From assembly GCA_963734495.1 (NCBI GenBank), contig CAVTHK010000010.1, forward strand, positions 224,001 to 288,000: DNA of 64,000 bases. The letters are read 5' to 3'. Below are positions 1-64,000 of this stretch, one piece after another. This DNA comes from an uncultured Spirochaetota bacterium (GTDB taxonomy: Bacteria > Spirochaetota > Spirochaetia > SZUA-6 > CAVTHK01). Under the pieces are notes generated by a model, which worked only from the letters and a program-made list of their open reading frames with translations, was not told the DNA's origin and made no database searches. The position numbers and the translations under genes were made by a program. Within the stretch, counting starts at the first letter, position 1, and every line of letters begins with the position of its first letter.

Positions 1-2558
1 AGACGTACGCGATGCTCTCCGAAGCGCGCAGGGAGCGCGATGAAGGCACCGACGTCGTCGCGGGCTACATCGAGCCCCATGCGCGCCCGGAGACCATGGA
101 GCTGATGGAGGGGCTGGAGGCGCTGCCGCCGAAGATCGTCGTCCACCGCGGGATCGCGCTGCAGGACTTTGACCTGGACGCGGCGCTCGCCCGCAGGCCT
201 GCGCTTGTCCTCGTCGATGAGCTGGCCCACACCAACGCGCCCGGCATGCGGCACGCGAAGCGCTGGCAGGACGTTCGGGAGCTGCTCGACGAAGGAATCG
301 ACGTCTACACCTCGCTCAACGTGCAGCACATCGAGAGCCTGAGCGACGTCGTGGCGAGCATCACGGGCATCGTCGTGAACGAAACCGTGCCCGACACGCT
401 CTTCGACGAGGCGGAGCGCATCGAGCTCATCGACCTGCCGCCGGAGGAGCTGGAGGAGAGGTTCCGCGAAGGCAAGGTCTATATCCCGGCGCAGGCCGAG
501 ACCGCCATGCGCAACTTCTTCCAGAGGCCCAAGCTGGTGGCCTTGCGGGAGATCGCGCTGAGGCGCATGGCCGAGCAGGTCAACCGGTCGGTACAGGACC
601 TGCGACTCCAGCGGCCTGGTGCGGCGATCTGGCCGACCGTCGAGACGCTCCTGGTCTGCGTGGGGCCAAGCCCCTCCTCGGCCACCGTGATCCGAAAGGC
701 ACGGAGGATGGCGGCGGCGTTTCACGCCCGCTGGGTGGCACTCCACGTCCGCCAGCCCGGCATCACGCTCGGGGCGGCCGTGCAGGAGAGCCTGCGGCGC
801 AACCTGGCGCTTGCCGAGAGCCTCGGCGCCGAAGTGGCCGCGATCCAGGCCGAAGGCAACGACGCGGCCGCCGCGATCGTGAGCTACGCGGGCCTTCGCA
901 ACGTCACAAAGATCGTCATCGGCAAGAATCTCTCCCCCTTTCGCCCGCTTCAGCACCTCCGGGGTGACCTGGTGGATCGACTCCTGCACGCCAGCGGCGA
1001 CATCGACGTGTACGTCATTCCCGGCGAGACGGAACAAGGGGCCGCGACCCGCGAGTCCCCGACGCGCCGTGGCTGGAGCGGGTTTTTCGGATCGTTCCTG
1101 GTCATGATCGGCACCGTGGCGCTGGCCGCGTGGCTGCGCGGACTCGGCTTTGCGCTGCCCAACGTGATCATGGCCCTGCTGCTCGGCGTCGTAGCCTGCT
1201 CGTTGTGGTTCGGCAGTCGTGCCGGTATCGCCGCTTCGGTTGTCGGCGTGCTCGGGTTCAACTTCTTCTTCACTGAGCCGTACTTCACATTCGCGATCAG
1301 CGACACGCAGTACGTCATCACATTCTTCGTCATGCTGTTGGTAGCCCTGTCCCTCAGCACCCTCACCTCAAGGGTCAAGCGCCAGGCGGTGATGGCGCGC
1401 CAGCAGGAATGGCGCACGGACGCTCTCTATCGGCTCTCCAAGGTGCTCTCCCGCACGCCCGGCCGCCTGCCGATCGTGACAGCCGCGCGGGAGACGCTGG
1501 CGGGAACTCTGCGGGCCGACTTTGCGATATTCCTCGAGGAGGGCGGGCGAGTTCTCAAGGTCGAGAAGGAGGCCCTCACCTCGATCGATAACCGGGAGGA
1601 GGCCGTGGTCACGTGGGTCCTGCGCAACGGCCAGCCGGCCGGCCAGGGAACCGGGACCCTCAGCGCAGCCGATGCGCTCTACCTCCCGCTCAAGGGGAGC
1701 CGCGACGTGCTGGGCGTGCTCAGCGTGCGTTTTCACAACCCGCGCGACCTGGCGTTCCGCGACCTTCGGAACCTCATCGAGACCTTCGCCGCCCAGATCG
1801 CGGTCGCCCTCGAGCGGGAGGAGCTGTCGAAGACCTCGCAGGAGGCCATGGTCAAGGTCGAAGGCGAGCGGCTGCGCACCTCGCTGCTGCGCTCCATCTC
1901 CCACGACCTGCGCACCCCGCTCGCAGGCATCGCAGGATCGGCCAGCGTGCTTCTGGACAGGCTGCATGACCGCAGCGGAGTCGAGGAGCGCGAGCTGCTC
2001 GAAGGGATCGCGGAAGAGGCCGCCTGGATGACACGTACCTTCGACAACCTGCTGAGCCTCACGCGGCTGGAATCCGAGCGCGTGGATCTGCGCACCGAGC
2101 CCGAGGCCGTGGATGACGTGGTGAGCTGGGCGCTGCAGACGGCGGCCAAGCGGACCGAGGGCCACGAGGTCCGCGTAAGCCTGCCGGAAGACGTGCTCAT
2201 CGTCCGCATGGAGAGCGGGCTCATCGCGCAGGTGCTGGTGAACCTGCTCGACAACGCCGCGAAGTACTCGCCGCCGGGGACCACCATCGACGTCTCGGTG
2301 CGGCGCGAGGACGGGCGCGCGGCGTTCGAAGTGGCTGACCAGGGACCCGGCGTGCCTCCGGCGGAGAGTGAGCGGATCTTCGACAAGTTCTACCGCCTCC
2401 GCGAGCACGCGAGCCGGACCAGGGGGACCGGCCTCGGGCTTTCGATCTGCAAGGCGATCGTTGACGCTCATGGCGGGTCGATCGCTGTCCACCCCCATGA
2501 AGGCGGAGGGAGCCGCTTCGTGTTCACACTCCCTCTGGAGGCTGACGGTGAGCGCTGA
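1..2558 (+). CDS. kdpD: Osmosensitive K+ sensor histidine kinase KdpD (5' end truncated by window edge)
   Basis: Frame enters as (K)TYAML; LVDELAHTN and KRWQDV KdpD motifs, Usp domain, four TM helices, GAF, H-box SHDLRTPL, NLLDNAAKY, GTGLGLSI. Confidence 0.96.
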   Translation, partial: TYAMLSEARRERDEGTDVVAGYIEPHARPETMELMEGLEALPPKIVVHRGIALQDFDLDAALARRPALVLVDELAHTNAPGMRHAKRWQDVRELLDEGIDVYTSLNVQHIESLSDVVASITGIVVNETVPDTLFDEAERIELIDLPPEELEERFREGKVYIPAQAETAMRNFFQRPKLVALREIALRRMAEQVNRSVQDLRLQRPGAAIWPTVETLLVCVGPSPSSATVIRKARRMAAAFHARWVALHVRQPGITLGAAVQESLRRNLALAESLGAEVAAIQAEGNDAAAAIVSYAGLRNVTKIVIGKNLSPFRPLQHLRGDLVDRLLHASGDIDVYVIPGETEQGAATRESPTRRGWSGFFGSFLVMIGTVALAAWLRGLGFALPNVIMALLLGVVACSLWFGSRAGIAASVVGVLGFNFFFTEPYFTFAISDTQYVITFFVMLLVALSLSTLTSRVKRQAVMARQQEWRTDALYRLSKVLSRTPGRLPIVTAARETLAGTLRADFAIFLEEGGRVLKVEKEALTSIDNREEAVVTWVLRNGQPAGQGTGTLSAADALYLPLKGSRDVLGVLSVRFHNPRDLAFRDLRNLIETFAAQIAVALEREELSKTSQEAMVKVEGERLRTSLLRSISHDLRTPLAGIAGSASVLLDRLHDRSGVEERELLEGIAEEAAWMTRTFDNLLSLTRLESERVDLRTEPEAVDDVVSWALQTAAKRTEGHEVRVSLPEDVLIVRMESGLIAQVLVNLLDNAAKYSPPGTTIDVSVRREDGRAAFEVADQGPGVPPAESERIFDKFYRLREHASRTRGTGLGLSICKAIVDAHGGSIAVHPHEGGGSRFVFTLPLEADGER

Positions 2559-3247
2559 GCCTCTCGTGCTCGTGGTCGAGGACGACCGGCAGATCCGGAG
2601 ATTCCTGCGGGCGTCCCTTGCGACCCAGGCCTACCGCCTGATCGAGACCGACAAGGGTGATGAAGGGCTGTCCCTCGCCGCCTCCCACGTGCCCGACGTC
2701 GTGGTGCTCGACCTGGGGCTTCCGGACATGGAGGGCGTCGAGGTCATCCGCAGGCTGCGCAAGTGGTCGGCGGTTCACGTCATCGTCATCTCCGCCCGCG
2801 GCCAGGAGCGCGACAAGATCGCCGCCCTGGACGCGGGAGCCGATGACTACCTCACCAAACCCTTCGGCGTGGGCGAGCTCCTCGCCCGCCTCCGAGTCGC
2901 CCTACGCCGGTCAGCGGAGCGGCCCGGACCCGCGGAGCAGGCCGGAATGCTGCGGGTGGGCGATCTCGAGGTGGACCTCGAAGCGCACCGGACCTTCCTC
3001 GCCGGCGAGGAGCTTCACCTGACGCCCATCGAGTTCAGGTTGCTCACAGTTCTGATGCGCAACGCGGGAAAGGTGCTCACGCACACCTACCTGCTGAATG
3101 AAGTGTGGGGGCCGGGCAGGGGCGATCAGAGCCACTACGTGCGCATCTACATGGCCGGGACTGCGCCGGAAGATCGAGCCCGATTCGGCCCGTTCGCGAT
3201 ACATCTTCACGGAGATCGGGGTGGGTTACCGGTTCGCGGACGAGTAA
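2548..3247 (+). CDS. kdpE: Response regulator KdpE (one frameshift near 3157-3160)
   Basis: GTG at 2548 overlaps kdpD; receiver motifs [22 protein letters not shown]; removing one G after YMAG restores [28 protein letters not shown] with stop at 3247. Confidence 0.92.
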
Positions 3248-3361
3248 GCGACGGGCTCGGATCCTGCTCGAAGGCCCGGCTTCAACACCTGGCTGCGGCA
3301 TGGGCCGCGGCGTGGCGCTGCCTCTGGCGCGCGAAGGGTCCTTGAGCCTATAATCCGCGGC

Positions 3362-3847
3362 ATGAAGCGGGTCTGGGTCATGCGCCACGCCAAGGCGGAG
3401 AGCGACGACGCGATCGCCGACATCGAGCGCCCGCTCGCAAAACGGGGCGCCCGGGAGGCGCCGGAGATCGGCCTCTGGCTCGCGGCGCACGGCGGCCCGC
3501 CGGACCTGGTCGCGTCGTCTCCCGCGCTGCGCGCGCGGCAGACCGCGGATCTCGTCGCGCGCGGGGCCGGCTACCGGCGGAAGATCGCGAGCTGGCCGCT
3601 TCTCTATCCGGGCGAGGCCGCCTCCACGCTGGCCGCGGTTCGCGAGCTCGACGACTCGCTCGCGAGCGTGCTGCTGGTCACGCACAACCCGCACGCCGAA
3701 GATCTCGTGGCGCTCCTCGCCGGCGGGCTGCGGGTCCGCATGGCGACCTCGGCGCTCGCGCTGCTGGAGACGGAGGCGGACTCGTGGGGCGCCGTCGAGG
3801 CGTTCTCGATGAGCCTGAGCGCGCTTGTCTCTCCCGCGACGCTCTGA
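3362..3847 (+). CDS. sixA: SixA-family histidine phosphatase
   Basis: MRHAKA (RHG-like), ERPLAKRG, SSPALRARQT, LVTHNP motifs. Confidence 0.88.
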   Translation: MKRVWVMRHAKAESDDAIADIERPLAKRGAREAPEIGLWLAAHGGPPDLVASSPALRARQTADLVARGAGYRRKIASWPLLYPGEAASTLAAVRELDDSLASVLLVTHNPHAEDLVALLAGGLRVRMATSALALLETEADSWGAVEAFSMSLSALVSPATL

Positions 3848-3875
3848 GGCCCGCCCCGGCGGCGGTCCGGCCCGC

Positions 3876-5114
3876 CTAACAGGGAGCAGAGCGACCGATC
3901 TGCCGCAGGTACGCCCGGTAGTACGGTTCGACCCGCGCGCGCTTCTCGCCGGCGGCGGCCTCGAAGTATGTCCCTCCGAGGTAGAAACAGGCGAACCCGC
4001 CGGAGGCGACGGCCCACGCGCACGCCTCGGCAAAGTCAAGAGCTCCGCGCTTCGCTCCGCCGGCAAGCTGCCGGGCGATCGACGCGAGCAGCCCGCCCAC
4101 GAAATTGTCCCCGCACCCGGTGGTGTCGCCCCGCCGGGCGGGATCGCCGGCGAGCTCCCGATCGATCTCCTCGCAGGCCGGAAGCATCTCGAGCGCCTGC
4201 GGTGCGAACAGTCCGCCGCCCGACCAGAGGCACACCGGGTCCGCCCCCTGAGTCACGGCGACGGCGCCCGCGCCCATCTCCCCGAAGAAGCGCACCGCGT
4301 CCGGAACGCTCGACGTCCCGCTCGTCCGCAGCGCCTCCTCGCGGTCCGCCACCAGCAGGTCGATGGCCCGGAACGTGCCGTCATCCTCACCGAGAGGCCA
4401 CCGCTTGCCGGGATTTGCCTTCTCGTTGAGAAAGTCGAACACGGTGCCGACGACCGTGATGCCTCCGTTGCCACGGACCCGTCGCAGGAGCGACCCGAGC
4501 CCTCTGTGAAGCGGAGGCACGATGGCGGTCCCGCCAAAGAGAGCCACGTCCGCCGAGAACAGGCGCGGGTCCACTTCCGAAGGCTCGAAGCGGGCGGCCG
4601 CCCCGATGGCGTTGACGAACATGCGCTCGCCGCGGCCGCCCGCCTCGGCGGGGTCGGAAAAGACAAAGGTGAAGGGCGTCGCGCCGGGGAACACGCGGCA
4701 GGCGGACGCGTCGACCGGGGTCCGACGCAGGTACTCGAGCATCAGCCGTCCCGTCTCGTCGTCGCCTCGCGCGCCCTGAAAGCGCGCGCGGATGCCGCCG
4801 CCCTGCAGTAGCTGCGCGGCGTTGATCAGCGCCACCACCGCGGGCCCCCCCAGGTTGACGCGACTCGGCGCCGCGCGCCCCGCGAGGTCCTCGAGCACGG
4901 CGGCGAAGGGCCGGCCCGCGAAGCGCTCGAGCTCCTCCGCGAACACCAGCCTGCCGGCCCGCAGGCCCCCATCGCCGTCGGCGCGCGACGCGTAGCGCCG
5001 GAACTGCGGCGCCGCGAAGTCGACCGGTGCGTAGAGGTAGTCGATGAGGCAGCAGCCCGCGGCCCAGATCTCGAGGTCCAAGGGTCCCCTCCGCTCAGGG
5101 CTCGACCGTATCAC
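3876..5114 (-). CDS. PfkB/ribokinase-family carbohydrate kinase
   Basis: NLGGPA N-terminal motif and C-terminal GDTTGCGDNFVGG PfkB signature. Confidence 0.85.
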   Translation of the reverse strand: MIRSSPERRGPLDLEIWAAGCCLIDYLYAPVDFAAPQFRRYASRADGDGGLRAGRLVFAEELERFAGRPFAAVLEDLAGRAAPSRVNLGGPAVVALINAAQLLQGGGIRARFQGARGDDETGRLMLEYLRRTPVDASACRVFPGATPFTFVFSDPAEAGGRGERMFVNAIGAAARFEPSEVDPRLFSADVALFGGTAIVPPLHRGLGSLLRRVRGNGGITVVGTVFDFLNEKANPGKRWPLGEDDGTFRAIDLLVADREEALRTSGTSSVPDAVRFFGEMGAGAVAVTQGADPVCLWSGGGLFAPQALEMLPACEEIDRELAGDPARRGDTTGCGDNFVGGLLASIARQLAGGAKRGALDFAEACAWAVASGGFACFYLGGTYFEAAAGEKRARVEPYYRAYLRQIGRSAPC

Positions 5115-5213
5115 CGCCGCGGACGGGCGGCAACCTTGCGATCAGGCAGGCCAAGGCCTTGCTGGAACTTCCATCGGGCGAGGTCTATGATGGGGCACCG
5201 GAGGACGCACAAG

Positions 5214-6530
5214 GTGACCGAAGGACGCTTTCGGCTGCGTTGGCGGCTCGTGGCCAAGCTCGGGCTCTTGTCGGCCGTTCTCGCCGCGGCAGCGCTCGCG
5301 GCCGTGGTGATCGCCGTCATCGCCCAGGCCGGGGCGAACGCAATGTCCGCACGGCTCGACGTCGAGAGGCCGCTGACGCGCATCGTCGGCCGGCTCGAGG
5401 CGCGGCAGGAGCAGATCGCGTCGCTCCTCAGCCCGCGGGTGCGAGCCGACCCGGCGGCCGTGCAGGAGGCGACCCGCGCGGCGGGCCGCGACGTGCTCGA
5501 CGCCCTGCAGATCGTCGCCCGGCCCGCGGGGCCGGCCGGAGGCGCGCTGGCCGAGGTGGACGCCGGGCTCGCGATGCTCGTGCGCGACTACCAGGACCTC
5601 GAGCGCGAGGCCGCCGGGACCGGCGCGCTGCAGAAAGCGGCCGCCGTACGCGAGCGGCTCGCGAGCGTCCGCCGGGCGGTCGAGGCGCTTGCCGCGCCGG
5701 CCCCGGGCCCCTCGCCGCGGCTGCTCGCTTCGGCGGCCGCGGCGCTCGGCGCGGCCGCGGCGCTGTGCGCGGCCGCGATGATCGCCCTCGCTGCCGGGAT
5801 CGGCCGGCGGGCGCGGAGGCTCGGGAGGTCGATCGACGAGATGACGTTCCGCGTGCGCAGCGGCGAGCCGCCATTCCCTCCGGACGCGCCGGAGGCGAGC
5901 GACGAGATCGGCTACCTCGCCTTGAGCCTCGGCAGGCTGGCAGGCTCCCTCCAGGGAAGCCTCACCCGCTCTCAGCGGCTCGCCTCCGATCTCGCAACGG
6001 CCGCCAGCCACGACTCGCTCACGGGGGCGCTGAGCCGCATCGAGCTCAACGGCGCGCTCGAAGCCGAGCTCGCGCGCTACCAGAGGTACAAGGGTCCGCT
6101 TTCGGTCATCCTCTTCAACGTCGATCATCTCGGCCGGATCAACGAGCAGGAGGGCTCCGACGTCGGCGACTATGTCTTGTCGACGATCGCGAACCTGGTG
6201 CGCTTCAACGTCCGCAAGACCGACACCTTTGCGCGGTGGGGAGGCGACGAGTTCGCGCTGCTGCTGACGGAGACCTCGATGGACGGCGCCCGGCACCTGG
6301 CCGAGAAGCTCCGGAGGAACATCGAAGTCCACCCGTTCGACAAGGCCGGCACCGTGACCGTGAGCGTGGGCGTGACCGAGCTCGCGGCCGGCGACACGCG
6401 CGACAGCTTCGTCGGGCGGGCCGAGGACGCGATGCACAGGGCACGCACCCGGGGGCGCAATCGCGTCGTCGCCGCATCAGCGCCCGCGTCGCAGGAAGAG
6501 GCAGCCGCGGTCGGCGCGAAGCAGGTGTGA
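5214..6530 (+). CDS. Membrane-bound HAMP-GGDEF domain protein
   Basis: GGAGG then GTG at 5214; two TM segments, HAMP-like DEIGYLA, HDSLTGA, RWGGDEF, TVSVGV, GRNRV. Confidence 0.88.
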   Translation: MTEGRFRLRWRLVAKLGLLSAVLAAAALAAVVIAVIAQAGANAMSARLDVERPLTRIVGRLEARQEQIASLLSPRVRADPAAVQEATRAAGRDVLDALQIVARPAGPAGGALAEVDAGLAMLVRDYQDLEREAAGTGALQKAAAVRERLASVRRAVEALAAPAPGPSPRLLASAAAALGAAAALCAAAMIALAAGIGRRARRLGRSIDEMTFRVRSGEPPFPPDAPEASDEIGYLALSLGRLAGSLQGSLTRSQRLASDLATAASHDSLTGALSRIELNGALEAELARYQRYKGPLSVILFNVDHLGRINEQEGSDVGDYVLSTIANLVRFNVRKTDTFARWGGDEFALLLTETSMDGARHLAEKLRRNIEVHPFDKAGTVTVSVGVTELAAGDTRDSFVGRAEDAMHRARTRGRNRVVAASAPASQEEAAAVGAKQV

Positions 6531-6568
6531 AGCGCCGACAGACCCCGGCTTTCCCGGCTTGGGCATGA

Positions 6569-6597
6569 TTGGGCAGGGCGCTCGAAAGCGATATAAT
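6569..6597 (+). promoter_or_regulatory. Sigma70-type promoter for barrel/lipoprotein pair
   Basis: TTGGGC-N17-TATAAT (TATAAT at 6592-6597) in an AT-rich patch. Confidence 0.55.
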
Positions 6598-6615
6598 TGT
6601 AGATTGCTGAAACAA

Positions 6616-7701
6616 ATGGTCGCGTCGTCGGCCAGGAATCGCTCGAAGAAAGTCGCAGCATTGATCGCAGCCTTGCTCCTCGGGGCGACGGCCTCTGTCG
6701 TCGCCGCCGATGACCCGGCGGCGCGGGTCGTCCAGGTCGTGGGGCCGCAGCGCGGCGATCAGGACACGCAGCTTCAGGAAATACTGACCAGCTTTCTCAG
6801 CATCGAGGTCGAGCGCGCGGGATTGTCGCCTGTCCGGCCCGAAGACGGGCAGGCCGCAGTCACCGGAGCGCCCGCGGCCTTGTCCGCGCTGGCGGCGAGG
6901 CAGCAGGCGCGCTACGTGCTCGTCGCCTCGTATCTCAGACGCGGGCAACAGGTGTTCCTCGACCTCCGATGGTTCGACAGCTCCTCCGCCACGGTGGTCG
7001 CGAACGAGCAGCGCGTCGCCGCGATCGACCTGGACCTGGACACCGCGCTGGGCTCGGCCGCGAAGGCGCTCCTCGACGCCAGCGGCGCGCGCAGGAGCCG
7101 CGTGCTTCCGTCGCCCGACACAGTCGGGGCGGCCTCCGCCCAGGCGGCGCCGCCCGCAAGCGCGCAGATCCCTGCCGCGATCGCGCAGGCGCCGGCGGGG
7201 AGGCAGGAATCCTTCACCCGTTTCATATCCTCTCTGAGCTTGAGCGGAGTGCTCGTCACCGGATTCGCGAGCGACTACTTCAAGTACGGCCTCATGCCGT
7301 CCTTCTTCGTCGGCTACCGGGTGGCGCTGGGCGCCGGGGTCCTGGCCGCGGGCGCGGGCGCGGGGTACGGGCTCTTCCTCACGCAGGGCGATCTTGCCGA
7401 CATCGAAATCGAGGCGATCCCCGTGTCGGCGGGCGTGCGCTACGAGCTCGGGGGCGGAGGCTCGCTCATCGTCTACCTGCGCGCCGAGGCCGGACCGGCG
7501 ATGCTCAGGGTGCGGCCCTCGGGCGGATCCGCAGTGAGCAAGATCGTCCCGTTCGGGGTCGCAGGGATCGGCATCGGCGTCCCCCTGACCGGATCGATTG
7601 GATTCACGTTCGAGACGAGCTATTCTGTCTACGTAGAGAGCCAGAACCCGATCCAGGGCTTCACGCCCGCGGTCGGGTCCTACGTGCGGTGGGGCAGATG
7701 A
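6616..7701 (+). CDS. Exported protein: N-terminal alpha/beta (CsgG/TolB-N-like) domain plus C-terminal outer-membrane beta-barrel
   Basis: Signal peptide; ARYVLVASY..VFLDLRWFD alpha/beta pattern; Ala/Pro linker; about 8 amphipathic beta-strands ending VGSYVRW. Start uncertain (TTG 6604 also in frame). Confidence 0.65.
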   Translation: MVASSARNRSKKVAALIAALLLGATASVVAADDPAARVVQVVGPQRGDQDTQLQEILTSFLSIEVERAGLSPVRPEDGQAAVTGAPAALSALAARQQARYVLVASYLRRGQQVFLDLRWFDSSSATVVANEQRVAAIDLDLDTALGSAAKALLDASGARRSRVLPSPDTVGAASAQAAPPASAQIPAAIAQAPAGRQESFTRFISSLSLSGVLVTGFASDYFKYGLMPSFFVGYRVALGAGVLAAGAGAGYGLFLTQGDLADIEIEAIPVSAGVRYELGGGGSLIVYLRAEAGPAMLRVRPSGGSAVSKIVPFGVAGIGIGVPLTGSIGFTFETSYSVYVESQNPIQGFTPAVGSYVRWGR

Positions 7702-8828
7702 GCAGGCGTTGGACGAGACCGGCGGTGGTGGTCGCGCTCGCGCTCGTGGCGGCGGGCTGCGACAACTTCTCGTTCTTCGGCGAGCTGGACAGGCTCGCGG
7801 ACAAGGGCCCGCCGAACATCTACCCCAATACGGCCGTAGTATACAAGAAGGGGTTCCTGGCCTTCGCTGCGGACGGCGGCAGGCCGCCCTACATCTTTCA
7901 GGCTGCGAGCGGGGGCGGCACCATCACGATGACGAGCCCGGCCACCGCTCAGTACACGGCGCCTTCGACCGAGGCGCTCGCGACCGTGCGCGTGACCGAC
8001 TCGACGGGAACCTTCAGCGAAGCTCAGGTCAACGTCATCACACCACCGGACCCGCTCCGGATCAACCCCACGTTGATCACGCTGCAGGTAAACAGCGGCT
8101 ACGAGTTCTCCGGCATGGGCGGCGTCCTCCCCTACACGTATTCCATCACTTCGGGCGGAGGCGTCATAGACCCTCTGACGGGAGATTTTACGGCGCCTGG
8201 TTCGGCTGCGACTGTGTACGTCCACGTGGAAGACGCCTACGGATCAATCCCGCCGCCGGACGCAAGAGTGGACGTCGTCGACACGGGGGCGCTGGTGCTC
8301 AACCCTCTCTCGGCGACCGTCGAGCAGGGGCGGAGCCAGCAGTTCATAGCCAACGGCGGCATCCAGGGGTACGCCTATTCTCTCTTGTCCCCCAACGGCG
8401 GCGCGGCGTCCGTCGACTCGAGCGGGCTCTTTGCGGCGCTCGCGACAGCCGCGCCCGGGACAACCTACACGGTGGAGGTGACTGACAGCACGGTCCCGAC
8501 GGCCAAGTCAGCACAGTCGACCGTGGCTATCGCGCCCGCCGCGCCGACGAACCTTGTCGCAAACGGCCGCTACGGCACGAAGTACGAGATCCTCCTCACG
8601 TGGCGAGACAACTCCGTCGGCGAGACGGGCTTCGTGATCGAGATCAGGCCGCCCAACGGGCATTTCGATCCGCTTCCGTCGGGGCCATTGCCCCCCAATA
8701 CGACGCACTGTGTAGTAGACGGCCTCACCCAGAACGTGATCTATACGTTCAGGATCCGGGCGTACGTCGATCCGACCCCGATCTACTCCGCCTACTCCGA
8801 GCTGGCTTACGCCGTTCCGAACCGGTAG
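7698..8828 (+). CDS. Lipoprotein with tandem Ig-like repeats and C-terminal fibronectin type III domain
   Basis: ATGA overlap with upstream gene; lipobox LVAAG-C; three repeats of xNP..F...GG..PY.Y/F; FN3 pattern PAAPTNL..LTWRDNS..GL...YTFRIRA. Confidence 0.8.
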   Translation: MSRRWTRPAVVVALALVAAGCDNFSFFGELDRLADKGPPNIYPNTAVVYKKGFLAFAADGGRPPYIFQAASGGGTITMTSPATAQYTAPSTEALATVRVTDSTGTFSEAQVNVITPPDPLRINPTLITLQVNSGYEFSGMGGVLPYTYSITSGGGVIDPLTGDFTAPGSAATVYVHVEDAYGSIPPPDARVDVVDTGALVLNPLSATVEQGRSQQFIANGGIQGYAYSLLSPNGGAASVDSSGLFAALATAAPGTTYTVEVTDSTVPTAKSAQSTVAIAPAAPTNLVANGRYGTKYEILLTWRDNSVGETGFVIEIRPPNGHFDPLPSGPLPPNTTHCVVDGLTQNVIYTFRIRAYVDPTPIYSAYSELAYAVPNR

Positions 8829-8852
8829 AGCTACCCGCCCTTTCCCGCGGCG

Positions 8853-10471
8853 TCAGATCGATCGCAGCAGGGTCTGCAGCTTGTCCGCGAGGGTCTTGAA
8901 CAGGTCGTCCACCGACATGCCGGTCGTATCGACCGGCTTCTCGCCGATCAGGCGCTGCACGAGCAGCACAACGCTGGCGAGCGCGGTCTGCTCCCCGGCC
9001 TGCAGCTTCTCGGCGCCGAAGCGGTCGAAGAACTGCTCCATCGCGTCGTACAGCTCCGGGTACTGCGCCCGCACGGGAGCGGAATCGACGACCTGCTTGA
9101 GCAGGGCCTTGGTCTTGAGCAGATCGTAGACCCTGCCCGTCGGATCCGGCTGACCTGACGCGAGGCCGCTGTTCTGCTCCCGCAGCGTGCGGCTCAGCGA
9201 GGTCACGCGGTCCGCGCGCGCGGCCTGCTCCTGCCGCCGCGCCTCGCGCTCACGCGCGAGGTCTTCGTTCACCCTGGCGAGCGCCTGCTGCCGGCGGTCG
9301 ACCTCGTTCTGCAGATCCTGCAGCTTCTGGTTGAGCGCAAGCCTCTCCTGCTCCCAACGCCCGCGCTCCATGCCGAGAACGCGCTCGTAGCTGCCGCGGA
9401 CTTCTGGGATCTCCGAGAGCGCGGCGCGGTAGAGCGTCTCCGCCGCGGCTGTCTGCCCCGCGGCGAAGCGCGCCTCCGCCTGCCGCGCGAGGGCCGTCAC
9501 CCGCGCGAGCAGCTCGTCGGAGCGGTTCGGCGGGGGGGAGCCGGCTCCTCCTGCAGGCGCGCCAGCAGCCCGCGCAGCGTCGCGATGGTCGACACCTCCA
9601 AAGGGCGTATGCGCTGGATCACCGGGAGCCCGGCCGTCGGACCCTCGTTCAGCACCGCCTCGATCTCGTCGAGGTCGCGCGACGCCGCATCCCACGCCCG
9701 CGAGGCCGCGTCCTGCTGGAAGGCGCGGTACCCGACGGCCAGGCGCTCGAGCGCGAGCCCCTCGTTTTCGGTAAAGCGGGCCGCTTCGGGGAGCGGTTGC
9801 GGGGCCGGCGCAGCGGCCGGCGGCGTCGGCGGTGCCGCGGGCGCGGCGGCGGTCTCCAGGGCGCGCCTTTCCTCGCGCGCGCGGTCGAGCGCGGCCGTGG
9901 CCTCGGCAATCCGTCGCTCGAGCTCGGCGGCGCGCGCGTCGGCCTGCGCGCTCCCTGCGGGCCCGGACGCCGCGGCAGCCTGGATCCGGTCGCGCTCGGC
10001 GGCCAGATCCCTGAGGCGGCGCAGCGCGGACTCGACCTCGCGGTCCTTTGCGGCGATCTGGAGGGCGGATTCCTCCCGGATGGCGGCGACCACCTCGCCC
10101 TCGGCGCCGACGACCCCGCGCGCCGAAGCGACGATGCTCTGCTCTTCGCCGGCGAAGATCCGCACGAGGGCGAACAGCCCGACCACGATCACGGCAACCG
10201 CGGCGGCGTTGGTCAGGAGGGGAAGGAGGCTGCCGTTGCGCAGCGACGAGAAAGCGAAGGCGTCGCCCTGCACCGGGGCCCTGGCCGTAAGCCGCTCGAT
10301 CTCGCCCTCGATCTCGCGCCGCTCGATCTCGTCGATGACTTCGGCGGCCGCCGCCTCGCCGCCCGTCGCCTCGACCGTCGCAGGAACGCCCGACTGCTCC
10401 TGGATCTCGAGCGCCCTCCTGTAGAGGCCGCGAACGGGGGATTCGCGCACTCGATCGTCGACGCTCGCCAT
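8853..10471 (-). CDS. Hypothetical single-TM coiled-coil protein (frameshift at G7 run 9532-9538)
   Basis: ORF 9497-10471 (TM LLPLLTNAAAVAVIVVGLFALV, then heptad-rich) joins ORF ending 8853 (TPR-like AETLYRAAL, coiled coil) if the run has one more base. Confidence 0.7.
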
Positions 10472-10579
10472 GACAGGATAGTAAGCCCGCCCCGCCCCGC
10501 TTCACAAGCGGTTTCGAGCGGCGCCCGCGCCGCGCGGGGGCGGGGATCCGTCGGCGCTCGCGTCCCGCGCGCAGGACGT

Positions 10580-10608
10580 TTGACGGCGCCCATACGCCGA
10601 TGTACGAT
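10580..10608 (+). promoter_or_regulatory. Sigma70 promoter of adenylate cyclase gene
   Basis: TTGACG-N17-TACGAT, 9 nt before GTG 10618. Confidence 0.65.
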
Positions 10609-10617
10609 CGCACCACC

Positions 10618-12281
10618 GTGAAGATCCGCGCCAAGATGATGCTGGTCTTCCTCCCCCTCCTCCTCACGCCCCTCATCCTGACCGCGGCGGCGGCGTCGTT
10701 CGCGGCGCGCAACGGCATCACCGGCGTCGCCACCAGCTTCCTGCGCTTCAAGGCCGAGCAGCTCGAGAGCTACGTCCGCGGCCAGTGGGACCTGCTGGTC
10801 AGCAACCGGCTGCAGGGCAACGCGCGGCTCGTCGACGCGGTGCGCTCGGGGGTCGCGGCGTTTGCCGCGAGCCTCGTACGCAGCCAGACCGAGCTGATCC
10901 TCGCCGTCGACGGATCGGGCCGTGTGGCGATGTCGACGGCTCCCGTGAATCTGTCGGAGACGGAGAGCGCCGAGCTCGCGCTGATCGCGGAAACGGGCGC
11001 CCGGGGCTGGCGTCTCGTCCGCCTCGGGGGCAAGGCGCGGGTGGCGCAGACCTTCACCTTCGAGCCTTTCTCCTGGCTGGTCGTCGTGAGCGAGCAGCGG
11101 GAGACCTTCTACAGCGCGGTCGGCCAGATCTACTGGCAGAGCGCGGCGATCACGGGGGTCTTCGTCGCGGCGACCCTCGTCCTCATGTTCCTGTTCTCAC
11201 GCTACCTCACGAGGCCGCTGCGGAACGTGGTCGGCGTCATGCGCGACGTCATCGCGCGCGGCGACCTGTCGCGGAGGGTGGACATTCTCTACGAGGACGA
11301 GACGGGGGAGCTCGCGCACACCTTCAACCTCATGACCGGGCAGCTCGAAAGCGCCTACGGGGAGATCAAGGGCTACGCATGGCGTGCCGCCATCGCGGAG
11401 CGCAAGGAGAGGAAGATCCGGAACATCTTCCAGAAGTACGTCCCCAACGACGTGATCGAGCAGTTCTTCGCCAGCCCGGAGTCGCTCCTCACCGGCGAGA
11501 CCCGCGTCGTCGCGATCCTCTTCTCGGACGTGCGCGGGTTCACGAGCATCTCGGAAACCCTCAAGGCCGATGAGCTCGTGGATTCGCTCAACCACTACTT
11601 CGGGGCGATGGTCGACATCGTGATGCGCCACGGCGGCCTGGTGGACAAGTACATCGGCGACGCCGTGATGGCGGTCTACGGAGCCACGGTCAAGCACAAG
11701 GACGACGCGCGCCAGGCCGTGGAGTCGGCGTTCGAGATGCTGCAGGCGCTCGGCGACTTCAACGCGTGGATGCGCCAGCGCAGGGCGTCCCGCGTTCCAC
11801 ATCGGCGTGGGGATCAACTACGGCGCCGTGACGGTCGGCAACATCGGTTCGGACAAGAAGCTCGACTACACGATCATCGGCGACTCGGTCAACGTGGCCA
11901 GCCGCCTGCGAGGGGCTCACCAAGACGTACCGGGAGCCCATCATCGTCTCCGAAAGCGTCCACCGCTACGTCGAGCAAGGAGTTCCCCTGCCGCATGATC
12001 GACCGCGTCGCGGTCAAGGGCCGCGCCGGGACGACCCAGATCTACTCGCCGCGCCGGTCGCTGACTCCCGCAGGAGGAGCGGGCGTGGGAGATCTACCAT
12101 GCCGGGCCTGCAGACCTACTACAACCGCGAGTTCGACGAGGCCGCCCGGCGCTTCGAGGAGGTGTTCCGCATGCTCCCCGAGGACAGGCCCGCGGAGATC
12201 TTTCTCGAGCGCGCGCGCAGCTTCGTGCTGAACCCGCCGCCCGACGGCTGGGACGGCACAGTCCAGCTCGTGGAAAAATAG
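10618..12281 (+). CDS. Class III adenylate cyclase with periplasmic domain, HAMP and C-terminal TPR-like tail (several frameshifts at 11780-12100)
   Basis: Two [31 protein letters not shown], then across frames [40 protein letters not shown]. Confidence 0.9.
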
Positions 12282-12333
12282 AAGGCGGGTGCGGCGGCCG
12301 CGCCTCTGCGACGCCGCGGCCGCGGCCGGTGGA

Positions 12334-14837
12334 TCAGCGCGCCGGGCCGTCCCCCGCGTAGGTGTCGCGCAGGCTGCGCATCACGAGCTGTCCGGCAAAG
12401 TCCTTTTCGCCCATCTCCGCTTCGGGCCTGATCGCCAGCTCGATGCTCTCGCCCGCCCCGAGGTGGAAGAAGCGGTCGGAGTAGCGGGCGGGGGTGCCCG
12501 GGAGCTCGGGCCAGACCCAGAGGGCCGGCCTCTTTGCGGAGACCGTCACGGCAAACGAGCCGTCCCTGGCGCGGCGGGCCTTGAAGCGAAGCTCGGGGTC
12601 CGGCGAGCTCCAGGTGCTTCGGCCGGGCAAAGGTCGCGAGGTTGGAAGACACGACCTTGCCTCCCAGGGACAGCTCGATCCAGAGCAGAACGTTCCGCGC
12701 GCCTTTCTGCGCGATCTCGTCGGCGAGCCTCAGCGTCGTCACGCGCCTGCTCTTCTCGGCCGCGAGGGCCGCGTCCTCGTGGCCGCTGCGCACGACCTTG
12801 CCCGCGAGGTCGGTGAGGTGCCACCGGATGCGGCCTTCGGCCGGCACGAGCAGGTCCGAGCTGACCCAGATCTCGCAGGTGCCCTTTTCCGCGTCCTCTA
12901 CCGCCGACACGAGCAGCGGGGCGTAGAAGCGCCGCGCCATGTAGTGCAGCGCCTTCCACCTGCGGAAGTAGTCGATCGACGACCAGCTCGCGACCGGCCA
13001 GCAGTCGTTGAGCTGCCAGTAGAGCGTGCCCATGCCGCGCGGCATGCTGCGCCGCCAGTGCTCGACCGCGTACTTCATCGCCATGCCCTGCAGGATCTGG
13101 GTCAGCCAGAGCGTGCTGTCGAAGCCGGCCGGCAGGCGGAACCAGTCGAGCATGTACTGCATGATCGCCGCGTTGCCGATGCCGCTGCGCTGGTGGTGCT
13201 CCATGACGTAGGACGTGATGTTGCGGTCGGCGGGCTCGGTGTAGGCGGCGACGGTCCGCGGCTCGGGGAAGGACTGGAAGCCGAACTCGCTGTTGAACCG
13301 GTGCTCGCAGGTGCGGTACCACTCGAAGGGCTTGCGGCCGTGCCAGACGTCCCACAGGTGCGCGTCGCCCCAGCGGGGGTTCTGCAAGTCGCTGCGGTCG
13401 CCCAGCGGCGAGTGCGGGCTGGAGGGCCAGTAGTCGCGCTCGGGGTCGAGCCTGGCGACCACGCCGGGGAGCAGGCGGTCGAAGAGCTTCTCGTAGTCGT
13501 CCCAGCTCATCTCGCCGGCCGCCGTGTCGGGCCCGACCAGCCCCGATCTGCTCGATCTCGTTGTTGCCGCACCAGAGCGCGAGGCAGGCGTGGTGGCGCA
13601 GCCGCCGCACGTTGTCCTCGGCCTCCGCCTTGCACGTTGTCCATGAACTCGCCGTCGAAGGCCGGATAGGCGCTGCAGGCGAACATGAAGTCCTGCCAGA
13701 CGCAGATGCCCAGTTCGTCGCAGAGGTCGTAGAAGGCGTCGTCCTCGTAGATGCCGCCGCCCCAGACGCGCAGCATGTTCATGTTGGCGTCGACCGCGGC
13801 CTGGATCAGGTCGTCGTAGTCCGCCGGCCCGATGCGCGTCACGAACGCGTCGGCGGGGATCCAGTTGGCGCCCTTGGCGAAGAACGGCACGCCGTTGACG
13901 ACGAACTGGAAGGACTCGCCCCACGCGTCGGGCTTGCGCTCCAGCCGCAGCGTCCGCAGCCCGATGCGTGCGCCGCGCCTCGTCGAGCGCGACGCCATCG
14001 CCGTCGCGCAGCGTCACGGTGACGTCGTAGAGCGGCTGGCTCCCCATGCCGTTCGGCCACCAGAGCGCCGGGTCGTCGAGGCGCAGCCGCGCGGTCGCGG
14101 AGCCCCGCGCCGTCTCCGCTCTCTGCCGGGCCGCGACCTCTCCCCGCAGGGCGGCCACCGCCTCGACGCGCGTGCCGGTCTTTTCGAACGCGTCCACGTC
14201 GACGGAGACCTCGAGGTCCACGCGGCCGCGGCTGTGCGTCTGGCGGATGCGGACGTCGGCGAGCCGCGCCGTCGGTGAAGGCGGCGAGGCGGATCGGCCG
14301 CCAGATCCCGGCCGGCACCAGCTTCGGGCCCCAGTCCCAGCCGTAGTGGCACTGGCACTTGCGGACCCGGTTTCCGCCCTCGACCCGGTGCGCCCCGATC
14401 CCCGTGTGGTGCAGATAGCGGATCGCCTGCTGCGCCTTGATCACGGGATACGTCGAGCGGAAGCGGATGCTGATCCGGTTCTCCCCCTCCGCCAGGCGCC
14501 GTCGCACGTCGAACTCCCAGCGACGGAACATGTTGTCGGCGCGGCCGACGACGCCGTCGTTGAGCCTGACTTCGGCGATGGTGTCGAGCCCGTCGCACTG
14601 CAGCAGGACCCTGTCCGACGCCAGGAGCTCCGCGTCCGCCGTGAAGGCGCGCGAGTAGACCCAGTCGGTCTCGCCGATCCACTGCAGCCGGGCCTCGTTG
14701 TCGCGGTAGAACGGGTCCTCGAGGGCGCCGGCCGCGAGCAGGTCGGTATGAACGCACCCGGGCACGCGCGCGGGGATCTCTCCGCTGCCGTCCCCACGGG
14801 TCAGGGTCCAGTCGCCGCACAGGTCCACGATACGCAT
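12334..14837 (-). CDS. GH2 beta-mannosidase (multiple frameshifts)
   Basis: VPGCVHTDL, GLDTIA, YGWDWGP, WWPNGMG, KGANWIP, MLRVWGGG, WQDFMFAC, WCGNNE, SEFGFQS, YWQLNDCWP across frames. Confidence 0.9.
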
Positions 14838-14848
14838 CGGTGCCGATT

Positions 14849-16223
14849 CTATATGCCGCCTGCCGCCCCCGCAACCTGTGCGCAGGCGCCGGCGCCCGGC
14901 CCTACCGCGACGACCCGAACTGCGGCAGCCAGTCGCGGTTCTTCTCGAAGAGCACGGCGACCATCCGCTCGATCTCCTCGAGGCTGAGCACGGCGCTCGT
15001 GAGCGGGTCCATGCACACCGCGTGGAACACCTTGCGCGGATCGCCCTCGAGCGAAGCCTGGACCGCCAGCTCCTCGCACAGGGCGTTCGTGCCCGTGAGC
15101 GCCGCCAGGTGGGCCGGCAGCGGGCCGACGTGGATCGACTGCAGGCCGGCCCGGGAGGCCACGACCGGCACCTCGACGCAAGCGTCGGGCGGCAGGTTGT
15201 CGATCAGACCGGCGTTGCGGACGTTCCCGTTGAATCGGAAAAGCCCGCCGTCGCCGATCATCGCGTTAAAGATGTTCGCGGCGTACTCGTGCGAGCGGGA
15301 CGAGGTCGACCTTCTCCTGGCCCGAGCCACTTCAGGATCTCGTCCTTCCACGTCGCCTCGCGCTTGCGGTACTCGTCGAGGATGTAGGCGTAGACCCCCG
15401 GGTTCCAGCCGGTGCCGTGGGTGCAGTACTTCTCGATGAGGTCGGGCCTCTTGCGGAACCAGGCGTTGTACTCGGAGTTGTGGCCGCTGGATTCCGTCGG
15501 ATAGTAGTCGAGGTGCAGGAACATCTCGTTGCGGACCGGCTCCTCGTTGTAGATCTCGGGCCGCCGGATCGCCTCGCGGATCAGCGGGTACGCGTCCTGG
15601 CCTTCCCACCGGTACTGCAGGTACCACGCCTGGTGGTTGATTCCCGCGCACGTGTACGTGATCTCCTCCATCGGCGCGCCGATCCAGCCCGCCAGCATCT
15701 CCGCCGTCCCCTGCACGCTGTGGCAGAGCCCCGTAAACGTGAGCCGGCTCGTCGCCTGGACCGCGCGGCACAGCATGGCCATGGGGTTGGTGTAGTTCAG
15801 CACGATCGCGCGGGGGCAGTAGCGCTCGATGTCCGCGGCGATTTCCAGCATCACCGGGATGGTGCGCAGGGCGCGGAAGATGCCCGCCGGCCCGCGCGTG
15901 TCGCCCACGTTGATGTCGACGCCGAACTCCTTGGGCACCTCGATGTCGTAGCGCCAGATCTTCACGCCGCCGACCAGGATCGTGATCACGACCCCGTCGG
16001 CGCCCTCCAGCGCCTGGGCGCGGTCCGTCGTGGCCTCGACCTTCGCGGGGTAGTCCCCCGCGCGGACGATCCGGTCGATCGCCTGCTTGATAAAGCCGAG
16101 GCGCTCCTCGTCGATGTCCATGAGGGCAATCGTGCTCCCGGCGAGCGCCGGAAAGCTCAGGATGTCGCGCACCACCTTGCGCGTGAACCCGAAGCTCCCG
16201 GCCCCGATGAATGCGATCTTCAC
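14849..16223 (-). CDS. GH4 alpha-galactosidase (MelA-like; frameshift near 15310)
   Basis: [47 protein letters not shown]-terminus HEYA, NVRN, VEVP, MDPLT in a second frame. Confidence 0.9.
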
Positions 16224-16432
16224 GCCCCGTACCTCCTTGCGTCTCCCGGCTCCACGGCAGTCGGTCGGATCGCGCCCGCCGCCGCCCGCCGCCCGCCTCC
16301 GCCCGGCCCTCGGCCGGTTCCCGGCACGCGGGCTTGCCTCCGGTGCGGCGTATGTTAAGATGTCCCGCCGTTCGAGGCAACCCCGAGTCTTCGAGGTGGC
16401 CCGGCCGCCGCCAGGGCCGTGGGAGGCACGCG

Positions 16433-17818
16433 ATGGACGAGGCGCGCAACCTCGTGTTCCTCATGACCGACCACCAGCGGCACGACAGCCTCGGAATGAC
16501 GCAGTGCGGCCGGCAGGTCACGCCGTTCCTCAATCGCCTGGCCGCCGGCAGCGTCCGCTTCGAGCGCGCCTACAACACCTGCCCGCTGTGCGTCCCCGCG
16601 CGCACGGCCCTGGCCACGGGGCTGTATCCGACGCGCAACGGCGTCGTCATCAACGACTGGAAGGGCGTCACGGCGGGTGACCACGCGCCGCTGCACGAGC
16701 GGCTCGCAAAGGCCGGGTTCGAGCTGGCTCACGTCGGCGTCCACCACGTGCGGGTGCGACCCGACCTGCGCGACCGCGCCGAGTTCGCCGCCTGGGTCGA
16801 CGAAACCGATCACCGGAGCTTCCTCGGAAGGCAGGGCCTGGCCTCCTCCCCCGTCGACGATCCCGTCTACCGCAGCGAGGTCACCGAGCTGCAAGGCGGG
16901 CAGCACGTCCGGCGCCGGGCCTCCAACACCCGCGTGGGCGTGTGGGACCAGCCCGACTCCTGGTTCAAGGACGTGTTCTTCGGCGACAGCGCCGAGGAAT
17001 ACCTGCGCCGCGCGACGCCTCCATTCGCCCTCTTCGTCGCCCTGTGGGCGCCGCACCCTCCCCTCGTCGTGCCGGAGAGCTACCTTCACCTTTTCCCTCC
17101 TGAGAAGGTCAGCCTGCCCGCGAACGTCGGACAACCCGCCAGGGGCGAACCGGCCGACCGCCGGCGCAACTTCCCCGCGCAGCTCGCCGAAGGCGTGAGC
17201 CTGGAGGAGTGGCGCGCCGCGTGGGCCGCTCACATCGCGCTGGTCAACCTCGCCGACCGGCAGATCGGCCGCATCCTCGACACGCTGCGCGAGACCGGCC
17301 TGGACGGCTCGACGCTGGTGCTCTTTACCTCGGACCACGGCGATCACCTGGGCCAGCACCGCATGTTCCAGAAGATGGAGATGTACGAGCAGGCGGTGCG
17401 GGTGCCCCTGCTGATCAAGGTCCCGGGCATGGTCCCGCGATTCATCGAGACGCCGGTTTCGCACCTCGACGTCGTGCCGACGGTCCTGGACCTGCTCCGC
17501 CTGCCCGCGCCGGAGGGGCTCGACGGGCAGGACCTCGCCCCCGCGATCAGGGAGGCGCGCGAGCCCGAGGAGCGGCCCCTGTTCAGCCAGTACTCCGGGG
17601 ACGGCGGGGTCGGGGAGATCCGCCGCGCCGTGATCGCGGCCGGCCACAAGTACGTCTACGACCCGGCCGATGAGCCTGAGCTTTACGACCTGCGCCTCGA
17701 CCCGCTGGAGACCGCGAACCTGGCCCGCGTCAAGGCGAGCGCCGACCTGATGCGCGGGCTGCACGAGGCAGGCAGGCGGTGGGCTGCCGCGCACGGCGAC
17801 TTCGTCGACTGGGGATGA
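16433..17818 (+). CDS. Cys-type (formylglycine-dependent) sulfatase
   Basis: [18 protein letters not shown] (CxPxR), PHPP, FTSDHGD, KMEMYE, ELYDL..DP.E..NL; GGAGG RBS. Confidence 0.92.
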
Positions 17819-18888
17819 GGATCGAAGTTGAAGGCAGCCGCCCGCCGCCCCGAAAGGAACCCGTGAACAGAGAGTCGATCGAGCGGGAGCTCATCTTCGG
17901 CGTCGATCCTTCCGAACCCGCGCCGTTCGCAAGCTGCCACGCCTCGACGGTGCTGCCGCTCGCGGGAGGCGATGTGCTCGCGGCATGGTTCGCGGGCCCC
18001 TACGAAAGCCACCCCGAGGTCGCCATCTGGCTCTCCCGCCGGACAGCGGCCCGCTGGACGCGGCCGCGGAAAGTGGCGAGCCGGGAGGGCCTGCCGCACT
18101 GGAACCCGGTGCTCGGCCTCTCACCCGCGGGGCGCGTGCACCTGTTCTACAAAGTGGGTCCCGACGTTCCGCGGTGGGCCACGCGCGTGCTCGTGTCGGA
18201 AGACGCGGGCCTTTCGTGGAGCGAGCCGCGCGAGCTGGCCTCGATCAGCGGTTTCCCGGCCGGACCGGTCAAGGACAAGCCGATCGTGCTCGCCGACGGC
18301 TCGTGGCTCGCGCCCACCTCGCGCGAAACCGCGAGCGAGTGGGACGCGGCGGTGATGCTGAGCAGCGACGAAGGCGCGAGGTGGCGCCTCGGCGGGCCGG
18401 TGCCGATCGACCACGGCAGCTTTGCCGGCAAGGGCGTGATCCAGCCGGCGCTGTGGGAATCCGCGCCCGGGCGCGTCCACATGCTGCTGAGGAGTACCTG
18501 CGGCAGCATCTGCCGCAGCGACTCCCTCGACGGCGGGCGCACGTGGAGCCCGGTGCGCGCCACCGCGCTGCCGAACAACAACAGCGGCATCGACGTCGAG
18601 CGGCTCCCCGACGGGCGGCTCGCCCTCTGCAGCAACCCGGTTCGCGGCGACTGGGCCAAACGAACGCCGCTCGAGCTCGCCTATTCCCGCGACAACGGCG
18701 CGACGTGGGCAGACCGCATCGTGCTGGAGGACGAGGACCCGCCCTTGGACGAAGCGCGCGTCAAGCTGGATCGCGCCTTCCGGGCGAACGAGTTCTCCTA
18801 CCCTGCCGTCGTTTACGGCGGCGGCGCGCTGCACGTCACGTACACCTGGAAGCGCAAGAGCATCTGCTACTGTCGTATTCCCGTCTGA
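17815..18888 (+). CDS. BNR/Asp-box repeat sialidase-like protein
   Basis: CHASTV, AWFAG; Asp boxes SEDAGLSW, SSDEGARW, SLDGGRTW, SRDNGATW; LPNNNSG, EFSYP; ATGA coupling to sulfatase (alternative GTG at 17863). Confidence 0.88.
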   Translation: MRIEVEGSRPPPRKEPVNRESIERELIFGVDPSEPAPFASCHASTVLPLAGGDVLAAWFAGPYESHPEVAIWLSRRTAARWTRPRKVASREGLPHWNPVLGLSPAGRVHLFYKVGPDVPRWATRVLVSEDAGLSWSEPRELASISGFPAGPVKDKPIVLADGSWLAPTSRETASEWDAAVMLSSDEGARWRLGGPVPIDHGSFAGKGVIQPALWESAPGRVHMLLRSTCGSICRSDSLDGGRTWSPVRATALPNNNSGIDVERLPDGRLALCSNPVRGDWAKRTPLELAYSRDNGATWADRIVLEDEDPPLDEARVKLDRAFRANEFSYPAVVYGGGALHVTYTWKRKSICYCRIPV

Positions 18889-18980
18889 CGGCGCCGCGAG
18901 GGTGCGCCGTCGCGCGAGGCGCACCGCTTGGCGCGGGGCCCGCTCCCGACTATGATGGCTCGAGCCGCAAGGAGGCCCGC

Positions 18981-20120
18981 GTGAAGATCACCGCCATCGA
19001 GAACATCTTTGTCGACCGCTACCTCTTCGTGAAGGTCCAAACCGACGCGGGGCTCACGGGCCTCGGCGAGTCCGGCGCCTGGGGCTTCCTGGAGGCCTCG
19101 GCCTCCGCCGTCGAAACCTTCAAGCGCTACCTCATCGGCCAGGACCCGCTGCGGATCGAGCACCACTGGCAATACATGTACCGCTGGACCCACTTCCGCG
19201 GCGCGGCGATCATGGGCGCGATCAGCGCGATCGACATCGCGCTGTGGGACATCGCGGGCAAGCACTTCGGCGTGCCCGCCTACCAGCTCCTCGGAGGCAA
19301 GACCCGCGACCGCGCCCGGGTCTACTACCACGTGCTGGGCGAGACCAAGGAGCAGCTCCTGCAGGGGTGCATCGACGCGAAAAAGGCGGGCTTCACGGCG
19401 GTCGGGCACCTGACTCCGTTTCTCGACGAGCCGAGGGACCGCCCTTACTTCAAGACCCACGCCGACAAGATGCACGACGCCATCGAGACCGTCCGCCGGT
19501 ACCGCGAGGCGGTGGGGGACGACGTGGACCTCTGCGTCGAGATCCACAGGCGCCTCACGCCCGCCGAAGCCATCGTGCTCGCGCAGGGGATCGAGCCGTA
19601 CAGGCCCTTCTTCTACGAGGACCCCATCCTTCCCGACAGCTTCGACGCCATGGAGCTCGTGGCAAAGAACATCCGCATCCCCATCGCCACCGGCGAGCGG
19701 CTGCACACGATCTACGAGTTCGAGATGCTCCTCAGGCGAGGCGCCGTCCAGTACGTGCGGCCCGACGTGTGCCTCTGCGGCGGCATCAGTCACGCCAAGA
19801 AGATCGCGGCGCTGGCGGAGGCCAATCACGTCCTCGTCGTGCCCCACAACCCGCTCTCGCCCGTGAGCACTGCAGCCTGCGTGCAGCTCGCCGCCTGCAT
19901 CCCGAACTTCGCGCTGCAGGAGCTGCCCAAGGGCGAGGACAAGCCGCCGAAGAGCGAGATCGTGAAGGGCGCGCTCAGGCTCGACAAGGGGTTCCTCGTG
20001 GTGCCGGACGCCCCGGGCATCGGCATCGAGCTCGCGGAAGACGCAGCCCAGCGCCACCCCTACCGGCCCCGCGAGTTCGCGACGCGCCTCTACACCGACG
20101 GCTCGGTGATGGACCAGTAG
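18981..20120 (+). CDS. Galactonate dehydratase-like enolase-superfamily protein
   Basis: AAGGAGG+GTG; SAIDIALWDIAGK, EIH, FYEDP, IATGER, VRPD, PHNP, ending DGSVMDQ. Confidence 0.88.
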   Translation: MKITAIENIFVDRYLFVKVQTDAGLTGLGESGAWGFLEASASAVETFKRYLIGQDPLRIEHHWQYMYRWTHFRGAAIMGAISAIDIALWDIAGKHFGVPAYQLLGGKTRDRARVYYHVLGETKEQLLQGCIDAKKAGFTAVGHLTPFLDEPRDRPYFKTHADKMHDAIETVRRYREAVGDDVDLCVEIHRRLTPAEAIVLAQGIEPYRPFFYEDPILPDSFDAMELVAKNIRIPIATGERLHTIYEFEMLLRRGAVQYVRPDVCLCGGISHAKKIAALAEANHVLVVPHNPLSPVSTAACVQLAACIPNFALQELPKGEDKPPKSEIVKGALRLDKGFLVVPDAPGIGIELAEDAAQRHPYRPREFATRLYTDGSVMDQ

Positions 20121-20177
20121 ACGCCCGCGGCTTGGGCGCTGGCGGTCTGCCGCCTGACGCTCGGGACCTGCGGGAGC

Positions 20178-20204
20178 CAGCCCGTGGCCTGCGGCCACGG
20201 GCTG
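20178..20204. terminator. Hairpin between convergent genes
   Basis: CAGCCCGTGGCC-TGC-GGCCACGGGCTG, perfect 12-bp stem. Confidence 0.6.
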
Positions 20205-20216
20205 ACGCGCCTGTAC

Positions 20217-21158
20217 CTAAAAGCGACCCGCCTTTTGCAGCTTCAGGAACTCCATGATGAAGGCGTCGCGCCGCGCCTTGACTTTTTCCGCTTTTCCCGG
20301 CGGCCAGTCGAGGAAGCCCTTTCCGGTCTTGGCGCCGAGCTCACCCCGCGCGACCTTCTCGTTGTGGATGGGCGAGGCCCCCTGCACTGCGCTCAGGTTG
20401 GGCACGACGTAATCCTGGATGAGCTTGACCGCGTCGAGGCCGACCAGGTCGTGGTGCTCGAACAGGCCGTAGACCGGCGTGCGAAGGCCGACACCGGCCT
20501 TGATCGCCAGGTCAACGTCCTCGGCGCTCGCGATGCCCTCCGCGACGATGTGCATGCACTCGCGCACCATGGCGTGCTGGATGCGGTTGCCGAGCTGGCC
20601 GGGCACGTCCTTGCGCACGAGCACGGGGACCTTGCCGCAGCGCTTGAGCAGCGCGACGACCTCCTCGGCGGCCGCGAGATCCGTGCGCTCCCCCATGACC
20701 ACTTCGACCAGCGGCATCAGGTGCGGCGGGTTCCAGAAGTGCGTCGTCATCACGCGCTCCGGTTTGCGGCAGCGCGCGGCGATCTGCGTGATGCTGATGC
20801 CGGAGGTGTTCGAGCAGAGCACGGTGTCGGGCGCGGCGCGGTCGAGCCGCTGGAAGAACTCCTGCTTGAGCTCGAGCCTTTCCGGGATGGATTCCACGAA
20901 GAGCTGCGCCGACCGCGCGGCCGCCTCCGCGTCGGTCGAGAGCGATATGCGCGCGACCGCGGCGGCCGCGTCCCGTGCCTCGACCAGCCCGTTTGCGCGC
21001 AGCGTCTCGATCGAGGCGCGCGCCGATGCGACCCCCTGCTCGGCCGTTTCCCGTTTCCGTCCGACGATCACGGCCTGGCAGCCGGCCAGCGCGAACACGG
21101 CCGCGATTCCCGGGCCCATCTGGCCCGTGCCCGCCACAGCTACGTTGCGTACGTCCAT
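20217..21158 (-). CDS. 3-hydroxyacyl-CoA dehydrogenase family protein
   Basis: GTGQMGPGIA, ESIPERLELK, SNTSG, HFWNPPHLMPLVEV, GQLGNR. Confidence 0.9.
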   Translation of the reverse strand: MDVRNVAVAGTGQMGPGIAAVFALAGCQAVIVGRKRETAEQGVASARASIETLRANGLVEARDAAAAVARISLSTDAEAAARSAQLFVESIPERLELKQEFFQRLDRAAPDTVLCSNTSGISITQIAARCRKPERVMTTHFWNPPHLMPLVEVVMGERTDLAAAEEVVALLKRCGKVPVLVRKDVPGQLGNRIQHAMVRECMHIVAEGIASAEDVDLAIKAGVGLRTPVYGLFEHHDLVGLDAVKLIQDYVVPNLSAVQGASPIHNEKVARGELGAKTGKGFLDWPPGKAEKVKARRDAFIMEFLKLQKAGRF

Positions 21159-21302
21159 TCAGCCTCCCGAGTACAGCCGCGATCGTACACCGGCGGCGGC
21201 GCGGCCGCAACGTCCAGGAGCGCCGGCGCGGCGCACCCCAGGCGCCTTGCCCGGCGGCGGCCGCTCCTGTACACTGTGCGCTCTCTCGGGAGGCGCGCGG
21301 AT

Positions 21303-22196
21303 TTGAACGCTTTTGTTTCCCCTGCGACCAGGCGGGACGCCGCCGCGATCGTCGCCCTGATCGCCTCTCGGTGCGACCCTTCATCCCGCTGGAAGGTGAC
21401 CGCGGCCGAGATCCGCGACGAGCTCGGGATCGAACCGCTCGCCTTCTACCGCGCCATGTACGCCGCGGCGACCGCGGAGCGCTCCATCCTCGACCTCGGC
21501 GACATCACGGGCGCCTTTTCGGACGAGAGCCCGGAGGCGCTGCTGGCCGCGCTGGAGGTCTTCTGCGGCGCCGAGGCCGAGCAGTGCCTCGCCCGCGCCG
21601 GCATCTTCTTCTCGCACACGAGCCGCGTCGACATCATCGAGACGTTCATGACCGTCACCGCGGCCGCGATCGCCCGCCACGTGTACGACGCGGCCGAGGT
21701 CTCCGCCATGCTCCGGGCGCTGGGCGGCTACGAGGGCGCCTGCTCGGGATACCTCAGGACGCACTTCCCCCTCGAAGCGCTCGCCGAAGAGACCGTGGAG
21801 CAGTTCTGCGCGGGAAAGCGTTTCGACATCCCCGCCCTGGCGCGCGCGAACGTGCGGAGGCTCATCGACTTCTTCTTTCGAAGGCACGTGCTCGACGAAA
21901 GGGCCCTGTTCGCGGGACTCTCCGAGCGCATCCACAGGCAGGCGGTCGAAGAGGGATACGCGAAAAGGGAAGGTCGGCGCGCCGCCGCCGAAGCCGGGAG
22001 CCCGACCGAGCCCGAGGTCGTCGAAGCCGCCAAGCGAGCGCTCGGGGTCGCGGGGCTTCCGCTTTCCCGGCGCCTGCTGCGGGACCGCTACCGCGTGCTC
22101 ATGAAGCGCTTCCACCCGGATGTGAATCCCGGCGGCCTGGAACAGGCCAAGGAGATCAACGCCGCCTACTCGAGGCTGCTGGACGCGCTCTCGTAA
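21303..22196 (+). CDS. Protein with C-terminal J-domain
   Basis: TTGCCC-N17-TACACT promoter, GGGAGG, TTG start; C-terminal RDRYRVLMKRFHPDVNPGGLEQAKEINAAY. Confidence 0.8.
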   Translation: MNAFVSPATRRDAAAIVALIASRCDPSSRWKVTAAEIRDELGIEPLAFYRAMYAAATAERSILDLGDITGAFSDESPEALLAALEVFCGAEAEQCLARAGIFFSHTSRVDIIETFMTVTAAAIARHVYDAAEVSAMLRALGGYEGACSGYLRTHFPLEALAEETVEQFCAGKRFDIPALARANVRRLIDFFFRRHVLDERALFAGLSERIHRQAVEEGYAKREGRRAAAEAGSPTEPEVVEAAKRALGVAGLPLSRRLLRDRYRVLMKRFHPDVNPGGLEQAKEINAAYSRLLDALS

Positions 22197-23716
22197 GGCG
22201 CCCGCTCCTCGAGGCGCGGCTCCCCGACGCGGCCGGCCGTGGAGCCTCCGAGCGTCTCGATGCGCTGCACCCCGTCGCGGTTGAGGATCGCGAGGTAATG
22301 GTGGAGCGACCGCTTCTCGCCCGAAGACGAGAGCGCAAGCACCAGGTGGACGTGGTAGACCCGCCTGGCCACGACGGTGGCCACGGAATTGCCCCACAGC
22401 AGCCGCAGCCGGCTCGTCGGGTCGTCCATCTCCCGCAGCCAGGGGTCCACCTTCATCCTGAGGATTTCCGTGATCGAGTTGAGATCGCCGTCGCCCTTGC
22501 GCAGCCGGCTCGATCGCAGCTTGACGATCTTGTTGTAGTGGATCACGTCGTCGCGGGGGAGTATCCCGCGGAACGGGTTGCCGTCCGCATACCTCAGCGC
22601 CGCCACGTCCCGCGGACAATCGGCCGGCACGATGGCGCGGACGGTCTCCCGGGTGGTCCCGACGGGGCCTTCGACCGCGCGGTCGGTGAGCCGCCCCGAA
22701 CGGTCGAAGAAGAGCAGGGGGAAAATCCTGTTGAGGCTCCCCTTGAGGATCTCCTTCATCCTGTCCTTGAAGATGTAACCCACGACGATCATGAGCGCCC
22801 AGGGGACGCTGTACATGGCGAAGAACTGCGTGGTGAGGAACGTTGCGAAGACCGCGAAGCTCATCGCCACGGCGGCGGCCACCCCCCCGATGATGTGCCC
22901 GATCCCCCGGGAAGCGGCGATCTGCTCGCTGCTCATGTAGAGCGCGCCCTGCGACCACTTCTTGAGCATGCTCTCGTGATAGATCGCCTTTTCGTTGGCC
23001 GCGGCGTCGCCCGGCCGCACCACCGAAGCATAGCCTGCGTTGCGCCTGTGAGTCGTCTCGTCGCGGATGCGCGCGCGCACGGCATCGAGCAGATCGCGCG
23101 ACGCCCCGGCAGCCCGCAGCGCCTCCCAGACGCGGATGAGCTCGACCTCGGCGTTCAGGCTCACCCATTCGTCGGCCCACTGCGCGCCGACCACCAGCCG
23201 CTCCGATAGACCGATCTCCCTGAACGCGCCGGCGAGGCCGCGCACCTCCTCGAGAAAGCGCGCGAGGTCGGCGAGCACCGGGCGCACCTTGGCGTCGAGA
23301 TCCTCGCCGGCGCCCGCGGCGGCCCGGCGCAGGATCAAGGAGCGCTCCGTCCTCACGGCCGAGCGGAACGAGTTGCCGAGGGTGCGCAGCTCGCGCAGCA
23401 GCTCTTCCTCGTCCACCGGCGTCCCTTCGCGGCCCCGCGCGAGCTCGGCCTTGACTCGCGCCAGGGGCGAGCCCGCGAAGGCCGGATCGGCGAGGCGGTC
23501 GAGAAGGATGCGCGGCGAGGTGTGGCGGATGTGAGAGATGACGTCCTCGATGAAACGGCGAGAGCCGTAGGCGTCGCGGACGCGGAGCTGTGCCGGCAGG
23601 AAGATGTAGAGATCGAACGAGTACTGCGTCCGCTCGTCCGCGGGCACCGGGTACCTGATCTTGAGCTCGAGCTGGTGGGGGCCGTGAGGCGCGACGCGGC
23701 ACCGGTACTTCGCCAT
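22166..23716 (-). CDS. Hypothetical membrane protein (two TM helices)
   Basis: 516-aa ORF with GC3-rich codons; TM pair GHIIGGVAAAVAMSFAVFA / YSVPWALMIVVGYIFKDRMKE. Confidence 0.75.
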   Translation of the reverse strand: MAKYRCRVAPHGPHQLELKIRYPVPADERTQYSFDLYIFLPAQLRVRDAYGSRRFIEDVISHIRHTSPRILLDRLADPAFAGSPLARVKAELARGREGTPVDEEELLRELRTLGNSFRSAVRTERSLILRRAAAGAGEDLDAKVRPVLADLARFLEEVRGLAGAFREIGLSERLVVGAQWADEWVSLNAEVELIRVWEALRAAGASRDLLDAVRARIRDETTHRRNAGYASVVRPGDAAANEKAIYHESMLKKWSQGALYMSSEQIAASRGIGHIIGGVAAAVAMSFAVFATFLTTQFFAMYSVPWALMIVVGYIFKDRMKEILKGSLNRIFPLLFFDRSGRLTDRAVEGPVGTTRETVRAIVPADCPRDVAALRYADGNPFRGILPRDDVIHYNKIVKLRSSRLRKGDGDLNSITEILRMKVDPWLREMDDPTSRLRLLWGNSVATVVARRVYHVHLVLALSSSGEKRSLHHYLAILNRDGVQRIETLGGSTAGRVGEPRLEERAPYESASSSLE

Positions 23717-23831
23717 GACCCTAAAGATACCGTAGGCGCGCCCGGCGCGCACGGGCCACCGTGCCGGCGGCGCCGGCGGCGCCGAGCGGCGCACTGGTGC
23801 GGGCGGCCTTCTTCAGATATAGTGCCTCTCC

Positions 23832-24452
23832 ATGAAGATCATGCTGCTCGGCGCGCCCGGCGTCGGCAAGGGGACCATCGCCAAGAGGATGATGGAAAAG
23901 TACGGCATCCCGCAGTTGAGCACCGGCGACATGCTGCGCGAGGCCGTGCGGAACCGCACCGAGGTCGGCCTGTCCGCCAAGAAGTACATGGATTCCGGAG
24001 CGCTCGTCCCCGACGACGTCGTCATCGGCGTGATCCAGGAGCGCCTGCGCAAGGCCGACGTGAAGAAAGGCTTTATCCTCGACGGCTTCCCGAGGACGAT
24101 TCCGCAGGCCGAGGCGCTCAAGCGCATCACGGCGCTCGACATCGTCCTGCAGCTCATCGCCCCGGACAAGACGATCATCGAGCGACTCTCCGGCCGCCGC
24201 CTCGGGGAGGACGGGACGATCTACCACGTGACCAACTTCCCGCCGCCGGCCGGAGTCAAGGTGATCCAGAGGGCCGACGACAAGGAGGAGGCGATCGTCG
24301 AACGCCTCGCGGTCTACAAGCGGCAGACCGCGCCCCTGATCGACTACTACCGCAAGGCCGGGATCCTGCGCGACGTCGACGCGGACAAGCACCTCACCGT
24401 CGACCAGATCCTTGCCGGCTGCGTCAGGGAGCTCGACGCGCTCGGCAGGTGA
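23832..24452 (+). CDS. adk: Adenylate kinase
   Basis: GAPGVGKGT, STGDMLR, GALVPD, FILDGFPRT, QRADD. Confidence 0.96.
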   Translation: MKIMLLGAPGVGKGTIAKRMMEKYGIPQLSTGDMLREAVRNRTEVGLSAKKYMDSGALVPDDVVIGVIQERLRKADVKKGFILDGFPRTIPQAEALKRITALDIVLQLIAPDKTIIERLSGRRLGEDGTIYHVTNFPPPAGVKVIQRADDKEEAIVERLAVYKRQTAPLIDYYRKAGILRDVDADKHLTVDQILAGCVRELDALGR

Positions 24453-24473
24453 GCCGCGGCGGCGCGGCTTCCG

Positions 24474-25463
24474 CTACGGGATGATGTCGAAGGAGCGGCG
24501 CCACGAGGGGAACCTGCCGCCCGCTTCCTCCTGCACCTCCGAGGGAAAGAACGCCGACACCTCCTCGCGCTCCGCGGCCGTGAGCTGCCACTCGAAGCCC
24601 TTGAGGTTGGCCTCCAGCTGTTCCATCCGGCTGATGCCCACGATCGCGGCGGTGACCGCGGGGTGACTCGTGACCCAGTTGACCGCGACGTCCGCCGCGC
24701 TCGCCCCGCGCGAGGCGGCGTAGGCCACCAGGCGTCGTATCCCCTCGGCGTACTTCGCGCCCCAGCGGCCCACGCGCTCGTCGGTGGCGCCGCGGCTGTC
24801 GGCCGGGGCCCCGGCCATGTACTTGCCGGTGAGCAGACCGACGCAGAGCGGCCTGTAGATGACGATGCCCACGCCGAGCGCCTTCGCGGCAGGCAGGAGC
24901 TCGACCTCCAGTCCGCGCTCGATCAGGTTGTACGGGTACTGAGCGGCGCAGAACGGCACGTAGCCCGCCGCGTCCTGTATCCACAGCGATCGGACGAGGA
25001 GCCAGGCGGGGAAGTTGGAGCATCCGGTGTAGAGCACTTTGCCCGAGCGGACGAGGTCTTCGACCGCCCGCGCCATCTCCTCGAGGTTCATCCGCTCGAA
25101 AGGCCAGTGGATATAGAGAAGGTCGACGCGGTCGGTCCCGAGCCTGCGCAGGCTCGCCTCGACCCCCCGCACGATGTGGTAGCGGGAGATGCCGGAGTCG
25201 TTGGCGCCTTCGCCCACCTTCATGCCGACCTTGCTCGCCAGAACGACGTGATCGCGGAGCCCCTTGAGGCCTTCGCCCGTGATCTCCTCCGCGCGGCCTT
25301 CGTTGTAGACGTCCGCCGTGTCGACAAAGGTCACGCCCGCCTCGACCGCCTTGCGGATGATGCGCAGGCTCTCCTCGCGGGAAGCCTTGCCGCCGAACAT
25401 CATGGTGCCGAGACAGAACTCCGAGACGGCGAGGTTGGTCCCGCCGAGCCGTGTCATGCGCAT
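24474..25463 (-). CDS. Aldo/keto reductase
   Basis: LGTMMFG, DTADVY, LASKV, SLRRLGTDRVDLLYIH, GCSNF; own TTGACA-N18-TAGGTT promoter and GAGGAG RBS. Confidence 0.93.
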   Translation of the reverse strand: MRMTRLGGTNLAVSEFCLGTMMFGGKASREESLRIIRKAVEAGVTFVDTADVYNEGRAEEITGEGLKGLRDHVVLASKVGMKVGEGANDSGISRYHIVRGVEASLRRLGTDRVDLLYIHWPFERMNLEEMARAVEDLVRSGKVLYTGCSNFPAWLLVRSLWIQDAAGYVPFCAAQYPYNLIERGLEVELLPAAKALGVGIVIYRPLCVGLLTGKYMAGAPADSRGATDERVGRWGAKYAEGIRRLVAYAASRGASAADVAVNWVTSHPAVTAAIVGISRMEQLEANLKGFEWQLTAAEREEVSAFFPSEVQEEAGGRFPSWRRSFDIIP

Positions 25464-25514
25464 GGGGTCTCCTCTTGCGGCCAACCTAAGGGCGGCCGCG
25501 CAACGATGTCAAGG

Positions 25515-26291
25515 TCACCCGGCCGGCGCCGGGTTGCGCTCGCCGATCAGCCGCAGGCCGTCCAGCGTGAGCCACGGGTCGACCTCGTCGAAGACCGACG
25601 TGAGCGGCGGGATCACGAGCGACTGGCCTCCCGTGGCCACGACCTTCGTGCCCGACCCGAGCTCCTCCCGCATCCGCCTCACCAGGCTCTCGACGAGGCC
25701 GACGTAACCGAGCACCACGCCCGCCTGGATCGAGTGGATCGTGTTGCGGCCTATCGCCGAGGGCGGAGCCGCCAGGGGAACGAGCGGGAGCTGCGCCGTG
25801 TTGTCGGTGAGCGCGCGCAGCGCGTGCGTCAGCCCCGGCGCGATCGCCACACCGACGAGGTCGCCCCCTGCCGACACGGCGGTAAAGCTCAGCGCGGTCC
25901 CGAAGTCCACGGCGACGCAGGCCGAAGCGAACCGGTCGAAGGCCGCGACCGCGTTGGCCACCAGGTCGGCGCCGACCTCGGCGGGGTTGTCGGTCCGGAT
26001 GCGGATGCCGGTGCGTATTCCCGGAGCCACGACGAGAGGCGGCGTGCCCGCGCGCTCGTTCAGCATCGCGCCCATGTGCTCCGTGACGGGAGGCACGACG
26101 CTCGCGAGCACGGCACGGGTGATGTCTTTGAGATCCAGGCCGACCTGGGAGAGCAGGCTGGCGAAGAGCACCGCGTACTCGTCCGGCGTCCGGTCGGGAA
26201 CCGTGCTCAGCCGCCAGTGCGCGATCCATCGGGCGCCGTCGTGGACGCCGAACCGGCTGTTCGAGTTGCCGATGTTGATCGCGAGGAGCAT
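25515..26291 (-). CDS. coaX: Type III pantothenate kinase (variant motifs)
   Basis: MLLAINIGNSN, RTPDEY, ASVVP, EVGADL, VDFGTA, IGRNT..SIQAG, VATGG, LTLDGL. Confidence 0.9.
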   Translation of the reverse strand: MLLAINIGNSNSRFGVHDGARWIAHWRLSTVPDRTPDEYAVLFASLLSQVGLDLKDITRAVLASVVPPVTEHMGAMLNERAGTPPLVVAPGIRTGIRIRTDNPAEVGADLVANAVAAFDRFASACVAVDFGTALSFTAVSAGGDLVGVAIAPGLTHALRALTDNTAQLPLVPLAAPPSAIGRNTIHSIQAGVVLGYVGLVESLVRRMREELGSGTKVVATGGQSLVIPPLTSVFDEVDPWLTLDGLRLIGERNPAPAG

Positions 26292-26294
26292 CGA

Positions 26295-26852
26295 CTACTC
26301 CAACCGGGAGCCGCGGCGGCCGTACTCGAGGCCCTGCCAGGCGGCGACTACGGCGACCGTCAGGAGGGCGGCCACGACCGCTTCGGGCAGCCCGTTGGCG
26401 ACGGCAATGGTTCCCACCGCGGCCCAGGGCAGGTAGGCGTAGAGCCCGAGAACGCCGAGCACGAGGACCGTGTTCGTGAGGCTCCCGCCGACACCCGAGG
26501 CCACCAGGCCGAGGACCTTGGTCCTGGCCAGCGCGCGGTACACGAGCCACGCGATGGGGCCGATCGCCAGCCGGGGCAGCACGGAGATGATGGGATTGGT
26601 GAACCACGCGTCGGCCGGCCCGTTGGGAGCCACCGCGGCCTGGATCAGGCTCGCGACGCCGAACAGCAGCCCCACCGCCAGCCCCGCGCCGGGTCCGGCC
26701 AGGACGGCCGCGATGATGACGGGCACGTGCATGATCGTGATCGAGGCGCCCGCGAACCACGGGATGAACCCGAGCCGCGTCACGCCGAGAAAGATCGAGA
26801 TCGCCGCCATCACCCCGGCGATGACGATTCGTCTGACCACCGAGCTTTCCAT
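26295..26852 (-). CDS. ECF transporter S component, PanT-like
   Basis: Six hydrophobic segments with LGFIP, TIMHVPVII, NPIISVLPR, GSLTNTVLVL, NGLPEA; adjacent to coaX. Confidence 0.85.
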   Translation of the reverse strand: MESSVVRRIVIAGVMAAISIFLGVTRLGFIPWFAGASITIMHVPVIIAAVLAGPGAGLAVGLLFGVASLIQAAVAPNGPADAWFTNPIISVLPRLAIGPIAWLVYRALARTKVLGLVASGVGGSLTNTVLVLGVLGLYAYLPWAAVGTIAVANGLPEAVVAALLTVAVVAAWQGLEYGRRGSRLE

Positions 26853-26865
26853 CGATACCCTCCTG

Positions 26866-27726
26866 TCACTGTGCTATGAGCGCCTCGAGGCGCGGATCGA
26901 GCCCTATCGAGAGAACCGCGAGCGCGGTCCAGGCAGCCGCGATCGCGAGCGCGACGGCGTCGGCCGGGCGGAAGCGGTGCCGCACGAGACGCGTCCGCCC
27001 GCCCCCGCCGGACCAGGCGCGCGCCTCCATCGCCATCGCAAGCATCTCCGCCCGCCTGAGAGCCGCGAGAAACAGCGGCACGAGCAGCGGCAGCAGCAGC
27101 CGGACCCTGCGAAAGAGGCCGCCTCGCCCGCGGCCCAGGTTCGCGCCCCGGGAGACCTGCGCCTTGGCGATGTGCTCGGCTTCCATCGCGAGGATCGGGA
27201 GAAAGCGCAGGGCCACCGTCAGCGTGAGCGCGAGCTCCGCCCCGGGGAGGCCGATGCGGCTGAGCGGGGCCAGCAGCCCCTCCGTGCCCTGGACCAGCTC
27301 GCGCGTCCCGGTGACGAGCGTCATCAGGCTCACGAGCACGATCAGCGAGCCGAAGCGCAGCAGCATGGCCGCGGCCGCGTGCAGGCCGCCCGTCGTCACC
27401 AGGAGGACGCCCAGCCGCAGGAGCACGGCGCCCGTGTCGTTGCGGGGGATCGCCAGGATCTGCAGCAGGGCGATCACGAGCATCATGGGGACGGCGGCGC
27501 GCACGCCCTTCAGCGCGTAGCGCAGAGGTACGCGGGCCGCTGCGGTGAGCCCCGCGAGCAGCGCTGCCGACACGCCGAGCGTGACGACGCTGTCGGCGGC
27601 GACGAGGCCGGCGAGCACGATCGCCGAGGAGGCGAGCTTGACCCCGGGATGGAGCGCGTGGATGCGGGAGCCCGTGGGAAGGTATTGGCCGATCGTGACC
27701 GAGCCCAGCAGCTCGAAGTCGCTCAT
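26866..27726 (-). CDS. ecfT: ECF transporter T component
   Basis: GQYLPTGSRIHALHP, ALRFLPIL, AQVSRG, AMEARA. Confidence 0.9.
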   Translation of the reverse strand: MSDFELLGSVTIGQYLPTGSRIHALHPGVKLASSAIVLAGLVAADSVVTLGVSAALLAGLTAAARVPLRYALKGVRAAVPMMLVIALLQILAIPRNDTGAVLLRLGVLLVTTGGLHAAAAMLLRFGSLIVLVSLMTLVTGTRELVQGTEGLLAPLSRIGLPGAELALTLTVALRFLPILAMEAEHIAKAQVSRGANLGRGRGGLFRRVRLLLPLLVPLFLAALRRAEMLAMAMEARAWSGGGGRTRLVRHRFRPADAVALAIAAAWTALAVLSIGLDPRLEALIAQ

Positions 27727-29483
27727 GACCGGCCTCCGCTCCCTCCGCTTCCGTCGCGGAGGACTGCAGCGAGCGCCGCGAGCAGGTCGGTCCACCGGCC
27801 GCTCCGCGCCGCCGGGAGCTCCAGCCCCTGCTCGCGGAGCTCATCGACGAACGCGAGCGTCCTCGGGACCGCGAGCCCCCACGACGCCAGGCGGTCGCGC
27901 TCGCCGAACACGCGCGCCGCGTCGCCCGAGAGCACAGAGCGGCCGTGGTCGAGCACGAGCAGCCGGTCGCCGAGCTCCGTGGCCTCCTCCATGCCGTGGG
28001 TCGCGAGCACGAGGCGGGTGCCGGCGGCGCGCAGGTCCGCCAGCAGGCCGAGGATGCGCCGGCGGCCCATGGGATCCAGGCCGGAGGTCGGCTCGTCGAG
28101 GGCAAGGAGCGCCGGCCGCAGCGCCAGCACGCCGGCGAGGCCGACACGCCGCCGCTCGCCGCCGCTCAAGGCGTGCACCGGGCGGTCCTTGAACGCCTCG
28201 AAATCGAGACCGACTCGCTCCATGGCCCAGCGGACGCGCTCGCGGAGCTCCGGGCCCTTGAGCCCCGCCTGCCGCGGACCGAAGGCGACTTCGTCGCCCG
28301 TGTAGCGCTCGAAGATCTGCTGCTCCGGCCGCTGAAAGACGAGCCCCACCTTTCTGCGCAGGGCTGTCAGGTCGGCACGCGGCGAGGCGGTGTCTTCTCC
28401 GAGGACGCGCACGGAGCCCGCATGCGGTCTGAGCAGCCCGTTGAGGTGCTGGAGGACCGTCGACTTGCCCGAGCCGGTGGCGCCGATGAGCGCGCCGCTG
28501 CCGTCGCCGCCGAGCGTGAAGTCGACGCCCGAGAGCGCCGTGTGCTCGAGCGGCGTGCCGCGCAGGTAGATGTAACGGAGCCCGCGGATGTCAACCGTGT
28601 CACCGCCGTCCTCGGGCGCACCAGGCGGCCGCGCGTCCCGATCGGCTCCTGGGCGACGCGCGCAAGCGGCCACCGCCTGCGCCAGCCCGGCGCCATCGGC
28701 GGCGGGGCCGAGCCGCGGGCACAGCTCCCGCAGCGCGTCCGCCAGGCGCGCGCGAAAGGTCTGCTCCAGGCCCCAGCGCTCCAGGCCGCGGCTGCCCAGC
28801 ACGCGCTGCGGCGGGCCTTCGTCCACCAGCCGGCCTCCGGACAGGACCACGACGCGGCGCGCGCGGGCCGCCTCCTCCATCCGGTGGGTCACAGTGACGA
28901 CAGCCATGCCTTCGCGGTTGAGCGCATCGAGGAGGTCCAGGAGCGCGGCGGACCCTGCGGGGTCCAGCATGGAAGTGGCCTCGTCGAGCAGCAGGCAGCG
29001 CGGGCTCATGGCCAGGGCGCCCGCGATCGCCAGGCGCTGCTGCTCACCGGCGGAGAGCAGGTGCGGCGGGCGAAGCCGCTCCTGCCACAGGCCGACGCGC
29101 TCGAGCGACCGCTGCACGAGGCCTGGCAGCTCCGCGCTCGGGACGCCGAGGTTCTCCGGCCCGAAGGCGACGTCGTCCTCCGCGACCGTGGCCACGATCT
29201 GGTCGAGGGGCGACTGGAAGATCATCGCGACCCGGCGCCTGATCTCGCGGGCGTGGTCCGGGCGCGCGGTGTCCAGGCCGTCCACGAGGACGCGGCCGGA
29301 AGACGGGCGAAGGAGCGCGTTCAGGTGAAGCGCGAGGGTCGTCTTGCCCGAGCCGTTGGCGCCGACGATCGCGACGTAGTCGCCCTCGGCGACGGACAGA
29401 GTAACGCGTTCGAGCGCGCGCACCGGTGCGGCGCCGCGCTCCTCGTAGGTGTGGCTGACGTTTTCCGCGCTGATCAGAGCCAC
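27723..29483 (-). CDS. Fused dual ECF ATPase (EcfA-EcfA')
   Basis: Two ABC cassettes: GANGSGKT/LSAGEQQR/LDEAT and GATGSGKS/LSGGERRR/LDEPT; VAFGP motifs; GGGGAGG+GTG. Confidence 0.9.
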   Translation of the reverse strand: MALISAENVSHTYEERGAAPVRALERVTLSVAEGDYVAIVGANGSGKTTLALHLNALLRPSSGRVLVDGLDTARPDHAREIRRRVAMIFQSPLDQIVATVAEDDVAFGPENLGVPSAELPGLVQRSLERVGLWQERLRPPHLLSAGEQQRLAIAGALAMSPRCLLLDEATSMLDPAGSAALLDLLDALNREGMAVVTVTHRMEEAARARRVVVLSGGRLVDEGPPQRVLGSRGLERWGLEQTFRARLADALRELCPRLGPAADGAGLAQAVAACARRPGADRDARPPGAPEDGGDTVDIRGLRYIYLRGTPLEHTALSGVDFTLGGDGSGALIGATGSGKSTVLQHLNGLLRPHAGSVRVLGEDTASPRADLTALRRKVGLVFQRPEQQIFERYTGDEVAFGPRQAGLKGPELRERVRWAMERVGLDFEAFKDRPVHALSGGERRRVGLAGVLALRPALLALDEPTSGLDPMGRRRILGLLADLRAAGTRLVLATHGMEEATELGDRLLVLDHGRSVLSGDAARVFGERDRLASWGLAVPRTLAFVDELREQGLELPAARSGRWTDLLAALAAVLRDGSGGSGGRS

Positions 29484-29614
29484 CGCGCCTCCCCGGTCGG
29501 CCGGGGGAGCGAGGCGGCCGCGCTCGCATGCGGATCCTGTTCCGCTGCGCCGCGCAGGCTCTCGGCTTTTTTCACTGCTCCCCGACGTCTCGGTCGCGCT
29601 CGATCCAAGCGTCG
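29484..29614 (-). ncRNA. Candidate cis-regulatory leader RNA (pan-motif-like)
   Basis: Bulged hairpins GACGCUUGGAUCG-AGCG-CGACCGAGACGUC and CCUGCGC-GGCGCA-GCGGAACAGG plus an SD-sequestering hairpin, in the 5' UTR of a pantothenate operon. Confidence 0.55.
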
Positions 29615-29619
29615 CTCCA

Positions 29620-29648
29620 ACAATAGCCGTCGAGCGTCCCGCGGTCAA
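29620..29648 (-). promoter_or_regulatory. Sigma70 promoter of ECF-coaX operon
   Basis: TTGACC-N17-TATTGT on the minus strand. Confidence 0.65.
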
Positions 29649-29761
29649 CCGGGCCCGGCCGGGCGCGCGGCCCGACGCGCGCGACTCGACTTGTCAGGGC
29701 CGCCGTTTCGCTCTATCGTGCGGGACACCGGCAGGACCGGCGGCCGGGAAAGGGGTCGACG

Positions 29762-30289
29762 ATGAAGCTCTACTTCACCTACAACCAGATCCACGAGAGC
29801 GTGCGCCGGTTGGCGGAGCGCATCAAGGCGTCCGGTTTCGTTCCCGACATGATGGTGGCGATCGGGAGCGGCGGCTTCATCCCCGCGCGGATCCTCAAGA
29901 CTTACCTGGACGTTCCGATCCTCACGGTCGGAATTTCCTACTACGGCATCGACAACATCCCCACGGAAAAGCCTCAGACGATCCAGTGGATCGACGAGGT
30001 CGAAGCGAAGCTCGCCGGCAAGCGGCTCCTTCTCGTCGACGAGGTCGACGACACGCGGGTGACTCTCGAGTACACGCTCCACGAGCTCTACAGGCACCGG
30101 CCCAGGGAGATCGCGGTCATGGTCCTGCACGACAAGAAGAAGCCCAAACGCGGCGCGTTCCCGCCCTGGGTGCGCCACGTCTTCGCGGGCGAGGCGCTGG
30201 AGGACCTGTGGATCGTCTACCCCTGGGACGCGACGGACATCACGGAGCACGACCGGCTCGCAGCCGGCGCCGCGGTGCCGGCGTCCTGA
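29762..30289 (+). CDS. Purine phosphoribosyltransferase (yeast Hpt1/Xpt1-like)
   Basis: AIGSGGFIPARIL, PRPP loop LLVDEVDDTRVTL, VLHDKKKPK, WIVYPWD. Confidence 0.88.
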   Translation: MKLYFTYNQIHESVRRLAERIKASGFVPDMMVAIGSGGFIPARILKTYLDVPILTVGISYYGIDNIPTEKPQTIQWIDEVEAKLAGKRLLLVDEVDDTRVTLEYTLHELYRHRPREIAVMVLHDKKKPKRGAFPPWVRHVFAGEALEDLWIVYPWDATDITEHDRLAAGAAVPAS

Positions 30290-30389
30290 ATCGCGCGGAG
30301 CCGGCCGCACGAGGTGCCCGGCGTCTGCGCCGGCACCGCCTCCGCGCTATCTCGATTCCCGCCTCTGGCCGCGGCGGACCGCGGCCGGG

Positions 30390-31211
30390 CTAGCGAGCCG
30401 GCTTGCGACCCCAGGCCTGAACGACCATGAACGAGATCAGAAAGATGTCGGGATCGCGCGCGATGCGCTCGCATTCCGCGACCGTCTGATCGAACTCTTC
30501 GTCCGAGATCATGCCCCACTCCCTGGTTCGCGCCCGGCTCGCGGTCACGGACTCGATCGGCCAGCGCCGGAAGGGGTGCCCGCCGGGCAGTGCCAGGGCG
30601 GCCGCGCGCGACTGGACGTCTTGCAGGCCCGCGTTCCGCAGCAGCCCGTACATTCTGCGTCCGGCGTTCACGTCTCCGCCCGCGCGATCGAATGCCGCCG
30701 CGGTCAGTGCCTTCAGCCGGTCCCACGCGGGCTGAGGAGGGTAGCAGATGTAGCTGCTCTCGTCCGCTTCCTGCGTCACGAGCACTCCGCCGGGGCGCGT
30801 CAGCGCGAGCAGAGACTGCAGGAGGCCCCTGTCGTGACCCAGGGGCGTGAACATGAAACGCACGTGAACGAGGTCGAACGATTCGCGCGGCAGGGAGGGG
30901 TTCAGCGCATCCGCCTCGACGAGCTCGACGTTGGCCAGGCCTTCTCTCTCTGCATGCTCGCGCGCCGCAGCCAGCTGCGTCTTGTTGATATCCGCGCCGA
31001 TCACACGTCCCGTCGGCCCGGTCCTGCGGCTGAGGGCGCGCAGAATGCCCATCGGGCCGCAGCCGAGATCCAGGCAGCGCCAGCCGGGGCGGACCCCGAT
31101 CCGGTCCAGCATGGCCTCCGCTTCCGGCTCCCAGGTGCGGCCCCACGACTGCAGGCGCCCGACCTCGTTCGGCGCGCGGCCAAGCACATAAGCGTCCTCG
31201 CGTTCCGACAC
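30390..31211 (-). CDS. Class I SAM-dependent methyltransferase
   Basis: YVLG..E..RL, LDLGCGPMG, IGADIN, FDLVHVRF, TRPGG. Confidence 0.88.
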   Translation of the reverse strand: MSEREDAYVLGRAPNEVGRLQSWGRTWEPEAEAMLDRIGVRPGWRCLDLGCGPMGILRALSRRTGPTGRVIGADINKTQLAAAREHAEREGLANVELVEADALNPSLPRESFDLVHVRFMFTPLGHDRGLLQSLLALTRPGGVLVTQEADESSYICYPPQPAWDRLKALTAAAFDRAGGDVNAGRRMYGLLRNAGLQDVQSRAAALALPGGHPFRRWPIESVTASRARTREWGMISDEEFDQTVAECERIARDPDIFLISFMVVQAWGRKPAR

Positions 31212-31293
31212 GATCCCCTTCTCTGTGCGGCGCGTTCCCACTGCCGTGCTAATGTATTGCCGCGGCTCATCCCGGGCAATTGCGGCGCCGCCG

Positions 31294-32502
31294 TCAGACC
31301 GACGACGCCGCCGCCCGCTTCGTCCGGGTCGCCGCGTAGTAGGCCGCGGCCAGGAGCAGCAGAAGGGTCGCAGGCACCACGAGGATGACGACGGCCCCGA
31401 GAGCTTCGTAGAGAGCCCCGATCACGGGGTGGAACGTCATCGATCCGGCCGCGGACGCGATCGCGAGGAACGCGGTGACCTGTCCCACTTTGCCGGGATA
31501 CCGGGTGTTGATCGAGACCATCACGTTGGGGAACGTCCCCGAAATCGCCAGCCCGAACAGCAGCAGCAGCGCATACGCGGCGCCGGCCGAGCGCGCTCCG
31601 AGCAGCGCGAAGCCGCAGGCAGCCCCGCCCAGCGCGGCGCCGAGCACCAGCGCCCGGATGCCGATCCATCGGGCGAGCACGCCGTTGGCGAAACGGCCGA
31701 CCGTGATCCCCAGCCAGAGGAGCGTCAGGCCGATGGGCGCGGCCGGAGCGCTCAGCCCGAGCCCTTCCCTCAGGTACAGTACGATCCAGCCCGACATCCC
31801 CACTTCGGCGCCCACGTAGAGGAACAGCGCGAGCGCCCCGGCCAGCACGAAGGGGTCGCGCGCGATTCCGGCCCACGCGGGCCGTCCGCTCGAGCCGTGC
31901 GCCGGCGGCCGCGGGAGCCGCACGAGCAGCGCCATCACGAGCAGCGCCGCCGTGACGGCGGCCCCTCCCCAGAAGGCGCCGCGCCACCTGCCCGTCATCT
32001 GCAGAAGGACCCCGATGGCCGCGGGCGCCGCGAGGGCCCCGACGCCGAAGAAAGCGTGCATCGTGTTCATGATGGAGGCGCCGGCCGTCGGGCCCGGAGC
32101 CCGCGACCGCACGGGCGCTTGCGGGAGCAGCACGGGCAGCACGTTGACCGAGGTCTCCACGAACGAAGCGCCGAATCGCGTGAGGAAGTTCAGCGCCACC
32201 GCCAGCGCAAAGGCGGGGACGACCCCGAAGGCGGCCAGCACGACGAGCTCGACGCAGAAGCCGGCGATCAGCGCCGCGCGCACGCCCCTGCGGTCGATGA
32301 TCCGCCCGGCCACGAGCGGCCCCACTGTGAAGCCGAAGGAGCCTGCGCTCAGCAGGAGGCCCGCGAGGGGCCCGCGCACTCCGAACTCGCGCATGAGATC
32401 CGGCAGCACCGGGCCGATCAGCATCAGCACCACGCCGTGCTGCGCCATGGCGGCGCTCCCCACGAGGATCCCGGAGAACCGCGAAGGGGCGCGGTTGCTC
32501 AT
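31294..32502 (-). CDS. MFS transporter (fucose permease/TsgA-like)
   Basis: About 12 TM, GRIIDRRG, MHAFFGVGA, FLYVGAEVG, GRF, FP; ATGA overlap with upstream permease. Confidence 0.88.
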   Translation of the reverse strand: MSNRAPSRFSGILVGSAAMAQHGVVLMLIGPVLPDLMREFGVRGPLAGLLLSAGSFGFTVGPLVAGRIIDRRGVRAALIAGFCVELVVLAAFGVVPAFALAVALNFLTRFGASFVETSVNVLPVLLPQAPVRSRAPGPTAGASIMNTMHAFFGVGALAAPAAIGVLLQMTGRWRGAFWGGAAVTAALLVMALLVRLPRPPAHGSSGRPAWAGIARDPFVLAGALALFLYVGAEVGMSGWIVLYLREGLGLSAPAAPIGLTLLWLGITVGRFANGVLARWIGIRALVLGAALGGAACGFALLGARSAGAAYALLLLFGLAISGTFPNVMVSINTRYPGKVGQVTAFLAIASAAGSMTFHPVIGALYEALGAVVILVVPATLLLLLAAAYYAATRTKRAAASSV

Positions 32503-33422
32503 CGCTCTCCCCTCGTGTAGATCTCGCCCAGCATCGCCGGAGCCGCCATGCCGCGCTCACCCTGGCTCAGGCCGCCCAGCACGAGCGCCGCAAGCGTCGC
32601 CGCGTACGGGAGCATGCCGAGCAGGTTCGGGGGCACGCCGAGCGGCTGCAGCAGGTACTGCAGGACGAACACTCCGCCGAAGAGAAAGGCGCCGGCAAAG
32701 GCGCGCAGCGGGTTCCAGAGGGCGAAGATCGTGAGCGCCACGACGATCCAGCCCCGGCCGCCGGTCATGCCTTCAATCCAGGACTTGCTGTAGGCCAGCG
32801 AGAGGTGAGCGCCGCCCATGCCGGCGAGCGCTCCGCCGATGGCCACGCAGAGGTAGCGCACGGACGCCACACCGACCCCCTGCGACTCCGCGGCCGCGGG
32901 GTTCTCTCCGACGGAGCGGACGCGCACGCCCCACATCGTATGCCGCAGCAGGAACCAGAAACCGAGGCCGAACAGGACCCCCAGGTAGAAGAAGGGGTCC
33001 CGCGCGAAGAGCACCCGCCCCACGACCGGAAGGCCGCTCAGGACGGGGATCGGCGCCTCGGTCATGGTATGCGCCAGCGGTTGTCCGATGTAGGGCTTGC
33101 CCAGGAGGCCGCTCAGCCCGGTGCCGATCATGGCGAGCGCGAGGCCGGAGACCACCTGGTTGGCGCGCAGCGTCACCGACACAAAGGCATGCACGAGCGA
33201 GAGGGCGGCGCCCGCGGCCAGCCCTGCGCCCATCCCGATCCACGGGCTGCCGGTGGCGAGCGCCGCGAGGTAGCCGGTGACCGCGCCGACGGCCATCATG
33301 CCTTCGACGCCGAGGTTCAGCACGCCCGAGCGCTCGGCCACGATCTCGCCGATGGTCCCGAGCAGCAGCGGCGTCCCGGCGACGATTGCGCGCACGAGGA
33401 CCGTCACCACAATCGAATCCAT
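32499..33422 (-). CDS. Nucleoside ABC transporter permease
   Basis: ERSGVLNLGVEG, ANQVVSG, GENPAAA, GRGWI, MLPY. Confidence 0.92.
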   Translation of the reverse strand: MDSIVVTVLVRAIVAGTPLLLGTIGEIVAERSGVLNLGVEGMMAVGAVTGYLAALATGSPWIGMGAGLAAGAALSLVHAFVSVTLRANQVVSGLALAMIGTGLSGLLGKPYIGQPLAHTMTEAPIPVLSGLPVVGRVLFARDPFFYLGVLFGLGFWFLLRHTMWGVRVRSVGENPAAAESQGVGVASVRYLCVAIGGALAGMGGAHLSLAYSKSWIEGMTGGRGWIVVALTIFALWNPLRAFAGAFLFGGVFVLQYLLQPLGVPPNLLGMLPYAATLAALVLGGLSQGERGMAAPAMLGEIYTRGER

Positions 33423-33431
33423 GCGCGCCTC

Positions 33432-34507
33432 CTATGCGGCGACGCCCCACGACAGCCGGACGTGGTGCCTGAGGAAGTAGTCGCCCGCGATCAGGAACAC
33501 GAGCAGCATCCCGTTGAAGACCTGCACCGTCGCCGCGGGAAGGCCCAGCGAGATCTGGATCGCGTCGCCTCCGACGAGGATGCCCGCGAAGAACAAGCCC
33601 GCGAGCACGGCGCCCAGCGGATTGAGCTTGCCGAGCCACGCCACGATGATCGCGGTGTAGCCGTAGTTTCCCGAGATCGAGAGCGGATACGTCAGGTGGT
33701 GGTGCACCCCGGCGACCTCTCCCACGCCGGCCAGGCCCGCGACCCCGCCGCTCAGCGCCATCATCAGCAGCGTCACCCGCGTCAGGTTGATCCCGGCGTA
33801 GCGGGCGGCTTCGCGGTTCTCGCCGACGACGCGCAGCTCGTAGCCGAACCGCGTCCGCTGCACCAGCAGGTACAGCACGAACGCGGCCGCGAGCGCGAGG
33901 ACGAGGGTCACCGCGTGGATCCGCGTCCCGGGAATGACGGTCAGGGTCGCCGCCGGCCCCAGGTCGTCGGTGTACGGAAAGCCCTGCTGCGTGACCCCTT
34001 TCCACGGGCCCGTCACGAGCAGCGTCAGCAGCTCCGAGGCGATGTAGTTCAGCATCAGCGTCGAGATGACCTCGTTGACGCCGAAACGGGTCCGCAGCGC
34101 GGCCGGGATGAGGCCCCAGAGCGCGCCGCCCAGGAAGCCGGCGGCGAACATCGAGGCGACGAGCAGCGGCCCGGGCAGCTGCCAGTGGAGGCCCACCCAG
34201 CCGGCGAACGTCGCGCCGAGGAGAAGCTGGCTCTCGGCACCGATGTTCCAGAACTTCGCGCGGAAGGCAATGGCGAGGCCCGACGCGATGAGGATGAGCG
34301 GGATCGCCTTGGTCACGGTCTCCCCCAGCCCGTAGAGACTGCCGAAGGAGCCGCCGAAGATGCGGTAGATGGCGTAGAAGGGGTTCACGCCGCTCACGAC
34401 GAACATCAGGCCGACGGCGACCAGGCCGGCGAGCACGGACCCCGCCAGAACCGCGGCGGGCAGCCATGCGGGAGCGTCGTAGCGGGGGCTTACGCGGACG
34501 CCGACCT

Positions 34508-34511
<4 letters not shown>
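33432..34511 (-). CDS. Nucleoside ABC transporter permease
   Basis: FWNIGAESQ, NEVISTLMLNYIA, GYELRVVGEN, YGYTAIIVAWL. Confidence 0.92.
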
Positions 34512-36043
<1,532 letters not shown>

Positions 36044-36092
36044 GGGCTCAGGCTTCGACCGGCGCGAACGGGAGGGACGTTCGGTAGAGATC

Positions 36093-36114
36093 GGGGGAGC
36101 CTTGCGGCTCCCCC
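36093..36114 (-). terminator. Intercistronic hairpin after BMP gene
   Basis: GGGGGAGCC-TTGC-GGCTCCCCC, 9-bp stem. Confidence 0.55.
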
Positions 36115-36149
36115 CTGTTCCGTACGCGGCCCGCGCGCGGCGCGGGCGC

Positions 36150-37334
36150 TCAGCGCGGGACGTCGCCGACGATGTTGTCGACGTAGTAGTCGATGCTCAG
36201 CAGCTCCTGCTTGGTGCCGATCCGGCCGGCGGGGATCTTCTCGTTGCCCTTGTTGTCCTTGATCGGGCCGGCGAAGGGGTCGAAGGTCTCGCGGCTCTGC
36301 TGCATCTGCTCGTAGCGCTTCATCACGAGGTCGTAGGCGCTGAGCTTGCCCAGATCCTTGCTCTCGACCATCGCCTTCTTGAGCGCGTCGACGAACTTGG
36401 GGTTGATCGGCTCGTTCACGGCGCCGCCGAGCACCGCCGCCTTCTCCTTGGCCATCCACCACAGGTCCTCGTTGCTGAACTTCCCGTCGCGGACGTCCTG
36501 GAACATCTTGACGTACATCACGCCCCAGTCGACGAGCTGCCCCGAGACGACCGAGTCGGGCCCGAACTTCTCCATGGGGCTGTAGTGGCTGAAGGTGTAG
36601 ATCTGCTGTCCCTTCTTGGTGTGGTCCTCGCCCACCTCGATGACGCTCGGCGAGTCCTCGGTAAACGCCAGGCAGTCGACGCCGTCGGCGACGAGAGCCT
36701 CGGCGGCCTCCTTGGCCTTGGTGGGGTCGTACCAGGCGTAGATCCAGCGCACCTGGACCTTCGCCTTGGGGTTGCTCACCTTGACGCCGAGCGCGTACGC
36801 GTCGATGTGGCGCACGACCTCGGGGGTCGGGAACGCGCCCACGTAGCCGATCTTGCCGCTCTTGGTGAGCGCGCCGGCCATGATGCCGTTCAGGTAGTAC
36901 ATCTGGTAGAGATCAGCGAAGTACGTCCCGACGTTCTTGGCGTTCTTGAAGCCCGAGCAGTGATAGAACAGCGCGTTCGGGTACTTGGCGCCGGCTTTGA
37001 CCGTGTCGTCCATGTAGCCGAAGCTGGTCGTGAGGACGACGTCGCACTTCTCCTCCTGGACGAGGCGGTCGATGACACGCATGGCATCGCCTTCGGGCAC
37101 GCTCTCGACGTACACCGTGTCGAGCCACGGCAGCTTGGAGATCGCGTACTTGCGGCCCACGTCGTGGGCGTTGGTAAAGCCGTAGTCGCCGATCGGCCCG
37201 ACGTACACGAACCCGGCCTTGAGCCTCTTCTCGGCCGCGGGCTTCGCGGCCTCTTTCTTCGCGCAGCCGGCCAGCACCAGCCCGAGGACCAGCAGCACCG
37301 ATGCGAGCACCAAGAGCGGACGCCTGATCTTCAT
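36150..37334 (-). CDS. BMP-family nucleoside-binding lipoprotein
   Basis: Lipobox LVLAG-C; GFVYVGPIGDYG, TTSFGY, YLNG, WYDPTK; AAGGAG RBS; TTGACA-N18-TATTGT promoter upstream. Confidence 0.93.
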   Translation of the reverse strand: MKIRRPLLVLASVLLVLGLVLAGCAKKEAAKPAAEKRLKAGFVYVGPIGDYGFTNAHDVGRKYAISKLPWLDTVYVESVPEGDAMRVIDRLVQEEKCDVVLTTSFGYMDDTVKAGAKYPNALFYHCSGFKNAKNVGTYFADLYQMYYLNGIMAGALTKSGKIGYVGAFPTPEVVRHIDAYALGVKVSNPKAKVQVRWIYAWYDPTKAKEAAEALVADGVDCLAFTEDSPSVIEVGEDHTKKGQQIYTFSHYSPMEKFGPDSVVSGQLVDWGVMYVKMFQDVRDGKFSNEDLWWMAKEKAAVLGGAVNEPINPKFVDALKKAMVESKDLGKLSAYDLVMKRYEQMQQSRETFDPFAGPIKDNKGNEKIPAGRIGTKQELLSIDYYVDNIVGDVPR

Positions 37335-37483
37335 TCTATGGCTCCTTTTCTGTCGATCGCGCCTGGCAGGAGCGCGCAGCAGGAGGCACGCGGCGGCGCG
37401 AGGGACCCGGGTACAATAGGGGCCGCCGCGGCGCGATGTCAAGGTTCGCGGCCGGGGGCGACAGTCCCGCGCGCGACCAATCG

Positions 37484-37541
37484 GAGCAGTGAAAGAGCAG
37501 TGAGCGCTTTTCTTGACAGATCGACTCCGGGAACCTAGAGT
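37484..37541 (+). promoter_or_regulatory. Sigma70 promoter with upstream direct repeat (candidate operator)
   Basis: GAGCAGTGA twice with 11-bp period (37484, 37495); TTGACA(37513)-N17-TAGAGT. Confidence 0.65.
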
Positions 37542-37579
37542 CTATCCACCAGCCGCTGACGGCGGTGAGGAGGCAACCC

Positions 37580-38860
37580 TTGACAGCATGGATGATTCGG
37601 AGGCTCACGGCTGTGGTCGTTGGCCTGGCGTTGGGGATGGCGCCGGCATGGGCGAGCGGCAAGCAGGAGCAGGCATCCGCCTCTCAGGGTCCGGTCAAGA
37701 TAACGCTGTGGTATTCGGTCTCAGGCGATCCCGGCAAGGCGACGCAGGTGCTGGTCGAGAGATTCAACCAGTCTCAGAACAAGGTTCAGCTCGAAGGGGT
37801 CTACAGCGGCAGCTACGAGGACACGATGCCCAAGCTGCTCGCGGCCGCCGTGGCGGGCGGGCTGCCTTCGATCGCCCACATGGCGCACGCCTATGCGCCG
37901 CAGATGGTCAAGGCGGGGTACATCGAGTCGCTGGACGACCTGCTCTCCAAGGAGCCCGAAGTCAAGGCGGACTACGTGCAGTCCCTCTACGACGCCAACG
38001 TGTACCAGGGCAAGGTCTACGGCGTGCCGTACAACTGCAGCACGCCGATCTACTACTACAACAAGGACCTCTACAAGAAAGCGGGAATGGACCCGGAGAA
38101 GAGCCCCGCGACCTGGGACGACATGTACCAGGCATCGGCCAGGATCACGTCGCTCGGAGGCGACACGATCGGGTACAACCTGGAGCGCGGCAGCGGCTGG
38201 ATCAGCCAGGGCTATGTCTGGGAGTTCGGCGGGGACTGGATCAGGGCGGACAACGGCGCCGTCCTCTGGGACACACCCGAGTCTGTCGCCGCCCTTTCCT
38301 TTATGAAGAAGATGGTCAAGGACAAGGTCGCCGTCTACAAGGGCGGGGACAAGCTCGACGCCAGCGGCAGGAGCGGAGGCGTGCTGCGATCGACGGCATC
38401 GCTCACTTCGATCATCAGCCGCTTCCAGTACAACGTCGGGGTCGGCGTCGTGCCGCGCAACGTGAAGCAGATCGTACCGATGGGCGGCGGAAGCCTCTAC
38501 ATCGTCAAGGGCAAGCCGGCCGCGGAAAAGCTCGCTGCGTGGGAGTTCCTCAAGTTCGCCACCAACCCGGTGAGCCAGATGTTCTGGGCCAAGTCGACCG
38601 GCTATCAGGCATCGAGCAAGAAAGCGGTCGATTCCGTCGAGATGAAGCAGCTCTGGGAGAAGGACCCTCGCTGGAAAAAGACGTACGACCAGCTCGCGTA
38701 TGCCCAGGGCGAAGACCACACGTGGCTCGGACCGTTCCAGGAGGTCCGGGACGTCTTCAACGACGCGTGGGACCGGACGATCCTGAACGATCTCGACCCC
38801 AGGGCGACGCTCGCCGAGGCGCAGGCAAAGGCGAACAAGATCCTCAGCGAGAACAAGTAG
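37580..38860 (+). CDS. ABC substrate-binding protein, UgpB-like
   Basis: GAGGAGG+TTG; signal peptide ...AWASGKQE; RFNQSQ, VPYNCSTPIYYYNKD, PATWDD, GGGSLY, TGY. Confidence 0.88.
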   Translation: MTAWMIRRLTAVVVGLALGMAPAWASGKQEQASASQGPVKITLWYSVSGDPGKATQVLVERFNQSQNKVQLEGVYSGSYEDTMPKLLAAAVAGGLPSIAHMAHAYAPQMVKAGYIESLDDLLSKEPEVKADYVQSLYDANVYQGKVYGVPYNCSTPIYYYNKDLYKKAGMDPEKSPATWDDMYQASARITSLGGDTIGYNLERGSGWISQGYVWEFGGDWIRADNGAVLWDTPESVAALSFMKKMVKDKVAVYKGGDKLDASGRSGGVLRSTASLTSIISRFQYNVGVGVVPRNVKQIVPMGGGSLYIVKGKPAAEKLAAWEFLKFATNPVSQMFWAKSTGYQASSKKAVDSVEMKQLWEKDPRWKKTYDQLAYAQGEDHTWLGPFQEVRDVFNDAWDRTILNDLDPRATLAEAQAKANKILSENK

Positions 38861-38925
38861 CGTGAGCGCCGGGGGGACCGCGCGGCGGCCCCCCCAAGTC
38901 GCCCGCGCCTGACGGAGCCTGCCCC

Positions 38926-39834
38926 TTGAACACCCGGACGGCAAACAGGATCAGGAAGCTCTTCTTCCTGGGTGTCTCCCTCGGCCCCGCGACGATCATC
39001 CTCGTGGTCTTTACCTACGTCGCGATCGTCTACTGCTTCTGGATCAGCCTCCACCGCTGGAACATGCTCACCCCGGCGCGATGGGTCGGGTTCGCGAACT
39101 ACGTCACGGCCTTCCAGTCCGCCGAGTTCTGGGATTCGGTCCGGATCACCTTTGTCTACACGCTCATCGCCGTGCCGTTCTGCGTCGTGCTGGGGCTCCT
39201 GATCGGCCTTCTTCTCAAGCAGATCACCCGCGGGCGCGCCTTCTTCAGGCTCATGTTCTTCCTGCCGGTGATCACGTCGATGATCGTCGCGGCGATGATC
39301 TGGGAGTGGATCTTCGACGCGGAGATGGGCCTGCTGAACAACCTGCTCTACGCCCTGGGCGCTTCGCGCGCCCCGCGCATCCACTGGATGAACTGGCTCA
39401 AGGACGCGCAGGGCGGCGCGATGGCGGCGGTCCTCACCGTGGGCATCTGGAAGCGCGTCGGCTACAACGCGGTCATCTTTCTCGCGGGCCTGAACAACAT
39501 CCCCGGCGAATACCAGGAAGCCGCGAGGATCGACGGAGCGGGCACGCTGCGGCGGTTCTGGACGATCACGCTGCCGCTGCTCTCGCCTACCACGTTCTTC
39601 GTCGTGGTGCTGCAGGTCATCTCGGCGTTCAGGGTCCTGGTCTCGGTGGCGGTCATGACGGGCGGCGGTCCTGCCAAGAGCACCAACGTGCTGGTCTACT
39701 ACCTGTACACGACTGCATTCCGCTACTTCAAGATGGGCGAAGGCGCCACGTTGGGCATGGTCGTTCTCCTCATCACACTCGTGTTCACGCTGATCCAGTT
39801 CCGGGTCGGGGAGAAGCGTGTCCACTATCAGTAG
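38926..39834 (+). CDS. Carbohydrate ABC permease, UgpA-like
   Basis: WVGFANY, FFLPVI, GLLN, EAA loop EAARIDGA, ITLPLLSPT, MTGGGP. Confidence 0.9.
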   Translation: MNTRTANRIRKLFFLGVSLGPATIILVVFTYVAIVYCFWISLHRWNMLTPARWVGFANYVTAFQSAEFWDSVRITFVYTLIAVPFCVVLGLLIGLLLKQITRGRAFFRLMFFLPVITSMIVAAMIWEWIFDAEMGLLNNLLYALGASRAPRIHWMNWLKDAQGGAMAAVLTVGIWKRVGYNAVIFLAGLNNIPGEYQEAARIDGAGTLRRFWTITLPLLSPTTFFVVVLQVISAFRVLVSVAVMTGGGPAKSTNVLVYYLYTTAFRYFKMGEGATLGMVVLLITLVFTLIQFRVGEKRVHYQ

Positions 39835-39841
39835 GGCCGGT

Positions 39842-40681
39842 ATGGGAATCGAATCGAGTCGCGCGCCCGCGATCGCCCGCAAGGCGGTCTTCTACCTGCT
39901 GCTGACCGCCCTTGTCGTCCTGATCAACTACCCCTTCTTCTGGATGCTCAGCACCTCGCTCAAGTCGGCAAAGGAGGTTTACCGGTTCCCGCCGTCGCTC
40001 CTCCCCGACGCCCCGATCTGGAGGAACTACCTGGACGCCTGGAAAGCGGCGCGGTGGGGCCGCTACTTCCTGAACTCCACGATCGCCTCGGTGATCCCCG
40101 CGGTCGCGCAGATGTTCTTCGGGTCGCTCGCCGCGTTCGCCTTCGCAAGGAAGTTCAAGGGCTCCCAGGCGCTCTTCCTGCTGTTCCTGGGCACGCTGAT
40201 GATCCCGGGCGAGGCGACCATGATCCCGAACTACGTGATCGTCAAGAACCTCGGGTGGATCGACACGTACATGGCGCTCACCGTGCCGTTCCTGGCGTCC
40301 GCGTTCGGCGTCTTCCTCCTGCGGCAGTTCTTCCTCACCATCCCGAAGGACCTGGAGGACGCTGCTTCCATCGACGGCTCGGGCCCCTTCCGCTACCTGT
40401 TCCTCGTCGTCATGCCGCTCGCGATGCCGGCGCTGCTGACCGTGGCCCTCTTTTCGTTCATGAACCACTGGAACGACTTTATCTGGCCCCTGATCGTCAC
40501 CAACAAGGACCAGATGCGGGTGATCCAGGTCGGGCTCGAGACATATCAGAGCGAGTGGATGACCGAATGGACGCTCCTCATGGCAGCATGCACGTTCACG
40601 ACCCTGCCCGTGATTGTCCTCTTCCTGCTCGTGCAGCGCCGGTTCATCGAAGGCATCACGCTCGGTGGGCTCAAACAGTAG
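39842..40681 (+). CDS. Carbohydrate ABC permease, UgpE-like
   Basis: PFFWMLSTSLK, LRQFF, DAASIDG, WNDFIWP, QRRFIEGITLGGLK. Confidence 0.9.
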   Translation: MGIESSRAPAIARKAVFYLLLTALVVLINYPFFWMLSTSLKSAKEVYRFPPSLLPDAPIWRNYLDAWKAARWGRYFLNSTIASVIPAVAQMFFGSLAAFAFARKFKGSQALFLLFLGTLMIPGEATMIPNYVIVKNLGWIDTYMALTVPFLASAFGVFLLRQFFLTIPKDLEDAASIDGSGPFRYLFLVVMPLAMPALLTVALFSFMNHWNDFIWPLIVTNKDQMRVIQVGLETYQSEWMTEWTLLMAACTFTTLPVIVLFLLVQRRFIEGITLGGLKQ

Positions 40682-40777
40682 GCTGCCGCCTGTGCGCCCG
40701 ACCACAGAATACGATCGCATTTGTTCGAATAGGCCGCCTGAGCTCCTTCCACATTCACAATCCGATCATTTTGTTGC

Positions 40778-40806
40778 TTGACGGGTCGCTTTCGTCGGAA
40801 TAGAGT
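40778..40806 (+). promoter_or_regulatory. Internal sigma70 promoter
   Basis: TTGACG-N17-TAGAGT, preceded by imperfect repeats CGATCGCATTTGTT (40712) and CGATCATTTTGTT (40763). Confidence 0.6.
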
Positions 40807-40860
40807 CACGACGGCTTGTCAACCTGCAACGCGCAAGCGACCAAAGGAGGGGCCCTGCCC

Positions 40861-42414
40861 ATGAATCGCTCGAGGAAGTTCGCCCGTGCTGCCGCGACGC
40901 TCGGGCTGCTGATACTGGTTCTCCTGGGTGGCTGCCGCACGACACCCGATGCCCGGCCCGTTCACCTCAAGGTGGTGCACGTCAACGACACCCACTCCCA
41001 CCTGTATCCTTTCAAGTCGCCGACGACGGGGATGCTCGAACCGCTCGGGGGGTTCGCGAGGCTCGCCACGGTCGTCGGACAGGAGCGCGCCGGCGCGGAG
41101 CCGGTCCTGCTCCTCCACGGCGGCGACTCGCTGGTCGGGTCCGACTCCAACTACCTGGTCAACGGCAAGCCCGATTACGCGACCCTCCCATCCTACGGCT
41201 ACCGCGGCATCGACGACTTCGACGCCATGAACGCGCTCGGGTTCGATGCGATGGTCATCGGCAACCACGAGCTCGACTACGGCAGGCGCTGGATCGAAGG
41301 CTTGATCGGCCGCGCAAAGTTCCCGGTCCTCTCCGCCGACGTCATCCGCAGGGACCTCCCCGACCTCGACGGGTCGAGCGGGAAGCTGTTGGCGCGACCC
41401 TACGTGATCCTGAACCGCGGCGGCCTGCGCATCGGCATCATCGGTCTCACGACCACGCAGTACATCCAGAGCCTGCAGGTCCAGGTGAAGGACCCCGTCG
41501 AGGTGGCGCGCGAGCTCGTGCCCCAGGTGGCCCGGCAGTCCGACCTGGTCCTCGTGCTGTCGCACCTCGGCTTCAAGCCCGACATGGAGCTGGCGCGCGC
41601 GGTCCCCGGGATCGACCTCATCGTCGGGGGTCACTCGCACACCATGGTGAACGAGCCCGTCCTGATCGGCGAGACGCTGATCGTGCAGGACGGGGCCTTT
41701 GCGCCGCAGGTGGGGATCCTCGACCTGACGGTTGCCGGCGGGAAGATCGCGCAGTACACCTACCGGCTCAAGACGCTGGACGCGTCGGTCCCCGAAGACG
41801 CGAAGGTCAAGGCCGCGCTCGACGGCCTGCTCGCCATCGGGAGCGTCGGCGACAGGCCGCTCACCGGCAGGATGTTCGAGAGGAGCAGCCTCAATTCCCT
41901 CGCGACCTCCGCGATGCTCAAGGCGACGGACGCCGATGCGGCGCTGATCGCGGCCGATTCGTTGAGCGGCTCGCTCGGCCCCGGCGCGCCGTCGGCGCAG
42001 CAGTTCTTCAACGTCTTCTGGCCCTACCACGGCCGCGGCCAGATGCCGGAAAAGGACATGAGCGAGAGGCAGCTGATCGCCACGGTCGGCGTGACCGACA
42101 GGGCGCTGCGCAGCCTCGCGCGCGGCTCCGACGGCCTGAGGACGATCGTGGTCGCCGCGGTCGCGCCGGACGCGTTCCAGCGGTGGGCCTCGGCCAACGA
42201 GGGTCGCTCGGGCGACCCCGACTACGTGCAGGTGGACCTGCGCCTGCCCGCCTCGGGCTCCGCTTCGCCGCCCGTACGGTCGCTGGTCACGACCATCGAT
42301 CTCGCGCTGCGCCTCGAGCGTCTCGGGCTCCCCGTCGACCTGCAGCGCCTGCAGATCACGAGGGCGGAGCTCTTCGAGGACGTACTGGCATACCTCGCGT
42401 CGGGCCGTCCATAG
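40861..42414 (+). CDS. 5'-nucleotidase/UshA-family metallophosphoesterase lipoprotein
   Basis: AAGGAGG RBS; lipobox LLGG-C; NDTHSH, GGD, GNHELDYG, LSHLG, GGHSH. Confidence 0.88.
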   Translation: MNRSRKFARAAATLGLLILVLLGGCRTTPDARPVHLKVVHVNDTHSHLYPFKSPTTGMLEPLGGFARLATVVGQERAGAEPVLLLHGGDSLVGSDSNYLVNGKPDYATLPSYGYRGIDDFDAMNALGFDAMVIGNHELDYGRRWIEGLIGRAKFPVLSADVIRRDLPDLDGSSGKLLARPYVILNRGGLRIGIIGLTTTQYIQSLQVQVKDPVEVARELVPQVARQSDLVLVLSHLGFKPDMELARAVPGIDLIVGGHSHTMVNEPVLIGETLIVQDGAFAPQVGILDLTVAGGKIAQYTYRLKTLDASVPEDAKVKAALDGLLAIGSVGDRPLTGRMFERSSLNSLATSAMLKATDADAALIAADSLSGSLGPGAPSAQQFFNVFWPYHGRGQMPEKDMSERQLIATVGVTDRALRSLARGSDGLRTIVVAAVAPDAFQRWASANEGRSGDPDYVQVDLRLPASGSASPPVRSLVTTIDLALRLERLGLPVDLQRLQITRAELFEDVLAYLASGRP

Positions 42415-42424
42415 GAAGCTTGCC

Positions 42425-43210
42425 GTGGCCGCCCACAGGATCCCCGCCGAGCGTCAGCACCGGATCCACCGTCTCGCCGAGGAGCACGGGATCATCGGCG
42501 TCGCCGAGCTGAGCTCGCTGCTGGCGGTTTCCGAGATCACGATCCGCAGAGACCTGGCTGCTCTGGAGCGCCGCGGGATCCTCGAGCGGTCGCGCGGCGG
42601 CGCCATCTGCACTCACCACAAGCGCGTGGAGACCCTGTTCTCGCAGAAGGGCCTCGACTGCCGCGCGGAAAAGGAGGCGATCGGCCGCGCGGCCGCGCAG
42701 CTCATCGACGATGGCGACACGATCTTCGTCAACGGAGGCTCGACCACCCTCGAAGTCATCCGCAACCTCGGCGCCAGGAAGGTGCGGGTGATCACGAACA
42801 ACGTCGCCGCCGCCCTGGAAGGGCCGAAGGTCGGCGTCGAACTGATCCTCATCGGCGGCGAGTACCGGTCGCAATCGAACTCGGTCGTCGGGGGATTCGC
42901 GACGGCGATGCTGCGGCAGATCTGGGCCGGCAAGGCGATCATAGGCATCGACGGGATCAGCGTCCGGGAAGGGCTGACTCATCCGGTGGAGCAGGAGGCC
43001 GAGATCACGCGACAGATGATCGAGCGAACCCGCGGCCCCGTGATCGTCGTCGCCGATCACCGTAAGCTCGCGGTCGTGTCGAACTTCGCCGCCGGCCCTA
43101 TCGACGCGGTGGACATGCTGGTCACCGACCAGGCGTGCCCCGCCGACTACCGGGCCGAGCTCGAGCAGGCCGGCGTCAGGATCATCATCGCTTCGACCGA
43201 GAGCCTGTAA
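42425..43210 (+). CDS. DeoR/GlpR transcriptional regulator
   Basis: VSEITIRRDL HTH, RSRGGA, GGSTT, ITNN, IGG, ADHRK. Confidence 0.93.
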   Translation: MAAHRIPAERQHRIHRLAEEHGIIGVAELSSLLAVSEITIRRDLAALERRGILERSRGGAICTHHKRVETLFSQKGLDCRAEKEAIGRAAAQLIDDGDTIFVNGGSTTLEVIRNLGARKVRVITNNVAAALEGPKVGVELILIGGEYRSQSNSVVGGFATAMLRQIWAGKAIIGIDGISVREGLTHPVEQEAEITRQMIERTRGPVIVVADHRKLAVVSNFAAGPIDAVDMLVTDQACPADYRAELEQAGVRIIIASTESL

Positions 43211-43226
43211 CGAAAGGAGCGTAGGG

Positions 43227-44001
43227 ATGCTTGAGATAGAGGCAGCGAGGACGGGAAAGGTCCTCATCGTCGGGCACCGAGGCGCCCTCGGCCACGCGCC
43301 CGAGAACACCATGGCGTCGTTCCAGATGGGCCTGGAGCTCGGGTGCGACCTGGTCGAGACCGACATCCATCTGAGCCGGGATGGGGCGCTCGTACTGATG
43401 CACGACCCGGAGGTCTCCCGAACGACGAACGGCACGGGGCGCATCAAGAAGCATGACCCTGGAGGAGATCCGGCGCCTGGACGCGGGCAGCTGGTTCCAC
43501 GAACGGTTCCGCGGCGAGCGCGTGCCCGTGCTGGGCGACCTGCTCGAGTGGGCGAAGAAGCGGATCCCGGTGGTCATCGAGGTCAAGGGAGACCCGCTGC
43601 CCGCAAAGGGCATCGAGGCCGCCCTGCTCACGGAGCTGCGCAGGCACGACCTCGTGAGAGAAGTGATGGTGATCGGTTTCCACCACGACAGCCTGAAGCG
43701 CATCAAGGACATGGAGCCCGCGGTCACGGTCGGGCTCACCTACTCGTGCCGGCTCGTCGACACGGTCGGCGCGGCGCGCGCGACCGGGGCCGATTCCGTG
43801 CGCCCGCACTGGAGCTACTGGAGCCCGGCGCTCGTCGAAGAGGTCCACAAGGCGGGCCTCACGGCCCACGCCTGGGTCGCCAACGACGAGGAGCGCACGG
43901 CGTACCTGGCCGAAATGGGGATCGACTCCCTCGGCGTCGATTTCCCCGACCGGGTGCGGCCCTTCCTCGACCGCACGGGCAGGAGTTGGAAGAAGAAGTA
44001 G
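43227..44001 (+). CDS. Glycerophosphodiester phosphodiesterase (frameshift near 43450)
   Basis: GHRGA..APENT, ETDIHLSRDG..VLMHD; continues MTLEEIRRLDAG, IEVK, WVAND, DFPD. Confidence 0.9.
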
Positions 44002-44008
44002 AAACAAA

Positions 44009-44046
44009 GCGAAGCCCGCCGCGCTGCCTACCGGCGGGGGCTTCGC
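44009..44046. terminator. Hairpin between convergent GDPD genes
   Basis: GCGAAGCCC-GCCG ... CGGC-GGGGGCTTCGC imperfect inverted repeat. Confidence 0.55.
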
Positions 44047-44067
44047 CCGCTTTCGTTGCGGTCCGCG

Positions 44068-45168
44068 CTATGCGCGCCCCGGGCGGGCCGCCTTCCATCC
44101 GTTGACGGCGTCGAGGAAACGCCTGGGCTCGTCGGTCGCGAACCAGCGCACGCCCAGGTCCAGGAGCGCTTCGATGTCCCGGCGCTCGAACTTCCACGGC
44201 AGGACCTCGAGGTCCATGCCGCGTCTGGAGCACGCCTCCAGCGCCCCGGTGATGAAAGCCGGCTTGATCTGGTACCGCCACCCCGTCGGCTGCTGCTCGT
44301 CGTTGAGGTGAAGCTGGATCTGGTCGAGGTGGTAGAAGTCGGCGGCCGCCATGCTGCGGAACCTGGCCTGGATCTCGAGCTCCGTCCCGCCGCACCACAG
44401 GATCGTCATCGTGCCTGGAAGCCGCGCCTTGAGGCCCTCGCACTCCTCGATGTTGCGCGACGCCACGTAGATGCGGCCCTCGAGCCGGAAGCGGTGAATC
44501 ATCTCGGCGAGCGCCCCGAGGTCGATCCGCTTGAGGTCGAGGTACATCCGGCGCCCGGGTTTCTCGGCCATGCGCGCAAGCACTTCCTCGAGCAGGGGCA
44601 CGCGCTGGCCGGCATAGATGGGCGAGAATTTCACCCCGGCGTCCACGTTCGCGAACTGCTCGTAGAGCAGGTCGGTGACGGGGACGTCAGCGATGTCCGC
44701 GGGCGCGTCGGTGGTGCGGGCCAGCGTCGCGTCGTGCAGGCAGACGATGCGCCCGTCCCGCGTCTGCCGGACGTCGGCTTCGGCGATGCCTCCGAGGTCC
44801 CACCCGTAGACGAAGGACACTATGGTATTGTCGGGCCGCTCGAAGCCGCCGCCGCCGCGGTGGGCCTGCCACTGGATGACGACTTCGTCGGCGGGCGGCC
44901 TTGTGACCGGCGCCTTGAGCGCGGGCGGCCTGGTTTCGGGGCGCCCGGCTGCCGGCGCTTTCCGCTTCGGCGGCTTCCTGCCCGGCGCCGCCTTCGCGCG
45001 CGCCGCCATCTTCGCCGCCGCCTTTTGCCGGGGCGCGGGCCCGCGCCGCGTCGCTTCCTTGGGCCGTGCTTTGGCCCGCGGCGTCTTCCGCGCGGGCGTC
45101 CTGGAGCGTTTCGCCTTCTTCGTGCCGGCCTTGACGCGCGCCGCCTTCGTGGGTGTCGGCTTCCTCAT
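44068..45168 (-). CDS. Glycerophosphodiester phosphodiesterase with basic K/R/A/P-rich N-terminal tail
   Basis: AHRGGG..PDNT, EADVRQTRDGRIVCLHD, LDLK, FATDEP; first roughly 90 aa low-complexity basic. Confidence 0.85.
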   Translation of the reverse strand: MRKPTPTKAARVKAGTKKAKRSRTPARKTPRAKARPKEATRRGPAPRQKAAAKMAARAKAAPGRKPPKRKAPAAGRPETRPPALKAPVTRPPADEVVIQWQAHRGGGGFERPDNTIVSFVYGWDLGGIAEADVRQTRDGRIVCLHDATLARTTDAPADIADVPVTDLLYEQFANVDAGVKFSPIYAGQRVPLLEEVLARMAEKPGRRMYLDLKRIDLGALAEMIHRFRLEGRIYVASRNIEECEGLKARLPGTMTILWCGGTELEIQARFRSMAAADFYHLDQIQLHLNDEQQPTGWRYQIKPAFITGALEACSRRGMDLEVLPWKFERRDIEALLDLGVRWFATDEPRRFLDAVNGWKAARPGRA

Positions 45169-45363
45169 CGTTTACCTCTCGGGCCAGGTCGTCTTCCTTC
45201 AATCTACCCCTTGATGCCCGACCGCACCACGCCCGACATCAGCTGCCGCGGGCTGACTCTGCCTCTCCGGTGGGCAAGCCCTTCTTCGCGGATTCTCATT
45301 ATATTGCAGGCGCACGGCGGCCGCGCCGGGTGCTCGGCCGCCGCAAGCCCGGAGGTGGAAGCC

Positions 45364-45624
45364 GTGTGTCGAAGCATCAAGCCGCTCAGACCCCCGTTCG
45401 CGGCCGCCACGCCGCAGGACGCCCGCGCCGCGGCCCTTCAGTTCGTCCGCAAGATCAGCGGCTACAGCAAGCCCTCGCGAGCCAACGAGGAGGCCTTCGC
45501 CCAGGCCGTCGACGAGATCGCGGAAAGCTCGATGCGGCTCCTCGAGCGGCTCGTGGTTCGGACCGCGTCCCCCGACGGCGCCCCTTCCGGCGAGAACGCC
45601 GTCAGGCCGGCGTATCGCGAGTGA
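45364..45624 (+). CDS. DUF2277-family small protein
   Basis: GGAGG+GTG; MCRSIKPL...AAALQFVRKISGYSKPSRANEEAF. Confidence 0.85.
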   Translation: MCRSIKPLRPPFAAATPQDARAAALQFVRKISGYSKPSRANEEAFAQAVDEIAESSMRLLERLVVRTASPDGAPSGENAVRPAYRE

Positions 45625-46378
45625 AGACCCACTCGCGCTCCGAGGACAGCTTCGGCGCGTAGCGATAACCGCCGAAGTCGAAGCCCTTGAGCTGCTCGGG
45701 ATCGGTCGCGCGGTTCTCGATCGCGTAACGGCACATCATTCCGCGCGCCCGCTTGGCGTACACGAAGAAGACGCTGTACTTGCCGTTCTTCAGGTCCTTG
45801 AAGACCGGCTGGATGACCTCGCCGTCGATCCTGTCGGCGCCCACGGCCTTGAAGTATTCCTCCGACGCCAGGTTGACCAGGACGCGCGACCGAGCGGCTC
45901 GCATCGCCTCGTTCAGCGCCTTCGCGATGCGGTCTCCCCAGTAGCCGTACAGATCGGTGCTTCCGTTCACGGCGAGCCGGGTCCCCATCTCCAGCCTGTA
46001 CGGCCGGATGAGGTCGAGGGGACGGAGCAGCCCGTGAAGACCCGACAGGATCCTCAGGTGCTTCTGAGCATAGTCGAGCTCCTCGACGCTGAGCGAAGCC
46101 GCATCGAGGCCCCGGTACACGTCGCCGGCGAAGGCGAAGATGCTGGGCCGCGCGTTTTCGGCCGAGAACGGCAGCGTCCAGTCGGCGTAGCGGCGCGCGT
46201 TCAGCCGGGCGAGGGAATCGCTCAGGCCCATCAGCTTGCGGATCTCCGCCGCCGACATCTGCTTCAGGCGCTCGATCAGGAGCGCGGACGCATCGAGCAT
46301 CGCGGGCTGCGTGGCCTTGACCTGCAGGCGACGGCTCTCGAAATCCAGGTTCTTGGCGGGCGAAATGCAGAGAATCAT
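45602..46378 (-). CDS. yaaA: Peroxide stress protein YaaA
   Basis: ISPAK, FAGDVY.GL, LRILSGL.G.LRPLD, YRLEMG, NLASEEY, AKRARG. Confidence 0.95.
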   Translation of the reverse strand: MILCISPAKNLDFESRRLQVKATQPAMLDASALLIERLKQMSAAEIRKLMGLSDSLARLNARRYADWTLPFSAENARPSIFAFAGDVYRGLDAASLSVEELDYAQKHLRILSGLHGLLRPLDLIRPYRLEMGTRLAVNGSTDLYGYWGDRIAKALNEAMRAARSRVLVNLASEEYFKAVGADRIDGEVIQPVFKDLKNGKYSVFFVYAKRARGMMCRYAIENRATDPEQLKGFDFGGYRYAPKLSSEREWVFTRDTPA

Positions 46379-46462
46379 GCCTTGCCTCCTCCAGAGGGCG
46401 CCGCGCCGCCCGGCGCCACGCGCTGGAAGATAACGCTTCCGCGCCGCCCGCGTGGCCCTATC

Positions 46463-47783
46463 TCATGCCTCGACCCGTGTCCGGCGGCCGGCGTACCAGT
46501 CCGCGCGCGTCAGCGGCAGGCCGTTCCCGCCCCCCTCGCCCGCGAGGGAGAGCAGCGACTGGTACACGATTCAGCCGCCCGACGGAGAACCCGTGCGCCG
46601 AGCCCGACATGAACAAGCCGCCACACCCGGTACGTCGGCTCGTCGACGTACCGAAGCGCCTCGTCGTGGCGGGCCTCCAGGCGCCGGACCCACTCCCGGA
46701 GCGTCAGCGCGTAGTGCTCGCGCAGGCTCTCGACGTCGCGCACCTCGAATCCCGCCTCCTCCGCAGCCCGGAGCGTCGCGTTGATCGGGCACGAGCTCGC
46801 CGTCGGGAAAGACGTATGTGCCGTTCAGCGTCGGCCCCTTCGCGGGTCGGTCCAGGGCGCTGGCGGCGATGCCGTGGTTGAGGAACACGCCGCCCCGCTT
46901 GAGGAGCTTCCTCGCCTTCTCGAAGTAGAGCGGGAGCATGCGCGCGCCCACGTGCTCGAACATGCCCACGCTGACGAGCGCGTCGTACGGCCGATCCTCG
47001 CTCACCTCGCGGTAGTCCTGCACCTCTACACGGCAGACGTCGCCCAGGCCCGCTTCGGCGATGCGCGTGTTCGCGAGCTCGGCCTGCGGAGGGCTGAGCG
47101 TGATGCCCGTGGCATCGACGCCGTACGCCGCGGCCGCGTGCATCACCAGGCCGCCCCACCCGCAGCCGACGTCGAGCAGCCGCTGGCCCGCGCTGGAGGC
47201 GCAGCTTGCGGCAGATCAGGTCGAGCTTGGCGAGCTGGGCGGAGTCGAGATCCATCCCGGCTCGCTCGAAGTAGGCGCACGAGTAGACCATCCGATCGTC
47301 GAGGAAGAGGCGGTAGAAGTCGCCAGGCACGTCGTAGTGGTAGCGGACGGCCTCGCGGTCGCGCTCCTTCGAGTGGAGCCGCCCCCGCAGGCGGGCCGGA
47401 CCGCGCGCGGGCGCCCGCCGCCGGCGGCCGGGCGGCAGGCGGCGCAGCATCGAGAGCGCCGCGAGCTTCGTGCGCCAGCCGGAAGTCCGCCGCGCCAGCT
47501 CATCGGCGAGCTCGAACACGCTCTCGATGCTGCCCTCGATGTCGAAGTCGTCGTACAGGTACGCTTCGGCAAGGGCGAGCTCGCTCCCGCCCGAGAACAT
47601 GGCGCGCAGCGAGCCCGGGTGCTTGAGCACCAGGGTGGCCGCGCGCGGCCGCTCGTCCGGCCAGACCGTCCCGTCCCAAAGCCGGACAGCGGGCGCGATT
47701 TCCGATTCCCTCCCGAAGAGCTCTTCGAGGAGCCGAAGAGACAGGCGGGCCTCCGCCTGGTCGACCGTCGCGGTAGCGCTCAT
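46463..47783 (-). CDS. cfa: Cyclopropane-fatty-acyl-phospholipid synthase family methyltransferase (three frameshifts)
   Basis: HYDV, MVYSCAYF, KLDLICRKL, LLDVGCGWG, GITLS, SVGMFEHVG, YVFPDGEL, LREHYALTL, LPLTRADWY across frames. Confidence 0.85.
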
Positions 47784-47860
47784 TGCACGCTCCCTTCCCC
47801 GACGCCAGGGGTGCACCTTCAATAGTAATGCAGTAAAGGGATGCGCGGCGCGGGCGCCGT

Positions 47861-48760
47861 CTATCCGGCCAGGACTGCGTAGAGGTCGGCGAAAATCGCG
47901 TCGCGCCTCACATCGATCGCCTCTCGGATCCAGTGCCGCGAGCCGTCGTGGCTCCAGGTGAAGGCGGGCGTGAGCAGCGGGCTGTGCACGATGTGCGAAG
48001 GCACCCATTCCGGGTTGCGCAGCCACGCGACGGTCGAGATGTCCCAGATCACCTTGGACTGCGCGCGGTGCAGGGCCATGTGCTCCCGCGTGATGCCGAC
48101 GAGGTAGTCGCAGAGGGCGTTGCGGCCGCCGAGGTGATGCTCGATCTCCGGCACCGTCACGCGCAGGTGCTCGGCGACGTTCTTGCAGGGGATGTGCACC
48201 AGCGGCACGCCGCAATCGAAGACGGTCTGCGAAGCGAACAGGTCCTGCTTGAGGTTGAACTCGAAGGCCGTGTGCCAGCTGCTCGGCTGCCCGCCGAGCC
48301 ACACGACGACGACCTTGTCCCTGATCCGCGGCTCCATCAGGAGAGCGGAGGCGACGTTCGTGATGGCCCCGATCGCGAGCACGTACAGCGGCTCGCGGCC
48401 TGCCGACGCGCGCTCGACGAGGTCGCGTGCGGCCTCGCTCTCCACGGGCCTGCCCGCAGCCTCCAGGAAGCGGCGCGAGCCTTTCAGCACGCGGCCCGGC
48501 ACGCTCTTCCCCCGCCCCTCCAGCTTCGCGAGCACGCGCTGGATCTCGGCGTAGCTCTTCTCCATCCCGTCCTCTGGCCCGCTCGAGCGGTCGTTGTGGA
48601 AGGGCGCGGCGTAGACCGCCTCCAGGTCGAAGCTTCCGCCCAGCACCGCGTAGGCGAGGGCGTACTGGTCGTCGATCTCGTTGTACGTGTCGGTGTCGAG
48701 CACCGCACGAACGCGGCCGGCGGGGGGAGCGAGGCGTTCGATCAACCGACTTTCAGACAT
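47861..48760 (-). CDS. Nucleoside hydrolase family protein
   Basis: LDTDTYNEIDDQYAL, IGAITNVASA, WLGG, EFNL, IWD. Confidence 0.88.
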   Translation of the reverse strand: MSESRLIERLAPPAGRVRAVLDTDTYNEIDDQYALAYAVLGGSFDLEAVYAAPFHNDRSSGPEDGMEKSYAEIQRVLAKLEGRGKSVPGRVLKGSRRFLEAAGRPVESEAARDLVERASAGREPLYVLAIGAITNVASALLMEPRIRDKVVVVWLGGQPSSWHTAFEFNLKQDLFASQTVFDCGVPLVHIPCKNVAEHLRVTVPEIEHHLGGRNALCDYLVGITREHMALHRAQSKVIWDISTVAWLRNPEWVPSHIVHSPLLTPAFTWSHDGSRHWIREAIDVRRDAIFADLYAVLAG

Positions 48761-49739
48761 CGCTGACACACCTGAAGCCGAGGTTTGAGGACGCGCTTTC
48801 GGGCGTGTTCGACGTCCGAGCCGCGACCCGGTAGCGGTTGCAGTATGAGCGATGGCAGAGAAATGATCCACCCCTCATCACGCGCGCGTCGCCCGTCGCC
48901 GGCCCGCGCGGGTTCGTGCGCTCCGCGCTCCGCGGATACGCGGCGCTGAACCAGTCGGCGCACCACTCCCACACGTTGCCCGCCATCCCGTAGAGCCCGT
49001 AGCCGTTGGGCGGGAACGCGCGCACGGGGCAGGTCCCGCTGTAGCCGTCCTCCTCGGTGTTCTCGTCGGGGAACCGGCCCTGCCAGATGTTGCACATGTG
49101 ACGGCCGCCCGGCTGCAGCTCGTCGCCCCAGCAGTAGCGCTTCTGCACCAGGCCCCCGCGCGCCGCGTACTCCCACTCGGCCTCGGTCGGAAGGCGCTTG
49201 CCCGCCCACGCGCAGTAGGCGATCGCGTCGTTCCACGTCACGTGGGTGACCGGGTGATCGAGCCGACCCCTGAGGTCGGTGCCCGGGCCCTCGGGCCGTT
49301 TCCAGCAGGCGCGGTTGACGGCGCGCCACCACGCGAGGCCAGGCACTTCGCGGACGAGGCCCCTCTTGTCCGCGACCTTCGGCACGTGCAGGTGGAACAC
49401 GAACGAGAAGCCGAACTGCTCGCTTTCAGTGACGTAGCCGGTCGCGTCGACGAACGCGGCGAACTGCCGGTTGGTCACCTGGGCGGCGTCGACCCAGAAC
49501 GGCGCGAGCTCGACCTCACGCACAGGTCCCTCGCCGTCGGCCGGGAAGCCTTCCTTGTCGTCTGTCCCCATCAGGAAGGTCCCGCCGGCGAGGCGCTTCA
49601 TCCCCGCAGTCGACCCGCCGCGCGCTTCGCGCGGAGCCTGGATGGCGCGAGCGTCCGCCAGGGCGCGGCTCGGCGCGCAGTGGCCCTCGTTGGCGCCGAT
49701 GGCGGCAGGACCGCCCGGCGTGCAGCAGGAGTGATCCAT
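48753..49739 (-). CDS. Formylglycine-generating enzyme (SUMF1-like)
   Basis: FLMG, VTN.QF, HPVTHV.W, KRLPTEAEWEYAARGG, GNVWEW, RGGSFLCHRSYCNRYR with both catalytic Cys, NLGFRC. Confidence 0.93.
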   Translation of the reverse strand: MDHSCCTPGGPAAIGANEGHCAPSRALADARAIQAPREARGGSTAGMKRLAGGTFLMGTDDKEGFPADGEGPVREVELAPFWVDAAQVTNRQFAAFVDATGYVTESEQFGFSFVFHLHVPKVADKRGLVREVPGLAWWRAVNRACWKRPEGPGTDLRGRLDHPVTHVTWNDAIAYCAWAGKRLPTEAEWEYAARGGLVQKRYCWGDELQPGGRHMCNIWQGRFPDENTEEDGYSGTCPVRAFPPNGYGLYGMAGNVWEWCADWFSAAYPRSAERTNPRGPATGDARVMRGGSFLCHRSYCNRYRVAARTSNTPESASSNLGFRCVSDV

Positions 49740-49777
49740 AGTCTACAAAAGAGGTTAAGTATGAAGGAAGGCAGCGG

Positions 49778-50824
49778 TCAACCTGGCTCATGGGGCCTGG
49801 AAGGCCTTGGGGTCAGGCTAGTGCCTGGCTCATGGGGCCTGGAAGGCCTTGGGGTCAGGCTAGTGCCTGGCTCATGGGGCCTGGAAGGCCTTGGGGGCGG
49901 GCAAGTGCCGCGGCGGTGCAGTGGCTCGATCCGCAACTCGCCGCGGCTCACGCTCACCGCGCGCGCCGTGAGGCCCGCGGCGCCCCGGTGGCCGCCCCCG
50001 CCGAGCCTGGCCGCGATCCGCGAGACGTCCACGTCGGGGCTCTCGGCGAACAGCGCGACCCGCCAGGCGCCGTCGCGCCGGCGCGCATACACGAGCATCA
50101 GGTCGTGCCGCGCGGGATCCCAGACGGCGTCGAGGGCGGCGCTGCCGAAGACCGTGGAGTTGATGCAGACCGCGCGCAGCCCCTCGAAGCGAGCCTCAAA
50201 GGAGTGGTCGCGGGCGTCGCGGGCGTTGCGCGCCTCGGTCCAGGCAAGGACCCAGCGGCCGACGCGGATCGTGCGGCGCACGAACCGTTCCGCCGCCGCG
50301 GCGTCGTCGCCGAACAGGCGCCTCCAGAACGGCCAGTTCTCGAGGGGATCCGTGGGCTGAGCCTGCATCCCCATCTGAAAGGGGAGCACCCGCGACTTCC
50401 ACGCATCGCGGTCGCCGTCGTCCCAGATGTCGTAACGGTTGAGCAGATCGAGCCATTCGGGCACGGCTTCGCCGGGGGCGAACCGCTCCCATGCGAGCAG
50501 GCACGCCGCGCGGCTCGAGTCCGCGGACAAGCTCACTTCCAGGCCGTCGAGGGCGCCGGACTCGGCCACGGACCGGTGATGGTCGATCAGGACGACGCGG
50601 CAGCGCCGCTCGCGGGCGAGGCGCGCGACGTTCTCCAGCGGCTGCCACACCACGTCGAGGAACCACACCGTGTCCGCCGGCTCGACCTCGGCCGCCGGGA
50701 AGGCGTCGCCGTAGTCGTACGGGTACAGCCTCCACGCCTCGCCCGCGGCGTCGAGGCCGCGCCGCGCGATCGCGCCGGCCGCGTGACCGTCCAGGTCCAT
50801 CCGGTGGTAGAAGACGCGGTTCAT
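49778..50824 (-). CDS. DHH/DHHA1 phosphoesterase
   Basis: YHRMDLDG, FLD, IDHH, YDIW, GGGGHRGAAG; GGGGAGG RBS. Confidence 0.88.
   Translation of the reverse strand: MNRVFYHRMDLDGHAAGAIARRGLDAAGEAWRLYPYDYGDAFPAAEVEPADTVWFLDVVWQPLENVARLARERRCRVVLIDHHRSVAESGALDGLEVSLSADSSRAACLLAWERFAPGEAVPEWLDLLNRYDIWDDGDRDAWKSRVLPFQMGMQAQPTDPLENWPFWRRLFGDDAAAAERFVRRTIRVGRWVLAWTEARNARDARDHSFEARFEGLRAVCINSTVFGSAALDAVWDPARHDLMLVYARRRDGAWRVALFAESPDVDVSRIAARLGGGGHRGAAGLTARAVSVSRGELRIEPLHRRGTCPPPRPSRPHEPGTSLTPRPSRPHEPGTSLTPRPSRPHEPG
49782..49896. repeat. 42-bp tandem repeat, about 2.7 copies
   Basis: CCTGGCTCATGGGGCCTGGAAGGCCTTGGGGTCAGGCTAGTG at 49782 and 49824, partial copy at 49866. Confidence 0.95.
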
Positions 50825-50936
50825 GGCCCTCCCCGGCGCAAGGATATACGCGGCCATGACCGCGGTACAGCGTTTTTTGCGGACGTGCGGGACGGTCACG
50901 GCCGGCGTGGCCGCGCCCCCGCGCCCCGAGGTCGTT

Positions 50937-51323
50937 CTAGAGGGCCTCGATCACGCGCTGCAGCTTCTGCCGCACCTCGTCCGCGATCGGGGCAAGCCGC
51001 TCGTTGCCGGTAGATCTCATCGCCACCGTCGGATCGATCGTCGCGACCTCGACCTCCCCGGTAGGGAGCTGCTGGACGAGGACGTTGCAGGGCAGCATCA
51101 ACCCGATCCGGTCCTCGGCCTGCAGGGCCCTGTACGCGTTCGGCGGGTTGCAGGCGCCCAGGATACGGTAGGGCCTGACGTCGACGTCGAGCTTCTTCTT
51201 CAGGGTCGCGCTCATGTCGATATCGGTGAGGACGCCGAAGCCTTCGGCCTTGAGCGCCTCGGTGACTCTCACGATCGCCTGGTCGAACCCGAGCTTCACT
51301 TTCTTTGCCTGGTAGAATGCCAC
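50937..51323 (-). CDS. DUF302 family protein
   Basis: EGFGVLTDID, YRILGACNP, IGLMLPCNV; GAGGAG RBS. Confidence 0.9.
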   Translation of the reverse strand: MAFYQAKKVKLGFDQAIVRVTEALKAEGFGVLTDIDMSATLKKKLDVDVRPYRILGACNPPNAYRALQAEDRIGLMLPCNVLVQQLPTGEVEVATIDPTVAMRSTGNERLAPIADEVRQKLQRVIEAL

Positions 51324-51430
51324 TTCGCTCTCCTCGGCTGAATATACATACGGACGGAGGCCCCCCGGGGGCGGGAGTTTTTTTTCTTGATTTCGGGCCG
51401 TCCCCTCTGTAGATATCCTCGAGGACTCTC

Positions 51431-52564
51431 TTGCAGCAGACGCCGGCAAGCCCACTCCTCGACCGCGGCAGCCCCCGCGCGCACGCGACGCGGCACGTCC
51501 TCGCCGTGTCCTGCGTCGCCGCCTGCGTCGCGCTCTTCGTGATCATCTGGTCGATCTACCAGGGGGCCTACGAGGGAGCGGTCGCGTACCTGAAGAGCGT
51601 GCCGGCCGACGTCTGGGTCCTGCAGCGCTCCGCCGACAACCTGCTCCGAGGCTTCTCGGTGCTCCCCCAGTCGTACGCGGCCATCCTGGGCGCGATGGAC
51701 GGCGTCGAATCCGTCGGCAGGGTGGTGACGGTGCCGGCGTCCGTGGCGGCCGGCCGGAGCCAGGGGACGGTGTTCCTGGTCGGCTACGACACGCGCGTCG
51801 GGACGGGCCGGCCGCCTCACCTCGCCGGCGGCCGCCTTCCGGAAGGCGACGACGAGATCGTCCTCGACCGGGCGATCGCGGCCCGGCTGGACCTGCGGAT
51901 CGGCGACCGGCTCGCGGTCGACGGCGCCGATCTCCGCGTCGTCGGCCTGTCGCGCGACACCAACGCGATCGCCATGCAGTACGCCTTTGTCACGATCGAC
52001 CGCGCGCAGTCGCTGCTGCCCCTGCGCGGCATCGTGACCGCGTACCTGCTGCGCCTGGCGCCGGGCGCCGATGCGTCGCGAACCGTGCGCGCCATCCGCG
52101 AGAGCCAGGGCCGGCTCGCGGCGTTCACGCGGGAGGAGTTCATCCGCAACAATCTCAGGCAGCTCGACCAGGGGTTCCTGCCCGTCATCATGGTCATCAC
52201 GGGGCTCTCGGCGGTCGTGCTGACCATCATGCTGAGCCTCATCCTTTCGATGAGCGTGCTCGAGCGCAGGAGGGACTTCGCCATCATGAAGATCCTCGGC
52301 GCGCCCGGTCTCCACCTGTGGCTCGTGATCGTGCGGGAGGCGCTGCTGATCGCCTCCGCGGGCCTCGTCGGGGGAGCGGCCTTTGCCGCGGCGCTGCTCC
52401 CGCTCCTCGACGCCCTGCTCCCGCAGCTCGCCGAGGCGTTCGGGCCATGGCAGGCGGCGCTGGTCGCGGGCGTGGTGGAGGCCATCGCGATCGCGAGCGC
52501 ATCGCTGGCGTCTCTCGCCGCGAGGAAGATCTACCCGCTGGAGGCCTTTGAGTGGAGGCAGTGA
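51431..52564 (+). CDS. ABC transporter permease, MacB/FtsX family
   Basis: One TM + periplasmic domain (ADVWV, GRLP..DEIVLD) + three TM; ERRRDFAIMKILGA. Confidence 0.85.
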   Translation: MQQTPASPLLDRGSPRAHATRHVLAVSCVAACVALFVIIWSIYQGAYEGAVAYLKSVPADVWVLQRSADNLLRGFSVLPQSYAAILGAMDGVESVGRVVTVPASVAAGRSQGTVFLVGYDTRVGTGRPPHLAGGRLPEGDDEIVLDRAIAARLDLRIGDRLAVDGADLRVVGLSRDTNAIAMQYAFVTIDRAQSLLPLRGIVTAYLLRLAPGADASRTVRAIRESQGRLAAFTREEFIRNNLRQLDQGFLPVIMVITGLSAVVLTIMLSLILSMSVLERRRDFAIMKILGAPGLHLWLVIVREALLIASAGLVGGAAFAAALLPLLDALLPQLAEAFGPWQAALVAGVVEAIAIASASLASLAARKIYPLEAFEWRQ

Positions 52565-53247
52565 CGGCGCCCGTCGCGGCCGAGCACGTGTCCAAGTCCT
52601 TTGTCGTCGGAGGGCAGGCGCAGCCGGTCCTCGAAGACTGCACGGTCCGCTTCGACGCGGGCCGGGTGTACCTCCTGCTCGGCCCGAGCGGCAGCGGCAA
52701 GACGACCCTGCTCACGATCCTCGCGGGGTTCCAACGCCCGTCGGCTGGGACCGTGTCGCTCTTCGGCAGGAGAGTCGAGGCCTATTCCCGCGCCGAGCTC
52801 CAGAAGCTGCGCGCGGGCCGGATCAGCTTCGTGTTCCAGAGCTTCCTGCTCGTCGACGCGAGGAGCGTCGGCTGGAACATCCTTTTTCCCGCCCGCTTCG
52901 CCGGGCTCGACAGGGCGGAGACCGCGGGCAGGGTGTCCGGGGTGCTGGAGCAGCTCGGAATTGCGGGCCGCGCGGGCGCGCGGGCCGGCGACCTGAGCCA
53001 CGGGGAGAAGCAGCGCGTCGTGATCGCCCGCGCCCTCGTCTACCGCAGCCCTCTGGTGCTCGCCGACGAGCCCACGGCCAGCATCGACTACGACCAGGGC
53101 CTCTTCGCGATGGCGCGTCTGCGCGGCCTCGCCCGAGACCACGGAAGCTGCGTGCTCGTGGCGAGCCACGACGCGAGGCTCGTGGAGTTTGCAGACACGG
53201 TGCTGCGCCTCGACGACCGGCGGCTCACCGTGGTGGACGGGCGCTGA
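52561..53247 (+). CDS. ABC transporter ATP-binding protein (LolD/MacB-like)
   Basis: GPSGSGKTT, FVFQ, LSHGEKQRV, LADEPT, SHD; GTGA overlap. Confidence 0.9.
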   Translation: MTAPVAAEHVSKSFVVGGQAQPVLEDCTVRFDAGRVYLLLGPSGSGKTTLLTILAGFQRPSAGTVSLFGRRVEAYSRAELQKLRAGRISFVFQSFLLVDARSVGWNILFPARFAGLDRAETAGRVSGVLEQLGIAGRAGARAGDLSHGEKQRVVIARALVYRSPLVLADEPTASIDYDQGLFAMARLRGLARDHGSCVLVASHDARLVEFADTVLRLDDRRLTVVDGR

Positions 53248-53268
53248 GGCGGCGTGTAGGATCGCGGC

Positions 53269-55755
53269 ATGGAACAACTGCCGCTTGCCGGCGTCTGGCG
53301 CATGCGCTCGACGGACGGCCGGTACGACCTTGCGTCGCTCATGCCCGGCTCGCTGTTTCTCGCCCTCGAGCAGCGCGGCGACTTCGGCCCCGAAGGGGCG
53401 TTCTACCGCGAGAACAACCGCCGCTGTCTCGAGGTCGCCGACCGCGACTTCGCGTTCAGCAGGCGCGTCGCCGTCTCCCCGGCCCTGCCGCGGGGCCGCG
53501 ACCGGCGCGTCTTTCTCGAGGCCGACGGCCTCGACACCCTCGCGACCCTTTCGCTGAACGGCGCCGAGGTCGGCCGCGCCGCCAACATGCACAGGAGGTG
53601 GCGCTTCGACGTCACGCGCAGCTTGCGCGACGGCGACAACGAGATCGGGATCCTCTTCGCGAACAGCCTCGAGCACGTGCGCCGCGCGCACGCGAAGCGC
53701 AACCTGTGGCACGCCTACTGGAATCAGCCGGACTACGCCTTTCAAGGCTTCAACACGATCCGAAAGAGCCACTGCAGCTACGGCTGGGACTGGGGCCCGA
53801 TCATCCCGGACGTGGGGATCTGGCGAGACATCCGCCTCGCGGCATACGACGGAGGCCGGATCGACGCCGTACACGTCGTGCAGGAGCACGAAAAGGGTGA
53901 AGTCACCCTGGCCATCACGCCCCGCCTCGAGGCGTGGGGGAGCGGCCGCTTCACGCTGCGCGCGACGCTCGCGCACCCCGACGGCCGGACGCAGAGCGCG
54001 GACGTCGCGGCCGACGGCACGACAAGACTGCAGGTGGAGCGGCCGCGGCTCTGGTGGCCCAACGGCCTGGGCCCCGACGACGGCCCGCGGCCGCTCTACC
54101 GCCTGCAGGTGACCCTGCTCCGCGACGGGAAAGAGGTGCACGACGTCAGCCTTCACCTTGGCCTCCGTACCCTCACCGTCAGGCGCGAGGCCGACAAGTG
54201 GGGAGAGTCGTTCGCGTTCGCGGTCAACGGCGAGCCCGTGTTCGCGCGCGGCGGCGACTACATACCGGAGGACGTGTTCCTGCCGCGGGTGACCCGCGAG
54301 CGCACCGAGCGGCTGCTGGACGACGCGGCGCGCGCCCACTTTAACTGCATCCGCGTGTGGGGCGGCGGCGTCTACCCATCGGACGACTTCTACGACCTCT
54401 GCGACCGGCGCGGATTGCTCGTGTGGCAGGACCTGATGTTCGCCTGCGCGCTCTACGACATGGACGATCCCTCGTTCGTCGCAAACATAGAGGCCGAAGT
54501 GCGCGACAATCTCGAGCGCATCCGCCACCACGCGAGCCTCGGACTCGTCTGCGGCAACAACGAGATGGAGCAGGGCTTCGAAGACTGGGGCTTTCCGCAC
54601 ACCAAACACAATCGCGCCGAGTACCTCCGGCAGTACCAGGTGTTGTTCCCGGACATCGTCCGCGAAGCGTGCCCCGAGGTGTTCTACTGGCCTTCGTCGG
54701 CTTCTTCGGGAGGCGACTTCGAGTCCCCGAACTCGCCCGACAAGGGCGACTGCCACTTCTGGGACGTGTGGCACAAGAACGTGGACTTCACGGAGTTCAA
54801 GAAGCACTATTTCCGGTTTATGAGCGAGTTCGGGTTCGAGAGCTTCCCGTCGATCAAGACGATCCGCACGTTCGCGACGGGCGACGACCTCGACATCTTT
54901 TCGCCCGTGATGGAGGACCACCAGCGCTGCCTCGGCGGAAACGGCAAGATCCTCGGCTACATCGCGCGCTACTTCCGATACCCGAAAGACCTCGACGCCC
55001 TGGTCTACGTCTCGCAGGTGAGCCAGGCCGACGCGCTGCGCCACGGCATCGAGCACTGGAGGCGCAACCGCGGCCGCTGCATGGGCTCGGTCTACTGGCA
55101 GCTCAACGACAACTGGCCGGTCGCCTCCTGGTCGAGCATCGATTACTTCGGCCGCTGGAAGGCGCTGCACTACGTGGCCGCGCGCGCGTACGACAACGTG
55201 CTCGTGTCCTGCGACGGCGACGAGCGGACCGCGTCTTTCCATGTCTCCAACGAGAGCGCGGCGCCCGTCGCCGGCACGCTGCGCTGGTCGCTCGTCGCGC
55301 TCGACGGGCGAGTCGTGGACGCTGGAAGCGCGCCCGCGGCGGTGCCCGCCTTTGCGTCGCGGGAGATCACGCGCCTGGACTACGGCGCGGGCGCCGGGGC
55401 CGGCTTTGCCCGCGAGCACCTGCTCAGCTTCCGGTTCGAAATGGATGGGGCGGGGCAACGGCACGGCGTGCACTGTTTTGCCCCGTACAAGTCGCTTTCG
55501 CTCCAGGAGCCGCGCATCAGACGGTCCGTGCGCGCCGAGGGAGGCGAGCTCGTCGTCAGCCTGAGCAGCGAGCGGCCGGCGCTCTTCGTCGAGGTCGACC
55601 TGGCCGAGGCGGACCGCGTCTTTTCCGACAACTACTTCGCTCTCGACGGCCACGAGGAACGCGTCGTGCGCTGCGAGGCGGGCTCCCTTGCGCCGGCCGA
55701 GCTCGAGAGGCAGCTTCGCGTGCGCTCGCTTTACGACGCAAGCCTGCATGGCTGA
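53269..55755 (+). CDS. GH2 beta-mannosidase (intact paralogue)
   Basis: GLDTLA, YGWDWGP, WWPNG, RVWGGG, WQDLMFAC, GNNE, SEFGFES, YWQLNDNWP, FSDNYF. Confidence 0.93.
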   Translation: MEQLPLAGVWRMRSTDGRYDLASLMPGSLFLALEQRGDFGPEGAFYRENNRRCLEVADRDFAFSRRVAVSPALPRGRDRRVFLEADGLDTLATLSLNGAEVGRAANMHRRWRFDVTRSLRDGDNEIGILFANSLEHVRRAHAKRNLWHAYWNQPDYAFQGFNTIRKSHCSYGWDWGPIIPDVGIWRDIRLAAYDGGRIDAVHVVQEHEKGEVTLAITPRLEAWGSGRFTLRATLAHPDGRTQSADVAADGTTRLQVERPRLWWPNGLGPDDGPRPLYRLQVTLLRDGKEVHDVSLHLGLRTLTVRREADKWGESFAFAVNGEPVFARGGDYIPEDVFLPRVTRERTERLLDDAARAHFNCIRVWGGGVYPSDDFYDLCDRRGLLVWQDLMFACALYDMDDPSFVANIEAEVRDNLERIRHHASLGLVCGNNEMEQGFEDWGFPHTKHNRAEYLRQYQVLFPDIVREACPEVFYWPSSASSGGDFESPNSPDKGDCHFWDVWHKNVDFTEFKKHYFRFMSEFGFESFPSIKTIRTFATGDDLDIFSPVMEDHQRCLGGNGKILGYIARYFRYPKDLDALVYVSQVSQADALRHGIEHWRRNRGRCMGSVYWQLNDNWPVASWSSIDYFGRWKALHYVAARAYDNVLVSCDGDERTASFHVSNESAAPVAGTLRWSLVALDGRVVDAGSAPAAVPAFASREITRLDYGAGAGAGFAREHLLSFRFEMDGAGQRHGVHCFAPYKSLSLQEPRIRRSVRAEGGELVVSLSSERPALFVEVDLAEADRVFSDNYFALDGHEERVVRCEAGSLAPAELERQLRVRSLYDASLHG

Positions 55756-56677
55756 CGCCGCGCTCCTCGGCTTCGACATCGGCGGGACCAAGTGCTCGGT
55801 GACGCTGGGCACGGCGGCCGGCGCGATCGTGGAGACGGCGCGCTTCCCGACCGCGGGCGGACCCGACGCGCTGCTCGCCCGGCTGGCGGGCGCCGCGCGC
55901 GAGCAGCGCGACCGCCACGGCCTCGCGGTCGCCGCCGCGGGCGTGAGCTGCGGCGGGCCGCTCGACTCCCGGCGCGGGCTCGTGCTCTCGCCGCCCAACC
56001 TGCCGGGATGGGACGAAGTGCCCGTAGTCGCGCGCCTGGAGGCGGCACTCGGCGTCCCCTGCTGCCTGGAAAACGATGCCAATGCGTGCGCGCTTGCCGA
56101 GGCGCGGCTCGGGGCCGGACGCGGCGCCTCGAGCGTCGTCTTCTGCACGATGGGCACCGGGTTCGGCGCCGGCCTCGTCCTCGACGGCCGGCTGTACCGC
56201 GGCGCCTGCGACGGCGCGGGCGAGATCGGGCACGTGCGGCTCACCGAAGGCGGCCCCGTGGGCTACGGCAAGGCCGGCTCGGTCGAAGGCTACGCAGGCG
56301 GGAGCGGCATCGCCGCGCTCGCGCGCCTGCGTCTCGGCGAAGATCTGGACGCGAAGCTCCTCGCCGGGCGCGCCGACGCCGGCGACCCGCGCTCGCTCGC
56401 CGTGTACGCCGAGGTCGGGCGCATGCTCGGCCGCGCGCTCGCGATCGTCGTCGACCTGCTCAACCCCGAGGTGATCGTCGTCGGCAGCATCTTCGTGCGG
56501 GCCGAGCGGCTGATCCGCCCCGCCATGGAGGCCGAGCTCGCGGCCGAAGCGCTGCCGGGAAACCTGGCCGCGTGCCGCGTGCTGCCCGCCGCCCTCGGCG
56601 AGCGGCTCGGCGAGCACGCCGCGCTCATGGTGGCGGCCGAGGGTCTGGCCCGCGGGCCTCAGCGCAGCCGGGCGTAG
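55748..56677 (+). CDS. ROK-family sugar kinase
   Basis: GFDIGGTK, GGPLD, ENDANACALAE, GTGFGAG, GEIGH; overlaps GH2 stop. Confidence 0.92.
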   Translation: MADAALLGFDIGGTKCSVTLGTAAGAIVETARFPTAGGPDALLARLAGAAREQRDRHGLAVAAAGVSCGGPLDSRRGLVLSPPNLPGWDEVPVVARLEAALGVPCCLENDANACALAEARLGAGRGASSVVFCTMGTGFGAGLVLDGRLYRGACDGAGEIGHVRLTEGGPVGYGKAGSVEGYAGGSGIAALARLRLGEDLDAKLLAGRADAGDPRSLAVYAEVGRMLGRALAIVVDLLNPEVIVVGSIFVRAERLIRPAMEAELAAEALPGNLAACRVLPAALGERLGEHAALMVAAEGLARGPQRSRA

Positions 56678-57414
56678 AGCCGCGCGGTGTTCTCGGCGAC
56701 CGCCTCCAGCACGGCCTCACGCGCGATGCCCCTGATGGAAGCGATCGCGTCCGCCGCGACCATCGCGTTCGCCGGCTCGTTGCGGTCGGCCGCGACCGGC
56801 CCCAAGACGGGGCTGTCGGTCTCCAGGAGCAGGCAGGAGAGCGGGAGGCGCTCGACCAGCTTCTCCTTCTGGCGGGAGCGCACGATCGACGGCGGCACGG
56901 AAAAGAAAAAGCCCGCCTCCACCGCGGGCAGGGCGGTCGCGGCCCTGCCGTCAAAGGCGTGCATCTGCACGCGCCCCGCGCCCGCCCGCAGCAGCAGGTC
57001 GATGGTCTCGCGGCCCGCCGAGCGCGAGTGCACGTTCAGCGGCAGCTCGAGCTCGGCCGCCAGCGCAACGAACATGCCGAATACGTCGCGCTGGACGTCG
57101 CGCGCCGCCTCGTCCTTCGCGACCCAGTAGTCGAGCCCGACCTCGCCGATGGCCGCCAGGCGTCCGCGCGCGGCCCGGATCGCGCCAACGGCTCGCGCGG
57201 CCTCCGCGTGGTCGGCGCGCCCCGGATGCAGGCCGCCGGCCGGCCGCAGCATGGGCAGCTCCGCGGCCAGCTCGAGGTTGCGTCCGATGTCGGCCGCGGT
57301 TTCGCTGACGGCGATCACCGCGTCGACGCCGGCTGCGCGCGCCCGCTCGAGGACCGCGGCGCGGTCCGCGTCGAAGGCGGGGTCGCACATGTGGGCATGG
57401 GTGTCGACGGTCAC
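56659..57414 (-). CDS. tatD: TatD-family hydrolase
   Basis: DTHAH, GLHP, IGEVGLDY, VHSR, MHAF, LETDSP, NEP. Confidence 0.9.
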   Translation of the reverse strand: MTVDTHAHMCDPAFDADRAAVLERARAAGVDAVIAVSETAADIGRNLELAAELPMLRPAGGLHPGRADHAEAARAVGAIRAARGRLAAIGEVGLDYWVAKDEAARDVQRDVFGMFVALAAELELPLNVHSRSAGRETIDLLLRAGAGRVQMHAFDGRAATALPAVEAGFFFSVPPSIVRSRQKEKLVERLPLSCLLLETDSPVLGPVAADRNEPANAMVAADAIASIRGIAREAVLEAVAENTARLYARLR

Positions 57415-57515
57415 GGCGCGCATTGTCTCCGCGGCGGGGCGGAGGGTCAACGCCGGGCCCCGCGCAAACGGGCGATCTGGACTGCGCGCGCCGGCGCCGC
57501 TATCCTTGGACCCGC

Positions 57516-58751
57516 ATGCGTGCGTGGCTGGTGCGCGCGGTGACCTTCATTCTATTCCTTGCCCATCCCGGAGCCGAGCCGGCGCATCCGGGCCTGGAGA
57601 CGCTGCTCGAGGGCCCCGTGGCGGAGCTCCGCGGCAAGCGCGTCGGTGTCGTCTGCAACCAGACGGCCGTCGACGCAAAGGGGCGGCACCTCGTCGACCT
57701 GCTGCTTCGCGCCCCGGGAGTCACGCTCGCCGCCATCTTCACGCCCGAGCACGGCTACCGGGGAGACAACCCCGACGGAGGGGATCCGCCGGGAGCCCGC
57801 GACCCGCTCACGGGGGTCCCCGTTTACAGCCTCTATGGCGCCGAGACGAAGCCGACCGCCGCCGCGCTCCGCGGGCTGGACGTGATCCTCTACGACATCC
57901 AGGACGTCGGCGCCCGCTTCTACACCTACATCGCCACCCTCGGCCTGTCGATGCAGGCCGCGGCGGAGCATGGCGTTGCGTTCTGGGTCCTCGACCGCCC
58001 CGACCCGATCACGGGGTCGGAGGTCGGCGGCCCGACGCTCGAGCCGGCGTTCGAGTCCTTCGTGGGCCCCTACCCGATCCCGGTCCGTTACGGGCTGACT
58101 GCGGGCGAGCTGGCGCTGATGGCCGCGGGCGAGCGCTGGATCGACCTTCCCGAAGGTTTCCGCCCGAGGGTCATACCGCTGCGCGGCTGGAGCCGGGGGC
58201 AGTGGATGGACGAGGCGGGCCTGCCCTGGGTGTCTCCTTCGCCTGACATGCTCACCCTCGCGACCGCGGCGCTGTACCCGGGGACCTGCTTGTTCGAGGG
58301 CACCAACGTCTCCGAGGGCCGGGGCACGGAGCGGCCCTTCGAATGGATCGGCGCGCCGTGGATCGACGGCGCGGCCCTGGCGGGCGATCTGCGGCAGCGG
58401 CGACTTCCCGGCGTGGACTTTGCCGCGGTCGACTTTGTCCCGAGGGCGATCCCGGGGCGGACGGCCGCGGTCAAATACCGCGACGTCGCATGCCACGGCG
58501 TCGAGATCCGCGTCACGGACCGCGGCCGGCTGGACCCGGTCGCCGTCGCCGTCCACGTCCTGCACGCGATCCGCGGCCTCTCCGGCGGGCTGTTCCAGTG
58601 GCGCGTACCGGGGATCGACGAGCTGTACGGCAGCGATCGGCTGCGCCGCGATCTCGACGCGGGCCGCTCGCCGGAGCAGATCATTGCGGGCTGGCGGCCG
58701 GGTCTGGCGGATTTCGCGCGCGCCCGGGAGCGGTACCTGCTGTACAAGTGA
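57516..58751 (+). CDS. Exo-beta-N-acetylmuramidase NamZ family (DUF1343)
   Basis: Signal peptide; GVVCNQT, TPEHG, VYSLYG, YDIQDVGARFYTY, LDRP, PSP, SEGRGT..PFE.IGAPW. Confidence 0.92.
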   Translation: MRAWLVRAVTFILFLAHPGAEPAHPGLETLLEGPVAELRGKRVGVVCNQTAVDAKGRHLVDLLLRAPGVTLAAIFTPEHGYRGDNPDGGDPPGARDPLTGVPVYSLYGAETKPTAAALRGLDVILYDIQDVGARFYTYIATLGLSMQAAAEHGVAFWVLDRPDPITGSEVGGPTLEPAFESFVGPYPIPVRYGLTAGELALMAAGERWIDLPEGFRPRVIPLRGWSRGQWMDEAGLPWVSPSPDMLTLATAALYPGTCLFEGTNVSEGRGTERPFEWIGAPWIDGAALAGDLRQRRLPGVDFAAVDFVPRAIPGRTAAVKYRDVACHGVEIRVTDRGRLDPVAVAVHVLHAIRGLSGGLFQWRVPGIDELYGSDRLRRDLDAGRSPEQIIAGWRPGLADFARARERYLLYK

Positions 58752-58811
58752 ACGGCGCGAGAGAGAAGCGCGGGGCGGCCGCCTTCAACTTCCTTCCAGA
58801 AGGCTTCTGAC

Positions 58812-59285
58812 TCAGGCGCCCCCGCGGCCGCCGCCTTGGACGCGCTCGATCGCGCGCAGCAGGTTCTGCGCCGTCTTCGCGCCGAACCCCTTGGTGGCCG
58901 CCACGCGGCCGTCGCGGCAGGCGGCGTCGAGCGCCGTGATCGAGTCGATGCCGAGCGCCAGGTGGAGCGCCCTCGCGCGCGCCGGGCCGAGGCCCGGGAT
59001 GCGGAGCATGTCGACGAGGCCCGGCGGCGTCTCGGACTTGAGCTGCTCGTACAGCCGGACGGGCTGCCCCGCGTGCAGCGCCTCGATCTTTTCGGCGAGG
59101 GCCTCGCCGATGCCTTCGATTTCCCGCAGCCTGCCGCCGGCGATGACCGCGGACAGGTCCTCGTCCAGCCCTCTCAGGGCCTCGGCCCCGCGCTCGTACG
59201 CCCGGATCTTGAAGGGGTTCTCGCCCTTGAGCGAGAGCATCTGCGCGATCTCTTGCAGGACGTGCGCGATCGCTTCGGTGTCCAC
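58812..59285 (-). CDS. Stand-alone DNA polymerase X N-terminal (8-kDa lyase + HhH) protein
   Basis: IA..L.EIA..L..KGENPFKIRAYERGA, IEGIGEALAEKI, IPGLGPARA, KGFGAKTAQNL, then stop; no palm or PHP domain. Confidence 0.85.
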   Translation of the reverse strand: MDTEAIAHVLQEIAQMLSLKGENPFKIRAYERGAEALRGLDEDLSAVIAGGRLREIEGIGEALAEKIEALHAGQPVRLYEQLKSETPPGLVDMLRIPGLGPARARALHLALGIDSITALDAACRDGRVAATKGFGAKTAQNLLRAIERVQGGGRGGA

Positions 59286-59328
59286 GCCTGTAGTTTCGGC
59301 ACGCGGGGGCGGCGCTGTCAACGCCGGC

Positions 59329-59385
59329 GCGGTCGCCTGTCGTCGCGGTCGCCTGTCGTCGCGGTCGCCTGTCGGCGCGGTCGCC
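59329..59385. repeat. 16-bp tandem repeat, about 3.5 copies
   Basis: GCGGTCGCCTGTCGTC at 59329 and 59345, variant at 59361, partial at 59377. Confidence 0.85.
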
Positions 59386-59429
59386 CTCGGTCGCCGGGCG
59401 AGCGCGAAGCCGCCGGGGGGCCGCGCGCC

Positions 59430-60188
59430 CTACCGGATGCCGAGGACCCTCTGCAGGTTTCCGCCCATGAAGAGGCCCATGTCCGCGGGCGGGACCTCGT
59501 CAGTCAGCCCGGCTTCGAACATCGCGCGCACGACGTGGATCTTGCGGAAGGGCCAGTCGGAGCCGAAGCAGACGCGCGATGCGCCCAGCGTGCGGATCGC
59601 GGCGAGGGCCTCGCGGTCGCCTGTCGCGCTGGCCACGAGGAGCATGTTGGGGCACTCCTCGGCGGCCTCGCACACCGCGCGGTGCATGTCCCAGCTGCTC
59701 ATGCCCATGTGGATCATCAGCACCGGCGTCTCGGGAAAGAGCTTCGCCACGCGCGCGGCCCGCGTCGGATGGGTGCGCTCGTAGGCGTCCGGACCGATGT
59801 GAAAGGCGATGGCCCGGCCGTGTCTCGCGATCTCCTCGGCGACGGGAAGCGCGACCTCGGGATCGTCGATGAAGAAGTTGTTCTGCGCCCCGTTGAGCTT
59901 TACGCCGGCGACTCCCCACTCTTCGGCGCAGCGCCGAACGAGGTCCTTGGCGTGCTGGACGCCCGCGCCCGGGTCAGCCCAGCCGAAGGGGATGAGCTTC
60001 TCGCGGTGCTCGCGCGCCGCACGCGCGACAAAGGCGTTGTGCTCCTCGACCTCCCGGCCCTTGTAGTGGTGCGGGCTGAGCCACACGAGCGCCTTGTCGA
60101 CGCCCGCGCGCTCGATCGCGGCAAGCTGATTCTCGAGCGAAAAATCGCCCCCCGCCGGCGAAATGTGCGTGTCACCATCGATGATCAC
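59430..60188 (-). CDS. Amidohydrolase_2 family metal-dependent hydrolase
   Basis: IIDGDTHI, GVKL, AFHIG, IHMG, FGSDWPF, GGNL. Confidence 0.9.
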   Translation of the reverse strand: MIIDGDTHISPAGGDFSLENQLAAIERAGVDKALVWLSPHHYKGREVEEHNAFVARAAREHREKLIPFGWADPGAGVQHAKDLVRRCAEEWGVAGVKLNGAQNNFFIDDPEVALPVAEEIARHGRAIAFHIGPDAYERTHPTRAARVAKLFPETPVLMIHMGMSSWDMHRAVCEAAEECPNMLLVASATGDREALAAIRTLGASRVCFGSDWPFRKIHVVRAMFEAGLTDEVPPADMGLFMGGNLQRVLGIR

Positions 60189-60315
60189 GAGGGCCTCCCT
60201 GCCGGCTCCGGACGCGCGACGGCGGCGCGACGACCGCCGCGTGCATACAGCGGCGTGCGGACACTGCGGCGTGCATGCTGCGCGCGAAGCATATCGTACT
60301 TATCTGATGACTGCT

Positions 60316-60399
60316 ATCATACGCGCGACGGGGTACCTGTCAATACGCTGTGTTGTCTCCGGTGGTCGATGACGTTAGACTGCAATGAGCAGACGTCTG
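60316..60399. promoter_or_regulatory. Divergent sigma70 promoters and candidate FadR-family operator
   Basis: Minus strand TTGACA-N16-TATGAT (60343-60316); plus strand TTGTCT-N17-TAGACT (60353-60381); palindrome CAGACGTCTG 60390-60399. Confidence 0.6.
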
Positions 60400-60417
60400 T
60401 TGATTGAAGGTGAAACC

Positions 60418-61128
60418 ATGGCAAGGACGACCAAGGCTTCGGGCGTGCTGAGTCGGCCGCTGGAGAAGGGCTCGGTGGTCAGGCTGGTCCTGGAGCGCAT
60501 CAGAGAAGCCATGCTGAACAGAGAGCTGCGACGCGGCGACTACATGCCGTCGGAGACGGAGCTCACCCGCAGCCTCGGCGTCGGCAAGACGAGCGTGCGC
60601 GAGGCGATCAAGATGCTCGAGGCGATGGGCATCGTGGAGGTGCGCCAGGGCCACGGCACGATCATCCGCGAGCAGCCGGGCGACGAGAGCCTCGGGCCCC
60701 TTGTCTTCCAGCTCATCCTCGAGCAGGCCACCAACCGCGACCTCCTCGAGCTGCGGAGGATGTTCGAGCCGGCCTACACCCTTGTCGCGATGCGGAAGGC
60801 CACGGACGAGGACATCGCCCGGCTGCGGGCCCAGGTGCAGGGGTTCGAAGAGCGCATCAAAGGGGGGACTCAGACCTCGGACGACGATCTCGCATTCCAC
60901 CGCATCGTGCTCGAATGCACGCGCAACCCCTTCATCATCCAGATCGGTACGACGATCCACCAGCTCTTCAAGAGCTCCATCGAGCGCAGCATGCGGACGA
61001 TCGCCGACGTCGCGCTCCAGGACCACAGCGCGATCCTCGAGGCGTTCGCCAGCCGCGACGCGCGCGCGCTCGAGGCGGCCGTCCTCCGCAGCTTCGAAGG
61101 CTGGCGCAGGAGCCTCGACGCGCAGTAG
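60418..61128 (+). CDS. GntR/FadR-family transcriptional regulator
   Basis: MPSETEL..LGVGKTSVREA..L...G..RQGHGT wHTH; FCD domain with E.R..FE, DLAFH, NP, DH. Confidence 0.93.
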   Translation: MARTTKASGVLSRPLEKGSVVRLVLERIREAMLNRELRRGDYMPSETELTRSLGVGKTSVREAIKMLEAMGIVEVRQGHGTIIREQPGDESLGPLVFQLILEQATNRDLLELRRMFEPAYTLVAMRKATDEDIARLRAQVQGFEERIKGGTQTSDDDLAFHRIVLECTRNPFIIQIGTTIHQLFKSSIERSMRTIADVALQDHSAILEAFASRDARALEAAVLRSFEGWRRSLDAQ

Positions 61129-61134
61129 CCGGGC

Positions 61135-61659
61135 CTATCCGGCGCGCGGCCGGTAACGCTGCCTGATCGCGCGGTGCACCTCCAGAAGCGCCGCGTGCGT
61201 CGCGGTGCCCGCGCCCATGTCCACCAGAACGTCCCGGCGGTTGCGCGAGAGCCACGCATACAGCCGCCTCGCGCCGTCCGCGTCGTTGGCTGCCGCCTGG
61301 GCGACCCGCGCGAGGGCGCGCATCTCGTCGAGGCTGAAAGCCTTGCGGGTATTGCCGATGCCGATGATGAACGAGCTCCTGCCCGCCCCCTCGTCGATCG
61401 TTACGGTCGCGTCGGCGGCGGGCGGAGCCGCCGGCCTGCCTCCCCGTCGGGCCCCGGCCTTGCGGCCGGCGCCCTTGGCGGCGCGCTCCCGGTTCAGCTC
61501 CGTGATGTCCTCGTTGATACGATCGACCTGCAGGTTGTGGATGATCGTCTGCGCCTGCCGGATGAGAAAGACCAGCCCGTCGTCGTCGACCTGGTCGAGC
61601 AGAGATAGAAGGTCCTTGCGGAGCCTGTCCCGCGGCCCCGCCTGCTTGCGTGCCACCAC
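61135..61659 (-). CDS. Hypothetical protein
   Basis: AAGGAGG+GTG, 174-aa ORF with coding-like composition, downstream of GH3. Confidence 0.7.
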   Translation of the reverse strand: MVARKQAGPRDRLRKDLLSLLDQVDDDGLVFLIRQAQTIIHNLQVDRINEDITELNRERAAKGAGRKAGARRGGRPAAPPAADATVTIDEGAGRSSFIIGIGNTRKAFSLDEMRALARVAQAAANDADGARRLYAWLSRNRRDVLVDMGAGTATHAALLEVHRAIRQRYRPRAG

Positions 61660-61733
61660 GTCCTCCTTGCGCGGCCCCTCCGCCGGGGCGGATGCCCGGG
61701 CCGGATGCCCGGGCGGAGGGAGCCGCCTGGCCG

Positions 61734-63918
61734 TCAGTACGCGAGCTCCTTCGCCTTGCCTTCGACGCGGAAATCCGCCTGCAGCGTCGCCGCTGCGCCG
61801 AGCTCCCGGCTGCGCGCGTCGGGCTGGCTCCCGCCGAGGAACACGCGGAATGCGCCCGGCTCGAGCAGGCAGCGGCCGCGGTCGTCGATGAGCGCCATGC
61901 GCCTCGCGGGCAGCGTAAAGCGGACCGCGGACTTCGCGCCCGGCGCCAGGTGCACCCGCTGGAACCCGGCGAGGGACCAGCGCGGCACGCGCGTCGAGGC
62001 TTCGACATCGCTCAGGTACAGCTGCACCACCTCGTCGGAAGCGCGCTTGCCCACGTTCTCGACGACGCCCGAGACGGTGAGGTCGTCGCCGGCGGCGACG
62101 CGATCGGCCGCGAGCTCGAGCCCGCTGTAGCGGAAGGCAGAGTAGCTCAGGCCGAAGCCGAAGGGGTACAGCGGCTCGCCCTGCATGTAGCGGTAGGTCC
62201 GCCCCACCATCGAGTAGTCCTCGAACGGCGGAAGCTGTTCGAGGCTCTTGACCACGGTGACGGGCAATCGACCCGCCGGGCTCGCGTCGCCGAACAGGAC
62301 TTCGGCGATCGCGCGGCCTCCCTCGCCGCCCGGGTACCAGGCCTGCACGATCGAGGCCACGTGCTCGTGAGCCCAGCCCACCGAGAGCGCGCTGCCGGAG
62401 AAGAGCACGAGCACCACCGGCTTGCCCCGGTTCACGATGCGTTCGAGCAGCCGCTGCTGAACCGGGGGCAGGTCGATCCGGCTGCGATCGCCGCCGGCTT
62501 CGGAGCTGCGCGCGGAGCCTTCTTCACCCTCGTACTCCGCGGTCAGGCCGAGGGCGAGGATCACGATGTCGGCGCGGTCCGCCGCAGCCTCCGCCTCGGA
62601 GAACCCCTGGTCCGCGAGGTCGCCCCACTTCGACTGCTTGCCGAGGATCGTGCACCCCTCGGCGTAGATCACGCGGACGCCGCTGCCCGCCCGGTCGCGG
62701 ATGCCGTCCAGCAGCGTGACCGGGTGGCTCGGCGTGCCGTTGTAGTTGCCGACCAGCACCTCCTCCGAGTGCGCGTTGGGCCCGATCACGGCGATCGTGC
62801 CGACGTCGCGCGGCAGCGGGAGGAGCCCGCCGGCGTTCTTGAGCAGGACCATGGTCTCGCGGGCGATGCGCAGGTTCGCCTCGCGGTGCTTGTCGCAGTC
62901 CACGATCTTGTACGGGATGCCAGCGTACGGCACCTTCTCCGGCGGGTCGAACATCCCGAGGCGCATCCTCGCCTCCATCAGGCGGCTGACGGAGAGGTCG
63001 ATCGCCTTCTCGGTGATCAGGCCGCGCGAGATCGCCTCGCCGAGGGACTGGTACGCGCGCCCGCACACCAGGTCGCAGCCGGCGTTCACCGCAAGGGCGG
63101 AGGCTTCGGCCGCGTCAGCCTTCAACTTGTGGTGCTGGTAGATGTCCTCGATCGCGCCGCAGTCCGAGACCACGTAGCCTTTGAACCCCCACTCGTCGCG
63201 CAGGATCTTCTGCAGCAGCGTCGGGCTCGCGCAGCAGGCCTCGCCGTTGGTGCGGTTGTAGGCGCCCATCACCGACCAGGCGCCGGCCTCCTGCACGCAC
63301 TCCTTGAAATGGGGAAGGTATGTCTCGCGCAGGTCCTTCTCGCCCGACCCTCGCGTCGAACTGGTGCCGCAGGGGCTCCGGCCCGCTGTGCACCGCGAAG
63401 TGCTTGGGGGTGGCCACGAGCTTGAGGTAAACGCGGTCGTCGCCCTGCAGGCCCTTGACGAACGCCACGCCGAGGCGGCCGGTGAGGTACGGGTCCTCGC
63501 CGTAGGTCTCCTGGCCGCGGCCCCACCGCGGGTCGCGGAAGATGTTGACGTTGGGCGTCCAGTACGTGAGCCCCTTGTAGATCGCGCGGTCGCCCCGCCG
63601 TGAGAACTCGTGGTGCTTCGCCCTGGCCTCGTCGGAGGTGATCTTGGCAGCCGCATAGACCTCGCCGCCGTCGAAGGTCGCGGCGAGCCCGATCGCCTGC
63701 GGGAAGACCGTGGCGATGCCGGCCCGGCCGACGCCGTGCAGGCACTCGTTCCACCAGTTGTACTCCGGCAGCCCCAGGCGCTCGACCGCGGGCGCCGTGT
63801 AGATCATCTGGGCGATCTTCTCCTGCAGCGACAGGCGCCGCACCAGGTCATCGACGCGGTCCTTGAGCGGGAGGGCCGGGTTCCAGAATGCCATCTTGCT
63901 CGTGTCAGCCGCCGCCAT
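61734..63918 (-). CDS. GH3 beta-xylosidase/beta-glucosidase with Fn3-like C-terminus (frameshift near 63345)
   Basis: WWNECLHGV, FPQAIG, WTPNVNIFRDPRWGRGQETYGEDP, KHF, VVSDCGA, VLLKN, QAWYPG, YPFGFGLSY, EVVQLY. Confidence 0.93.
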
Positions 63919-64000
63919 CGTGATCCTCCTCGCGGGCCGCCCCGGCGTCGCCGTCGCGGATCCGCCGCAGCCTGCCCGCCGCACCTTACCGTAGGCCCGG

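Follow-up and report, generated by a model that had tools for sequence, protein, structure and literature searches.

The pan motif (RF01749), an RNA family known since 2010, occurs in the 5' leaders of vitamin B5 (pantothenate) genes. The locus analyzed here raises the question of whether a leader that stands before genes for pantothenate uptake and phosphorylation belongs to this family and, if it does, how it acts on the genes behind it. The leader is found on the minus strand of a 64-kb stretch of DNA, referred to below as the window. In the literature searched, which included the 2010 paper without its supplement, we found no experimental or functional study of pan and no ECF or coaX context for it. 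New in the present case are a single-hairpin form of the motif with a translational platform, a regulon of uptake and kinase genes, and an apparently auxotrophic setting.

Predicted Pantothenate Operon and Its Host

Four genes on the minus strand make up the operon. A fused ecfA-ecfA' gene with two ECF ATPase domains (27723..29483, 586 aa; TIGR04520, 483 bits; TIGR04521, 495 bits) is followed by ecfT, which encodes the transmembrane T component (26866..27729, start codon uncertain; PF02361 CbiQ, 108 bits), by a gene for a PanT-like ECF S component (26295..26852; PF12822, 79.8 bits), and by coaX, which encodes a type III pantothenate kinase (25515..26291; PF03309, 208.7 bits; NF009855, 255.8 bits against a cut-off of 233). 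The only PDB relatives of the S component at E ≤ 1 were chain S of 4RFS (1.3e-13) and chain C of 6ZG3 (5.4e-10), and both chains are named as belonging to ECF-PanT complexes in the available part of a 2024 paper. The original prediction had placed an ECF-panT-coaX uptake and salvage operon behind the leader, and its gene labels hold because of these profile matches and structural relatives.

Neither PanB nor PanC was matched in the window's genome (83% complete), and a PanB search of the sister genome G001, which belongs to the same genus and is 99% complete, gave no match; PanB matches were present in G019 and G011. Judged from these missing matches, for PanB and PanC in the window's genome and for PanB in G001, the genus looks auxotrophic for vitamin B5, and its only pan hairpin heads an uptake and kinase operon.

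Promoter and Leader Organization

A sigma-70-type promoter, TTGACC-N17-TATTGT, is predicted at 29648..29620 on the minus strand, with 9 of 12 consensus positions and a predicted TSS. This is the promoter originally proposed for the operon, and a scan of 29400-29800 agreed with it, yielding 2 promoter-like sites where 50 shuffles gave 0.0 on average; the second site faces the divergent plus-strand gene. Both the -35 and the -10 boxes are retained in G001. On the minus strand, 6 nt separate the end of the -10 box from the start of the pan hairpin, and similar promoters could be recognized by eye 6-11 nt 5' of the hairpin at loci L002, L003, L004 and L011. The leader, as had been expected, is about 130 nt long and ends at the GTG start codon (29483-29481). 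The fold of the 156-nt leader sequence has an energy of -79.6 kcal/mol (z = -3.0), which none of 200 shuffles equaled. In a DNA search of 61 relatives, the full leader was recovered at 76% identity in G001. A scan of the window leader detected no terminator.

From 5' to 3', the leader contains the pan hairpin (29613-29584), the segment GGGGAGC directly 3' of it (29583-29577), a middle hairpin and a hairpin that sequesters the translation start site. A somewhat different middle element had been proposed earlier, a second bulged hairpin of the form CCUG..CAGG at 29558-29536. This hairpin was absent from the MFE structure, and G001 has other sequence in place of its 5' arm. The fold instead shows an overlapping hairpin, GCGC..CGCAGCGGA[ACAGGA]UCCGC-A-UGCG..GCGC (29555-29520), within a block that is letter-identical in G001, including a 24-nt run (GCAGCGGAACAGGAUCCGCAUGCG); this identity concerns two sequences only, with no covariation by which the hairpin could be judged.

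Identity of the 5' Hairpin

The 5' hairpin has the sequence GACG-CUUGG-A-UC..GA-CCGAG-A-CGUC (29613-29584, minus strand). It contains all nine core base pairs of the pan stem definition together with the two bulged adenosines (A29604 and A29588), and is a single match in the window, where 0 were expected; its apical positions, 29601-29596, vary between genomes. The hairpin and its bulges are as originally described, and the assignment to pan had then been proposed with a search against Rfam named as a check. That search was negative. Rfam 15 returned no family at the gathering threshold on the window and none on the 421 nt of 29380-29800 at E ≤ 10, and RF01749 had no match in the whole 5.4-Mb genome at E ≤ 10. 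The RF01749 model has 92 positions and a gathering threshold of 36.2 bits, and it misses the window because it spans a tandem pair of hairpins with the linker, while the window holds one hairpin. The window hairpin is thus below a gathering threshold that is an operational cut-off outside the definition given by the authors of the motif.

We scanned one genome per species (596 Gb) with the exact pattern CGCTTGGATC-N{2,14}-GACCGAGACG. The hairpin core (CGCUUGGAUC, the loop, GACCGAGACG and the two bulged adenosines) was letter-identical in at least 119 other genomes, compared with a chance expectation of approximately 14 on both strands (our own arithmetic, from 20 fixed bases and 13 gap lengths). 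As these loci were gathered with the window's own exact core, they are uninformative on variation in the 20 bases. Among the matches listed, 20 loci were scanned with Rfam and 7 of them were called pan, with scores of 41.4-46.0 bits against the cut-off of 36.2; the core of the window is identical to that of these seven. In three alignments examined, the pattern aligned to the second (3') hairpin of RF01749, whose consensus is CuGCCUgGAUC..GACcGGGACaG. The window differs from this consensus in two pairs, on both sides of each, with C-G against U-A.

A covariance model (R1) was built from the 3' hairpins only of the seven Rfam-passing loci. Its sole match on the 64-kb window was at 29614-29583 (32.4 bits, E = 9e-8), and its sole match on the 5.4-Mb genome was at the same place (E = 7.5e-6). 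Given the exact core in at least 119 genomes, the seven Rfam-called loci and the R1 match, the Rfam miss is no refutation, and the hairpin at 29613-29584 is a pan element, a copy of the motif's conserved 3' hairpin. Among the 61 relatives, the 30-nt hairpin alone was found at 97% identity in G019 and 93% in G004, which are low-GC genomes of other families. A mobile hairpin repeat was also considered and was ruled out, because each genome has a single copy and the loci are of one kind.

Single and Tandem Hairpins

Most, not all, pan RNAs are described as tandem in the available part of the 2010 paper (Weinberg et al. 2010, Genome Biol 11:R31, PMC2864571). With a strict pan detector, which requires 2+5+2 pairs and two bulged adenosines with zero mismatch, exactly one pan hairpin was found in 29380-29800. 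The arrangement of two bulged stem-loops that the original prediction had seen here therefore did not survive, and the hairpin at 29558-29536 was rejected as a second pan unit both by the detector and by its non-conservation in G001.

Among the matches listed, 45 of the 119 loci have a second hairpin of the same geometry within 110 nt upstream, and the remaining 74 have no strict second hairpin there; in a control, 18 of 886 segments of the same loci were positive. The upstream hairpins vary in their paired bases, as in GCCAUCGACC/GGCGGUGAGC, GCCAGGGACC/GGCCUUGAGC and CCCGGGGACG/CGCCUCGAGG. Their perfect pairing is no fair test because the detector demands it; the enrichment over the control is a fair one. 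In four Anaerolineae-type loci, the second pan-like hairpin itself contains the SD sequence of panB.

Gene Contexts and Distribution

To assign genes to the hairpin, the first gene was taken to be the longest ORF with a start no more than 450 nt downstream, and Pfam was applied to 78 + 38 = 116 of the loci listed; L061, L077 and L114 were left out, with ORFs shorter than 20 aa. This way of picking ORFs mis-phases a few GC-rich loci, such as L045, whose true first gene is coaX (L151). Among the matches listed, the first long ORF was Rossmann-like/DUF2520 at 41 of the 116 loci, PanB at 37, an ECF-type ABC_tran ATPase at 12, Peptidase_S58 at 11, PanC at 7, and PanD and SIS at 1 each, with no family at 6. 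Genes coaBC, coaD and coaE came first downstream at none of these 116 listed loci. With an ECF-type ATPase in first position at 12 of the 116, the uptake context is a recurrent one. By record titles, these 12 loci belong to Chloroflexota or Anaerolineae (9) and to Spirochaetales or Treponematales (3).

CoaX was present in all 10 genomes tested. In five of them it is located on the hairpin's contig, downstream and on the same strand; elsewhere it is on another contig or could not be placed. Pfam analysis showed EcfT, an ECF_trnsprt S component and Pan_kinase in this order behind the hairpin at L145, L147, L148, L149 (in G019) and L150 (in G001), and EcfT together with Pan_kinase at L146, where the unit was confirmed in part. 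At L151, coaX lies directly behind the pan hairpin. The combination of a pan hairpin with an ecfA/A'-ecfT-S-coaX unit is thus confirmed as common to five further genomes, and partly to a sixth, in two phyla.

The cut-off of RF01749 was passed in none of 151 genomes sampled from the phylum, with two weak matches, and the earlier remark that the motif occurs here in a probably different phylum is consistent with this result of the tandem model. As a control for RF01749, Bacillus subtilis exceeded the cut-off. R1 matched 12 of 92 genomes of the order at E ≤ 0.01. In five of the 92 (G000, which is the window's genome, G001, G004, G011 and G019) the match scored at least 28 bits and preceded transporter genes. 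The other seven matches were weaker (22-27 bits) and were set aside, being in coding-looking DNA with no pantothenate gene recognized by eye. When up to 3 mismatches were allowed, the pattern itself was found in the order in G000, G004, G019 and G011, and 3-mismatch matches were seen in 7 further genomes. A second G000 site, on contig C6, was also matched with 3 mismatches, and a control with the reversed pattern likewise gave 3 matches. None of the 3-mismatch matches in the 7 genomes and on C6, L013 in coding-like sequence among them, was recovered by R1.

Expression Platforms

At the 3' end of the window leader, a hairpin at 29518-29479 (minus strand) pairs an anti-SD strand (29510-29504) and buries the SD sequence GGGGAGG (29494-29488) as well as the GUG start codon (29483-29481). 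Six of the seven SD bases have an unpaired probability of at most 0.05, and the GUG is also paired. This hairpin is retained in G001, where the middle stem reads GUCG/CGAC instead of the CGCU/GGCG of the window. The hairpin that buries the SD and the GUG is therefore real, and compensatory changes preserve it in the sister genome. The original prediction had the SD buried by such a hairpin and read the platform as translational; the fold supports both points and adds the start codon, and the leader is without a terminator.

The same prediction had also proposed two mutually exclusive folds, in which GGGGAGC (29583-29577) just 3' of the pan hairpin, as a candidate anti-sequestrator, competes for the anti-SD strand GCUCCCC (29510-29504). 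Both strands are present and can pair, and pairing of the tail CGGGGC with GCCCCG is possible in G001. The alternative helix is the MFE structure of the 115-nt nascent prefix. When forced in the full leader it has an energy of -71.7 kcal/mol versus an MFE of -75.9, that is, a cost of 4.2 kcal/mol and an equilibrium pairing probability of approximately 0.001. Of four shuffle controls, one placed this pairing above chance. The 12 nt flanking the hairpin gave -17.6 compared with -10.4 ± 3.7 for shuffles, 42 of 1000 of which reached the observed value; the same test in G001 was reached by 157 of 1000. Dinucleotide shuffles of the 65-nt spacer against the anti-SD arm equaled the observed pairing in 441 of 1000 cases, and shuffling of the anti-SD arm gave z = -0.11 (448 of 1000). 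As a coupling helix, GGGGAGC:GCUCCCC is thus weakly above chance; because runs of G and runs of C pair by default in a GC-rich leader, we regard it as the best candidate for coupling and not as a finding.

In other pan leaders the platform takes different forms. A terminator-like hairpin with a T-run was present within 170 nt downstream in 88 of the 119 loci among the matches listed. The pairing of the terminator 5' arm with the pan loop, 3' arm and tail had a mean energy of -11.5 kcal/mol, compared with -8.8 for shuffled arms and -7.9 for the 5' half of pan; the mean z was -1.19, with z < -2 in 25% of loci, and these z statistics are overstated because related genomes are not independent. Two loci from relatives within the order gave the clearest examples. 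The arm duplex had an energy of -20.8 kcal/mol in L003 (reached by 1 of 500 shuffles) and of -20.6 kcal/mol in L004 (0 of 500). Between L003 and L004, one position of the pan loop changes from C to U, and the terminator loop shows the matching change from G to A. The MFE structure of L004 is the antiterminator (-27.1, versus -24.7 for the pan hairpin with the terminator). These observations support competition between terminator and antiterminator in L003, L004 and the 88 listed terminator loci. A third arrangement was seen in L073 and L090, from Treponematales/Spirochaetales MAGs, where the SD starts 2 nt past the hairpin and the start codon is 12-13 nt past it. Across these platforms, the data fit a rule under which a stabilized or occupied pan hairpin would mean that the genes are off.

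Mechanism, Effector and Alternative Explanations

Taken together, we consider it probable that the leader is a pan-family cis-regulatory RNA that serves as a translational OFF switch for ecfAA'-ecfT-panT-coaX as a whole. Transcription would start at or beside the single pan hairpin, and about 65 nt past this hairpin the strong SD/GUG hairpin buries the start site of the fused ecfAA' gene. Under replete conditions, a putative pan effector may bind and fix the pan hairpin together with the flank 3' of it, while the SD/GUG hairpin would stay closed. Without the effector, the anti-SD strand could be held during synthesis by the 3' flank (GGGGAGC) or by a neighboring segment, and ribosomes could load. 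The analysis shows the membership in pan, the recurrence of the operon context and the conserved SD/GUG hairpin; the direction of control, with the bound form as the off state, the coupling helix and the effector are inferred.

One alternative is that nothing switches in this organism: the 5' hairpin would constitutively stabilize the 5' end against exonucleases, the SD hairpin would constitutively damp translation, and the pan sequence would have persisted as a relic. Such a reading would suit an alternative helix that does not clearly exceed chance, an SD hairpin that dominates at equilibrium and a pan hairpin that sits at the predicted 5' end. Against a relic stands the retention of 20 of 20 core bases next to leader sequence that is about 76% identical within the genus and unrecognizable in other families. 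Moreover, the only pan hairpin of the genome sits exactly at the pantothenate operon, and the hairpin recurs with the ecfA/A'-ecfT-S-coaX unit in two phyla, so that we consider constitutive action improbable. An even smaller chance, close to negligible, is left for the view that the inverted repeat is a DNA operator, bound by a transcription factor just past the -10 box. Although the repeat follows a predicted -10 box by 6-11 nt in five genomes of the order, its arms, which contain a conserved U-G pair and two single-base bulges at offset positions, form no DNA palindrome. Other lineages have the hairpin far from promoters and ahead of terminators, and it even falls within the 3' end of an upstream dNK-family gene; the structure-aware model of Rfam aligns it as RNA.

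The preferred reading, a regulatory RNA that acts on translation, leaves the nature of the effector to be weighed. In our estimate, there is about an even chance that a protein binds the hairpin and signals the pantothenate or CoA status, which makes this somewhat likelier than direct binding of a small molecule. Apart from two bulges of one base each, the conserved part is a nearly regular helix, and its apical loop (2-14 nt) is free, which leaves little room for a ligand pocket. In L073 and L090 the SD abuts the hairpin with no alternative fold, an arrangement that a steric block by a protein fits better. The authors who described pan leaned in the same direction, and the available part of their paper goes as far as proposing a site for a dimeric protein (PMC2864571). 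A gene for a PRTase-fold protein next to the locus (29762-30289), with a weak match to the PyrR family (E = 8e-5), was examined as a candidate PyrR-like pan binder and was rejected, as by tblastn it adjoins the hairpin only in G000 and G001 and was found at none of the other loci compared.

Direct binding is possible but doubtful. The pan hairpin would then be a small protein-free aptamer and the leader a true riboswitch for pantothenate, 4'-phosphopantothenate, 4'-phosphopantetheine or CoA, whose bound form shuts the SD/GUG hairpin. Several features speak for it. About 20 bases are invariant over many phyla, as is typical of aptamers, in loci picked by the exact pattern; the frequency of single hairpins, with a second one absent in 74 of the 119 listed loci, means that a dimeric protein site is not required; the competition of terminator and antiterminator resembles that of riboswitches; and the regulon covers synthesis, uptake and phosphorylation of one vitamin. 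In the available parts of reviews from 2022, CoA is still listed as a conspicuous gap among riboswitch ligands. Besides the geometry of the helix and the abutting SDs, the lack of coaBC, coaD and coaE in first position at any of the 116 listed loci speaks against an aptamer. That the hairpin of about 30 nt is a minimal aptamer for a metabolite of the pantothenate/CoA pathway, and thus the long-missing B5/CoA riboswitch class, is in our view rather unlikely. Since the importer and coaX would be co-repressed, a product made after the kinase step would be a likelier ligand than pantothenate itself; the absence of coaBC, coaD and coaE from first position speaks against such a downstream signal as well. 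We know of no feedback inhibition of type III pantothenate kinases by CoA.

Relation to Known Systems and Implications

The window hairpin resembles typical pan RNAs in its stem with two conserved bulged adenosines, in the letters of the second hairpin, in its position in a 5' leader before B5 genes and in being an orphan. It differs from them in several respects. It is a single hairpin, whereas the usual pan is a tandem pair; its host appears to be Spirochaetota-type; and its platform is a hairpin that buries the SD and GUG, with no terminator. Proteins that bind short hairpins offer another comparison, such as PyrR on pyr leaders and the MS2 coat protein on a bulged-A hairpin. In both cases, as in pan, a short conserved hairpin with a bulged purine may serve as the recognition unit, tandem copies are possible, and the bound form favors a terminator or blocks the ribosome site. 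The difference is that, to our knowledge, pan has no known binding protein. Guanidine-II (mini-ykkC) RNAs have conserved letters in their loops (ACGR), and the loops kiss. They are similar to pan in consisting of very small hairpin units, often tandem, directly before the RBS of a transporter gene. In contrast, pan loops vary freely, and it is the stem and the bulges that hold its conserved letters. There is no sequence relation between the two, in keeping with the lack of any Rfam family on the region at E ≤ 10. A last difference within the pan family concerns the genes: the window leader stands before ecfAA'-ecfT-panT-coaX as its presumed target, and the genes named in the available part of the 2010 paper are panB, panC and aspartate decarboxylase (PMC2864571).

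These results indicate that a functional pan unit can be a single 30-nt hairpin, which the tandem model of Rfam misses. They add ECF-PanT uptake and the type III kinase to a pan regulon of pantothenate synthesis, in Spirochaetota-type as well as Chloroflexota genomes, and place the sole pan copy of a genome in a probable B5 auxotroph. The locus also narrows the kind of signal to be sought and offers short and simple constructs. If the aptamer reading were true, this operon, with a single hairpin, a translational platform, the only copy in its genome and a host without panB and panC, would be the cleanest natural test case.

Genes headed by the pan hairpin

Among the matches listed, the most common first gene after the pan hairpin (the 3' hairpin of the pan motif, Rfam RF01749) encoded a Rossmann-like + DUF2520 protein, which was found at 41 of 116 loci (for example, L018, L026, L038, L067 and L076). 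A few N-terminal fragments of these proteins gave weak PanE/ApbA matches (E ~4e-4). This protein is probably the ketopantoate reductase of its lineages, comparable to PanG-type enzymes. Peptidase_S58, a DmpA-type aminopeptidase, came first at 11 of the 116 loci among the matches listed (L020, L022, L029, L062, L068, L069, L072, L083, L107, L123 and L131), all labelled Dehalococcoidia, Chloroflexia or Chloroflexota; as a guess, it could supply beta-alanine for pantothenate. At L004 (contig C158 of G004, a genome from another family of the same order as the window's), the hairpin (1057-1088, minus strand) heads an Opp/Dpp-type ABC permease gene (3-926, minus strand; BPD_transp_1, 140 bits) and not an ECF system. 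The minimum free energy fold of this leader was the antiterminator, not the pan hairpin with terminator.

Position of the hairpin relative to coding sequence

A reading frame terminates within the pan hairpin at 10 of 119 loci, among the matches listed (L041, L042, L050, L051, L052, L063, L070, L081, L087 and L097; hairpin at ~1501 in most), which were labelled Acidobacteriota/Thermoanaerobaculia, Syntrophobacter-type and Binatia. In these 10 loci the 5' arm encodes a conserved C-terminus, ..PLGS(R/S/G)*, and the overlapping gene belonged to the deoxynucleoside-kinase family (PF01712) in all six of the 10 that were scanned. Because the kinase frame ends inside it, the hairpin is an internal element, with the kinase gene on one side and panB or panC on the other. 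At L025, L033, L044 and L079, a second hairpin of pan geometry, GCAUCU(C/U)ACU..AG(G/A)AGAUAGC, lies 28-70 nt downstream of the first and a few bases upstream of the panB start codon, the spacing to ATG/GTG being 1 nt in the three loci inspected (L025, L033 and L044). Since the Shine-Dalgarno sequence of panB falls within it, this hairpin would also serve as a ribosome-site mask.

The window leader and its host

In the window, the mid-leader hairpin (29520-29555, minus strand) lies within a block identical in the window's genome, G000, and a sister genome of the same genus, G001, whereas the flanks of this block differ. Beside the leader is a divergently transcribed phosphoribosyltransferase-fold gene (29762-30289, plus strand; 175 aa), whose promoter region is kept in G001. 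None of the specific NCBIfam models scored it above threshold, the highest being xanthine phosphoribosyltransferase (48 bits versus 138), and outside this genus it had no linkage to pan. Neither PanB nor PanC was matched in the whole of G000 (83% complete), nor PanB in the whole of G001 (99% complete). Pantothenate auxotrophy is therefore probable for this genus.
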